Of a stretch of 64,000 nt of DNA, positions 1 through 64,000 are shown piece by piece; position 1 is the stretch's first letter; each line of letters opens with the position of its first letter. The position numbers and the translations under genes are program-made. The stretch comes from Eledone cirrhosa (Eukaryota), in contig OZ024743.1 in assembly GCA_964016885.1 (NCBI GenBank), forward strand, positions 42,470,001 to 42,534,000. The letters are read 5' to 3'. Below the pieces are notes generated by a model. The model was not told where the DNA came from. It made no database searches and saw nothing but the letters and a program-made list of their open reading frames with translations.

Positions 1-3000
1 TTCAGCAGTCTGAAAGACAAGTCTTCATTTAAATTATTGATTAGTTCGATATATATAGTCGAAATAGTAAAGGTATTTAGTAACGATACAAGAATCATTC
101 ATTGCAATGATTTCATTCACTAAATAGTCTTTTATTGGTTGCTAATATTGCAAATTAATCTGATCCATTAGCCGTATATTTTCATTATACTGCTATAAGC
201 GGATTAATGTAACCTTTTCTGACCCACTTACTCAATTATATTCTCTATTAAGTCAAAGTGACCCAGAGTGGCTGATACGTTCTTCAACCTATTCAGAAGG
301 TTGGTTTGGCTGGAAAATGAATCTATTGATTATAATAGAGAACGTTATCTACAATGGCGTTAAGTCATTCATTATGCATTTACTTTGAATAAATAGCGAC
401 CGTTTTACCTTTGGAATAATGAAAGTATGATAGTTTCAGGAAATTAATTTCTCGACACTCATTAGCAGCAACAATTGACAAGTGTGAGTTATTTTCCCTT
501 GAAATACTAAGGTTAACAGATTGTTGTTGAAGCAATCATTTGCCGGGTCCTAAGAATAGAGAATTACTTCCAAATCATTTCCCAGTAAATACAGCCCATA
601 GAATTTCTTTAGAATTAACGGCAGGTTTCACCCTCAAATTGCTCAAACATTCCATGCAGAAACCTTTATGACGTAGACATTGTATGTATTAGCCTTTATA
701 TTGAAAATATTTAACAAGGAATTTATAAACTGGTATTGTTTAAATTAACTCAGGTTGAAACTATGTAAAGCTAATTATCTTAAGGGTTCTCTGGAGTGTA
801 ATTGGATACTCAGTAACCTTAAATTCATGAACAAATTCCACACGAAAGGGAGAATTCTAAAATGAGAGAAATACGTATAAATTACACATGATTTAGAACA
901 ATGTAGAATGGAGCGCATCTTGTGTTCAAAAGCAAAGGCATGTACAAATAATATAAAATCCCTTCAGCAAAACATAATCAACTCATGTATTAAAAGGTTA
1001 TTGCGAAGATATGAAATTCTGAATATTTGAAAATACAAACATTTTATGGATCAATTCTAGTGCATTACTAGATTATTTAATATCTAATTTAATATATTCA
1101 CTAATAATAGTGGTTATGGATACAGGGTTATTATAGACAGTTAGATACAAACAGTTGGCTTATGATGGGACCCTACCGTTAATTCAAATTATCCAGCTAA
1201 CTCTCGTTTACTGTCCACAGAGCAACAGTATATAAATAATGATATCAATTTTCAGCGACCAATTTAAATTAATTACTTTCAATATCCTACCTCTCCAGAT
1301 ATTATGAATAAAAAAAAGTAGTTTTTTTTACAAACATCTATAATTCGTTTTGTGCTTTCTTCATGCAGATATAAAGAAATTATTTTTATCCATATTCATA
1401 TTTCTATCTTTAGATCTATAAACATCTCTTCAAACAAATAAAATAATTCCTGTGTTTCATCCACATGCAGTTGTATTTCCTAAATGCAGTTTAAGATTTC
1501 TATATTCTTTCGTGATACCAGTACTTTAATTCAGTGCTATTTTCTTGTATAGGAATATGCATGGATCGTGGTTTTGCTCTCTATATGGTTATATATGACA
1601 TAAAAATTAAGCCAAACCCGAGACCATACTGATTAAACTATTCTACCATTAATTTTTCATTGTTGATAATATGTCAGTCGCAACCCTTGGTATGAGTGTT
1701 ACCAGTTTTTCAGTAATAGTACTCTCCATTTGAACAAGAAAACTGTGACGTATCACGTACTAATTGTATATATACGCCAGAATACAATTCACACATTTAG
1801 AAACATCTGATAATTGTTTCTTGGAAAGCATTATAACAAAAAATAATTTATAATCGCAAAAAACATTTGAAATGCTTTTAGAATCGACACAGATATATAT
1901 ATATGATTTTCATTGTTTAATGAGGAGATGATTAATTACCTGGCCAAATAAATTTATGGTTATTGCTCTCTAGACTGTTATGGACAACAGGCAATGTACA
2001 CAATTTAGAGTATGCGGTCATGCAAATCAGCTTATTCACATTAGATTGAATGGCATCTTTCTGTCCAAGCAAGGCCAGATAGATAAATAGTGACAGGGAA
2101 ATAAATAGACAGATGGAGTGCCAGAGAGAGAGAGAGTCAACAATGTGTTTGTTGATTATGTGAAAAAATTATATGCTTCGTTGTTTTTTCTGTTCTAAAT
2201 CAAGCCTGAACGAGCCATCCTTTGGTGGAATAGAGACCAGATATGGCCCTCTATTGTTTTTATGTACATGTTATCTAATGACTTGTGATTCAGTTTCTTA
2301 AGATGCTCTGGTGCAGTTTGTGAAAGATTTTGAATGCCCAATTTGTCGTTCGTTGAATCTAAATTTTATTTCTTTTATGCAGTTATGGTGTCTCCAGAAA
2401 ATCTAAAATCCATCGTGTGGGCGACTATTTATTTTGTAAAATAATTTGATTTACAAAGACGCACACTACTCCGCTTCCAATGAATATATTATTTATATTC
2501 CTCGTTTCCTGAAACAAATTAGAACATTATATTTGAAATTAGTATTACTTCGTTGCTTGCATTTCAGTAACCATAATATAGGGATTCAAACGATTTAGTC
2601 TTTCTCTTTTACATATATAGTAGTATATGACACGGTGATTATAGTTATAGTAAAAATAATTACCAATGTTTTGCAAGTATCAAAGATTTAATTAATAGTT
2701 GAAAATAAATTGTTCTTATTATAAATGAAATCATCCGTACATATTACACTATGTAGTTATATTCGGTCACTGTATGTTGGTATTTAGCAAGACATTGTAA
2801 ATCTAGTTGGAAACCTTATCTAATTATCTATCTGATTTTGACTTTCATTATGCGGGGGTAGTTGAATAGACAGGATAAATGTACAATAAAGCATAAACTG
2901 TATATATCGGTTCCCTTAAGGAATGCATCATTTTATTTCACCACCTGATGTTATCCTACCACCGAAAACATTCCCTTTTTTATGGCACTCCTGCCAGTGA

Positions 3001-3484
3001 AATTGTAATAGAATTTGCTGAATAAGAAGCAAAGCTGTAACTTATTTCCTCACTGAAACATGCAATATTTGTTTCTAAAAACATATCTTTCACAAAAGAG
3101 TTATGTAACGACAACCTGTTTTACGATACCTACATCAGTACGAAATCAAAATAGAAAGTCAAAGCACTTTTCTTTCCATACATTGTCTTTCGGCGGCAAC
3201 TCGTGGCAGAAGCACAACGGCTTTTCCGCGGAAAGGAGGGAATTCAACACACAATAAAGACATTATAAAGTATCCCGTCTGAATATTATACTGAATCTGC
3301 CGATCTACGTTCGCTGGGCTGGTACTGTATTTATCGGTCCTAAACAAATAAAAAGGAAAGTTGAACACAAAGGGACTTTAACTCAGAGCATTGATGACCT
3401 AGACATTTAATTTGGCGCTCTAGTGACGCTACCAATACACCACCTAAGCTAGTGATTTACTTTTCAGTTGTCAATTTAAATAAT

Positions 3485-3690
3485 TGTTTCTACGTTTGGC
3501 ACAAGGCCAGCAAATACCCAGTGCATTACTGGTACTTTATTTTATCGACCCCGTAAGGATTATTTTATTTTATCGACCCCGCAAAGTTAACCTGGGCGGG
3601 ATTTGAACTCAGATTGGAAAGGGCCGTAACTCTATGCATCAAAGGATGGCGTCCGACCCTCTACCGATACTGCCAATCCACTAACCTTTA
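3485..3690 (-). mobile_element. tRNA-derived SINE with Meta-type central domain
   Basis: Minus strand has A-box-like TGGCAGTATCGG, B-box GAGTTCAAATCC and body GGGTCGATAAAATAAAGTACCAG; flanked by a 19-bp direct repeat AGTTGTCAATTTAAATAAT (3466-3484, 3691-3709) consistent with a TSD. Confidence 0.85.
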
Positions 3691-4109
3691 AGTTGTCAAT
3701 TTAAATAATATTGGTACAAATTGAAGGGAATATTATCATGAAAGTGACTTATAGACAATGGAAATAAGCATGGTCACTAAATATTTTATTTTAAAAAGAA
3801 ATTAACATGGAAATCCCAAATAAATATACTGCCCATCTTCTCATATATTATACATTGAAAGTGTTTAATATATATTTCAGACTTGTGATGTCTAAACACT
3901 TTAATATATAAAAGGAAATTATACCGTCCTTATATATTTTGTTATCTAAATACTGTAATTTAAAGTAACGGATATTTGTTTTGATTTTGAAAATTATTCC
4001 GATTCAAAGTTCTACTGTTTTTCCCCGTGCCTCATATAGATATAAACACACACGTACGGGCGCACTACGACTATATAGTGGTACATATAAAACAAAACAA
4101 ACAGAGGGA

Positions 4110-4260
4110 TGCGAAAATACAAAGCCTTATTAAGATCACGCTTAGGATGAATTGGAGGAGGGTTTGGTGCTTCGAACGGAAATCACTTGTCATGAAATAG
4201 AGAGTTCGGTTTGGGAGAGAACAGGTAGGTCAATGAAGGTTTTGAAAAGGTTATTAAGGA
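4110..4260 (-). pseudogene. Possible decayed PLE N-terminal coding fragment
   Basis: With one frameshift and one stop it reads LSQTELSI..DK*FPFEAPNPP, resembling the PLE pre-RT motif LS..E..L.KG..F.P; weak. Confidence 0.3.
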
Positions 4261-4748
4261 GGCTGGGGCTTTTAGGAGAGTGGTCCAACATTTGGGAGTG
4301 GGGGACGAATTGCATGGTCCAGGTGTGTCATGGTTGTGGTTGTGTGTGTGCCGATGGGGTGAAATGGGTGTATGTGTTTTATTGCTTCTGTTTGTCTCTG
4401 TGTAAACGTGTGTATCTCAGAGCCTTATACTGTGCATATATGTGAGTTCTTTATTTTTTTATCATGTGTGTGTGTGAGTCTGTGTGTGTGTGTTTGTGTG
4501 TGCGTGTGTGGTTGTGCTTTCTTTCTATTGTTTCTATATATGTGAGTGTGTATTTTCACCTGTGTTTCGGATGTGTGGGTATGCGTTTCTCTACGCATGT
4601 GTTTGTAACTTTCGGTATTGTCTGCTGTGGAATTATTTTGTGTGCAGAGATGTGAGGGTACGTGTGTATATATGTATGTATGGGTATGTCTGTGAGAGAG
4701 GAAGTGTGTGTGATTTTGAATATCTACATGTACTCCGCTGGCCAATAG

Positions 4749-4896
<148 letters not shown>

Positions 4897-4909
4897 ATAT
4901 ATATATATA

Positions 4910-4989
<80 letters not shown>

Positions 4990-5042
4990 AATTAATAAAA
5001 TAATGAATAAACAAAGAAACAGTTCCTTATATTAAAAAAATT

Positions 5043-5182
5043 CATCATTTTACGATCGTTTCTAGGATATATATGTGTTAGAGTTGGTATGCATATTCTA
5101 TAGATCTATGTACAATATGTATACAAACTATCAGAGGGAATATACATACCTACACATATATATGCTGTCTTCAGAAATAATG
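5043..5182 (-). ncRNA. Type I hammerhead ribozyme with ~105-nt stem II domain
   Basis: Minus strand: stem I CATTATTT/AAATGATG, core CTGAAGA, stem II AGCATATATATGTGT...ACACATATATATCCT, GAAAC-GATC-GTA (palindromic stem III). Confidence 0.8.
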
Positions 5183-5566
5183 ATATTTGTTTATTGAAAA
5201 AACAAAGATTCAATACAATAGGTCTGTTTGGGAACAGGTTTTGAATTGACCAATAGAGAGATAGTGAGGGTCAAGGTAGTAATATAGTAGTAGAAGAACC
5301 TTAAATTATGGGTAGAGGAAGGTAGATTTCAGTTTTGGATGGAAAAGAATATTATGAATGAAGGATTATTTTAGGGAAGAAATAGGTCTTATGCTGAAAT
5401 AATTGTATTTGTTCATTGAATAAAACCAACAAAGATCTAATATATTCTGTTTGTTTGGTAAGAGGTTTAGAATTAACCAATAGAAAGTTAATAATTGGCC
5501 AAATGGTAAAATAGTAGTAATTGAAGCTTATTTTAGGGGTGAAAATAGGTCAGGTGGTCAGTAAAA

Positions 5567-5766
5567 NNNNNNNNNNNNNNNNNNNNNNNNNNNNNNNNNN
5601 NNNNNNNNNNNNNNNNNNNNNNNNNNNNNNNNNNNNNNNNNNNNNNNNNNNNNNNNNNNNNNNNNNNNNNNNNNNNNNNNNNNNNNNNNNNNNNNNNNNN
5701 NNNNNNNNNNNNNNNNNNNNNNNNNNNNNNNNNNNNNNNNNNNNNNNNNNNNNNNNNNNNNNNNNN
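5567..5766. other. Assembly gap (200 N)
   Basis: Run of N. Confidence 1.
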
Positions 5767-6440
5767 ATGTAATTAATACATACAGGGATACAAGTATAGT
5801 CCGTATGCCAGTGCGGTTCAATAGCAAGTTAATAAATTAACAAGCCAGAACATATAAAATCAAGGGAGTGTAAACACAGAAAATATCTTTAAAAATAATA
5901 AATAATTTAATCATTTATTATTACTTTTTAAGATATTTTCTGTGTTTACACTCCCTTGATTTTATATGTTCTGGCTTGTTAATTTATCTAACTTGCTATT
6001 GAACCGCACTGGCATACGGACTATACTTGTATCCCTGTATGTATTAATTACATATATGACACATACTTTTATTATTATTCCCCCCAATGATAGAGACACC
6101 TTCAGTGGTTCGTATAGCTGCTGTTTTTAGTAGCATTAGATTAACCTGTCCTACGTGCTTTACACATTGCACGCGTTCCTAACCATAACTGATTCATTCT
6201 GAGGCAGTTTTGTATGGCGCTAGTTTGTAATTTGAACTCGGGAATTTTATATTCTCCGAGAGAGAACAGCCTTCTGACGATGACCTCTTTATCAATGGAT
6301 ATCCACTTGGATTGTCTATATAAGTGGTATCTGAAACCGCAGTAAAGGCACATATAGTGAGTAAGGGAATATTTTGGAATTTAATTATTTAATATTATTT
6401 TTAAAGATATTTTCTGTGTTTACACTCCCTTGATTTTACA
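5767..6440 (+). mobile_element. Non-coding HHR-bearing element with 5' fold-back palindrome (5767-6052) and partial tandem repeat
   Basis: Near-perfect inverted repeat centred ~5910; AAGATATTTTCTGTGTTTACACTCCCTTGATTTTA recurs at ~5930 and ~6405; ends at (TA)n. Confidence 0.7.
6269..6349 (+). ncRNA. Type I hammerhead ribozyme
   Basis: Stem I GCCTT/AAGGC, CTGACGA, stem II containing CCACTT/AAGTGG, GAAAC-CGCA-GTA. Confidence 0.7.
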
Positions 6441-6656
6441 TTTATATATATATATATATGTATGTATGTGTGGGTGTATGTGAATTACGTACATATATAT
6501 CAATACCATTTGAGTTGATAATCTGTTGGATATAGAAGAAAATTCCGTTTTCAAAGACACCCATTATATATATTGATAAAACGTACAAATCTCAAACGTA
6601 ACAAAATAATTTTAAGGAAAACATACTCACACACACACACATACGCACACACACGC

Positions 6657-6722
<66 letters not shown>

Positions 6723-6876
6723 TTAAATGCATACATACTTACATGAAATAATACATACATACATACATAATGCTCACACATACACACAAACACGTATATG
6801 TATATATATATATATATACATACATACATGCATATACGCATACATAATGCACACACATGCACACACACAAACACGC

Positions 6877-6960
<84 letters not shown>

Positions 6961-8904
6961 TTAAATACATACATACATGCGTACCAACATACATACATAT
7001 ATGTATCCATATTTATAGAGATATAGAAGAGAAGAAATAAACAGGATTTCTGAAAGCTATTTTCATTACAAAACAGAACGCCTTACTGAAGTGTTCTGGT
7101 ATTTTGCTTCGGGCATATCTACAAACTTTATTTCGTAAAGGATATGACAACAATCATCTACCTAATGAATAGTGGGGGAAATTGTTTCTATAGAAATGAT
7201 TTCGCAGGCGTGTTGAAGGTATTCATGGTATTTGATCTACTAGTGAATTCTTATCCTTTCAGTTTTAATATTAACATCGATTGAACTTCTTGAGTAACGC
7301 AATTTATTTACTGTTTCTTTGAATGTACCAAATTATATAATTGTTTTCATTTCTCATGAGTTATGTTCAAAATAAATGCGGTAAAATTGTTCTGTTAAAG
7401 TTTGCTAGCTGCCCTCGTGAAGGTTACCCGTTATATTTATAAACAAGCAACAATGGTTAAGTATCAATGTAACAGTTTAAACATTAGAATAGGCTACGTA
7501 GCCGGTCCTGGCAAAATAGACAAATATTCTTGTTAAGCTTATTTTACCAGTCAAACCTAAAGGGAAACAACTCTAGCCGGGGGTCCCCGGAAGTTTATTT
7601 TATCGCTAAATAAATAGTGTTTTAGAACACAGGTAGTGACTAATATCTTCAACCTGGATCGTGTCATTCTGCTTTAACTTGTTTTTTAACAATTGATGGG
7701 GAAAAATATTCAATTGCCTTAACAATTCTCTTAACTGTGGCCACATCTCATGGTGTCTGACACTCTTGCCAGCAACCTCTCTTTCAACACACTATATATT
7801 TTCAGTAACAATATGCTATAACATGAGATATAATCACCACTACACCACTCTCTCAGACTGTTACCATCCAGTTTCTGGAATACACATCCTTTTTAATGAA
7901 AAAGATTATTGTTCTAGTATGAACGCAGTATGATGACTTAAACTTCATAAAATGTAATAATAATCGAATAAGGTTCCAATAAAATAGTTTTTGTCATTAA
8001 CTAGAGATTTTGTAAAATTAGTTACAATATATTCTAGTGTGTGTTATACTGTAAAACTTTCAAAACGAAACAAAAAAAACAAATATTTGAGTAATTACCT
8101 GAAATTAGACATAAAAAGTAACTTAAACCTCAATACGTTGAAAACCAATACACAGGAAAACAGATATTGTAACGATTTTAAAATAAAAACTATATGCCAA
8201 CTTATCAATGACGCCACTTTTACAGGGATCCTTGTTTATTTATCAGATAATGTGGCATTGATGCATATGTCGTTTGAGTTTAAATGATTTCGAATATATT
8301 TCGTATAAATTTCATTAGGTAACTAACGAAAATTAAGTATTTCGACTCACCAATTTCCATTTTTTAAAAATCGTGTGGTATAAAAATTTATCTTGAATAC
8401 CTAGTGTTAAATTTACGATCATTCGTACGAGTCGTACATTAGTAGGAAGCTATACAGTTAAATGATAACGTATTGTACATGGAAATTTATATTAGACGCT
8501 GGGCACAATATTTACGTGCGCCAGATTTTAACATTTAATACACCATAGTTAATAAAAATGTATTATGCATATCTTTATTATATTTTCATGAAACATTCAA
8601 AATCGTTTGAAATATTTAAATATCTTCAGGCCAGTGAATACATTTCGATATCAAAATAGAATTCATCATGCTTCAAAAAGTCTATACGACGATTTTCAAT
8701 ATAAATGCAGATAACATCCATTTGAAATTTTGATAAGAGGAAAAAATGTATTTCAGCGAAAAGCAGTTTTAAAATCATATTTGACACCACCCCATATATA
8801 TATATATATATATATGGAGTGGTGTACCTATAAATATGCGCGGGATTGTTTGTATGTATGAGTGTGAGTACCACGTGTGCTACAATTGAGATTGTAGCTC
8901 AGGT

Positions 8905-8974
<70 letters not shown>

Positions 8975-9749
8975 TCCAGGGAGTATATATATATATATAG
9001 ATATATAGATATAGATATATACATGTGTATCACTCATGTATACATACATACGCATTCATATATATACATGTGTATCGCTCTCCCTCTCTCATTCCCTCTT
9101 TTTCTCGCTCGCTCTCTATATATATAATTTATACTCTATTAATAAAAACTTACTATACTTTCTGAAAATAAATGAAAATAAATCTGCTGAAAATATTATT
9201 TAAATCAATGTATCAGCACTCGCACATTTTTATCAGTCAACAAGCTTGGAAAATGATAGACATCTATCCGGTAATTGCCATTTTGCTATGTCATTCAACA
9301 ATATTTCCTCATATTTTAGTATTCATTGAATGCCGGTAACATATGATGCACAATATATATCACATATCTGAGAGAAGAAATGGGTTAGCTATAACCATAT
9401 TGAATATAGCAAAACAAAAATAATAATAACAACATTGAGAACATTTAATTCTGCTAGAGAATATGTTGCAGATGGTGGGTAGTGATACAGTCAGTGGATA
9501 TGACGGTTAGTTGTGGTATAATCTGGCTCCTACAGGATGAATATGCAATCCTGAAATCACAGCAATAAACTGCTAGGGGAAATGGAACAATGGGTGACAC
9601 CCTTAGCTCCCAAGATAACTTAAATAACACAGTGATGTAGCGAAAATGAGGCGCGTAAAGGCCTCTAAAAAGGGAATAGTCTTTACGAGTCTGAGATAAG
9701 TACAAAATTGTTGACTGGCAAGAATACAACCACCAGAAATTATCAATAT

Positions 9750-11400
9750 GTTTAGATGCAATTGATGCATTTACATCGCATTTTCATTCGTACTGGGCAG
9801 CAAGGGACGCGTTCAGGTTTATGTAGAGGTGCCTGTTCGATAAATATATTGGAGTCTCCATCCAGCTTCATGGGGATTGCTGAGAGATATGCGACCTCTC
9901 CTGGAAGACTCGAGATGGACAAACAATGCTTGCGTATCTCGAGACTCCAAAGAGGGTCTAGAAAAGAACACATGCTATCAGTTTGCAACTGGAACGTTAC
10001 AATGATTGCAGATAAGGAGCAGTAAATAGTGGAAAAGGTGATGTGCTACTCGCGGGATGTAATCAGGGTTTCCATAACAAAATTCTGTGGATCTGCTACA
10101 GTAGAATTGGGTGAGGATGGAAATTCTACTATACATAAGTGGTTTCAGAATGGACAGAACGGAAGGGAGTGAGGGCACCCACATATCCTTGGCGGTCGGA
10201 GCATGTTATGGAATAGATCCAATTTGTAACTTCAAGGTTAGGCTCAAAGAAAGGTCTCTGTCCTTGGTTCAAGTTTATCTGTCAATAAAAATTGCTGAAT
10301 GCAGAACCTTCATCAAAGAAGTCAGTGCAGCGTTAATTGTATTTAAAGCTGAGTCATATTCCCTAATGACAGATTTCAAGGTATATGGTGGTACTGATCA
10401 CCTAACATGAGCGGCCATGCTAGACTGCCTTTCTTGTAATGGGCTCTCTATTATTAACATTTTCCATTACAAAGATATCCATAAATACACATGGTATATG
10501 GAAAGTCAGCGATAGAAATATGTAACTGATTCAGTTATTGTTATTGATATCTTCGATTCTGTACTGAATCTTCATGTTAAGGGAAGGCCTGAGCCAAGAA
10601 GCCCCACAGAATAGGTCCAACTTTACCCGCGTGATAACGTAAAATTTCTTAGGGGTTAAGGAGATTAGGAACAGGTATGCGATACTATTGCATCTAAATT
10701 CAGAGAATTCTCTAAGCTATCTGAGGGCTTTGAAACGGTGTGGAAACTGGTCAGATCGGCGATTTCTACTTCAGCTGTTATATGCTGAAGGCGAAAGCGA
10801 CGTGGAATGGAGCCAGATGGCAAAATGGTTAAACCAGGAGTTTAAAGATGCCATCCGATCTTGGGGCACACGGGGAAATCGCAGCATAGACAGTAAAGGT
10901 TTCCAATGTGAAGACATGGGAATTCTTAGGTTTTAAGCTGCAATCAAAATTTAAATCAGCAAATGGGATATTTTGGGAGAGCATCCACTAACTTCCTAAT
11001 AAGAAGTCTCCCTCCCCACCTGCTATCGCGACCTCACTTGTGATTCTTCTCTCTTCATAGAGGTACATCTCCTAAACCCGCTCAAAACATTATCTTGCGA
11101 TATACATCAAGAAGCGATAGCTAACCACTCGCAGGTTAGCTATCACTAAAGCATTCAAAGAGCATAAATGTGTCAAGAAGGTATTCTCTGTTTGACCCGT
11201 GTGTGTTGGGTGGCCTGGATCTCCGGAACGGCACCGAAAGGTGATCTTTGACATGCAATTAGAAGGTTTGCTGAAGATTCCTGGATGGATGGAATAAAAA
11301 TCAGTGCTCCGAACATTGAGTACTCGTCTTCGCAATGAATAATGTGCAGTGAACTCTACATGTCAGGAGTTCCACTGAAGCAGATAAAATCCAATTATCT
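9750..11400 (+). mobile_element. Degenerate RTE-clade LINE fragment (AP endonuclease region)
   Basis: Broken translation gives LSVCNWNVT..DKEQ, LSLVQVY, LMTDF, NGLSIINIFHYKDIHKYTWY, typical APE motifs; many stops; boundaries approximate. Confidence 0.65.
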
Positions 11401-11815
11401 CCGGGCCGTTTTCACGAGTGGTTGAAGGTAAAAGGTTGAATTAAGTTAGAATAGTAATGCACCAGCTTCAGCACATAATCTCTACAATAATATATATGAG
11501 TACGCACATATATATATAGACCTGTTATATAGATATTACGCCTTAGATGCAACATCGTGAAAGAAGTACATTTTGTGTTTGAATATATTGCCTTCTCCTC
11601 CATTTATTCTTGCTTATACCTGCTCTGCTTACATTCTGCGCTTAGCTCTCATTAAATATTGACCTCACTATAATATTTAACATTGCATCTCTAAGCACTG
11701 AGCACACTTCGCTTCTGCTATTAACATCTAATATATTATATCATAGTTCTTCCGCTTCTACTCTTATTTATGATATATGTATTTTCTTTATATATATAAT
11801 ATATATATATATATA

Positions 11816-12835
11816 TAATTGGAGGCTTAGTAAAATCGAATCTGTGGCGGTGTGCAAGCAAATTCGACCTACGAGTTGAATGACTTAGCAAAGCACTCAA
11901 CAAGGTAGGTCCTTAGAGTAATAACATACGTTTAAATAGCTTGACAAATTGAACATTGTGGTAGGCAAAATCTAGCACACAATACCAAAGTAACGAAAGA
12001 ACTAACAGGTTGAAAAAATACACCTTGACAAATCAAACATTATACGTTTAAAGTGTTTCTATGAATTCGAAATCAAATATCAGACTTACGTAACTGGCAA
12101 GCTCATGGTATTCATTATCGAAAAGAGGACTCATTTTATCAACAGGAGTTTCGTTCTACCAAAGAACGGGGCAAAACACTGAATCGTGCCATAACAGCAG
12201 CGATTCGAACATTTAGTTGTCACGTGTTATTTCCAACAGGGGAAATAACCCCCGGTTTTATATTATAATTTCCGCTAAGATTCAGAATAAGCTCTCAACC
12301 AGATGTTATTAAACACACACAAATAATTAACCAACCAACAGAATTATCTAATTAAATTAATTAGTTAATTATTAAATCTAGGAGAAAATTATATAATTGG
12401 AGGGTTAGTAAAATCGAAACTTTGGCGGTGTGCAAGCAAATTCGACCTACGATATGAATTAGTTAGCAAAGCACTCGACAAGGTAGGTCCTTAGCGTAAT
12501 AACATACGTTTATATAGCTTTACAAATTGAACATTGTGGTAGGCAAAATCTAACACACAATACCAAAGTAACGATAGAACTAAGAGGTTGAAAAATACAC
12601 CGGGACAAATCAAACATTATACGTTTAAAGTGTTTCTAAGAAATCCGAAATCAAATATCAGACTTACGTAACTGGCAAGCTCGTGGTATTCATTATCGAA
12701 CACAGGACTCATTTCATCAACAGGAATTTCGTTCTACCAAAGAACGGGGCGAAACGCTGAATGGCCCCGCTAACAGCAGCGATTCGAACATTTAGTTGTC
12801 ACGTGCTATTTCCAACAAGGGAAATACCCCAGGTT
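11816..12835. repeat. Tandem ~578-bp unit (about 1.8 copies) flanked by (TA)n
   Basis: AATTGGAGG.TTAGTAAAATCGAA starts at ~11817 and ~12395; copies are highly similar. Confidence 0.9.
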
Positions 12836-12985
<150 letters not shown>

Positions 12986-13104
12986 ATAACAAAGAAATTA
13001 TCGTAAGATACCAGGTGGACTATAACGCACCAGATTACTCGACACTTGGTAGAGTGAAAAAAGTCAGGACTGACTCTCCTCATATATATATATATGTGCG
13101 TGTC

Positions 13105-13678
13105 TGAGCGCTTGCCACCATTATTTCTGATTTTTTAGTTTCGTTTCGCCTTTTCGACCCGCCGAAATGCGATTCTCGCTAAATCCATATTTGTATTAAT
13201 CTCCGGAATCTTACAATTAATTTGTTAATAATTTTCTTGACAGGTTAATTGCATAAATTTATTTAAAAACTACCCGGTTGAGAGCTTATTCGATTTGTGC
13301 TATATATGCAATTTTTTGCATGGTATACACATACTGAATTCATTTGCCAAAATCTGAGGTTTTTCCCTTGTGAATATTCCACATGTGCTTTTGAGCGGCT
13401 CTGTTAGGTGTCATCGAACCCCTGCATTTGGATTTTAACATCAATTCCAATGGGTCCAGGTCTGTGTTTTTTATCATTTATTTTGTTTTGACCTGTTTAG
13501 CTTGATTTGCTTTTTGACTTAGGTGGTTGATGCTTTCTTGACCACTATTTCTGTTTTGTATGGCGTCTTAACATATTGTTTAGCTCTGGTTTTTTAACTT
13601 TGGAGCGCTTGCCAGCATTATTTCTGATTTTTGTGTTTCAAAATTTACCCGCCGAAATGCGATTCTCGCTAAATCTAT

Positions 13679-13680
<2 letters not shown>
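13105..13680. repeat. Related ~500-bp partial tandem unit, inverted relative to 11.8-12.8 kb
   Basis: GAGCGCTTGCCA...CCCGCCGAAATGCGATTCTCGCTAAATC occurs at ~13106 and ~13604; shares AATAAGCTCTCAACC and CTGGCAAGC (reverse complement) with the 12-kb unit. Confidence 0.75.
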
Positions 13681-13767
<87 letters not shown>

Positions 13768-16602
13768 CATATATATAAATATATATATCCATATGTATAT
13801 ATATATACATATATGTATATACACATATATAGATACATATATGTATATATGTATATATACATATATGTATATACATATATATATATATATATACATGTAT
13901 ATACATATATATACATATATATACATGTATATATATATAACATAGAAAGATACATATAATATTCCAGTTTTCGTATTTTTCGAATTTATAAATGCATGCT
14001 CGATAGGTCACCATGCATGCATACAAAACACAAGGCTTAATTGTCTGAACTAATGCTGAACTCTACTCATTCCTAATTAAATAACTGAAATCTATTTTCT
14101 TAGGAATAGTGGGTTTTCATTTCATTGTTGTACTAATGTCTTGTCATATTAACGAACCCGTCTTCCTATTTAGTATAATCACACTACGTGTGTAATTGTT
14201 ACGTGCTTAGAGGTATTAAGAAAGAAAGTATTGTTCAACCAAAGGTTTAGAGACGGAAATTCTTGGTAAGCCTATCCCGGAATTCAAAGATCCAACCTTG
14301 TTACGTGTGCGTGTCTCACGCAGATTCCGTTTAATAATTTCATTAATATTACAGCTGTCTATTTTATCATCAGCTACATACACGCTAATTCAAGTGTTCG
14401 ACATTTTTGATCGTAGAAAACAATGGAGAATCAATCATCAATATAATGGCGTATTCTTCATTATCAGTTAGTTAATCATTAACGCAACACTTTAGTTCAA
14501 TGCTATCAGCAACGAACAAAATTATAAAATTATAGAATTGTTGAGAAAAAATATGTGATGAACTCATATATATTCAGTCCCTGAAATACTGTTAAAACTT
14601 ATGGATTGGCGTGTGTATTTTTTATAGGATTTCGTATAATAGTGATTGATGGGAAGAGTGAGAGATCGGAGGTGATGACGATGGGATAACGTGGAATCAA
14701 AAATGCTTCTGTGCTGCAGTAATTATTCATGATGATATTTATGGTAGATGGATGTGTGGGTGTTAGGCGTGTATAAGGTATAACGTATGAGGAATAAAGG
14801 AAGAAAAACTGAAAAGTTGAAGAATTGGCGAGATGACAGAAATGACACGATGGCGGAATGGCGGAACAAATATAAAGAAATTGAAAATTAAAAAAAAAAA
14901 ATCAGAAAACATTTAGAAAAAAAAAAAAATATATTTTTTTTTAATTGAAATAATTGCCATTTTTTATTTTTAAAAGTATAATAATTGTATATGGGATTAG
15001 AAGAATGAAAGGTTTATGGAGTATAATGTATGGCATATGAGGTATAGTGAAATATATGAAACATTGATTTCGATGCTGGGTTACACAGTTAGTGTAGCTT
15101 AGTGGTTGGAAGTGGTGGCCGACATATATTGACTAGATGGGGTGTAGGTGCTTGGTCATCCGACATTTCAACAATCTGGTTCACATGGCTATGTGGTGGG
15201 TAAGCCGTGGGGTAGTCGGTTATTTGATGTTCTGTCCAGTGAGTAGAAATGTTTGAAGCAACACAAACAGTATTGGTTGTGTGTAAGCAGGAGAACAGTG
15301 TTTCCTCCGAGAGTTCAAGATGTTCTTTGACGAGGCTATGATATTTAGTTTTTCGCCTTTGCCACAATACTCCATTCATGGTAGGTTTTGTCACTATATT
15401 GCCAACTAAATTTTGACAGATATGTTTAATTCTGCAATCGCCTCTCATTGAATGTATACAGGTGTTGAGAAAAGCGTGATTTAAATGTATTTTCAGTATT
15501 TTCAGTTTGATGTAGATTTTCACCTGTACATCTGCTTTGTATACGAGATTCTCGGTGCGGTATTTGTTCTCCAGTGGGTATCGACTTTAGTCTCTACAAT
15601 TACATTTCCAGGATGCCTGATACAAGTAGTTAGTTTTTGTGGTGTGCTTGCTCAAGGTTTGTGATCTTTTATATATATGTGTGTGTGTGTATGTGTGTGA
15701 GTGTGCATGCGTTCGCGCGCGTGTGTGTGCGTGCGCGTGTGTGTGAATGTGCGTGCATGTGTGCGTGTGTGCGTGTGTGGGCGTGCGTGTCTGCGTGCGT
15801 GCGTGTGTGTGTCTGTATCTTGGTATTGTGTAATGACGTCAGTAGGTTGAAATAATTGTTCGTGCACATTTACAAAATATTTTATCAGAAATGTTGGTAC
15901 CACAATCTGAGTATATTGTAATAGCTGTACTGTATTGTATTGTACGCTTATTTTAGTAGCCTCAGTTTATTTACATTTAATTGCGGGAAATTACTCTCCT
16001 TGAACATATCTTGCTTTGGTTGAAGCTAACATTAAATCAAAGAGGCGTAAACGTCGATATATTTCTCCGTTTCACACAAACATATGTATGTAATCACATC
16101 TCTACAGAAATTGTAAAAGTGAAAAACCTATATAGTTCAACATCACACAGAAGGAATTCACTCAAAGCTGAGAGATTAACGTGCAAGATATCCATTCTTT
16201 TTCATATGTTTCTACTAAACAGACACTATGCTAATGGTGAGAAATATTTCAAATAAAATAGTGACAATAGACTTAATCTGTCACTTGTTCAAAGTTGAGG
16301 CTAGTCTGTTGCAAGTCTTTCAGCAAAATGTTCAGATTACAGATAAATTCCTCCCTCAATATGTCACGGTGGATCTGGACAAGACATGGAATTTCCTCTT
16401 TACTTTTTTTAATATATGACTGTTCAATACAAGTATAACATATTCTACTAATGAGATACAATAATACCAAAATGTACAGTCATATTGCCTGATTTGAATG
16501 TTAGGAAGATCGTATATTCTTCCTAACATGAATGTTTAATTTTTCGTGAACATATTTTTTTACTTTCCGCATATTTAAAAAACAATGTATCAATAATGGT
16601 TA

Positions 16603-16813
16603 CTTATATAGGCACAAAGCAAGCAATTTTGGGGGAGGGGAAAGTCGATTAAATCGACCCCAGTGCGTGACTGGTACTTTATTTTATCGACCCCGTAAGG
16701 TTGAAAGGCAAAGTTAACTCCGGCGGAATTTGAACTCAGATCCTAAAGGCCCGTAACTCTATGCTGCAAAGCATGGTGTCCAACTCTCTACCTATACTGC
16801 CAACCCACCGCCT
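16603..16813 (-). mobile_element. tRNA-derived Meta-domain SINE
   Basis: Same family motifs; ~18-bp TSD CAATGTA(T/G)CAATAATGGT on both sides. Confidence 0.85.
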
Positions 16814-16939
16814 TCTCAATGTAGCAATAATGGTGCTATTTTGTTTTGTAAGTCAATGAATATTGCTTTACCTGATGTCGTTTTCATCTGGCGCCATGGG
16901 TAATATTCATGCACTATCAATTGTCATGCAGTATCAATT

Positions 16940-18423
16940 GAGTTCAACAATGAATATTGGACCAGAGCTGATACCTCTAACAACTTCGACATCACAATGG
17001 GAGCATCCGATTCATCCCAATTGTCAGATTTAATTGGTATCTTTATTTTGAACTCTTTGAGTCGGAAAATTCCTCAACTTCGCGGTGGAATTTATCGTGA
17101 CGATGGACTCTTTACTATCTTAAATTGCAACATAGTTAACCTTAATATTATTAAGAACAATATACGTAATCTCTTTAACCAACATAACCTAAAAATTGAA
17201 TTTGATAACAGCATCAAACTAGCTAATTTCTTGGATGTATCTCTTAATCTTGACACTGGCCTATATTACCCTTACCATAAAAACAATGAGAACCTAAATT
17301 ATGTTAATTTTAAATCTAACCACCCTATTAATATTAAGAATGCTATAGTTAGTAATATTGGAAAAAGAATATCTAACCTATCTTCTAATAAAAACATCTT
17401 TGATGCTAACGCCAATTACTATAATAACGCGCTTTCTAAAGCCGGCTATCCTGAAAAATCAAATATAATAAAGAAACAAATTCTAGAAGATCTTACAGTA
17501 GAATAATTAATCATGATCATTCCAATAACTTTAATAAAAGACCTAAATACAAAAACATAATCTGGTATAATGCTCCTTTCTCCATCTCTATTAATAATAA
17601 TATTCCCAAATTATTCTTTAGTGCCTTAATTAAATGCTTCCCTCCCTCACATATCTATAGTAAAATATTTAACAAACACACTATAACATTTTCCTATTCG
17701 ACATCCTCCAACATTTCCAACATTATCTCTAAACACAACAATAAAATAATAAATACTAAATCTCTTCCTTCCAACACTGAATATCATAATAATAGTAATA
17801 GTACTCCCGACGTCATTGTAAACTCTAGGCTAATTTCTTCAAACCCAAATACAACATCAAACACAACTTCGCTAAATGTTCTTAATCCCATTCTAAATCA
17901 AGAAACTATTATTCCTATCGCAAATAACTTCTCCAATCCAATTCCTTCTATAGATAACACTAGGTCACTCGTTAATAATCTCTCTAATCGCAATTGCAAT
18001 TCCCCTGCTAAAAATAAATGTCCTCTCAACAACCATTATCTTGATAAAAACTTAATCTATGAATGTAAAGTTATAACTGACACCAATTCCTTCACCTTTT
18101 TGGCTCCACTTCCACCTCCTTTAAAGCTCGTCTTTATAATCATCATTCGTCTTTTAAATACCAACTTAAAAGAACCAACACGGCTCTCTCAGAACTCATA
18201 TGGTCCTTGAAAGACAAAAATATTAAATATAACATCTCTTGGAAAAAGGTTTCTTCTGCTGCTCCATACTTGAACAGTTCTCTATCCAAGACTTGCAATC
18301 TCTTGTCTAAATGAAAAATTTACCATTATATCTAATTTAGATTCTATAATAAATAGACGCACTGACTTGTTTTCTCTCTGCTTGCATAAATTCCACAGAA
18401 CATTCCATAAATTATACAGCTAA
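16940..18423 (+). pseudogene. 5'-truncated Penelope-like element ORF (RT + C-terminal GIY-YIG), Nematis-like
   Basis: FDITMGASDSSQLSDLIG, GIYRDDGL, FLDVSLNL, SNHP, IIWYNAPFS, CN...CPLN..LIYEC, FKARLYNH..SF, LSELIWSLKD, CNL/CLNEK; at least three frameshifts. Clade assignment is by motif recall. Confidence 0.85.
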
Positions 18424-18871
18424 TATCCTAAACTTTATCAATTCAGAATCCTTTTCTCAAAGGCACATATATATATATATATACTTCTTTAAAAATATAC
18501 CCATCTTTCTACCTTATTTAAAAGTTATTTATTATACATTATATAATACTTGTTACTCATTCTATATCATTCCTATTTATCACTTCCATTTCTTACTTTT
18601 CCTTTTCTTTTCTTTTTCTTTTAATTTCTAACCCCTAATCTGTACCTTTTCTCACTATGCCTAACATAGAAACAATTATTACACAATACAATATATTCTT
18701 ACTTCATATCACCTTGAAAAAATCCTTCGTAAACATAAACATTTTTTTGACGTTAGATTATTCATCCTCAATTCATTATTTTTTTCTCACTTTCATGTTT
18801 CATCCTATCTTCTACTTTTTTCACAATATATCCTTACTTACATTACTATTACTATTTTTAATAATACATAT

Positions 18872-19030
18872 CAACATTTTCTTTCCATCGCACATATTAT
18901 TAAACCCTTAAATATTATTCTTAATACATATTAACATTTTCTTTCCATCGCACATATTATTAAACCCTTAAATATTATTCTTAATACATATTAACAATTT
19001 CTTTTCATCGCACATATTATTAAACCCTTC
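18872..19030. repeat. ~60-bp tandem repeat (about 2.6 copies) in the PLE 3' region
   Basis: TTTCCATCGCACATATTATTAAACCCTT repeated at ~60-bp spacing. Confidence 0.85.
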
Positions 19031-19386
19031 AATATACAAACCTTAACTTTACATTATTTTTCTCTTCGTTAATTTTCAAATTCTTTTAATTTATACATTA
19101 TCTTCCGACGGTTTTTCAACCTCTCTATGTAAAACAATATATTTTTCTCAGTTATAAAAGCTATCTCTCTCTCTCTCTATCACCCATCTCTCCTATCTCA
19201 TCCTTCCTCATTATACTCCTCCCCCTCCAATGTTTACTCTCATCTCCTCCTCTTTTTCATCCTTTCCACCACCCCCCTCAAATTTTTTTTTCCACAATAT
19301 CACACATCAATCTAAAACAACTTTTCATATGTTGATCTAAAACTGCACTATCCACAAGTGTTTTTAACCTTCATATCATATCTTCC

Positions 19387-19457
19387 TATTTTATCTGATG
19401 AAAACACAAATGTTATTACATGATGATATTTGTTTTTGAAATGCGCATAAGAAAATA
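19387..19457 (+). ncRNA. Type I hammerhead ribozyme in PLE 3' end
   Basis: Stem I TATTTTAT/AGAAAATA, CTGATGA, 16-position stem II AAACACAAATGTTATT/GATGATATTTGTTTTT (one mismatch), GAAAT-GCGC-ATA. Confidence 0.85.
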
Positions 19458-19602
19458 CATGGAACTCTTTTAACCATCTTTTGATCTTATATATTATGTA
19501 TACTCCAGTCCTACAAACTGTAGAGTGCTTCTTATCCGATATCTGCATTGCTTTATTGTACTACAATAAAACTTACCTCCTACATATATATATATATATA
19601 TA

Positions 19603-20060
19603 TATTGTTATACTTGGGGAGGGTCATATTTGTGTAATATTGCCAGAATCAATAACAGAACACAATCACTGTTTGGTTGGTTTTCGCTTTTCGCTTCTGT
19701 GTCTTTTATATCGGTAATCTAATGTATTCGGTCCTCAATGTTGCCATTGACTGACCAACGGTCAAAAATAATACAGATACAATATAGACACAAACACATA
19801 TATATAGTTTATCAAAGTTCTTTCGTTGCACATCTGCAGATGTGCAACGAAAGAACTTTGATAAACTATATATATGTGTTTGTGTCTATATTGTATCTGT
19901 ATTATTTTTGACCGTTGGTTAGTCAATGGCCACATTGAGGACCGAATACATTAGATTACCGATATAAAAGACACAGAAGCGAAAAGCGAAAACCAACCAA
20001 ACAGTGAGTGTGTTCTGTTATTAATTCTGGCAATATTACACAAATATGACCCTCACCAAG

Positions 20061-20066
<6 letters not shown>
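19603..20066. mobile_element. Palindromic derivative of the Naiad-like terminal repeat, in (TA)n
   Basis: ~230-bp near-perfect arms centred on CTGCAG (19834-19839); arms match 31756-31990 and 33260-33498. Confidence 0.9.
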
Positions 20067-20101
<35 letters not shown>

Positions 20102-21601
20102 CGAAGGGATTGTGGTAAGGAACCAGATAGACCATAACGCAACAAAATACTGAATACTTAGGCTAGTAGAATAGGTAATAGGAACAAGTATGGCCCCGAC
20201 GGCAGAGCTCAAGCCGTATATATTATATATATATATACCAGTAGGATGTAGGCGGGTGCAACTATATATATATATATATATATATTCGATCGTTCTCTGC
20301 TTTCAGCTACTCAATTGTACATAGTGGTGCGTCGAAGAGCGGTTTATTACTTTTTACTAATTATACTAATTATACTAAGCCATCCTTCAAATACCTCTTC
20401 TTCATAGCAATGGTGATCAAACAGATTTACTTTATTTATTTTTATGGGTTTTTTTTGGGGTGGGGGGTGGGGTGGGGTGGGGTGGGGGGGTTTCTCATTT
20501 TTGCTAGTTAATTCACGTACTCTCCTTTACCACCCTACACTGATCAACTTTAAATCTTCTCATTCCAGAAGAGCACTTTACATGTTAAAGCTTGACATCT
20601 ATTCAATGCTTTCGAATTACGAATTGATTTTGTCTCGAATAATTGCTTCCCCCACCCCCATCTCTTTTCAATTCCTATCTTCGCCCCTCTTACAATCACT
20701 GATATATTCTAACACTCCTAAATAACAATATCATTTTCATTATTACTGTCGTCATTAACATGTACGCCTGCAACACCTCCACCATTATCGTCGTCTGCAC
20801 GGTCATTTCATCTTCAATAAGCTTGTCAATATCATCAAGAGAATTTCCTTCTTTCATTTCTCACGAAATATAACATTTAAACACACAATAATTTCATAGC
20901 TAATTATTCAATCTTCTTTTTATAAGGAATCAATTCTAGCGCGGTGCAACATTTCCTTCCATTATTAGATTATCAGTATATAGATTATAGAAAAAAAGCT
21001 TATTTCAGAGTCTATTCATATATACTTGGCAGTAATAGTCATTTTATGTAATAGAGCTAGCAGATGCATTTTTAGTTTAGAAGTTTATTTTGACTGTTAC
21101 ACGTGACATACCATACGTCCATCTAGGTGCTCTGTGTTCCTGATATAGTTGCAGAAGTATCATAGTGATATGTGGGCCTTTTCAAACATGACGAGGCCCC
21201 TCTCGGTAAAGGCTTTAACGCAGCGTTCTTCCGGAGAAAGTGAAAACTAATAAGCTCGTGTGTGAATGGAGGTACGAAATAGATATAAATGATGGTGTTT
21301 TATTTATTGACCGTGAAATGTGAAATAACCAAATGGATCACAGTGTTAACAGGCTGAAAAAGCAATGCGTATTATTCTATCCAATGCTCTAACAATCATG
21401 CTAGATCACCACCTGACAGTTTGATTCCAAAATATAGTATTACTTAATCATTGCCAGTCTCTAAGTTCTATTACAGTTGATAAAGTCACACTCTGTTATG
21501 GTCCTTTCTCGTGGACTACACACTTATGCATGATGTTCGTGGATAGCGTTGGTTTGTCTTTGATGAATTTACATTAACGTGAAGGTATATATGGTCTTAC
21601 T

Positions 21602-21632
<31 letters not shown>

Positions 21633-21810
21633 TGGTAAACGGAATAGAAAATGCTGACAAATTGTTCACAGTTGAAAAATGGTTTAATTAGGAATAAAAT
21701 AGTATTAGTGATTGTATGGGTTAGTACTCAGTTGTGGTTTTAAGTTTTTAAGTTTTTACCGGTTGCGCATTTCTAAATGCTTTTCAAAAATAATTTTGAG
21801 ATATCAACTT

Positions 21811-23635
21811 AGCGCTCTCCACTTTGGAAAACGAAACATACTACGAAAAGGCTGAACACTACAATCAACAGAAAATTATGAGAAACCTAAAAACTCTAAT
21901 CAACCAATACAACTGAAGGACTCACTAACAAGGAATTCAGCTTCATCACAGACTTCACAAGTAAATCCAGCCTCTTCTACGGTATCCCTAAAGTATATAA
22001 AAGCGAATCAATACGTAAGGCATGCAAGGAAGCCACAGACATAGTCATCAATGTCCCCTCACCCAATGATCTCAAATTAAGACCTATAATAGCAGGCCCC
22101 GCTTGCAAAACGCACCGTCTTAGCATCTTCATTGATACCCTTCTCAAACCCTTCTTCAAACACATCAAAAGCTATATAAGGGACGACCTAGATATGCTCA
22201 ATCACCTCCCTAATATGCCACTTTCTGAACAAACCCTACTAGTGATGTTCGATGTAGTCAACCTATACGCCAACATCCCCCACAACCTAGAAATAGAAGC
22301 TATCCAATTCTGGCTGGATAATTTCCACAATGAACTCCCACAACGCATCAAAAAAGAATTCGTGATAGAGGGACTCAAATTTATCTTGGAGAACAATTAC
22401 TTCGTTTTCAATAACAAACCCTACAGGCAGAAATCTGGGACCGCTATGGGAACGAAAACAGCCCCCACTTATGCCAACCTAGTCATGGGATACCTGGAAA
22501 TCACCCTCTACACTAAAGTCCTAAACAAATTTGGAAACACCCTCCACTTACACATTGAAAGGAACTGGAAGAGATATCTAGATGACTGCTTCATCCTTTG
22601 GCACGAAAACATCGAAAAACTTAAAGAATTTCACACCCTTATAAATGGGCTCAACACGAATATTAACTTCACGATGGAATACAGCCATCAACAACTCCCC
22701 TTCCTCGACATCCTCATTAAGATCCATAACAAAAAAATAGAAACAGACATATACTACAAGCCCACATACTCCAAGCAATATCTCCCCTTCAACTCTTGCC
22801 ACCCTAGACACGTTAAAATTAATATTCCCTACAACTTAGCCAAGAGAATCTGTACTATAGTCTCCAATAAAAACATCTGCTACTTACGGCTACAAGAACT
22901 AAAGGACACACTCATAGGCAGGGACTACCCTGCATCACTAATTGACAATGGAATCCAACGTGCCCTAAAACTCAGTACCCAGGACCTTAGACACCCTAAA
23001 GTAAATCAACCGAAACTAAAAGCTCTTCCATAAATCTCCACACACAACCCTCTCAACAATGAGGCCTTTGACACCATCCTCCAGAACATCCATGTGTTGA
23101 AAAAGGACCATAGAATGAACCAAATTCTACGAACACACGATATCATAAAGAGCAAAAGACAATACAAGTCAATGAAAAACATCCCAACACATGCCAAAGT
23201 ACTGCCAACCACAACAACGAAACCCACAGTAAAAAAATGCGATAGACCCAACTGTGGCATTTGCATCAACCTAATAGAGGGTTCGGAATTCTATTTCAAA
23301 GATGGACAACGTTTTATAGTAAAACACAATTTCACATGTGCATCGGAAAATCTAATATATGTATTAACTTGCTCAAGTTGTCGAGAACAATACATAGGGC
23401 AGACCAAAAACAGCCTCCACCAACGCATGACTGTCCATAGATCCCAAATTAAAATACGGGAATACAGGAAAATACCACTGAGTGAACACATTGATACCTG
23501 TGCCGCCCCAAATCATCCCAACTTCAGAATCTTTCCCCTCTACAAATTTAAAGATAAATCACCCACACCCAGCGCATCAGCAAGGTATCTTACTTCATTA
23601 ACAAATACGGACTCCGTCTAAACACTTCTCCCTAA
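21811..23635 (+). pseudogene. PLE reverse transcriptase + GIY-YIG endonuclease (disrupted)
   Basis: FYGIPKVYK, LRPIIAG, FDVVNLYANIP, GTAMGT..APTYANL, RYLDD, LPFLD, SCHP; linker CDRPNCGIC; NLIYVLTC..C..QYIGQT..R...H; stop at 23031 and frameshifts. Confidence 0.93.
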
Positions 23636-23764
23636 GACGAACCCACAACATACACACGTTAACATACATACCTACATCAGCACACATCTCCACCCACATA
23701 TAAACACAATGACATACGTAAACACACATGCTCTAGGGCGCAACACAAAAAATATATGTGTATA

Positions 23765-23820
<56 letters not shown>

Positions 23821-23968
23821 ATATATGTATGTGTATATATGTGTAGTGAATATCATTTCACACCTTTTATTGTTAAGATTTTTGATGTTCTATTAAGAGA
23901 ACCGATTTTACTGAAAAAATCGAATAATGTACACCATTTTACCAGGGGGAAAAAAATACTGGTCCACC

Positions 23969-24002
<34 letters not shown>

Positions 24003-24169
24003 TAGACACGCGTACATTAACATACAAAGAGACTTATACACACACACACACACACGCACTTCTCCGTATAAGACAAAAGCTGAAAAATATCTTTTGACAT
24101 GCTAAAATACCCCCCATTGCTTTCAGACACATTCTTACTGACCATCCCTGCTACCACGAATTACTCTGC

Positions 24170-24214
<45 letters not shown>

Positions 24215-24334
24215 ACACACACACAATTATGTTAATAGCCATTTGACACACATCCCTGCTAACCATTATCACAACATCGAACACCTTTCTACTACTACAC
24301 ACACACACATATTTGTTGTGAAAGAGTCATTTCT

Positions 24335-24580
24335 CAATCTTGGCGCAAAACCAATTTTTTATTCATATGACCTCTACCGACCAATCAAAATTGCTTTGAC
24401 CACAAGAATTTTTGCAAACACCAAATAGCGTTGGAGCCACTTTTTTAACATAAAAACAGTCTTGGCGCAAAATCAATTATTTACATTCACATGACCTCTA
24501 CCGACCAATCAAAATTGTTTTGACCACAAGAATTTTTGCAACACCAAAGTAACGCTGGAGCCACCTTTTTAACATAAAAA
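24335..24580. repeat. ~122-bp tandem duplication in the PLE 3' region
   Basis: TCTTGGCGCAAAA...TGACCTCTACCGACCAATCAAAATTG...GGAGCCAC occurs twice. Confidence 0.85.
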
Positions 24581-24847
24581 TAGGTAGAATTCCCAAAACT
24601 AATCAGATCAGTGCAAACAACACGGACACTCTATCTCAAAATTATTTTTGAAAAGCATTTAGAAATGCGCAAGCGGTAAAAAGTTAAAAACTTAAAACCA
24701 CAATTGAATACTAACCCATACAATCACTAATACTCTTTTATTCCTAATTAAACCATTTTTCAACTGTGAACAATTTATCAGCATTTTCTATTCCGTTTAC
24801 CAATATATAATAACTTGTGTGTTACACCTCTATTCTATTAACTATAT

Positions 24848-24972
<125 letters not shown>

Positions 24973-25175
24973 TATGAATAAAGTTAGTCCTTCATCAGTG
25001 ATCTTCCAACGATCATTGGTATTTCATCGCTTTAAAGACCATATAACTCCGGTTGGTGCGAACAACGGCTAAAAAAAGTCGTTGTGACACGTAAATAAAG
25101 GGGACAAGAGTGTAAACAACAAAAATGGTGAGGAAGAAGAAGTCAAGTCCCAAATTTCTATGAATACGGAAAAAG

Positions 25176-25258
25176 ACTTTCCTGCTGACGGAATGATTTT
25201 CTATAAGTTTCTTCGGAAAATATATTTACTCCATTCCAGAAACTAATTAGTTGGAAGT
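25176..25258 (+). ncRNA. Hammerhead ribozyme, mutated core (CTGCTGA)
   Basis: Copy of 25701-25783 with an A6C change. Confidence 0.65.
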
Positions 25259-25700
25259 GATTTTTTAGTAAGTAAGTTAATTTTATAATTTTCTTATTTT
25301 ACGTCTCTCATATTATTGTTCTGCAATCCCATTCATTGAACCACCTTGTTAATAAGACAAAACCTATATATTTGCTAGCATTGATGTGCATCTGTGTGTA
25401 TATAAATGTTACTAGATATAAATTCCTTATAATTATCTCCAATTCATTTGTCGAGCAATATTTGGCCATGACTGCTACTATGGTAGTAAGCTGGCCGCTG
25501 TCTTAATAACCACTCGCTTTCCACTGATTGACCTCGATGTCACGTGATTGATTCTTTTTGAATTTGCCACGGACGTATAGGCAGTGATTTTCTCAATGGC
25601 TTGGAATCCAGTCCACGCATCGCTATTTCCATTCCACTGAATTATTTTTTTAATAAGTTTCCAGTGTCCTCGCTATGCCTGGAGACCTATACGGAAAAAG

Positions 25701-25783
25701 ACTTTCCTGATGACGGAATGATTTTCCTTAAGTTTCTTCGGAAAATATATTTACTCCATTCCAGAAACTAATTAGTTGGAAGT
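25701..25783 (+). ncRNA. Type I hammerhead ribozyme
   Basis: Stem I ACTTTC/GGAAGT, CTGATGA, C-GGAATG...CATTCC-A stem II, GAAAC-TAATTA-GTT. Confidence 0.85.
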
Positions 25784-25940
25784 GATTTTTTAGTAAGTAA
25801 GTTAATTTTATAATTTTCTTATTTTACGTCTCTCATATTATTGTTCTGCAACCCCATGCATTGAACCACATATTTGAACCTATATATTTGCTAGCATTGA
25901 TGTGCATCTGTGTGTTTATAAATGTTACTAGATATAAATT

Positions 25941-25975
<35 letters not shown>

Positions 25976-26163
25976 CACCCGTTTTACGTGTGTTCTGTTG
26001 AGGCAAATAACTATCTGTATACTCTGGTAATGTATCTTATATTGCCCATTGAGTGCGCTGAGATGCAACCGGTACTGGCATTAATAAATATGCTGGGTCC
26101 GCCAACCCTTATTATATATATATACATGCCACTAAGACCATAAATACTGGCCTTACGTGTGTG

Positions 26164-26253
<90 letters not shown>

Positions 26254-26415
26254 TGCAACTAAGACCATAAATACTTCCTCATTGTTCTACAGACAAGTTC
26301 AACCACCCCCCTACCCACCGCCATGAAAGATTTAACTGTGTTTACAAGAAATTTTGACCAATCATTTTGACAACTACAACCTTCAGAAATGCATGATTAT
26401 CGCATGCCCATATAT

Positions 26416-26610
26416 GGAATTACCTGTTGAAAGTTTCAGCTATTTATTACCACGCTAAAAATCTAAATTAGTCCAGAAATAGCCGTCGAAACGGCTTGAA
26501 CTCTGCCGTCGGTTCCTGAACCTTTTCCTATTACCCATACTACTACCCAAAGTATCGAGTACTCTGGTGCGTTATGGCCCACCTGGTTCCTTACCACACA
26601 TCATTCGTTA
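26416..26610 (+). mobile_element. 3' terminal piece of a (TA)n-inserting family with an HHR-like 3' half
   Basis: GAAACGGC-loop-GCCGTC-GGTTCC followed by ...GGTTCCTTACCACA..TTCGTTA(TA)n; related copies at ~12988-13075, 20098-20217, 45678-45791, 46304-46510 and 59760-59893. Confidence 0.65.
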
Positions 26611-27929
26611 TCTATCTATCTATATATATATATATATATATATTAGAATATATCTATTTATTAAAATAAAAGATTAATGTTTAAGCAAAGAGTCGCTGCT
26701 TTCATCCTTAACCGGATCTTTTGCAACAATATATTTGATATATTTTATCCTTATCGAGCCCTCTTTGGATTTTAGTCTTCACATTTATTATTATTACTAT
26801 ATATATATATGGTTTAAGTGGATGCTATGAAACATAACAATTTAATAGGAAATATGAACCTAGTATCTGTTAGACACGAAGTGACTAACAAAAAAATGTT
26901 TTAGTCACTAAAACATTTATGTTCCAACATATATGTGTAGATCGTCAATTTTTTTTCAAAGTCTGGCCGTGGTCGTGGTGATTACATGCCACTGGCTAAT
27001 GTTCAACCAATCAGAGTAAATTTTGCTCAAAAGCATCCGCCATGTTTTTTGTTTGTTTTCTTAGTTCATTTATTTTTGTTAATAAACTCCAAAAAGTCAT
27101 CAAATTATATGCAATAAGAACAAATCTCATTAATTTGCTCAGGGAATAAAGAAAATGTATATAGACTGATAATTGCAATTGTATGTAATTTTTTTTTTAT
27201 ATTGTTTATTTATTTTATGTTTTCTATTATGTATAATATATTGATTTAATATTGATTGTTTTTTTGTTGTTGTTTATATTAAAAGTCTGAAAATATTTTT
27301 ATACATCTTACACCAATATTTATGAGATCATTTATAATAACAATTATATAATCTAATTACATTACAACGATAATTCATTATTAATATATATCATGTTTAA
27401 CTAGAGTTATTACAAGCGTTGCCTTAAAAAGATATTAAACTAAACATGAAAAACGCGCAAGCTCAAAAGAGCCACAGAATGTTATAATAAACCTTCAAAA
27501 GTGTGGGACTAGAGTTGTTACTCAAAAATATTGTAATCATTATCTATCGTACATTCTGTGGCATCCTTTATAAAAATATCACAATAAATACATCTATGTT
27601 TAATGTAATAAAAGCTATAAATAATTCCGTAATATTATTGTCATATATTCATAGTCTCTTTTTTTATAGAATCTGTGGCATCCTTTTATAAAAAAGAGAC
27701 TCATAAGGAACTCAAGACGACACGATAATTAATTAAGTGTATTTATAATATAGAATTCGGTTTAAGTGCATTTCGTATTAATCATTACTAAACATCTAAT
27801 ATGAGATATTGGACATTAGCTTAAACCAACCATGCCTTTCTTTTTACACTATTTCACTTAGTTCATTCTTAGAGTGTAACATATAAATATATGATTTACA
27901 ACTATAAAATAAATAAATTAATATAATAA

Positions 27930-28017
27930 CAGTGCTGCGGAACCGAAATTTAGGAAATAATGGAGTATCGGATCCGGAGTTGGAGCCAGTCAATTTTTGG
28001 CCGATTCCGCAGCCCTG
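27930..28017. mobile_element. hAT-type MITE (88 bp)
   Basis: TIRs CAGTGCTGCGGA / TCCGCAGCCCTG; flanks TATAATAA / TATAATAC (7 of 8 match, 8-bp TSD). Confidence 0.7.
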
Positions 28018-28371
28018 TATAATACATTTCATATTAAAGTTATTAATAAACCTATTTTGCACTGCATGCAAATTACCATGAGATCATGATATTAGATATA
28101 AGATACAGCCGAATATCTACATCTGTAAAAGTACGAAAGCGAAGTAATGATAAATGGCTTAAGGTAATTCCAATATGAAAGTTTGCAGTGGTAAAAAGTT
28201 GATGATACAATACGATTGTTAATGTTATAGTTTGATGAAAATGTAACAATATATAACTAAATTATTTTAATATTAGTATATTTATAAAATTATCATTATA
28301 GATTTGATCGTTCATATAATCATCATATTAATTTTCAACACAATTATTTTGTTACTATGAGTATATGATAA

Positions 28372-28542
28372 TAATTGTTTCTACTTTAGGCACAAGGCCA
28401 GCAATTACCCAGTTCATTACTGGTACTTTATTTTATCGACCCCGTAAGGATGAAAGGAAAAGTCAACCTCGGCGGGATTTGAACTCAGATCGTAAAAGGA
28501 CGTAACTATGCTGGAAAGCATGGCGTCCGACCCTCTACCGAT
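28372..28542 (-). mobile_element. Meta-domain SINE, 5'-truncated
   Basis: B-box and GACTTTTCCTTTCATCCTTACGGGGTCGATAAAATAAAGTACCAG on the minus strand. Confidence 0.85.
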
Positions 28543-29775
28543 TACGTAATTATTTATAGCTCTTATTACATTAAACATAGATGTGTTTATTGTGATATTT
28601 TTATAAAGGATGCCACAGAATATATGATAGATAATGATTACAATATTTTTGAGTAACAACTCTAGTCCCACACTTTTGAAGTTTTATCATAACATTCTTT
28701 GGCTCTTTTGGGCTTGCGCATTTCTCATGTCTATATATTATACATAAGAATTTTCTGAAAACTACGCAACAAATATTTTAAGGAAAATATTTTTAATATT
28801 TTGTTCAGTCATTTATTATCAGAGGTTTCCGTCAACAATAATTCAAATGAAATTTGAGAGGTAATTAAGAATTGTGTTTAATGATGCCGTTCTGGGGTAA
28901 TAAGTGAAGGAATTGAACTTCAGTTGCATGCTTAGTACACACGGATATTAACCGATAAAGGCATCAAACTATAATGATAACATAAAACATTTAAGGGTGT
29001 GACATTAAAAAGATGCCAGAAATTATTCTACCTACTTCATTTTCATCAATCTTTAATAATTATAGAGAAAAAGAGGGTTATTTGCCGCGATAATTTGCCA
29101 AGAGAAAACTACCTGACGCACAATGGATGTATAATGAATTTTGCGAATCTATTGCCAAATAATTAAGGATTTCGTGGCATTAACCTGGTTAAATCTTAAC
29201 AATCATATTTTTCAAGTAAAGCAAGTAGAGAACAATCCCACTCAACATATTTCTGTTTGCCAACAATTTATTCAATTATACACAAAAAGCTGTTAATAAC
29301 TTAATCAGGTAATTTTATGGACTTTTAGCAATTTTCTCCGATGTCTTCCTTTATTATTTATGCTGAACTTCAAAAAAACAAATATTACACCGGAAATAAC
29401 ATTTTCTATTTTGACTGGTTTATTTCAAACGAAATTTCAAACAACTTATGCCTTCATCGATCTATGAATCATGATTTTCCCATCTTAAAAATAGAACTAA
29501 CAAACTTGTTTTTCTCTTAAAATTTAATGACATATCATTCTTTATTTACACTTGATATTATAATGAAATTATTCTCCTTAGTGAACATGTTTCTGTAGAA
29601 ATAAATCATTCAATTTTGAAGTCCTTTGTTTTCATAATGAATGATAAGTACGTAATTAGCAAACGAAGAGCTTATTACACGATTATATTTGTATTCAACC
29701 GCAACAATATGCTAAACCACTTCAGCAAACATACGTAATACGTTTTATTTGATTAGGATAAATATGTTTAAATAT

Positions 29776-29854
<79 letters not shown>

Positions 29855-29903
29855 AAGATTGTAGAATAACATGGTCGGCTGTACAACACGGGGATTTATT
29901 TCA

Positions 29904-30016
29904 AGTATTAACAATTGGTTCATTGATCAGGTGAGTCTAAAGGCCACAAATTACCTGAAGTTGCGTCACTCGGCCTTAAATACAGTGTTTGCCTCTGATC
30001 AAATCATCAGAATACT
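29904..30016 (-). ncRNA. Hammerhead ribozyme with ~82-nt stem II, A15.1C change
   Basis: Stem I AGTATT/AATACT, CTGATGA, T-TTGATCAG...CTGATCAA-T, GAAC-CAATTG-TT. Confidence 0.7.
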
Positions 30017-30523
30017 AGAGATTTCACATATAGCAATGGTACATATAGATACAACGTAGAATCAAAACAATAACATCAGTAATAAAATATAATGATAAAG
30101 AGGTAAAGAAGTTACAGATGTATAAAGTAAGTACAAAAAAATACTTTAAAAAAATATAGGTACAGAATACGATTGCTGATAATAGTGGTGGTAGTGAGTA
30201 AGTGTGTGTATAAATATGTGAGGGTGGAGATAATACTAACATGAAAAGCACCTTTAGATAAATACATTACATGCTGGTCAAATAGAAGTAGGCAATAAAA
30301 GGTAGTAACAAATGACAGATAAAATATAAAAAAATAATAAATTAAAAATTAAGTGTGAGATACGAGGATGAGACATAAGTAGTAGGTCTAAGGACGGGGA
30401 AGGAGAATGTGTATGTGTGCGTGGTAAATATATATATTTATATATATTTTTATTTATTTATTTATTATTTTATTTATTGTCATATATTTACGCTTTATCG
30501 AATGAAACGTAGGGATATGACAT

Positions 30524-30637
<114 letters not shown>

Positions 30638-30698
30638 CCCAAGGCTCTAATACCATCAACACTATAAACACAGAGCTGGCATATCTAAGAACTGACTA

Positions 30699-30754
30699 AC
30701 TGTCTGATGAGGTCATAGCCATTTAATGGCTATCATCGAAATATATATAGCAGT
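30699..30754 (+). ncRNA. Minimal type I hammerhead ribozyme
   Basis: ACTGT-CTGATGA-GGTCATAGCC..GGCTATCATC-GAAA-TATATA-TA-GCAGT. Confidence 0.85.
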
Positions 30755-30971
30755 AAATAAAGAATTATGAGTTCATGCAATTGACTTATGTTTCGTCACT
30801 ATATATATATATATATATATGCATGTGAATGTCATATCCCCTACGTTCGAAGTAGTAATAAATTTCATAAATCAATATATTAATATAACAAAGTAAAGTA
30901 TATATATACACACATACATACACATATATACATATAAATTTATAAATATATATATGTATATATATAAAATG

Positions 30972-31013
<42 letters not shown>

Positions 31014-31946
31014 ATATATATATACTTTACTTTGTTATATTAATATATTGATTTCTAAAATGTATTACTACTTGGAAGTTGAGTACTGTGGGAGAAATTC
31101 TTCAAAATTGACTTCAGTATTCTAAGTTTGTATGAATAATTTTTTAAACCATTTTATATATTTACAAATCAGAGTTATTTGCAATTAATATGGTAAAATG
31201 TAATGAAATATATCGATATAAAAACTTAGCAAGAGAAATAATTGTTGCAAATGTTCTAACGATGATTATAACGACAGAAAGCTGTTAATCACTGAATTAA
31301 AATATAAAGTAGGCAGCCACTAATTAATACAACGAGCATCTTCATTAAGTCCCTCATTAATTGATCCTGCTGGCTATATATTAAATTCTTCGATTTCTTT
31401 AGATTTACTTCCTTCAAGGAAATGCTCAATTTCTTAGAATTCAAGAACATTTATTACACATTCAATGGAATACTGTAAAGATGGAATTGCAGAAATCCAG
31501 GCGATATCCTGCGGCCCACTAATAAAATTTCTGGTTTATACATTGTTTGAATCAATGTTCAATACACGTTACTGCTTCAGAATACAAAGTAAAACGAACA
31601 TATTTTGTTCTTTCAAACGAAATAACATTTTTTATAACTCTAGTAGTCGTATTTTTGCAATAAACACATACACAAACACACACACACATATATACATATA
31701 TATATATATATATAGTTTTGTAAGGTTTTTTATATGAAATCGTGTGTCGAAACAAATATTGTTATACTTGGGGAGGGTCATATTTGTGTAATATTGCCAG
31801 AATTAATAACAGAACACACTCACTGTTTGGTTGGTTTTCGCTTCTCGCTTCTGTGTCTTTTATATCGGTAATCTAACTTACTCGGTCCTCAATGTTGCCA
31901 TTGACTGACCGACGGTCAAAAATAATACAGATACAATATAGACACA

Positions 31947-32009
31947 AGCACATATATATAGTTTATCATAAATCTTTCGTTGCACATCTGCAACATCGTC
32001 AGTAGTGTT
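31947..32009 (-). ncRNA. Type I hammerhead ribozyme
   Basis: AACACTA-CTGACGA-T-GTTGCA GATG TGCAAC-GAAAG(A)TTTATGATAAAC-TA-TATATATGTGCT. Confidence 0.7.
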
Positions 32010-32659
32010 ATCGTTTCCTCCTGTTGTATTATATGTCTACGCCATTTTTATTCAGTCTGTCTATATATTTATTTATTTATTTGCTTGTTTGTTTATTTTA
32101 TTTTGTCTTCTTTACGCATGCGTTTGCGTGTGTGTAGTGTTTTGTTTGCTGTGTGATGGGTGACTAGTGTGTGTTTATGTGCTTGTTGTTATTGTGTTTG
32201 TGTATGTATTTATTTATTTATTTATTTATTTTATTTTATTTACTTATTTATACTTCTCTTAGGTCAGTGTTGTTTGTTTGGGTGTTGTTGTTATTCCATT
32301 CATTCTTTCTGTTTAGTCTTGGCCTTCTAATTTCTATTTCACTGGCCTCTCTGATTTGCCTATCTGCTGGCTCATTTCTATGTATAGATATTATTCTAAT
32401 TTCTGTGTTGTCTATGTTATCGTCATGTTGTTGTCTAGCATGTTCGTATAGTACTGACCCGTTTTTTCGTCCTTTTAGTTCCCCCAGTGTTGATCTATCC
32501 TTTCACCCATGCTACGAGCTGTCTCACCTATGTATGTTGTTGTCATGTTTCTGCAAGTACCCTCTGTACATCTTATGCTATAGACTACGTTTCTAGTTTT
32601 ACAGTTTATCCGGGGGTTTACCTTACATATGATACACCTCCTATTGGTACATAGCTATT

Positions 32660-32977
32660 CCTTGATTTGCTCCTGTATAATGGGCAAATTCCTTTCATGT
32701 CCAGTTCTATGAGGGTCTTATACTTCTCCATGGCTCCTTCGTATACCCGAAGTGTTGTATGTGTCTTTCCATTTCTGTTGGGTCGCACATGCGGGACACA
32801 TTCTTCATCACTCGTACCAAAACTGCGATCAGAATATTAAACTTAGCACTACTGGACATTGCTGAGTTTTTGAGTATCAGGTATTTGGAGGTCATGGGTT
32901 TAGCATAGTGTGAGTGGAGAATTTGGGCTCTCTCGTCTATAGTGTTAATCCAGAGTTCTGTGTCTAATACAGGTAGT
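32660..32977 (-). pseudogene. Naiad-like PLE RT C-terminal fragment
   Basis: LPVLDTELW...HSHYAKPMTSKYLILKNSAMSSSAKFNIL...RVMKNVS, then after an apparent deletion/frameshift RVYEGAMEKY...DMKGICPLYRSK; these match Naiad/Chlamys RT-thumb motifs as I recall them. Confidence 0.65.
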
Positions 32978-33244
32978 CAAACAAACAACACTGACCTAAG
33001 AGAAGTATAAATAAGTAAATAAAATAAAATAAATAAATAAATAAATAAATACACAAACACAATAACAACAAGCACATAAACACACACTAGTCACCCATCA
33101 CACAGCAAACAAAACACTACACACACGCAAACGCATGCGCAAAGAAGACAAAATAAAATAAACAAACAAGCAAATAAATAAATAAATATATAGACAGACT
33201 GAATAAAAATGACGTAGACATATAATACAACAGGAGGAAACGAT

Positions 33245-33307
33245 AACACCACTGACGATGTTGCAGATGTGCAACGAAAGATTTATGATAAACTATATAT
33301 ATGTGTT
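33245..33307 (+). ncRNA. Type I hammerhead ribozyme (inverted-arm copy)
   Basis: AACACCA-CTGACGA-T-GTTGCA GATG TGCAAC-GAAAG...CTA-TATATATGTGTT. Confidence 0.65.
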
Positions 33308-33490
33308 TGTGTCTATATTGTATCTGTATTATTTTTGACCGTCGGTCAGTCAATGGCAACATTGAGGTCCGAGTAAGTTAGATTACCGATATAAAAGACA
33401 CAGAAGCGAGAAGCGAAAACCAACCAAAAAGTGAGTGTGTTCTGTTATTAATTCTGGCAATATTACACAAATATGACCCTCCCCAAGTAT

Positions 33491-33529
<39 letters not shown>

Positions 33530-33644
33530 AACATATATATATATATTCTTACATATATATATACATATATATATATATTTACACGCACACTCACCCACAT
33601 ATATATATATATATACATATATATACACACACACACGCACACAC

Positions 33645-33684
<40 letters not shown>

Positions 33685-33691
33685 ACACACA

Positions 33692-33806
<115 letters not shown>

Positions 33807-33983
33807 GTATCCATTGTAAGTTGTGGGGTCTATTCTGTATGAAGAACTCAATGTAATCCATATGTTGAAAATGTTGTAGGTTAAGATAAATCTCAGAATA
33901 CAATAAAACATAAAAAGGAAAACAGAGTCATTATATAAGTTAAAACAATGAAATAAAAAATCAAGTCATTAGAGATATACTTC

Positions 33984-34119
33984 ACTGCTTTATGATCGTT
34001 TCTAGATGGTGTTAATACATTGTATCTATACTCAGTTATTGATCTATGTAAGTTTACAAACTATCAGATAGAGAGAATATTTACTTACATGCTTATCACC
34101 AGCTGTTTTCAAAAGCAAT
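33984..34119 (-). ncRNA. Hammerhead ribozyme, U3-A8 core, ~103-nt stem II
   Basis: Stem I ATTGCTT/AAGCAGT, TTGAAAA, C-AGCTGGTG...CACCATCT-A, GAAAC-GATC-ATA. Confidence 0.7.
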
Positions 34120-34425
34120 AATAATTTTACTCAAAATTAGTACCATGTCCATATTTGGAGGTAGTTGAAGAACTAACGAATCAAATTGTTTTTTTCATAT
34201 GGTATACAGATGAAAAGTAATACACTTTAGTTGAAGTCATGAACCTTTGAAAGGAATGGTTTCCTTGATGTTACCTTAGATCTCTCTACGAATACTTATC
34301 AACCATACCACAAACCTAATAAGAATCTACATTATGTACATTCACGATCTAACCACCCAGGCTCTATACTCAAGAACTTAGTATATAACATTTCTCTTAG
34401 ACTTTCTATATTATCTTCCACACAC

Positions 34426-34456
<31 letters not shown>

Positions 34457-34917
34457 TACATACATACATACATACATACATACATACCCCCATATATACA
34501 TATACATATACAGATACATACACATATACAAACACACACATATATATATATACACACACACATACATACATACATATATACATGTACATACATATAGACA
34601 CACACATACATACATACATACATATATACATATACATATACACATATATACATATATATACACATATATATATATATACATATATATATGTATATACATA
34701 TATGTACACATAGGTACACACACATATATATATATACATATACAACACACACACACATACACATATATATATATATACACACTTGTGTGAGCATATGTAC
34801 ACCCTTCTTACATGTGCACATACTCATATATAAACATTCATACATCTATACTCATATATACTCACACACAAACACATATATACACATATATATAAATATA
34901 TATATATACATACACAT

Positions 34918-34964
<47 letters not shown>

Positions 34965-34973
34965 TATACACAC

Positions 34974-35050
<77 letters not shown>

Positions 35051-35233
35051 TATATACACACATATATACATATACATATACATACATACACACATACATA
35101 CACAAGCATATACATATATACACATATACACATACATAAACATATATATATACATAATATGTATGTATGTGTATGTGTGTATGTATGTATATGTATATGT
35201 ATGTGTATATATATATATATATGTATATATATG

Positions 35234-35266
<33 letters not shown>

Positions 35267-35523
35267 GTATGTACACGTACATAAATATATGTATACAGAC
35301 GTACAGTAGTATGTATATATATATACATACATGCACACATATATATATATATATATGTACGTATGGATTCACCGAACATTTATTATAATGCTCGGTGTGT
35401 TTGTAAACAAACATCCCGTATTAAGCCGTAGTGTCCAGCAACCATCGTTGCTCGTTTGTTCAACACTGACAAAGGAATGCTGTACTATATATATATATAT
35501 ATAACAATCTGGCAGGAAGGTAT

Positions 35524-35566
35524 ACGTTGCTGGCGATAGCTAATAAGCTTGAAACTAGTACAGCGT
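35524..35566 (+). ncRNA. Minimal hammerhead, mutated core (CTGGCGA)
   Basis: Copy of 35946-35988 with an A6G change. Confidence 0.65.
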
Positions 35567-35945
35567 TCCTTTGTCAGTGTTGAACAAACGAGCAACGATG
35601 GTTGCTGGACACTACGGCTTAATACGGGATGTTTGGTTACAAACACACCGAGCATTATAATAAATGTTCGGTGAATCCATACGTACATATATATATGTGT
35701 GCATGTATGTATATATATATATACATACTACTGTACGTCTGTATACATATATCTATGTACGTGTACATACTTATATTTAAGTAACAGCCGTACTAAGTGT
35801 GGGAAATGAAATTTAGTTTCAGTTTTTCCGTTTATCGTTTTCGGTGCACCCGGCCGATTAACCCACTCGATATGCAAATTGGGCTACTCAGCCGTTAATA
35901 TTCATAAGGTAAGTATATACGTTCAACAATCTGGCAGGAAGGTAT

Positions 35946-35988
35946 ACGTTGCTGACGATAGCTAATAAGCTTGAAACTAGTACAGCGT
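35946..35988 (+). ncRNA. Minimal type I hammerhead ribozyme (43 nt)
   Basis: ACGTTG-CTGACGA-T-AGCT AATA AGCT-T-GAAAC-TA-GTA-CAGCGT. Confidence 0.85.
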
Positions 35989-36318
35989 TCCTTTGTCAGT
36001 GTTAAACAAACGAGCAAACGATGGTTTGATGGACACTACGGCTTAATACGTGATGTTTGTTTACAAACATAACGAGAATTATAATAAATGTTCGATGAAT
36101 CCAGACGTACATATATATATATATGTGTGCATGTATGTATATATACATACTACTGTACATCTGTATACATATATGTATGTACGTGTACATACTTATATTT
36201 AAGTAACAGCCGTATTAAGAGTGGGAAATGGAATTTCGTTTCATTTTTTCTGTGTATATATATATACATATATATATATACATATATATATATAAAATAA
36301 AGTAAAATAAAAAGTCAA

Positions 36319-36409
<91 letters not shown>

Positions 36410-36539
36410 CATATATATATACATATATATATATACATATATATATACATATATATATATACATATATATATATACATATATATATATAAAATAAAGTAA
36501 AATAAAAAGTCAAATGTTTAAAATTTTGCTTCGTTTATT

Positions 36540-36594
36540 ACTGCTATATATATTTCGGTGACAGCTATCTTTGGCTGTGACCTCTTCAGGCAGT
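36540..36594 (-). ncRNA. Minimal type I hammerhead ribozyme
   Basis: ACTGC-CTGAAGA-GGTCACAGC..GCTGTCACC-GAAA-TATATA-TA-GCAGT; homologous to 30699; host element 36490-37040 has short inverted ends. Confidence 0.85.
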
Positions 36595-37134
36595 CCGAAT
36601 TAGTGTGATATAGACAAGTACATATGTTGTTGAGGTGTATAATTTTGTCAATACTCTGATATGCCCAGTTCCTGGTTGGGTTGTTATTTCACTGAAATAA
36701 TCATATGAATTTAAAAAAACGATTTTCAGTGTCAAAGGGCCTCTTCTCCTTTCATTGGTCAGTTGTTAGAACATTTATCATTCAAAAGTCTATAGAAATT
36801 CGTTCTGAGGCAAGCCAATCTGTAGTTGTTGTTCTTGTTATTGTTAGGTACATCTGACCTCAAATCTTGTGTTGGTAGTGTTGTTATTGTTGGAGTTAGG
36901 TTAAAAAATTGATAAAGTGGTAGAAGGAACAAAATAACAAAAAAATGTCAAACTTCCCATTGGTCAGTTTTGAGATCATTCCTCAGTCAGAAGTCTATAG
37001 AAATTTTAAACATTTGACTTTTTATTTTACTTTATTTTACATTACTCCGGAGTAACCAAACCAACCTGCTCACTTCGTCGAGTGCTCCAGCCTGCATACT
37101 GAGGTGTTAATATACAACCAACATATACTCAAAA

Positions 37135-37167
<33 letters not shown>

Positions 37168-37222
37168 GTGTGTATATATATATGTGTATATATATATATG
37201 TATGTGTGTGTGTATGTGTATG

Positions 37223-37259
<37 letters not shown>

Positions 37260-37472
37260 ATGTGTATGTATACATGTGTTTGTGTGTGTGTATATGTGAG
37301 TATAGATGTATGAATGTTTATATATAAGTATGTGCACATGTAAGAAGAGTGTACATATGCTCACACAAGTGTCTGTATATATATATATATATGTGTGTGT
37401 GTATGTGTGTGTTTGTGTTGTATATGTATATATATATATGTGTGTGTATGTATGTGTATATATATGTATATA

Positions 37473-37523
<51 letters not shown>

Positions 37524-37620
37524 TGAAGTTTCCGTTGAAAATTGAAAAAGTCACAGGAGTGAAGAATGCTCTATGTAAGTACCAGAGCAAAATTTAATGT
37601 TTAAAAAACAATACAATATA

Positions 37621-37697
37621 ATTACCTCATTACCAGCGGTTTCCCGAATAAGACGAATACGAAAAAACGTCTTCATTCGTTCGTAGGAGGAGGCAAT
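37621..37697 (-). ncRNA. Decayed hammerhead ribozyme
   Basis: Stem I ATTGCCTC/GAGGTAAT, core mutated to CCTACGA, stem II CGAATGAAGACG/CGTCTTATTCG, GAAACC-GCT-GGTA. Confidence 0.55.
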
Positions 37698-37957
37698 ATA
37701 TAACATAGTGAAATATTTGGAAAGTCTCCTCAAGTAATGCAAAAAAAATTATATATATATAAATAAAGGTAATGCAATAGACATATAAAATATATAAACA
37801 AATTTTTAAGGAAAAATAGTTAGGTGTGTGTATATGTATGTATATACACTCACAGATGTACATATGCATGTATGTACAAATGCGTGTGTATAGTGAAAAT
37901 GTGTCCGTAAATATATGTATGAGGGCAAGTATATCTGTGTATATGTAACCACAATAC

Positions 37958-38052
<95 letters not shown>

Positions 38053-38155
38053 ATATATGTATATATGTGTATATGTGTATGTATGTATGTATGTATGTAT
38101 GTATGTATGTGTGTGTGTGTCTATATGAATGTACATGTACATATGTATGTATGTA

Positions 38156-38204
<49 letters not shown>

Positions 38205-38933
38205 ATATGTGTATGTATCTGTATATGTATATGTATATATGCGGGATTAGATGTGTATGCGTGGATATAGATATATATGGATATGTATATATATGATTTT
38301 ATGCATACGTGTATGTATATTTTGGTTAGATATCAATATAACTGTACCTCTCTTTATATGTGGTGTGAATATGTGCACTTTGTAAACTATGAAATTTATG
38401 TGTTTTAACTATGCCAAAATGTACTTATCTGATTTCGATTGTTTATGCATAAACATACTTAGTAATATTTTAGAGCGTATAATATGTTATATTATACTGA
38501 GTGCAATTTAACACACTGTACTACATGCTGTTGGTTAAGTTGTATATTACCGCATTACTATATCACATTATCTTATTATAATTTTCATATTTTAATATAC
38601 TATCTTTCGTAGCCATAACATTAATTTATATTCATCTTAAAACTCAATACAACACTAATCACCATTTATTTTGACATTCCTTTTAAATTCACTATAAAAG
38701 ATACAATCAACTATCAGTTTGACAATCCCCTTCCATCCTCGTAGATTTTTATGCCATTTCTACTAACACCTTTCAACCATTCCTTTCAAAGGGACATGAC
38801 CTTAACTAAAGTGTATTACTTTTCATCTTAACACCATATGAAAAAAAACTATTTGATTCGTTAGTTCTTCAACTACCTACAAATAGGGACATGATACTAA
38901 TTCTGAGTAAAATTATTATTGAATAAAATTATT

Positions 38934-39069
38934 ATTGCTTTTGAAAACAGCTGGTGATATGCATGTAAATAAATATTCCCTCTATCTGATAGTTTATAAA
39001 CTTACATAGATCAATAACTGAGTATAGATACAATGTATTATCACCATCTAGAAACGATCGTAAACTAGT
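38934..39069 (+). ncRNA. Hammerhead ribozyme, U3-A8 core, long stem II
   Basis: ATTGCTT-TTGAAAA-CAGCTGGTGATA...TATCACCATCTA-GAAAC-GATC-GTA-AACTAGT. Confidence 0.7.
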
Positions 39070-39421
39070 GAAGTATATCTCTAATAACTTGATTTTTTAT
39101 TTCATTGTTTTAACTCATATATATTCTTTCTTTATCTCTCCCTTTCTTTCTCCACTTTTCTCTCTCTCGGTTTTTCTCTCTCTACGTCTTTTTTCCTTCT
39201 CCGTAACACAACGACTTACTAAGATAAACAAATCTACTATCCCTGATATCTTCCAAAAGTAACGGTTGCATTTTGAAATGGAATGTCAATATTTATTTAT
39301 AAAACTGGTATATATTGTATTTTGTCTGATGAAAGCATACCATAATTTAACATGGTATCCTTGAAATATGTATAATAAAATAGATATGGTTTTATAAATA
39401 TAGTTTCCATTTGTTAATATC

Positions 39422-39497
<76 letters not shown>

Positions 39498-39544
39498 TAA
39501 AAGAGAAAACACAGGTAAGCATTAAGAGAAGGATTTAATCCAGG

Positions 39545-39646
39545 TATTTACGACCGTTTCATTGGTAAGTGCAACCTTATATTGCTATACTGCAAATAGC
39601 AGCCACTCAATTATAATTGTTGTTCACAGTCCAAATATTCAAAATA
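39545..39646 (-). ncRNA. Hammerhead copy of 43803-43904, core decayed to TTGAATA
   Basis: Near-identical reverse complement of 43803-43904. Confidence 0.55.
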
Positions 39647-39961
39647 GTGAGTTACTCTTGAAATAATTCTTAATATATAGAGAACAACATTTATTTTGAA
39701 TTGCATTTACTAGTTTAGAGAGAGAGGAATGAGGAGGTGAGGGGACAGACGGCATAGTATAGAGAGAGAGGAAGGGGGAAGAGGTAGGAAGTAGAATGAC
39801 AAACTGAGGTGGAGGTAGGGGTAGAGGTGGAAGGATTCTTTGGTCAGTTTTTATAGCAGACATCATGTCGTGGTGTGTAGTGAGTTAAAGAGAATTAAAT
39901 AGATAATAGTGGGAGGGATGGATACAGAGGGAGAGAGAGAGAGAGGGGGAGATATAAAGAG

Positions 39962-40057
<96 letters not shown>

Positions 40058-40107
40058 CGTATAATAAGAACATTTTAAAAATTAAAAATTAACTTACTAA
40101 AATTTTC

Positions 40108-40189
40108 ACTCCAACTAATTAGTTTCTGTAATGGGATAAAGATAGTTACGTAATATAACTGTCGAGAATTCATTACGTCATCAGAGAGT
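40108..40189 (-). ncRNA. Type I hammerhead ribozyme
   Basis: ACTCT-CTGATGA-C-GTAATG...CATTAC-A-GAAAC-TAATTA-GTT-GGAGT. Confidence 0.85.
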
Positions 40190-40644
40190 CTATTCTCAGC
40201 TAAGTCTCCAGGCAATGCGCGGACACTAGGGACTCATATAAAAATAATAATTCGATGGATGGAACAGCTAGCGAGGACTGAATTCCAAAGCACTGAAAAA
40301 GTTCACTGCTTCTTGTCAAATGGCAGATTCTAAAGAATCAATCACGTGACACTGAGGCTAGTCGGAAGGAGTGGGGTTGTAAAATGACAAACCTTACTAC
40401 CACCACAATAAGTTAGTAGTGGATTTGGCAGGTTTTCTCAACAAATAAATAATTTGGAGATAAATATAGAGAATTAGTATATTTACGAACATATGCGTAC
40501 AGATGTACACTAATGCTAGCAAATACATAAGTTATGTCATCGTACCTAGGTGGTTCAATGCAGGAGGATGCAGAACAATTATATGAAAGACGTAAAATAA
40601 GAAAATTTTAAAAATTAAAAATTAAGTTACTTACTAAAATTTTC

Positions 40645-40726
40645 ACTCTAACTAATTAGTTTCTGTAATGGGATAAAGATAGTTACGTAATATAACTGTC
40701 GAGAATTCATTACGTCATCAGGGAGT
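40645..40726 (-). ncRNA. Type I hammerhead ribozyme
   Basis: ACTCC-CTGATGA-C-GTAATG...CATTAC-A-GAAAC-TAATTA-GTT-AGAGT (first stem I pair mismatched). Confidence 0.75.
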
Positions 40727-41297
40727 CTATTCTCAGCTAAGTCTCCAGGCAATGCGCGGACACTAGGGACTCATATAAAAATAATAATAATTCGGTGGAT
40801 CGAACAGCTAGCGAGGAATGAATTCCAAAGCACTGAAAAAGTTCACTGCTTCTGGTCAAATGGCAGATTCTAAAGAATCAATCACGTGACACTGAGGCTA
40901 GTCGGAAGGAGTGGGGTAGTAAAATGACAAAGCCTACTACCACCACAATAAGTTAGTAGTGGATTTGGCAAGTTTGCTCATATGTACGCATATGTTCGTA
41001 AATATACTAATTCTCTATATTTATCTCCAAATTATTTATTTGTTGACCAAACCTGCCAAATCCACTACTAACTTATTGTGGTGGTAGTAGGGTTTGTCAT
41101 TTTACTACCCCACTCCTTCCGACTAGCCTCAGTGTCACGTGATTGATTCTTTAGAATCTGCCATTTGACCAGAAGCAGTGAACTTTTTCAGTGCTTTGGA
41201 ATTCAGTCCTCGCTAGCTGTTCGATCCACCGAATTATTATTATTTTTATATGAGTCCCTAGTGTCCGCGCATTGCCTGGAGACTTAGCTGAGAATAG

Positions 41298-41379
41298 ACT
41301 CCCAGATGACGTAATGAATTCTCGACAGTTATATTACGTAACTATCTTTATCCCATTACAGAAACTAATTAGTTGGAGT
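41298..41379 (+). ncRNA. Hammerhead copy with mutated core (CAGATGA)
   Basis: Same fold with a U4A change. Confidence 0.65.
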
Positions 41380-41548
41380 GAACATTTTAGTAAGTAAGTT
41401 AATTTTTAATTTCAAAAAATTCCTTATTTTACGTCTTTCATATAATTGTTCTGCATCCTCCTGCATTGAACCACCTAGGTACTATGACATAACTTATGTA
41501 TTTGCTAGCATTAGTGTACATATGTACGCATATGTTCGTAAATATACT

Positions 41549-41649
<101 letters not shown>

Positions 41650-41676
41650 TATATAAACATACACATACACACAGAC

Positions 41677-41707
<31 letters not shown>

Positions 41708-41889
41708 CATACACACACACACACAAACATATATATATACAGTATTTTCCGTAGTGTTGTAATATAAATATTACACACAGTAGATGGACAGCTCACGTAG
41801 AGTTTGCTCGACGGTTCCAGTTGTAGTTCCAAAAGTAATCCGGAGAAAAATAGAAGGATTTAAATGGATACAGTTTAGTTAAAAGGAAT

Positions 41890-42010
41890 TTATTGACACG
41901 TGTTTCAATAACAGTTACATAACCTGAAAACAGCTGCTATCTACAAAGTATTAGTTATGCAGACATTCAATATTTCAATGTTATTATCAACTGTCATTTC
42001 ATCAGAATAA
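41890..42010 (-). ncRNA. Type I hammerhead ribozyme with ~92-nt stem II domain
   Basis: TTATT-CTGATGA-AATGACAGTT...AACTGTTATT-GAAAC-ACGT-GTC-AATAA. Confidence 0.85.
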
Positions 42011-42530
42011 TTTTACTGAGGACCTGTTTGGTTTTTATAGAGAATATTAGGAGGGAGGGGTGAAGTTGTTAGAAGAATAGTTGAGGGAGTGGTTTTTTGA
42101 TAGCAGTGAGAATTTTTGGTGGCAGTGAGTAATTAGATTCCCATCTGTTGTTTTGACATTTTTATAGAATATATTATTGGTTATTTTTCTAAATCTATAG
42201 AAGGATTAGAGATAGTAAAGATATGCATGGTTGGTTTTGTGTTTGCACTTAATTAACATTCAACTTAAATTTTTCTTTCAAGTGTACGTATCCTTTCGCC
42301 CACGCATTTACACACAAACATATATGCACACCTCTACAAAATACATATACTCACATACACATACTTACATGCTCATACATACATATACACATGCACACAT
42401 ATATATAAACATATATATACACATATATACATGTACATACATACGCATCTATGTGTATACATTTTCATACTCAACTTATCTTTATATACACACGTATAGA
42501 CACACACATATATACATACATACTTCAGTC

Positions 42531-42579
<49 letters not shown>

Positions 42580-42866
42580 ACTTTAATACATGAATACACT
42601 TACATCCAACTATACAGATCAAACATATATATATATATTTACTTATTTATATGCATTTTCACATATATATACATACATATGGTCGCTTTTGGACACATTC
42701 ATTATAGCATATCTGCACCTATTCTCATCAGCATATATTTCCATTATTAGTGTGGTAATTTAAGGTTATTAATATACATATATATGTTGAGAAGAGATTG
42801 TTTTTATATTTTTCTAACTAGATTGACGTTTATATAGTTGGGGGATGTTCCTCTTTTATGTAATAT

Positions 42867-43157
42867 TCAGCTTGTAGTGGGAAAAAGGGTTTTAGTTCGG
42901 TGACGGCAGAATAATGTTCGTTCAATTCTGTTATTCAGCAATTTCTTCTTGTGTGTGATTATGTAATAAATCTCAAGATTACACAATTTGCAGAAATTTT
43001 GGCTCCTGGAAAAGCTTTGTGTTTTAGCTAATTTCTCCCATTTTAGGGTAAACTTTTGATCGCTATCCCTGAGCGTCCAAGCTTTTTCTGCTAAAGTTGT
43101 TACATTTCTTTGGCTCTGGTGTTTTATTGAGTAAGAATGCCTATATAATCGAGATTT
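42867..43157 (-). pseudogene. C-terminal GIY-YIG fragment of a Nematis-like PLE
   Basis: KSRLYRHSYSIKHQSQRNVTTLAEKAWTLRD..FTLKWEKL...FCKLCNLE...LLNNRIE...CRHR*, homologous to the 18.1-18.4 kb translation; its 3' region holds the 41890 HHR. Not in the ORF track. Confidence 0.8.
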
Positions 43158-43238
43158 TTGGTTAAGAAATATATATATATAAAAAAATAAAAATAAAGAT
43201 TATAATGACAAAAATAAAAGCGTGTGTGTATCTGTATG

Positions 43239-43289
<51 letters not shown>

Positions 43290-43355
43290 TTATATCCCGC
43301 CCCTCTCTCTCTCCCTCTCTATCCATCCCTCCCACTATTATCTATTTAATTCTTT

Positions 43356-43545
43356 AGGTCGGTGGATTGGCAGTATCAGTAGAGGGTCGGACACCATGCT
43401 TTCCAGCATAGTTACGTCCCTTTACCATCTAAGTTCAAATCCCGCCGAGGTTGACTTTGCCTTTCATCCTTACAGGGTCGATAAAATAAAGTACCAGTAA
43501 TGCACTGGTTAATTGCTGGCCTTGTGCCTAACGTAGAAACAATTA
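43356..43545 (+). mobile_element. Meta-domain SINE inserted in an HHR-bearing element
   Basis: Full A/B boxes and body; TSD ATTATCTATTTAATTCT; the empty site is visible in the inverted copy at ~39890-39907. Confidence 0.9.
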
Positions 43546-43802
43546 TCTATTTAATTCTCTTTAACTCACTACACTCCACGACATGATGTCTGCTATAAAA
43601 ACTGACCAAAGAATCCTTCCACCTCTACCCCTACCTCCACCTCAGTTTGTCATTCTACTTCCTACCTCGTCCCCCTTCCTCTCTCTCTATACTATGCCGT
43701 CTGTCCCCTCACCTCCTGATTCCTCTCTCTCTATACTAGTAAATACAATTCCAAATAAATATTGTTCTCTATATATTAAGAATTATTTCAAGAGTAACTC
43801 AC

Positions 43803-43904
43803 TATTTTGAAAATTTGGACTGTGAACAACAATTATAATTGAGTGGCTGCTATTTGCAGTATAGCAATATAAGGTTGCACTTACCAATGAAACGGTCGTA
43901 AATA
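43803..43904 (+). ncRNA. Hammerhead ribozyme, U3-A8 core, ~75-nt stem II
   Basis: TATT-TTGAAAA-T-TTGG...CCAA-T-GAAAC-GGTC-GTA-AATA. Confidence 0.65.
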
Positions 43905-44734
43905 CCTGGATTAAATCCTTCTCTTAATGCTTACCTGTGTTTTCTCTTTTATACTTTATACTCCAAGATTGAACGGAATTCTTACAAACTTGTGGAGTTA
44001 CCCCTAACCGTACGTTGAAACCATCCATGAAACTAGCTTTCTTAACCAAAAATTGGATCACAATAAGCAATTTTTTGCTTCTCTAACTATATATATATAT
44101 ATATACATATATACACTCAAAGCTGTTCATTGTTCACTAGAGTACAAAATAGATGGCTTGTTCTCTGTGCCGTTATCGAGACTAAGTAATTTATTTTATG
44201 TTCATTAGATCCCTCTACAAAAATACAAGATGTAACTCAAATGAATAGGTCCATAACAATTGCAGAAGATAGCGACAGGTGTACATTTCACTTATAAAAC
44301 AACACAATGGAGTGGGTGATTTGCGGAACTGGCCAAAATGTCATTACAGTACTTTATCTGGTTTCGAATTCCACTATGGACAACTTCACTTTTCCTCATT
44401 ACTAGGAAGATAAAATGAAGTACATGGGTTGATTTAAACAATGTTGCGCCTCTCTCTTAATTGTTGCCGTTTTACCTGAAATGGATATGATTATTTAACA
44501 TAAGTGACATAAACGATTGAAGATGTAGATATCAAATATTGCGATATAAAATGTGATTTACTACTAGAATCACCAGATAAATTTCGTTCAAATAAACCCC
44601 TATCATGTTGAACAGAAGGACACATAGGTTAACGTAGCTTTTAGTTCATTACATCGGACTAAAAATGACAGGGCTATCCAAGGCAAAAATATATTTACGA
44701 TTAAAACTGCTCATTCAGGCGTGATGAGTGCACT

Positions 44735-45370
44735 CGCATCGGAGTGGCCCAGCACCCCGGCCTCCATGTGTCTGACCCACGTAAATGTCATTATGGTGTG
44801 GTCGTTGACAAGTTTGACCTGCACCTACTGTCTTGCCTAAAGAGCGCAGGCCAGTTCCCCCGACATGCTGCTTTCAACGACATATCGGGAAGTAGACTGG
44901 ACAGAGCTGGCTATCCATCACAACTGAAGCCAGCAGGCCTCAACTGAGGAGACGGCAAGTGCCCGTTGAAATTACCCACTTACCATTCACTGGATGTAGA
45001 TCACTCATCTGAGACCCGAGATGATGTAACACGTCCTCTACCTCCGACTTAGTCGCTTCAGCCACAAACCTCGATACTGCGGCCCGGCGGCCCGCAATAT
45101 AGAGGAAAGGAAGACAAATACAGGGGATTGTCCGGTCGTTTCCTCTTCGTCATCGAGATCTCAGGCGTACTTGGACCCCGTATTGCCGAGCTCCTCCGCA
45201 ATTCATTTGAGGAAGGAGCCCCGCGCGGTGGATGGGCTGTTGCAGGGGGTGTCGCTGGCCATAGTCTGAGGCAATGGTTTTGCGGACTTGGACGCGGGGT
45301 GCAGCCCCAACACAACATCACCCTAGGCTCAGAGCCCATCTCCTCCCTTATTTTTCAATGACCCTAGATT
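44735..45370 (-). mobile_element. GC-rich degenerate TE fragment, possibly a LINE ORF1/5' region
   Basis: Abrupt GC shift; broken reading frames include FPLYCG and a GRPGCW-like stretch; not firmly assignable. Confidence 0.3.
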
Positions 45371-45518
45371 CCATGCTTTCCCATCCTTATCCGTTTTTAA
45401 ATATTTCTAGTATTTTTCTGATTATTTTATAGTCATTCATTCATGTAGTTACTCATTTATTATTTTATTAAAGAAATGTTCGAATCTACCCAGAATCTAA
45501 ACAAAGAACAACACAAAA

Positions 45519-45542
45519 CCCTAACCCTAACCCTAACCCTAA
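45519..45542. repeat. Interstitial (CCCTAA)4 telomere-type repeat
   Basis: Four perfect CCCTAA units. Confidence 0.8.
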
Positions 45543-45602
45543 CACTCTAACATAATCACAAGGGAAAGATTTTGTAGGATGAGTTTGTGGAGAAAATTGG
45601 TA

Positions 45603-45669
<67 letters not shown>

Positions 45670-45791
45670 TTATATGTATAGGAAAAGTTTCAGGACCTGA
45701 ACGTTTTCCTATTACCCACTCTGATACCAAAAGTATCGAGTACTTTGGTGCGTTATGGTCCACCTGGTTCCTTACCACACTTCCTTCGTTA

Positions 45792-45849
<58 letters not shown>

Positions 45850-46125
45850 TAAACGGAGTAGAAAATGCTGACAAATTGTTCACAGTGAAAAATAGTTTAA
45901 TTAGGAATCAGTGAGAATTAGTATTAGTATTGGTTATATATGTATATATATTTATATATATATAGTATTAAGGATACTATTTATGGTTATGTATATACTA
46001 AAACTTGTTATAGTTATATATATTTTAAACCCTAAACAGTGAAAATCAGTAATTTCTTACTACCTTATTACCACTAAGATAAATAGCTTATTGTAATAAC
46101 ATCAGTTGTTCTACAGAGCAGTTAT

Positions 46126-46267
46126 ATAGAATTCACAGGAATCAAAGCTATGTTCATTCGCTTACAATTGTTTCATCCAAACCGATACTCCGAACACTTC
46201 AAGCCTCGGTTTGCATGAAACAATTGTAAGCGAATAAATGCTTTGAACATAGCTTTGATTCCTGTGA

Positions 46268-46273
<6 letters not shown>
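46126..46273. repeat. Palindromic mini-element carrying an HHR 3' half on each arm
   Basis: AGAATTCACAGGAATCAAAGCTATGTTCA and its reverse complement; GAAAC-AATT-GTA lies just outside the central hairpin CAAACCGA/TCGGTTTG. Confidence 0.8.
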
Positions 46274-46303
<30 letters not shown>

Positions 46304-46307
<4 letters not shown>

Positions 46308-46508
46308 AAAAAGTAAGACCCCGACGGCAGAGCTCAAGCCGTTTCGACGACTATTTCTGGACTGAGATTTAGTCCAGAAATAGCCGACGAAATGGCTTGA
46401 GCTCTGCGTCGGGGTCTTACTTTTTTCCTATTACCCACTCTAGTACCCTAAGTATTGAGTAATCAGGTGCATTGTGATCCATCTGGTTCCTTACCACAAC
46501 TCCTTCGT

Positions 46509-46510
<2 letters not shown>
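46304..46510 (+). mobile_element. Fold-back palindrome (46304-46430) plus 3' terminus of the (TA)n-inserting family
   Basis: ~60-bp arms around CTGGAC-TGAGATTTA-GTCCAG. Confidence 0.8.
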
Positions 46511-46591
<81 letters not shown>

Positions 46592-47182
46592 TTATTTGCT
46601 TGTTTGTTTGTTCGTTGTCTTTTGTTTCTTTCATTACAGAAGGATGATAGACAAACGTGCCTTCTGTAGCCGTTGAAATCAGAACAGGAAAAGGATCCGA
46701 CAATATATATATCGGGATTTTGAGCCATTTCACGTACGAAAATATATATACTATATAACTTAGGCACAATTACATTAATTTGAGCGGAGGGGAAATCGAT
46801 TAAATCGTAAGTACAATATTTTACAGGATTTTAAATTAGATCGGAAAATTCTGTCATTAGATACGGTCCAAAAGTTCTCTTTCAATCTGATGTTTTATAT
46901 ATAAAAGCGGACAGCATGCACTCCAATGTGTTATTTTCTTTATATTTATAAGATACTAAACACATTCATACAAACACAAACAACACACACAGGAACTCAC
47001 ACGCATATATGTATGTAGAAATATCTGCATAATGACCGTCATTAAGGAAGCCACCAGTCTGATGAGCTATTGGTTCCAGAGTCTGGCGTGAAGAATAGTG
47101 AAAGTAACTTGAGCTGATCGCGCGTCACACATGAATACACATGATGATGATATTTTGACACCTCATTCCTACCCTTACTTAT

Positions 47183-47403
47183 GGAGGGAGTTGGCAGTAT
47201 TGGCAGAATCTCGGACACACCGCTTCACAGCATAGAGTTACGACCCTTTACGTTCTGATTTCAAATCCACCGAGGTTAGCTTTGCCTTTCATCCTTACTG
47301 GGTCGATAAAATAAGTACCAGTCACGCACTGGTATCGATTTAATCGACTTTCCACTCCCCCCCAAATTGCTTATCTTGTCCCTATAATAGAAACAATTAT
47401 TAT
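47183..47403 (+). mobile_element. Meta-domain SINE
   Basis: TTGGCAGTATTGG, TTCAAATCC, TTTGCCTTTCATCC..GGGTCGATAAAATAAGTACCAG, ending in ATT repeats. Confidence 0.85.
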
Positions 47404-47800
47404 CATTATTATTGGCCTTGTGATCTAAAGTAGGAACAATTATTGTTAATATTATTATTATCTTTGTTATATGGTGTGAGAAGACGTGCAATTCGGAGCT
47501 CCGTTAGTTTTGTGAATTTATATTGTGTATTTTGTATTTTACTAGAATTTTATTCTTCAAAAGAGATCATAAGACAACCATCTGTGCTTTGTGCTTGGTA
47601 TGATGTGTAAAAAGGGGTTTTCAATAAATATATGGTAAAAATTGTTATATATATATGGCTATAGCTGGCCGCCGGTGTTTCTGCATAGCTACAGCTTTCT
47701 AAATGTATATTTATAAACATTGCGTATTTCTTTAGAAATACCAAATACGGAATCCCGATACATAACTGTATACACCTATGCTTGAAGCTAAATTCTAACC

Positions 47801-47832
<32 letters not shown>

Positions 47833-49587
47833 CTTATCGCAAATTGTATTAAATAAGATTGTCTTAAGAAAGAATGCATTATACTCTATAGCTATATAGG
47901 AACCGCTTTCATTCATACAATTTGCTGATAACATATCTAATAAATGTTAAATTATAATGTAACTATATGCAAGTCCTTGTACAAATTCAACACACAAAAT
48001 TTAAAATCTTCTTCTCAAAGAAAACAATGAATATATCTATTTTTCAGTTTTCCTTTTTCGTATTCAATTTAATTTTCGTTGTAGTAAAATTATATAGACA
48101 TGTAAGTAGTAATTTAATTTCGTCAAACTAACTATATTTCAGAAAATCATATTTATATTATAATTTGTTTGGAAAGTTTCAAATCAAATAAGATATGTAC
48201 TTTTATGGAAACTCTTTACTACATTCACTTATATTTTAAGGGCAAACCTGGATTCTCTTTCGTTCTTTCAGTAGAATGTTATAATGTATATTGAATAAAA
48301 CGCTGCCAGATCCAATAATTTTAATATAATGTGACAACCATAGCTTGTTTAGTGTAGAAATGTTATAAAGTATGAAACACGCTTTTCAACTTCAGAAACA
48401 TATTTTCATTAATACATCTTCCTCTTTAGAATCTTCCATAAATAACTTATAAGGCCTATACAGCAGTAAACATCAACTCACCTCTGTCTGTACAGTGATT
48501 TCATAATATATCTGCATGTTATCTGAACTTATAAGCCATATTTAATTTGACTTTGTTCTCGAACTTTAGGTTAATTAAGACATTATTTAGCCGAGTTGCA
48601 ATTGTGTAGAGGTTTTGGGGGTATATGTCTGATATTAACCCCAATAAATGCAGTTTTCCGTTTTCATCCTTTTGGGTTCTATAAAATGAAGTAATTGTGC
48701 AGAGTTGTGAATTTGTGGGATAGTTGATTTGAGTAAAATCTTATAAGGTATTTTTTTAAGCTCACTGATTTTAACATCAAATCTCGCTGTGGCTTTCTCG
48801 TGTAGTATATTTGAGCCTACATGCGCTTTCATATAACCTTCAGGCCATTGATGGCTATTAGTGAAGGTCCGTCCATTGCAGACAGTAGAACTTCTTTTCA
48901 GTTGAAAATCTTCTTAGCTGCTGCCATTTTTTCACTGACACAAGAGTAACAATGTAAATATTTTGGTTAAAACCTAAAACTCAAATATCTTTCATCCATT
49001 TCATAAATTCCTCTTCTTTGCGACGGAAAACAAACTGATTACCAGAGTGATCCACACTGCATATGATTTGTTATAGTCTTGATCCAAGAAAATAAGATCT
49101 ACGCAGTTGAGAAATAAATGAAATCGCTGGAAATAGTTATTATATAGCATGTTTTTATTACAAGACCTACTCTCATTAGTAGTACTATATATATACACGT
49201 AATATATATAAATAATACAACCCGTTGTTGAAACAATTTCAGCACATACTTTTATTCTCATGAATTTGTTTGCCTGTTTTTGTGTGATACAGCGTAAATA
49301 AAAATCTCTATTACTTCACGATATAAGCTAGTTAAACTGGGATGACAATTCCTGTAATTCTTGACGTCAAAATAGATTAAAATATAACTAAAGAATATGA
49401 AACAGTGAGTCCCATAGTGTGCGATGCGATATTCAAAAGTTGCGCTGAAAAGAGAAAAGATTTTAAGCGGCTTCTTTGGAAGACAAGGAAGGGAAAGAGC
49501 CACATAATACAAATTAGTAGTTGTTAGTAAATTGTCACTATTAGTTAATCAGTAAATTCTTAAATAAAATAGATATTAAAAACATGA

Positions 49588-49760
49588 GATGGCGAATTGG
49601 CAGAAACGTTAGAATTTCCACTAGAATTCATTGTGCCATTCGTTTGAGCTCTCCGATCTCTGATTTCAATTATCCCAGAGATCAACTTTGCCTTTCATCC
49701 ATTCAAACTCGATAAAAAACTACAAGTCTAGTACTTGGGTCGATTTTTTTCCTGATATCT
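49588..49760 (+). mobile_element. Older diverged Meta-domain SINE
   Basis: CAACTTTGCCTTTCATCC..TCGATAAAA with a tRNA-like head. Confidence 0.6.
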
Positions 49761-50265
49761 CTTTCTCCCTTGCATGTTTTTTTTTCTCTAGTCTTCTACT
49801 TAATTCTAGATCTAGAGAGAAGATGGGCTCCACCAGGTTTAAAGTACACGCTGGAAACGCTATATATATATCAATACGGCATAACTATGCATCATTCAAG
49901 AGTTAAGGATCCATTCATACATATATATTAAAACATATTTAATGACTAACATTTCATCAACTTTAATGTGATGATGGACACTGATGAAGAGCATTCTTTG
50001 AACATGATTATCTAAAGTATTTGGAAAAAAAGCTGATGTAAAGAATTTATTCTGGCGTAACACCGTCTTAAAATTGTCAAATTATACTTAATTATTACAT
50101 ACTTTAAAAATAGTAATAACTAGAAGAATGGCCGAAGGTTGCTCAGGATTTGCTCTAGGGTTCTTATATATTTGATATATATTTATCCTTATCGAGCCAT
50201 GTGAAATAAATACGTTTGTTTATATTTTGTTATTGCGTGTGCGAAAATATCTGTACAAGAATATA

Positions 50266-50305
<40 letters not shown>

Positions 50306-50505
50306 TAACAGATTAAAGTTTAAGCGAAGAATCGCTGCTTTCACCTTTAACGGGATCTTCTGAAACTAAAATTAAAAAATCAATCTGTGAAGGCAGAAGT
50401 AAATATTTCGAAAAAGGTTACACACTATATATACATATATATATATACACACACGCACACACACGCACACACACACAGACACACACACACAGACACACAC
50501 ACACA

Positions 50506-50576
<71 letters not shown>

Positions 50577-50578
50577 CT

Positions 50579-51190
50579 ACGTCATGATGTCGTAATGCAG
50601 GCAGCCAGGCATACAGACAGATATTATAAAGGCGCCACGTTATATCTATGTATTTATCTAAAAGTAGAGACACTAAGAGATAGAGATCGCTAAATCGCCT
50701 AATGCGGTCCTTAGGGCATTAACAATTCGAAATTCCTTTTACTCAGAGCACTCACAGGATCATAAGTGTTACATGTGTAATGTTTGAAAACAATCCGTTG
50801 GGTGGTTCTCGAGTTTTAGTGATTGGGCAGACAGACAGACAGACATCCTCTGTTTTAGATATATAGACTAGCAGAAAACCACCCGAGGGGCGGGTTTCTG
50901 CTGGTCTATATATCTAAAACAGAGAATGTCTGTCTGTCTGTCAGCTCACTAAAACTTGAGAACCATCCAACCGATTGTTTTCAAACAATAGACATGTAAT
51001 ACTTATGGTCCTGTGAGTGTTTTGAGCAAAAGTTATTTCAAATGTTCAATGCCCTAGGGACCGCATTAGGCGATTTAGCGTTCTCTCTATATAATTCTTA
51101 GTCTTTCTTTTTAGATAGATACATAGATATAACGTTGCGCCCTTATAATATATGTCTGTATGTCTGGCTGTCTGTATTACGTCATTATGA
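50579..51190. mobile_element. Inverted pair of non-autonomous Helitron-like elements
   Basis: Each arm starts TCTATATATCTAAAAC followed by (GTCT)n; centre is CTAG...CCCG-AGGGG-CGGG...CTGG. Confidence 0.65.
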
Positions 51191-52451
51191 CGCGCTCAGC
51201 GCGATTCCCTCGGCCTCAGTGACCAAAGTTAGTGGAGAGGGGAAGGTAATGTTTCTGTGGCACGTGTTTTAGCGTCTATTCACTCTCTCTCTCTCTCCCT
51301 CTCTCCCTCCCGCTATCCCCCTCTCGTATTCTGTCTCTTTCTTTCACTCTCACTCTCTCTCTACGCACGTGTTTCCACTGTCGGACAGACAGACAGAGAA
51401 ATTGCTGGTTATATATATAAGTAGATTAACTGTAAATATATAATTGTTTAACAACTTTAAACTGATGGGATGCAGATGTAATTCATTCCGTGAAGACGGG
51501 TGTGATAGTCTGATGTAATGCATTATTTGTGGTTCCCTGACGTCTGAGCTAAACATATCTCTCCTTTTACCCTTATACTATTATCAATATGTATATAATC
51601 CTATGTCAAATAGTAGAAATATCCGATTCCTATTTTGATTAGGAATGAAATGATAGCAAGCATATTTTCTTAGAAAATATTGGATAGTTTTCTTATTACT
51701 TGAAATTTTCGTGCGGTACTTTATTGTTCTCTCAGTCACTTACAATATGATTACTTAGAAATTGTTTCGTTCCGTCTCGTTTTTGTTTTTTGTTATTCTT
51801 GTATTCATTTGTATTTTGCTGTTTTGTTTTAAATAAGAACATTCAATCGATTTTTGACACCATAACTATGTTGTGCCACTCTATATACATGGCAAATCCG
51901 ATATATCCTTATTTCCGATTCTGATTACCCCCCTCAGCGTAAACATTGGCTTTATGTTTCATTTCATCATCCAACGTTATAAAAGAGTAGCTCTAGGGAA
52001 TTTTCACTTCATCAGGAAAAATTTAGTTTGAAAACAACTCCTGTCTTCTTACAGTTTTTTTGTTTCTTTGTTTGTATGTTATATATTTTTTTTTCCAAAC
52101 AAAATACGAACAGAAAATATATAAGATATAATAAAATAATAAAGCGATTTCATGACGAAGGACTGAAATAGCTTCTTCAAGTTTCTATGAGATACGTCTC
52201 TACACACTTTAATGACCTACACGACATACTAAGTCAGACACGAAGCACTCGCTGCTAATAAGAACATTCTATGTATATGTATGTATTTACTAGAATTCCG
52301 CAGAGAATTTATTTTCTTCGAACTATAAATAAATGTTTGTGTAGTTATTTCCAACGATGGTACTCAAATTTAGTAAGAAAAAGAGATGTAGTTTGATTTA
52401 GAAGATTCTATTAAGATATCTTTCGTACCGAAAGAAATTGATGGAGATAAG

Positions 52452-52518
<67 letters not shown>

Positions 52519-55500
52519 ACTATATATATATATATATAGTTGCTTTTTTAATCTAATTGGTTTTTCAGTATTTCTTGGAGATATTTTCTAAATGAGAATA
52601 TAGGAAACATTCATAGGAATTGTCATGAATAATCGGAATCATTACCAAATTTAAATCAAGCACTTGACGAATAACAGATATACAACAATACACATATATA
52701 CAGAAGTATGCATATATATAAACGTAATCTCATAATCGATTATGCATCGATTTCTACGATGCATATTTCCGTTGTTAGATCAACTGAACCTCACTCACAG
52801 GATTTTAATGGAAACGGCTGAGATTTTTACGGAAGCATACACTCAACATAATCATTAGACAGAATAAATTGTAGGCAACGTGTGGAAGGCCATTTAATAT
52901 AGAGCTCCAGTCGATCAAATGACAACTTCCCCCATGCCCCAACCGGTGCGAAGGTAACTCTATACACATAAACATACTTACATGATCACTCAAACATACA
53001 AACTCAAATGCACTTCCGATACAAATTCGTCAGAAAAAAAAATTAGAATCAAATATATACATGTGGAGATTAGTGACAGTCGTTAGACTAACTTGTGGCG
53101 TGCCTTCCGGGTCCCAAGTTCAAATCCCACCAAGGGAAAATTTGTCTTTCAAATGATGAATAAAGTACTAGTCTAGTAATGGATTGATCTCTCTGTTTCT
53201 TTCTACCTCTTTAAATTTCTCTCTCTATTTCTCAAAGAAGAAGAAAAAAAGAAAAAAGAAAAAGAAGAGAAGAAAGAAGACAAGAAAGAAGAAAAAGAAA
53301 AAGAAGGAAAAAGAAAAGAAAAACAAATAGAAAAAGAAGACGAGGGGTGCATTCCATCGATTAGAGCCCGAGTCACGCAGTATGTCACGAGAAATCCAGT
53401 ACGAAATTACTAAGATTTAAGGCCCTCGTGGATGGACGTATCACTATTATCTGTCAGCAAAAAACAATCGTACCACTCCCCAGTAGGGATAGCTATATTC
53501 TCCAATGTGAAATGAATGATGCATTCGATGAATGTAACTACAATACATCTCGTATATGGCTGTATTTACATGAAGTTCCTACATAACATACTTAATCACT
53601 GAAGCATTAATGGAGTGATAGAGGTACCTTTGTGACAAATGGCATGATATGAGTTTTTTTCTCAATCTGACACAATCCCTTCCAATCTAGGTCAGGCCAC
53701 ACCGGGTTTCTTTGCAAAAGAGACTTAGGAGAGTAAAAATGTGTGTGAGGTGGGGTAGAAGGAGAGGAGTATAATAATCCGTCCCGTTACTGAAATGGTA
53801 CTTTATATTCTACGAATGAAAGAAGTGTAAAACTTAAGGCGTTGTTCAATACCAGAATGTAGTCATCTGCAAAGTCGTCGCCCTATTCAGATTACATACT
53901 GAGCCAAAAATCCCTCCTTGGTTAACTTTAAATGCCATTCTTTAGCGTAGGATTAATACAATACCAATCAAGGTAGATTGACGGAATTGTTAAAGAGTCG
54001 GACGAGATTCTTTATTGCAGTTGGCCCAACAATGTGTGTTCTGAATCCAAATCCTTCATGCATCTACCAGGAGTTACCACCGACAGAGAATATCAGCAAT
54101 GATCACTTGAATAATTGTTTCTTTGTTTCGATCTGATGATCGGCTCCTTTCTTTTCCTAATGTATTATTGTACTTTAGTTTGTTCGCGTGTCAGCTGTGA
54201 TGCAGGTTTTATTATCTGGGAAAAGTTATCAAAGTTCAGATACTACTATAATAAAAGTAAACATTGGTATGTGGTATTTCAGTTTCTAAACCTGTTACGA
54301 AAGGAAATATATCTTTTATATCCAGCGGGGAAAAATAAAAAATAAAAAGAAAGAACAAGAAATATGTAAGTTTGATCTATAGTAGTGTCTACAGAAATGA
54401 TATATATTTTGCTGACATTGGTTGCTTTGACGTTTCTCTCCGATTCTAATAAAATCTAATAAATAAAATGCGCAGCTGGTAAAGATAATGGACATCTTCT
54501 TGGCATGTTTCTACCCTCAAGATATAGAATTACATGTTTACACACATTAACTATTTATCTACAAAGACATAAATAGCTGCAAATCCAACATCGCTCTGAA
54601 ATAGTAGTCACCATACACCAAAAACGAATATTATGACGGTGAACGCTCACTTATATGAACGCAAATACACGTAATGTCATAGATGTAATTAAATATTTAA
54701 AATTCGGAAAATTAAATTGTCAAACCATTGTATTTTATGTGAAGTAATCAAGATATTTCAATTGTGGTCTAGTATTTGCCATAAATAGTGTGTTATAAAT
54801 TATGTTCATATGAAGAAGCCTAAGAGCACATGTCTTCTTATGAACTGCCAAAAGGTTGCGAATGGTATACAAAGCGTAACGGAAATCTCTGGAATGCATG
54901 TTATTCGAATGGAACTGATTATTTCATTGAAGGCCTTGTTCGTGTTTGACATAAATGACACTAGCTACAAGTGCTCTTCGTTTGGTAGAAGCATAGGAAT
55001 ACCACTCTCCTGATGAACAACAGCCAAAAGATTGTGAATCATCTACATGCAGTATCCCATATATTTATAAATGTATATGAATAGAATAACAAGAGATATT
55101 TAAAGCAGTTCAGTTTTCACAGTGAGACGTATTATTTGAAAACGAGGACTATATCTACATCACATCTATCTAATGTCTATAAATGTTTATATGTAGGTTA
55201 TATTCGCAAATTACTCAATGTTTGAAAATATAACCGTAATTTCTTTTGTAGTTGCTAATCGATATATATAACGTAGGCGATCCTTTTGTAAAAGAATTCA
55301 AAGGATTAGACTATAAAGTTAGTAGGAAAAAGAAACACATAACGTATGAAAGAAGAACAGAAATGAACGGTGAATATGGATAAAATATGTGGTCGCGGTC
55401 AAAGATGAAAGAATTGAGAATTTTTCCCTATAATTGAAATACGTTTACAACCTTAACATTTTATATCAATAATCTATGAGTTTGAAATATGAAAAAAGTG

Positions 55501-56091
55501 CGGCGCGGGGAAACCATATTTTTAACAATAAACGTTTGATTTTTTGGAGATATTTAGTAACATGACCTATTTTTCTCTATGAAATGTTTCATGTAAATAC
55601 AGTTTAATAGAAAAAGAAAAAAAGAAAATTTAGATTGAGAAGAATGGAATGAAAATAGGAAAATATGAAGAAAAAAGGGAAAAAGAAAAATCGGAAAAGG
55701 GAGAGAATGGCAAAGACTATATTGTCACAGAAGAACGGGGATGGGATGGGGGGTTATTGAGCTCTGCATCTAGGACGCAGCGGTAAAGGGGCTGCGACTC
55801 GTTGTCAATGGCCACCGACACCCGCTGCAACTGCCACGAAACGTCGCGGGACTCCTTATTCAGACGGGCCACCGACGTTACGAAAGTTTGATAGTGTAAA
55901 ATGTTTGAATGTGAAGCGAAAGAAAGAAAATGTTCCACACGATAGCAGTTAACAGTGAGAGAAGAATAAGGAGAGATGCAGAAGAAAAAGAAAAGATATG
56001 GGATACGACAACTGAAATGATGTGGCTAAGTTAAGAAGTGTAAATCTATTGCAGAGCAAAAGAATGTGACGCTAAATTACTCCAACACAGA

Positions 56092-56146
<55 letters not shown>

Positions 56147-57682
56147 TTGCTTCTTGTATATATATATATATACAAGAAGCAAAGAAAATTTCAATGATAA
56201 TTGAAGATTTCCTGGTGGAGGTTCCGGTGTATTCCGGGTTGGTATCCAGTTTCGGCGTGAAAATCCAATTAGAAAATACATATTGTATATAGAGAGGTCA
56301 AGATTTACTTTCCTACGTTCGTACAGTCATTCGTACGAGAGGAATATCAATTCTCTTCATATACATTCCAGTAAGACATAGCCTCTAACACTAATCATAG
56401 TTGCCACAATCGAAAAATATTAGACAGGTTTACAATATATGCATACTTATGGAGTCACAGAGCTACTTCTTCAAAATGAAGTAATACTTAATTCTCTATT
56501 AATTGAAAAATAGATTAAAATTTGTAACGTCGGCCTAACCTAGCCGAGAAGCGAAACAAATGGTCAACCAGTCATCATATAATTAATTTGATTGACAGTT
56601 TAATTAAAAGCATAGTTAAACCTTTCAGCTAAATTGATACAGGAAAACATCTTATATCATCGATCGTAAATTAATTGTTAATTTAACTTATTAAAGCATG
56701 ACTCACTACGTTACTTATCAAGTAGATTTTTCTGTATTGCACATGTCAATCTTTCTGACCTTAACAAGTATTATTTAGCGAGTAATATTCAACATTGCTG
56801 TCAGAAATGTATCTTCAGCGTAAATCTGATGTTTCTGGTGTACACACCTCGTCTATTTTAATTACGTAGTCACAGGGGAAGGGGCAGCGGGCATGACCTG
56901 TTTACGGGTCATCGTTGTATAGTTCAAGAAAATTATCCACCAGCCAGCTACTTGGGCCACATTTTTAAAGCAAAGCTTGTGTTTGAGGGTATGTGGGTTG
57001 TGTTTGTGTGTGTTTATGTGTTTGTGTATGTGTGTTTCTGTGATGCATCTTCGTTGATTGTGACACTGAGTGTCCCAATTGTTTGATCAACGGAATAGCC
57101 TGCTCGAAAATTTAATGGGTAAGTGCATGAGAATTCAGTGTAGCACATTGTGCGATGGTACTGATCCTTAGAAATACAGGTACAATTCATTGCTTTCTGG
57201 TGAGTGAACTAGAGCAACGTTTATTCTTAAGGGACATACTGTTCCGCTAGGAATTGAATTTATAACATTAAGACAGTAACCAAACCCCATACTTTCACAC
57301 AGCAAAGTGTACTCCGATAAAATAAACAATAAACAACACACTGGTCTGATATATATGCCAATAAATTGTTTAAGATTTTTAACACGATATTTATTTGCTG
57401 TTAGATAATATACACACTAAAACAAAAGAATCTGAGGAACCAAATGAAGGTCAAGCACATAATAGTCTGCCTCCCGTTACGACGATGAGTGTTCAGTTTA
57501 TGCAAAACAACTGAAGATAGTTCCTGAAATTAATGTGTAAGATGCTGAAACGTCCACGAACATATGTAACATTAAGCTAACTCTCAAGAAGTTTCAGTAT
57601 GACATTGTATGACAAGGCTGATCATATCAATTACAGAAACAATCCATTTCCCAGGCTACTAAACAGTTTCCATTATTAAGTT

Positions 57683-57788
57683 TCGCCGAGGTTAACTTTG
57701 CCTTTCATCCTTACGGGGTCGATAAAATAAAGTACCAGTAATGTATTAAGTAATTGCTGGCCTATTGCCAACAGCAGAAACAATTATT
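57683..57788 (+). mobile_element. 3' half of a Meta-domain SINE
   Basis: CGCCGAGGTTAACTTTGCCTTTCATCCTTACGGGGTCGATAAAATAAAGTACCAG...AGAAACAATTATT. Confidence 0.85.
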
Positions 57789-58476
57789 AAGTTTAACTTG
57801 CAAATAATGGGCCGTTCCGAAGCTAGGCAAAATAACACTTGCTCGAGATGCCACATACAGAGATGGAACGCCGCACTTTGTTATTGTTAATGTAAATGTT
57901 TATCCTTTTCGGTAGTCTCTGAGTACACAGCCAAGTTATTTTTGTATTGTGGATATATAACGCTGAGTAGGCTGCTTTTTATGGCTGATAATTTTCTTTT
58001 AACGTCACACATATAGAAAATAAATTATCATAAACTGTGAAATAAATATATTTCCATGTATATGTATGTGTGTTGTATTTGTTTTGTGAATATGGATAAG
58101 TGCACGTATTTACGTGCGCATATATATATGTGAGATTTCATAGAATAGAATAAAAATATAACAGTTACAGAAATATAACAGTTAAAGAAATAAACGAAGT
58201 GCTATCAGCTACGATTGGTAATGTCCAAGGCAAAGGAAAAGGCTCATACAGCCTGGTACTAGTAATACTACAGGCGAACTCGGAATATAAATGACCGAAA
58301 AGGCAAGGCTTGACGTCCAATATTCTATCACATACTCTGTTAATCGACTGTTACATCATTTATCATCCATCAAAAAAGAATGACAAATGTGACTTCATAT
58401 TTTTTTCTTTTTCTACCATGCATTTGTTCTCTCTTTAATACCTAATCGTCCAATAGAGGATTTTAGTCCAATAATA

Positions 58477-58520
<44 letters not shown>

Positions 58521-58601
58521 TTATTCCGGGTTGAATCCGGGGTAACCACAGTAAGTAAGGTAGTCACTACATAGCAGAATATAAATGTTTTAATATAGAA
58601 A

Positions 58602-58652
58602 AGCTTCTACAGGACTAGAACTGTTTCATTCGTGAGAAATCATCAGGAAGCT
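58602..58652 (-). ncRNA. Type I hammerhead ribozyme
   Basis: AGCTTC-CTGATGA-T-TTC TCAC GAA-T-GAAACAG-loop-CTGTA-GAAGCT; decayed inverted copy (CTAATTA) at 59695-59742. Confidence 0.85.
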
Positions 58653-58855
58653 GACTGTCCAAGTAAGTATTTATATATTTTCTTTTCTGGAGGTGGGATA
58701 GCGTGAGGATTGGGTAGGGTCATTGGTGGATGGATTTAAAGAAAAGAGAGTTCATTAAAAGCTAATTCTTTACAGCTATAATATTAACAAAGGCAGAAAG
58801 AATGCTGTAAACATGTTCAAATTGGAATACCAATCCTTGTTTATCTCTTAAACTA

Positions 58856-59437
58856 ATAACTGTTTCTACTTTTTGGCACAAGGCCAGCAATTACCCAGTG
58901 TATTACTGGCACTTTATTTTATCGACCCCGTAAGGATGAAAGGCAAAATCAACCTCGGCGGGATTTGAACTCAGATCGTAAAGGGACGTAACTATGCTGG
59001 AAAGCATGGCGTCCGACCCTCTACTGATACTGCCAATCCACATCTCTTAAACTAATAATTGTTTCTACTCTAGGCACAAGGCCAGCAAATACCCAGTGCA
59101 TCACTGGTACTTTATTTTATCGACCCTCTAAGGATGAAAGGCAAAGTCAACCTCGGCGGCATTTGAACTCAGATCGTAAAAGGACGTAACTATGCTGGAA
59201 AGCATGGCGTCCGATCCTCTACTGATACTGCCAATCCACATCTCTTAAACTAATAATTGTTTCTACTCTAGGCACAAGGCCAGCAAATACCCAGTGCATC
59301 ACTGGTACTTTATTTTATCGACCCTCTAAGGATGAAAGGCAAGGTCAACCTCGGCGGCATTTGAACTCAGATCGTAAAGGGATGTAACTATGCTGGAAAG
59401 CATGGCGTCCGACCCTCTACCGATACTGCCTAATCCA
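58856..59437 (-). mobile_element. Three tandem Meta-domain SINE copies (~197-bp period)
   Basis: Three near-identical SINEs, each adjoining TCTCTTAAACTAATAA. Confidence 0.92.
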
Positions 59438-59759
59438 ATGCCTGTAAGACAGGTGTCTACAGGATGAGCGGGGTTCATTGGTTTAAAGAAATTTTTTAAG
59501 GATTGGTATTCCAATTTTAACTTGTTTACATTGTTCTTTCTGCCTTTGTTAATAAAAAGCTTTAAAAAATTGGCTTTTAATGAACTCCATTTTCTTTAAA
59601 TCCATCAACCAATGACTTCCACTCATCCCAATCCCCACCCTCTCCTACCACCAGAAAAGAAAAGATATGATTACCACCACTTACTTGGACAGTCAGCTTC
59701 CTAATTATTTCTCACGAATGAAACAGTTCTAGTCGTGTAGAAACATATATATATATATA

Positions 59760-59888
59760 TAGGAAAAAAATCAGGACCCCGACGGCAGTGCTCAAGCCGT
59801 TTCGACGGCTATTTCTGAACTCAAATAGCCTGTCCAGAAATAGCCGTCGAAGTGGCTTGAGCTCAGCCGTCGGGGTCCTAACTCTTTT

Positions 59889-59893
<5 letters not shown>
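59760..59893. repeat. Palindromic mini-element in (TA)n, same family as 46304
   Basis: GACCCCGACGGC..CTCAAGCC..TTCGACGGCTATTTCTG and its reverse complement. Confidence 0.85.
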
Positions 59894-60282
<389 letters not shown>

Positions 60283-61312
60283 TATTATTGGACTAACATC
60301 CTCTAATGGACGATTATGTAATAAAGAGAGAACAAATGCATATTAGAAAAAGAAAAAAAATGAAAAATTAATATGAAGACGTAACTTTATCATATGAACC
60401 CAAAACAAAATGAACGTCATTTGTAAGACTTTCTGAACGCAGCATCTCCGTGTAGGTCTGATAGCTAAGGATATATCTTGGCTATCATTAGACTGATCGC
60501 AACATGTGGGAACTTGGATAAGACTAATTTACAATAAGTTAGAGTTGAGTAATGCTATGTGAACGAAATTATGGGCGAAAACACTTTCGAAGCCCGTCAG
60601 GTGGATATGTTTTCAAATGTTCTGGCATGTCACATAGTGTGTCACGATGAATCTCCCGTAAGAAGTGTATATGTGATTGTGGAATGTTCAGCAAGTTAGT
60701 TTTATTGTAGAAGCAGGCGATCCTATGATCAAAAAACAGGAACACTGATCGTCGAAATACATGCAGGTTCATTCCAGACCTCTTCCAATCGCACATGATT
60801 AAATTCCGTAATTTAGTCAGAATGCCGCAAACTAGATCGAAGCAATTACATGAAATTGAACGCACAACTATGATGTACAAATGATAGAAATATCAATAGA
60901 AAAGAACTCCGTGTTAATTATATAAGCAAGAGAAAAGGATGATCAGTTTGTCGTTTTAGATCTCATAGACAACTCGACGTCATTGATCCAGTTGCTAATA
61001 TGAAGGAGACTTATGGAGGAGCCATGAATCTATGTGAAAATCCAATAATTCGGATGTAGAACTGTTTCATAAACATTAAAGCAGAGGTTACACATCTTAA
61101 TTTTACTAGAAGATTGTCGGATAACAGCTTCTGAATGACTGAGCGAAAAATCGACGTTTCTAATACACTAAATCAGAATGAATTGCTGTATGTGTGTAAG
61201 TATTACTGTGAGTAAAATTGTAATTGACTAATCATCTAAGTACAGCATTTATTATACTCACGTTTCATATATTTTTCTAAGTGTATATATATATATATAT
61301 ATATATATATGA

Positions 61313-61393
<81 letters not shown>

Positions 61394-61704
61394 TAGGGAG
61401 AGAGAGAGAGAGAAATATACACGGGTGTGTATGATTGTGTATAGAAGATTATATTAATAAAAGGAATTCCAACTTTGTCTGATTTACTCGTTTTATTTAC
61501 AATCCTTTAACATTTTAAAAAATGTATAATGATATTAGAATGAAATAGTATGGTAGAATATTAAATGTTAAGTGATAATTGAACAAGTACTTTCATGCTT
61601 TCGCAATCTTCAGGTTCATATTTTGTGGTGCCAATCATGTTTGCAATTTTCAACTGAAAATTGCAAACTTGACTGTCACCACACAATATGAACCTGACTG
61701 AACT

Positions 61705-62526
61705 TTCGGGCCGGGGCCTATGGACAACTTCCAGAAATCCCTGGCCTGGCAGTGCTACCGAGGAGCTTTACCAGTTCGGGATAAACTCTACAGGCATGGA
61801 GGTGCCGTCAGCCGGGCATGTCCGAGATGCGCGCAGGGCGACGAAACCGTCCTGCATGCACTTGTCCAGTGTCCGGGCATTGCTGACTTGTGGGTTTATT
61901 TCGAACACCTGCTGTCGCGTGTAGAACGGATCCGACTATCAGCTGAGTCCATCGTTAGGATTGCCCCGCCCTCTTCTCTTGTCGGGAAGGGCAAGCAGTT
62001 TTTATCTCTCTGGTGGCCATGGCGAAAGAGATAGTATGGTGGATGCGCCTGAAAGGGCTGAAGACGAATATTTACGTCTTCGGTGATGCCCTGATTAACT
62101 TTTTCCAATTTCATTTGAAAAGGAAAATCAGGGTAGAGAGGGAGGTGCTCTATTCCCAGCTTGTTGTTTTATGGATGGGTGAGAGAGGCAAGAATAGCCC
62201 GAGTGAATTGACCTACTCTCAGTATATGCCTGTAAATTGAAGGTGGAACACTCGGAGAGGACAATTGCCCTGGTGGTCAGGGTCACCGTGGCTTCATTTT
62301 AACGGGCTTTCTCCACGATGGCCCTCGGAAGTCTCCCCGCTATTGGGGAATGTTTCATTGTTCTCTTATTACATCCTCTGTTTTTGTTTTGTTTTTTTTT
62401 TGTTTTTTTAACACGCAGAAATGCCCATTTGTACCGTCCTGTATTGTCCTGTACTGTCCTTAATGTCTACTTTGTGTAAACCCTTGTGGTTAGTAAAGAA
62501 AGCTTTATTATTATTATTATTATTAT
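61705..62526 (+). mobile_element. 3' end of a Tx1/L1-like LINE (CCHC zinc-finger region + 3' UTR)
   Basis: LAWQCYRGALPVRDKL...CPRC...ETVLHALVQC...LW; ends AAAGAAAGCT(TTA)n. Confidence 0.8.
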
Positions 62527-64000
62527 AGTTGCATTTATCTTGCGTTATGTTCATACGAGTTATCGCCAAGTCACAACCAGTGACCTCAAGAGACAAGGTC
62601 CGCCATGTTCAAGAAAGAACATACATACACACACATGCATCTTTAGGTGTTTAGACTTGTGATGTACTTATATTGACCGAATCTACCTTAGTATATGGGC
62701 AGTTCCCATTAGTACTGTCTTTTGTATTTCTCCTATACGCGGGTTTCCTGGGATTTGCGATAAGTAATCATTAGACCCCTTAGGTATCATTCCCAGAGCG
62801 CCTACAACCACTGGTATTGTTTTAGTTCTCAATTTCCACATTTTTCCAATTTCTATCTCCAGGTCCTTATACTTGCTCAATTTTTCAAATGTTTTTATAG
62901 ATACATTCTTGTCTATTGGAACGGACATATCAACCAGCAGGCATACCCTCTTTTTAAAGTCCTTCAGTATTATATCAGATCTATTTGCATCTATTTTTCG
63001 ATCTGTTTGGATGCTAAAGTTCCACAAGATTGAGATGTGATCTGTTTCAAGTATGGGAGGTGGTTGATGGTCCCACCAATTATTTTAATGGGGCAGGTCA
63101 AATTGCTTAAACATTATCCAATGTATGTATTGTGCAGCTCTGTCATGCCTATTTAGGTATTCGGTTGGAGCTATAGGACTGCACATTGAAATTATATGAT
63201 CAATAGTCTCTGGTTGTTTTTTACATACACGGCATAATGGGCTGCATCCATTTTTTATTATGTTGGCTTGGTAATTTGTTGTTGGGAGACAATGATCTTC
63301 TGCTGATATAATCAGTCCTTCAGTCTCCGATTTCAGTCCAGAGGATGCCAACCACAGATGGGTTGAAGTTTTGTCAACATCAGGATTGTTAGCTCTTTCT
63401 GGGTATTTTCCATACAGAGGCTTTTCTTGCCATTTCTTAGCCAGTTTCTGTAGCAGTTCTTTCTTTGCAGTTACTTTTACCTGCTTTGCTTTTTCTGTGT
63501 TTTCCATTTCAGCAGTAAATGGGACTTCTGAAATATGTAGTCCATTACTGTATCTTTGTGCATCTTTTGTAATGGAGTATGATCTTTTGATGCTTTCGTG
63601 TTTCAAAACGAGTTTGATCATCCAATCATGTGATTCCCTTAGATATGTAGATAATCCAATTGTTGCAGTTTTCAACGCAATATCTAACTGGATTAAACTA
63701 TGTCCTCCTTCTTTCCTATCTGTATCTGCCTTAGGGTGATGCATTCTGTGCATGGTTAAGAATTTTCGATTTTTTGTATCGAGCCTACGGATCTCTGTGC
63801 TTGACCAGTTGATGACTTTGTAACTGTAGGTTACGACTGGTATGGCAAGCGTGTTTATGGCATCGATCATATTCCTTGCATTCAATTCCGTTCTTAAGAT
63901 TGCTCTTACTCTGCGGTAACATTCCTTCCTTATCCTTTCCCTGATTGTCGAGGGCTTGTGTCCGTCTCCTTCACAAACAGCTAGATATTTGTAAGTTTCC
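62527..64000 (-). mobile_element. R4/Dong-like non-LTR retrotransposon (RT C-terminus, CCHC, restriction-like endonuclease), decayed; continues beyond the window
   Basis: AINTLAIPVVTYS, MHHPKAD, LKSETEG, CRVC...ETIDHIISMC, YLNRHD, IQTDR...NR.DII, VDMSVP, KYKDL, PVVVGALG; frameshift near 63085. Confidence 0.88.

Follow-up and report, generated by a model that had tools for sequence, protein, structure and literature searches.

The hammerhead ribozymes carried by Penelope-like retrotransposons (PLEs) show poor cleavage on their own, and in one case they need the protein of the element in order to cut. For those with a palindromic stem III a dimer model has been proposed (in parts of PMC4209133 and PMC6765202). 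The PLE hammerhead of Anolis cleaves only with the protein of the element, the template being uncut RNA, and insertion in vitro persists when most of this hammerhead is deleted (PMC11167929, in part). Hydra-clade PLEs are marked by DKT and RWK motifs, a CxCX5C linker, CxxC and CxH motifs around E and N, a C-terminal endonuclease lacking a CCHH motif, and insertion into (TA)n; their length of <3 kb is given as a tendency, not a rule (PMC8557442, in part).

The window analysed here is a stretch of 64,000 nt from Eledone cirrhosa (contig OZ024743.1, positions 42,470,001 to 42,534,000). It contains, at 5042-5183 on the minus strand, a hammerhead motif of type I whose stem III is palindromic and of the dimer type, and whose CUGAAGA and GAAAC are separated by 105 nt. 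The original prediction had placed here a hammerhead of a PLE family, with a 105-nt insert folding as a long interrupted hairpin. Both parts are borne out, since the motif sits in the terminal repeat (pLTR) of a Hydra-clade PLE and the insert folds as a single interrupted rod (z -3.46; 1/200 shuffles as low). The strand had been left unstated; all parts lie on the minus strand. The Hydra clade of the host element, the recurrence of long stems in unrelated families and a downstream hairpin that can compete with stem I go beyond that prediction. Judged from its sequence, the motif very probably is a hammerhead of a Hydra PLE whose long stem II is real and under selection. It belongs to a known ribozyme class and is new in structure, with a stem II of about 100 nt whose function we infer.

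The hammerhead and its host element

The features of the window copy are as follows.

5175..5183, minus strand: 5' strand of stem I, 9 bp with 5042-5050, covarying between lineages
5168..5174, minus strand: hammerhead core CUGAAGA (C3...A9), from the sequence and core counts per subfamily
5063..5167, minus strand: 105-nt stem II rod, from folds, hairpin counts and covariation
within 5063..5167, minus strand: base of the rod (C.A, A-U, G-C, C.C), from folds
5163-5152/5078-5067, minus strand: helix P2a of the rod, from folds
5150-5138/5098-5086, minus strand: helix P2b of the rod, from folds
5103..5133, minus strand: near-invariant apical module of the rod, from genomic matches and per-copy mismatch counts
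5051..5062, minus strand: GAAACGAUCGUA, that is GAAA, the stem III palindrome ACGAUCGU and the cleavage triplet GUA, from the sequence
after 5051, minus strand: predicted cut site, from the cleavage triplet GUA
5042..5050, minus strand: 3' strand of stem I, 9 bp with 5175-5183
4998..5007, minus strand: near-copy of the stem I 5' strand, predicted partner of 5050-5041 that would displace stem I, from pair probabilities
4987..5566, minus strand: solo pLTR, truncated at its 5' side, from a Hydra-clade PLE of subfamily A1, with an N gap at 5567 and an end in (TA)n

The core presents CUGANGA, GAAA and a UH cleavage triplet in order, and the flanking stems I and II both covary. The tertiary core pair covaries as well (C3-G8 versus U3-A8): C3-G8 is found in lineages A and C and U3-A8 in 15/15 B1 copies, a result partly preset by the copy finder, which demanded one or the other. 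The canonical G10.1-C11.1 pair is replaced by a Y.A mismatch in all six subfamilies, a position also mismatched in other Hydra hammerheads (PMC8557442, File S2) and in metagenome loci. A terminal loop II close to the core is impossible here, and the conserved C.C mismatch in the stem II base, at position 4, is a candidate for the tertiary contact with stem I. Default searches had been expected to miss the family, and they do. Rfam at gathering score gave no match in the whole window, where the short hammerheads were missed as well, and on four loci no hammerhead family appears among 85 weak matches up to E 5.

The window pLTR is 97% identical over 588 nt to that of the full-length tandem element L036. 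Where two hammerhead copies lie 3.8-5 kb apart, the locus contains ORFs for RT and a C-terminal endonuclease. The copies are direct repeats around the ORF in L034 and L036 and inverted pairs elsewhere, and both layouts place the hammerhead in the pLTR. The repeat spacing, 3.8 kb in L034 and 4.2 kb in L036, exceeds the <3 kb general for the clade. By eye, the proteins of L036 and L032 carry HSDKT, RWR (a variant of RWK), CNCRNKANC (CxCX5C), CRLC (CxxC) and CNH (CxH), and no CCHH motif was seen in the endonuclease. Most of the copy ends listed run into (TA)n, again by eye. Pfam gave no match to the element's ORFs; the protein has 160 database relatives, the top ones including one from Argonauta hians, and no relatives were found in the viral contigs searched. 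The ORF starts 430-475 nt past the hammerhead core, after 6-10 upstream ATGs, and stretches of 521 aa and 379 aa are free of internal stops. CCAAT-like boxes stand upstream of the hammerhead at 5250 and 5477, one in each unit of a 73% direct repeat (5174-5313 versus 5396-5540). Near-perfect inverted repeats with arms of 200-250 bp lie outside the PLE copies, at 19600-20090 and 5767-6050.

Exact patterns ending in CTAG match 4,258 times in the 3.0-Gb genome and those ending in CCAG 851 times, together more than 5,000 copies, with 0 matches in either control. The 123 distinct copies compared below, collected with exact patterns plus a permissive filter on part of the tip, sort into subfamilies A1, A2, A3, B1, B2 and C (lineages A, B and C), with inserts of 97-114 nt. 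The same stem III with an insert of 6-34 nt matches 48 times genome-wide; deletion versions with a short stem account for 6 or 7 of these by eye, all single copies that may be post-insertion accidents. Contigs from four public runs of one study, of unrecorded kind, also contain the element.

Covariation of the stem II rod and conservation of its tip

The original prediction had named two homologues in the window, and both are present, with 103-nt inserts.

33991..34112, minus strand: lineage B homologue with U3-A8 core, 103-nt insert and AUA triplet, in an inverted pLTR beside an RT fragment
34243-34400, plus strand: RT fragment adjoining this inverted pLTR
38941..39062, plus strand: lineage B homologue with U3-A8 core and 103-nt insert, in a pLTR at about 37959-39124

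They carry CAGC...CTA, TGGTGATA/TATCACCA and the inner motif as described, and they are of the same family, but their core is the U3-A8 form UUGAAAA in both, not CUGAAGA. The claim that their outer helix had changed and stayed paired holds overall, except for one mismatch in the 34 kb copy. This copy, with AUA at the cleavage triplet and a fold no better than shuffles (z -0.72), is probably decayed; the 39 kb copy has one mismatch in stem I and z -1.71. With up to one mismatch, GAAACGATCGTA is found five times in the window against 0.14 expected.

Single hairpins are folded by 118/123 copies, with medians of 30-37 bp (a rod of ~33 bp in lineages A, B and C) and a stability of about -33 kcal/mol. 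The insert has z < -2 in 13/13 A1, 28/29 A2, 6/7 A3, 4/8 B1, 2/4 B2 and 7/9 C copies (60 of the 70 tested). Pairs were counted across lineages ungapped from the core, because MAFFT misregisters the outer helix between lineages. So counted, the stem base reads Y.A, R-Y, G-C, C.C and then helix, its four basal letters being partly fixed by the search patterns. The covariation claimed earlier is upheld by the collected genomic copies: between lineages A, B and C, seven of nine basal pairs change on both sides and remain paired, and at core-anchored positions 1, 2 and 4-10, 80-100% of cells are paired in each subfamily. The majority pairs in A/B/C are AU/UA/GC, UA/GC/GC, AU/GU/GC and UA/UA/UA at positions 4-7, and AU/GC/AU, UA/AU/GC and AU/UA/UA at positions 8-10, while position 1 switches from AU to GC within A and within B. 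A lineage's own arms pair at -16 to -28 kcal/mol, and arms swapped between lineages at -9 to -17. The lineage-level permutation product over nine columns, treated as independent, is 2.3e-4. Within lineage A, 95.2% of cells pair and 17 change on both sides (0/500 shuffles as high); only five pairs covary there (31/500 as high). In slid-register controls much pairing survives: a slide of 2 leaves 0.50-0.85 in the outer helix of lineage A, which is (AT)n-like, and a slide of -3 leaves 0.74-0.84 in B and 0.40-0.61 in C. Copying of one arm from the other could produce many pair changes in one event. Stem I covaries too: in B, UA becomes CG and AU becomes GC, and position 5 steps through UA, UG and CG.

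Between A, B2 and C the endonucleases share 59-68% identity, and DNA upstream of the hammerhead aligns between B and A or C at shuffle level (0.53-0.59 identity; shuffled 0.53-0.55). The inserts have an identity of 0.66-0.69 between A and B and between B and C, as does the tail 60-190 nt downstream. The simplest reading of these identities would be selection on the insert and on this downstream stretch.

The apical module, UGAUADUUUGUA...UACAUAGAUC, consists of 21 nt almost invariant around a variable loop. It has 7,841 exact matches in the genome (control 0), and 115 of the 123 copies, a set partly filtered on it, keep both halves with at most one mismatch, around a spacer of 3-18 nt and at 32-39 nt from the core. 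Its fold, a GAU/AUC helix of 3 bp, a 4x3 internal loop ADUU/UAG and a UGUA/UACA helix of 4-7 bp, is a prediction only, because nothing in the tip covaries; the inner motif, being invariant, is conserved yet yields no covariation evidence. Invariant halves that include unpaired loop bases, together with a variable spacer, fit an RNA hairpin rather than a DNA site.

Some known RNA modules were compared with the tip. A SECIS element has a UGA/GA quartet under a helix of 11-12 bp and serves in-frame UGA codons; a kink-turn has GA pairs next to a 3-nt bulge and a C-stem. The former is ruled out by the tip helix of 4-7 bp, by Watson-Crick pairing in GAU/AUC and by the uninterrupted ORF stretches, the latter by the same Watson-Crick pairs and by the lack of an adjacent C-stem. 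Kissing-loop dimerisation is ruled out by eye, the apical loops not being consistently palindromic.

A competing hairpin and possible roles of the rod

Stem III, ACGAUCGU, is a full palindrome, and its energies match the dimer model: -10.0 kcal/mol for the 8-bp self-duplex versus +2.4 when folded as a monomer hairpin. Some 35-50 nt downstream, a near-copy of the stem I 5' strand can pair with the stem I 3' strand. In the window copy with its tail, the predicted probability is about 1.0 for this competing pair and 0.0 for stem I; without the tail, that of stem I is 0.69-0.95. The competing hairpin is predicted to dominate in 58 of 73 A copies, 11 of 22 B, 6 of 20 C, 0 of 28 G and 3 of 29 from metagenomes. 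Compared with shuffles, it reaches significance in 27 of 73 A copies, 12 of 22 B, 5 of 20 C, 12 of 26 F/H, 3 of 28 G and 2 of 29 from metagenomes. On these folding predictions, the hairpin would be real in the A/B/C lineage and not general. Among 92 copies, 47 end 40-80 nt past the cleavage site, just after the competing hairpin, and 20 end at 170-225 nt; a further 19 give ambiguous ends, since the reference there passes into TA-rich sequence. By analogy with Anolis, these ends would fit templating on uncut RNA from two start sites. A block, GGATTACATTGAGTTCTTCAT, conserved in A, B and C (L036:4705-4760, minus strand; window about 33815-33865, minus strand), lies shortly ahead of the second copy-end site, at ~150 nt beyond the point of cleavage; it is a candidate RT recognition element.

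A mechanism can be proposed for this type I hammerhead of a Hydra-clade PLE terminal repeat, with its ~100-nt stem II rod kept paired across three lineages. The rod is predicted to keep the two core halves together across 105 nt, and the palindromic stem III is predicted to make cleavage dependent on two copies, as in other PLE hammerheads. The hairpin 35-50 nt downstream would take the stem I 3' strand and leave the full RNA mostly uncut. A protein on the tip may then help to assemble a transposition particle on uncut RNA, whose copying would start about 60 or 200 nt beyond the cleavage site. The same protein may also help to choose between the cutting and non-cutting folds. The original prediction had suggested that the insert may be a protein-binding or regulatory domain, which stays a conjecture drawn from the invariant tip. 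Protein binding at the tip, with the RT-endonuclease of the element itself as the probable partner, is a tentative reading to which we give slightly less than even chances. It is favoured because the halves are invariant, unpaired bases included, and because the insert is kept beyond the upstream DNA; the Anolis precedent and the positions of the copy ends also speak for it. The absence of covariation in the tip, the long stems of family G and others that lack the tip sequence, the Y.A mismatch in place of G10.1-C11.1, the uneven occurrence of the competing hairpin and the dispensability in vitro of most of the Anolis hammerhead weigh against it. The whole proposal is possible rather than probable: an RNA domain of ~100 nt on hammerheads of several families, in about 20,000 copies unseen by present descriptors, whose tip in the A/B/C family would bind the RT-endonuclease and form, with the anti-stem-I hairpin, a switch between cutting and template.

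The rod could also have arisen by tolerated growth, stem II lengthening by hairpin expansion with selection only on the pairing that holds the core, so that the extension would have no function of its own. Insert lengths in this genome form a near continuum of 12-107 nt in unrelated sequences, short stems are the majority, and related Hydra families carry inserts of 36, 88-92 and 99-114 nt. Mere tolerance fits poorly with a 21-nt tip kept together with its unpaired bases while the endonucleases have diverged to 59-68% identity and the upstream alignment is partly lost, and with a rod whose stability is far beyond what short stems need. Short-stem deletion versions also occur only as single copies, though possibly through post-insertion accidents, and we regard such growth as a doubtful but serious account. 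It is unlikely that the tip is conserved as an internal DNA promoter element, the hairpin being selected only so that the ribozyme folds around it. The tip sequence TGATA resembles a GATA site, and the two CCAAT-like boxes lie upstream. PLEs do carry internal promoters in the pLTR (PMC8557442 and PMC6765202, in part), but complementary tip halves, a spacing of 3-18 nt and a core distance of 32-39 nt suit an RNA better.

An intron of the 5' UTR might use GTATGT, GTAAGT or GTAGGT within the insert as its donor, splicing away the ribozyme and the upstream AUGs. Donor-like hexamers occur in all lineages, YAG is found at G12 and in the tip, and Penelope and Chlamys have 5' UTR introns, that of Penelope abutting the hammerhead (PMC4209133 and PMC8557442, in part). 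The donors of B and of A/C align at different positions, however, and a tip intron would span just 42-47 nt, its branch point lying some 19 nt away from the donor. A spliced tip-intron junction is absent from all genomic copies and none of the 48 short-insert matches has the G12 junction, both weak points since PLEs retain introns. At the candidate introns, the contigs of the four runs, of unrecorded kind, contain no junction; in one contig of low depth, 104 nt are skipped and the letters in between are unknown. Neither bears on splicing or expression. Splicing is quite improbable on this balance. Last, the rod might serve host ADAR or Dicer-type enzymes as a double-stranded substrate, or shield the 3' end after cleavage. 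It is AU-rich, imperfect and, at 30-37 bp, of the right size; it would terminate the upstream cleavage product, and several families are alike in rod shape and not in sequence. This is nevertheless very unlikely, as single-copy changes in the insert show no A-to-G excess (A>G 22, T>C 26), which rules out fixation of ADAR edits, no Rfam miRNA matches the insert, and the invariant tip is left unexplained.

If the boldest reading, a switch controlled by a protein on the tip, is true, the PLE hammerhead, long without an explanation, would gain a role that can be put to the test. Because this natural variant combines a long covarying arm with an invariant tip and a competing hairpin, binding and switching can each be addressed by defined mutations.

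Other stem lengths and comparison with known systems

Short-stem hammerheads are the majority in this genome: a loose pattern with an insert of 8-34 nt has 55,234 matches (control 6,286), one of 35-60 nt with a 10-nt stem III 16,198 (control 731), and one of 80-110 nt 29,035 (control 4,983), part of this last excess coming from satellite or from short hammerheads with another GAAAC downstream. About ten more families carry inserts of 47-105 nt. Family G, of the Hydra clade, has an intact ORF of 765 aa (L122), 2,760 pattern matches and rods of 88-92 nt with z < -2 in 14/14; it has no sequence in common with the A/B/C family (insert identity A1-G 0.50 versus 0.49 shuffled). Its copy in the window lies downstream of an endonuclease fragment.

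41895..42005, minus strand: Hydra family G hammerhead with a 92-nt rod, palindrome ACACGUGU and unrelated sequence
43157-42882, minus strand: endonuclease fragment upstream of the family G hammerhead

Family G (window 41895-43157, minus strand; L122) is young. Other hammerheads of the window include that of Hydra family J (16940-19502, plus strand), at 19395-19449, with a 36-nt stem II hairpin and the palindrome AUGCGCAU; family J is also nested inside locus L033. The very abundant family K (25707-25777, plus strand; 40113-40184 and 40650-40721, minus strand), with a stem II of 50-51 nt and the palindrome ACUAAUUAGU, stands in tandem units of ~540 bp, like non-LTR retrozymes. An inverted pair of U3-A8-type hammerheads with a 75-nt stem II (43807-43900, plus strand; 39549-39642, minus strand, the latter with a core change) lies 4.2 kb apart around other elements, and a short hammerhead with a 14-nt stem II insert is found at 35952-35982 (plus strand). 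A PLE at 21640-24800 has Pfam RT and GIY-YIG matches, a Neptune-like CX4CXXC linker, inverted pLTRs, one in-frame TAA (23031-23033) and short hammerhead variants with GCAA in place of GAAA (21757-21787 and 24648-24678). The older family F/H (L255-L283) has a stem II of about 102 nt and the stem III of the A/B/C family; its pattern has 201 matches, some of them A copies. At least some F/H copies (e.g. L267) share the C.C mismatch at position 4 of stem II and the downstream competing hairpin. As single old copies they fold weakly (z < -2 in 6/29, two of the 29 being B-type inserts that were picked at a wrong core). No ORF link was found for families F, H, E, I, K or a 20-nt family.

A match is present in 40 of 77 metagenome Hydra loci, 48 matches having inserts of 10-30 nt; two long ones are judged to be chance (reversed control: one). 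Together with the published Hydra hammerheads, this confirms that stem II is short in relatives, as had been supposed. In the RT tree, which took in 32 of the 77 loci, a clade (100/98) unites A, G, family J and five database proteins, and the 32 short-stem metagenome elements fall outside it; the row ownB (L033) says nothing on lineage B, because it is a nested family J copy with a 36-nt insert. PLEs in general can do without a long stem, since the other long stems lack the tip and short stems are more numerous. Searches limited to a short stem II undercount such ribozymes.

No PLE hammerhead with a stem II of ~100 nt is described in the literature searched (including PMC10085705, PMC7229834, PMC5680766 and part of bioRxiv 10.64898/2026.07.22.740005), subscription papers, Repbase and Dfam being outside its scope. 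The median of 30-37 bp lies far from a short helix II of up to about 8 bp. This is not a plain dimer-type PLE hammerhead, because the short helix II and G10.1-C11.1 features both fail. The Clec2 hammerhead carries its insertion in loop I, not in stem II. This discontinuous ribozyme (PMC6765202, in part) is likewise a natural hammerhead with a large insertion, but of several hundred nt, in a mammalian 3' UTR and not in a retroelement. PLE-X of Selaginella and the 'HHR_half_core' Naiads, some of them from cephalopods, have core halves split by about 35-50 nt; these long-loop cores belong to other clades and are about half the length, and the part of PMC8557442 concerned describes no long covarying rods. 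The Anolis PAc hammerhead (Frangione et al. 2024, PMC11167929, in part) is alike in that two downstream starts of reverse transcription define copy ends; PAc is of the Poseidon clade, with a short stem II overlapping the ORF start, whereas the ORF here begins 430-475 nt past the core, and protein assistance, demonstrated for PAc, would be only an extrapolation here. Minimal PLE hammerheads (Cervera and de la Pena 2014, PMC4209133, in part) share the dimer-type palindromic stem III, the U3-A8 variant, the prevalence of solo truncated copies and the inverted pairs, but their enlarged helix II has 6-8 bp on a conserved G10.1-C11.1, against a rod of 30-37 bp on Y.A, and the 9-bp stem I also sets the present motif apart. 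The hammerheads of the Hydra clade (Craig et al. 2021, PMC8557442, File S2) are alike in being type I, in a pLTR downstream of an ORF with C-terminal endonuclease, in their short near-palindromic stem III, in the frequent base mismatch of stem II and in their (TA)n targets. The published ones, including Hydra-1_oBim, have stems of 3-7 bp and loops of 3-10 nt in units of <3 kb, whereas the elements described here have inserts of 97-114 nt in units of about 3.8-4.2 kb.
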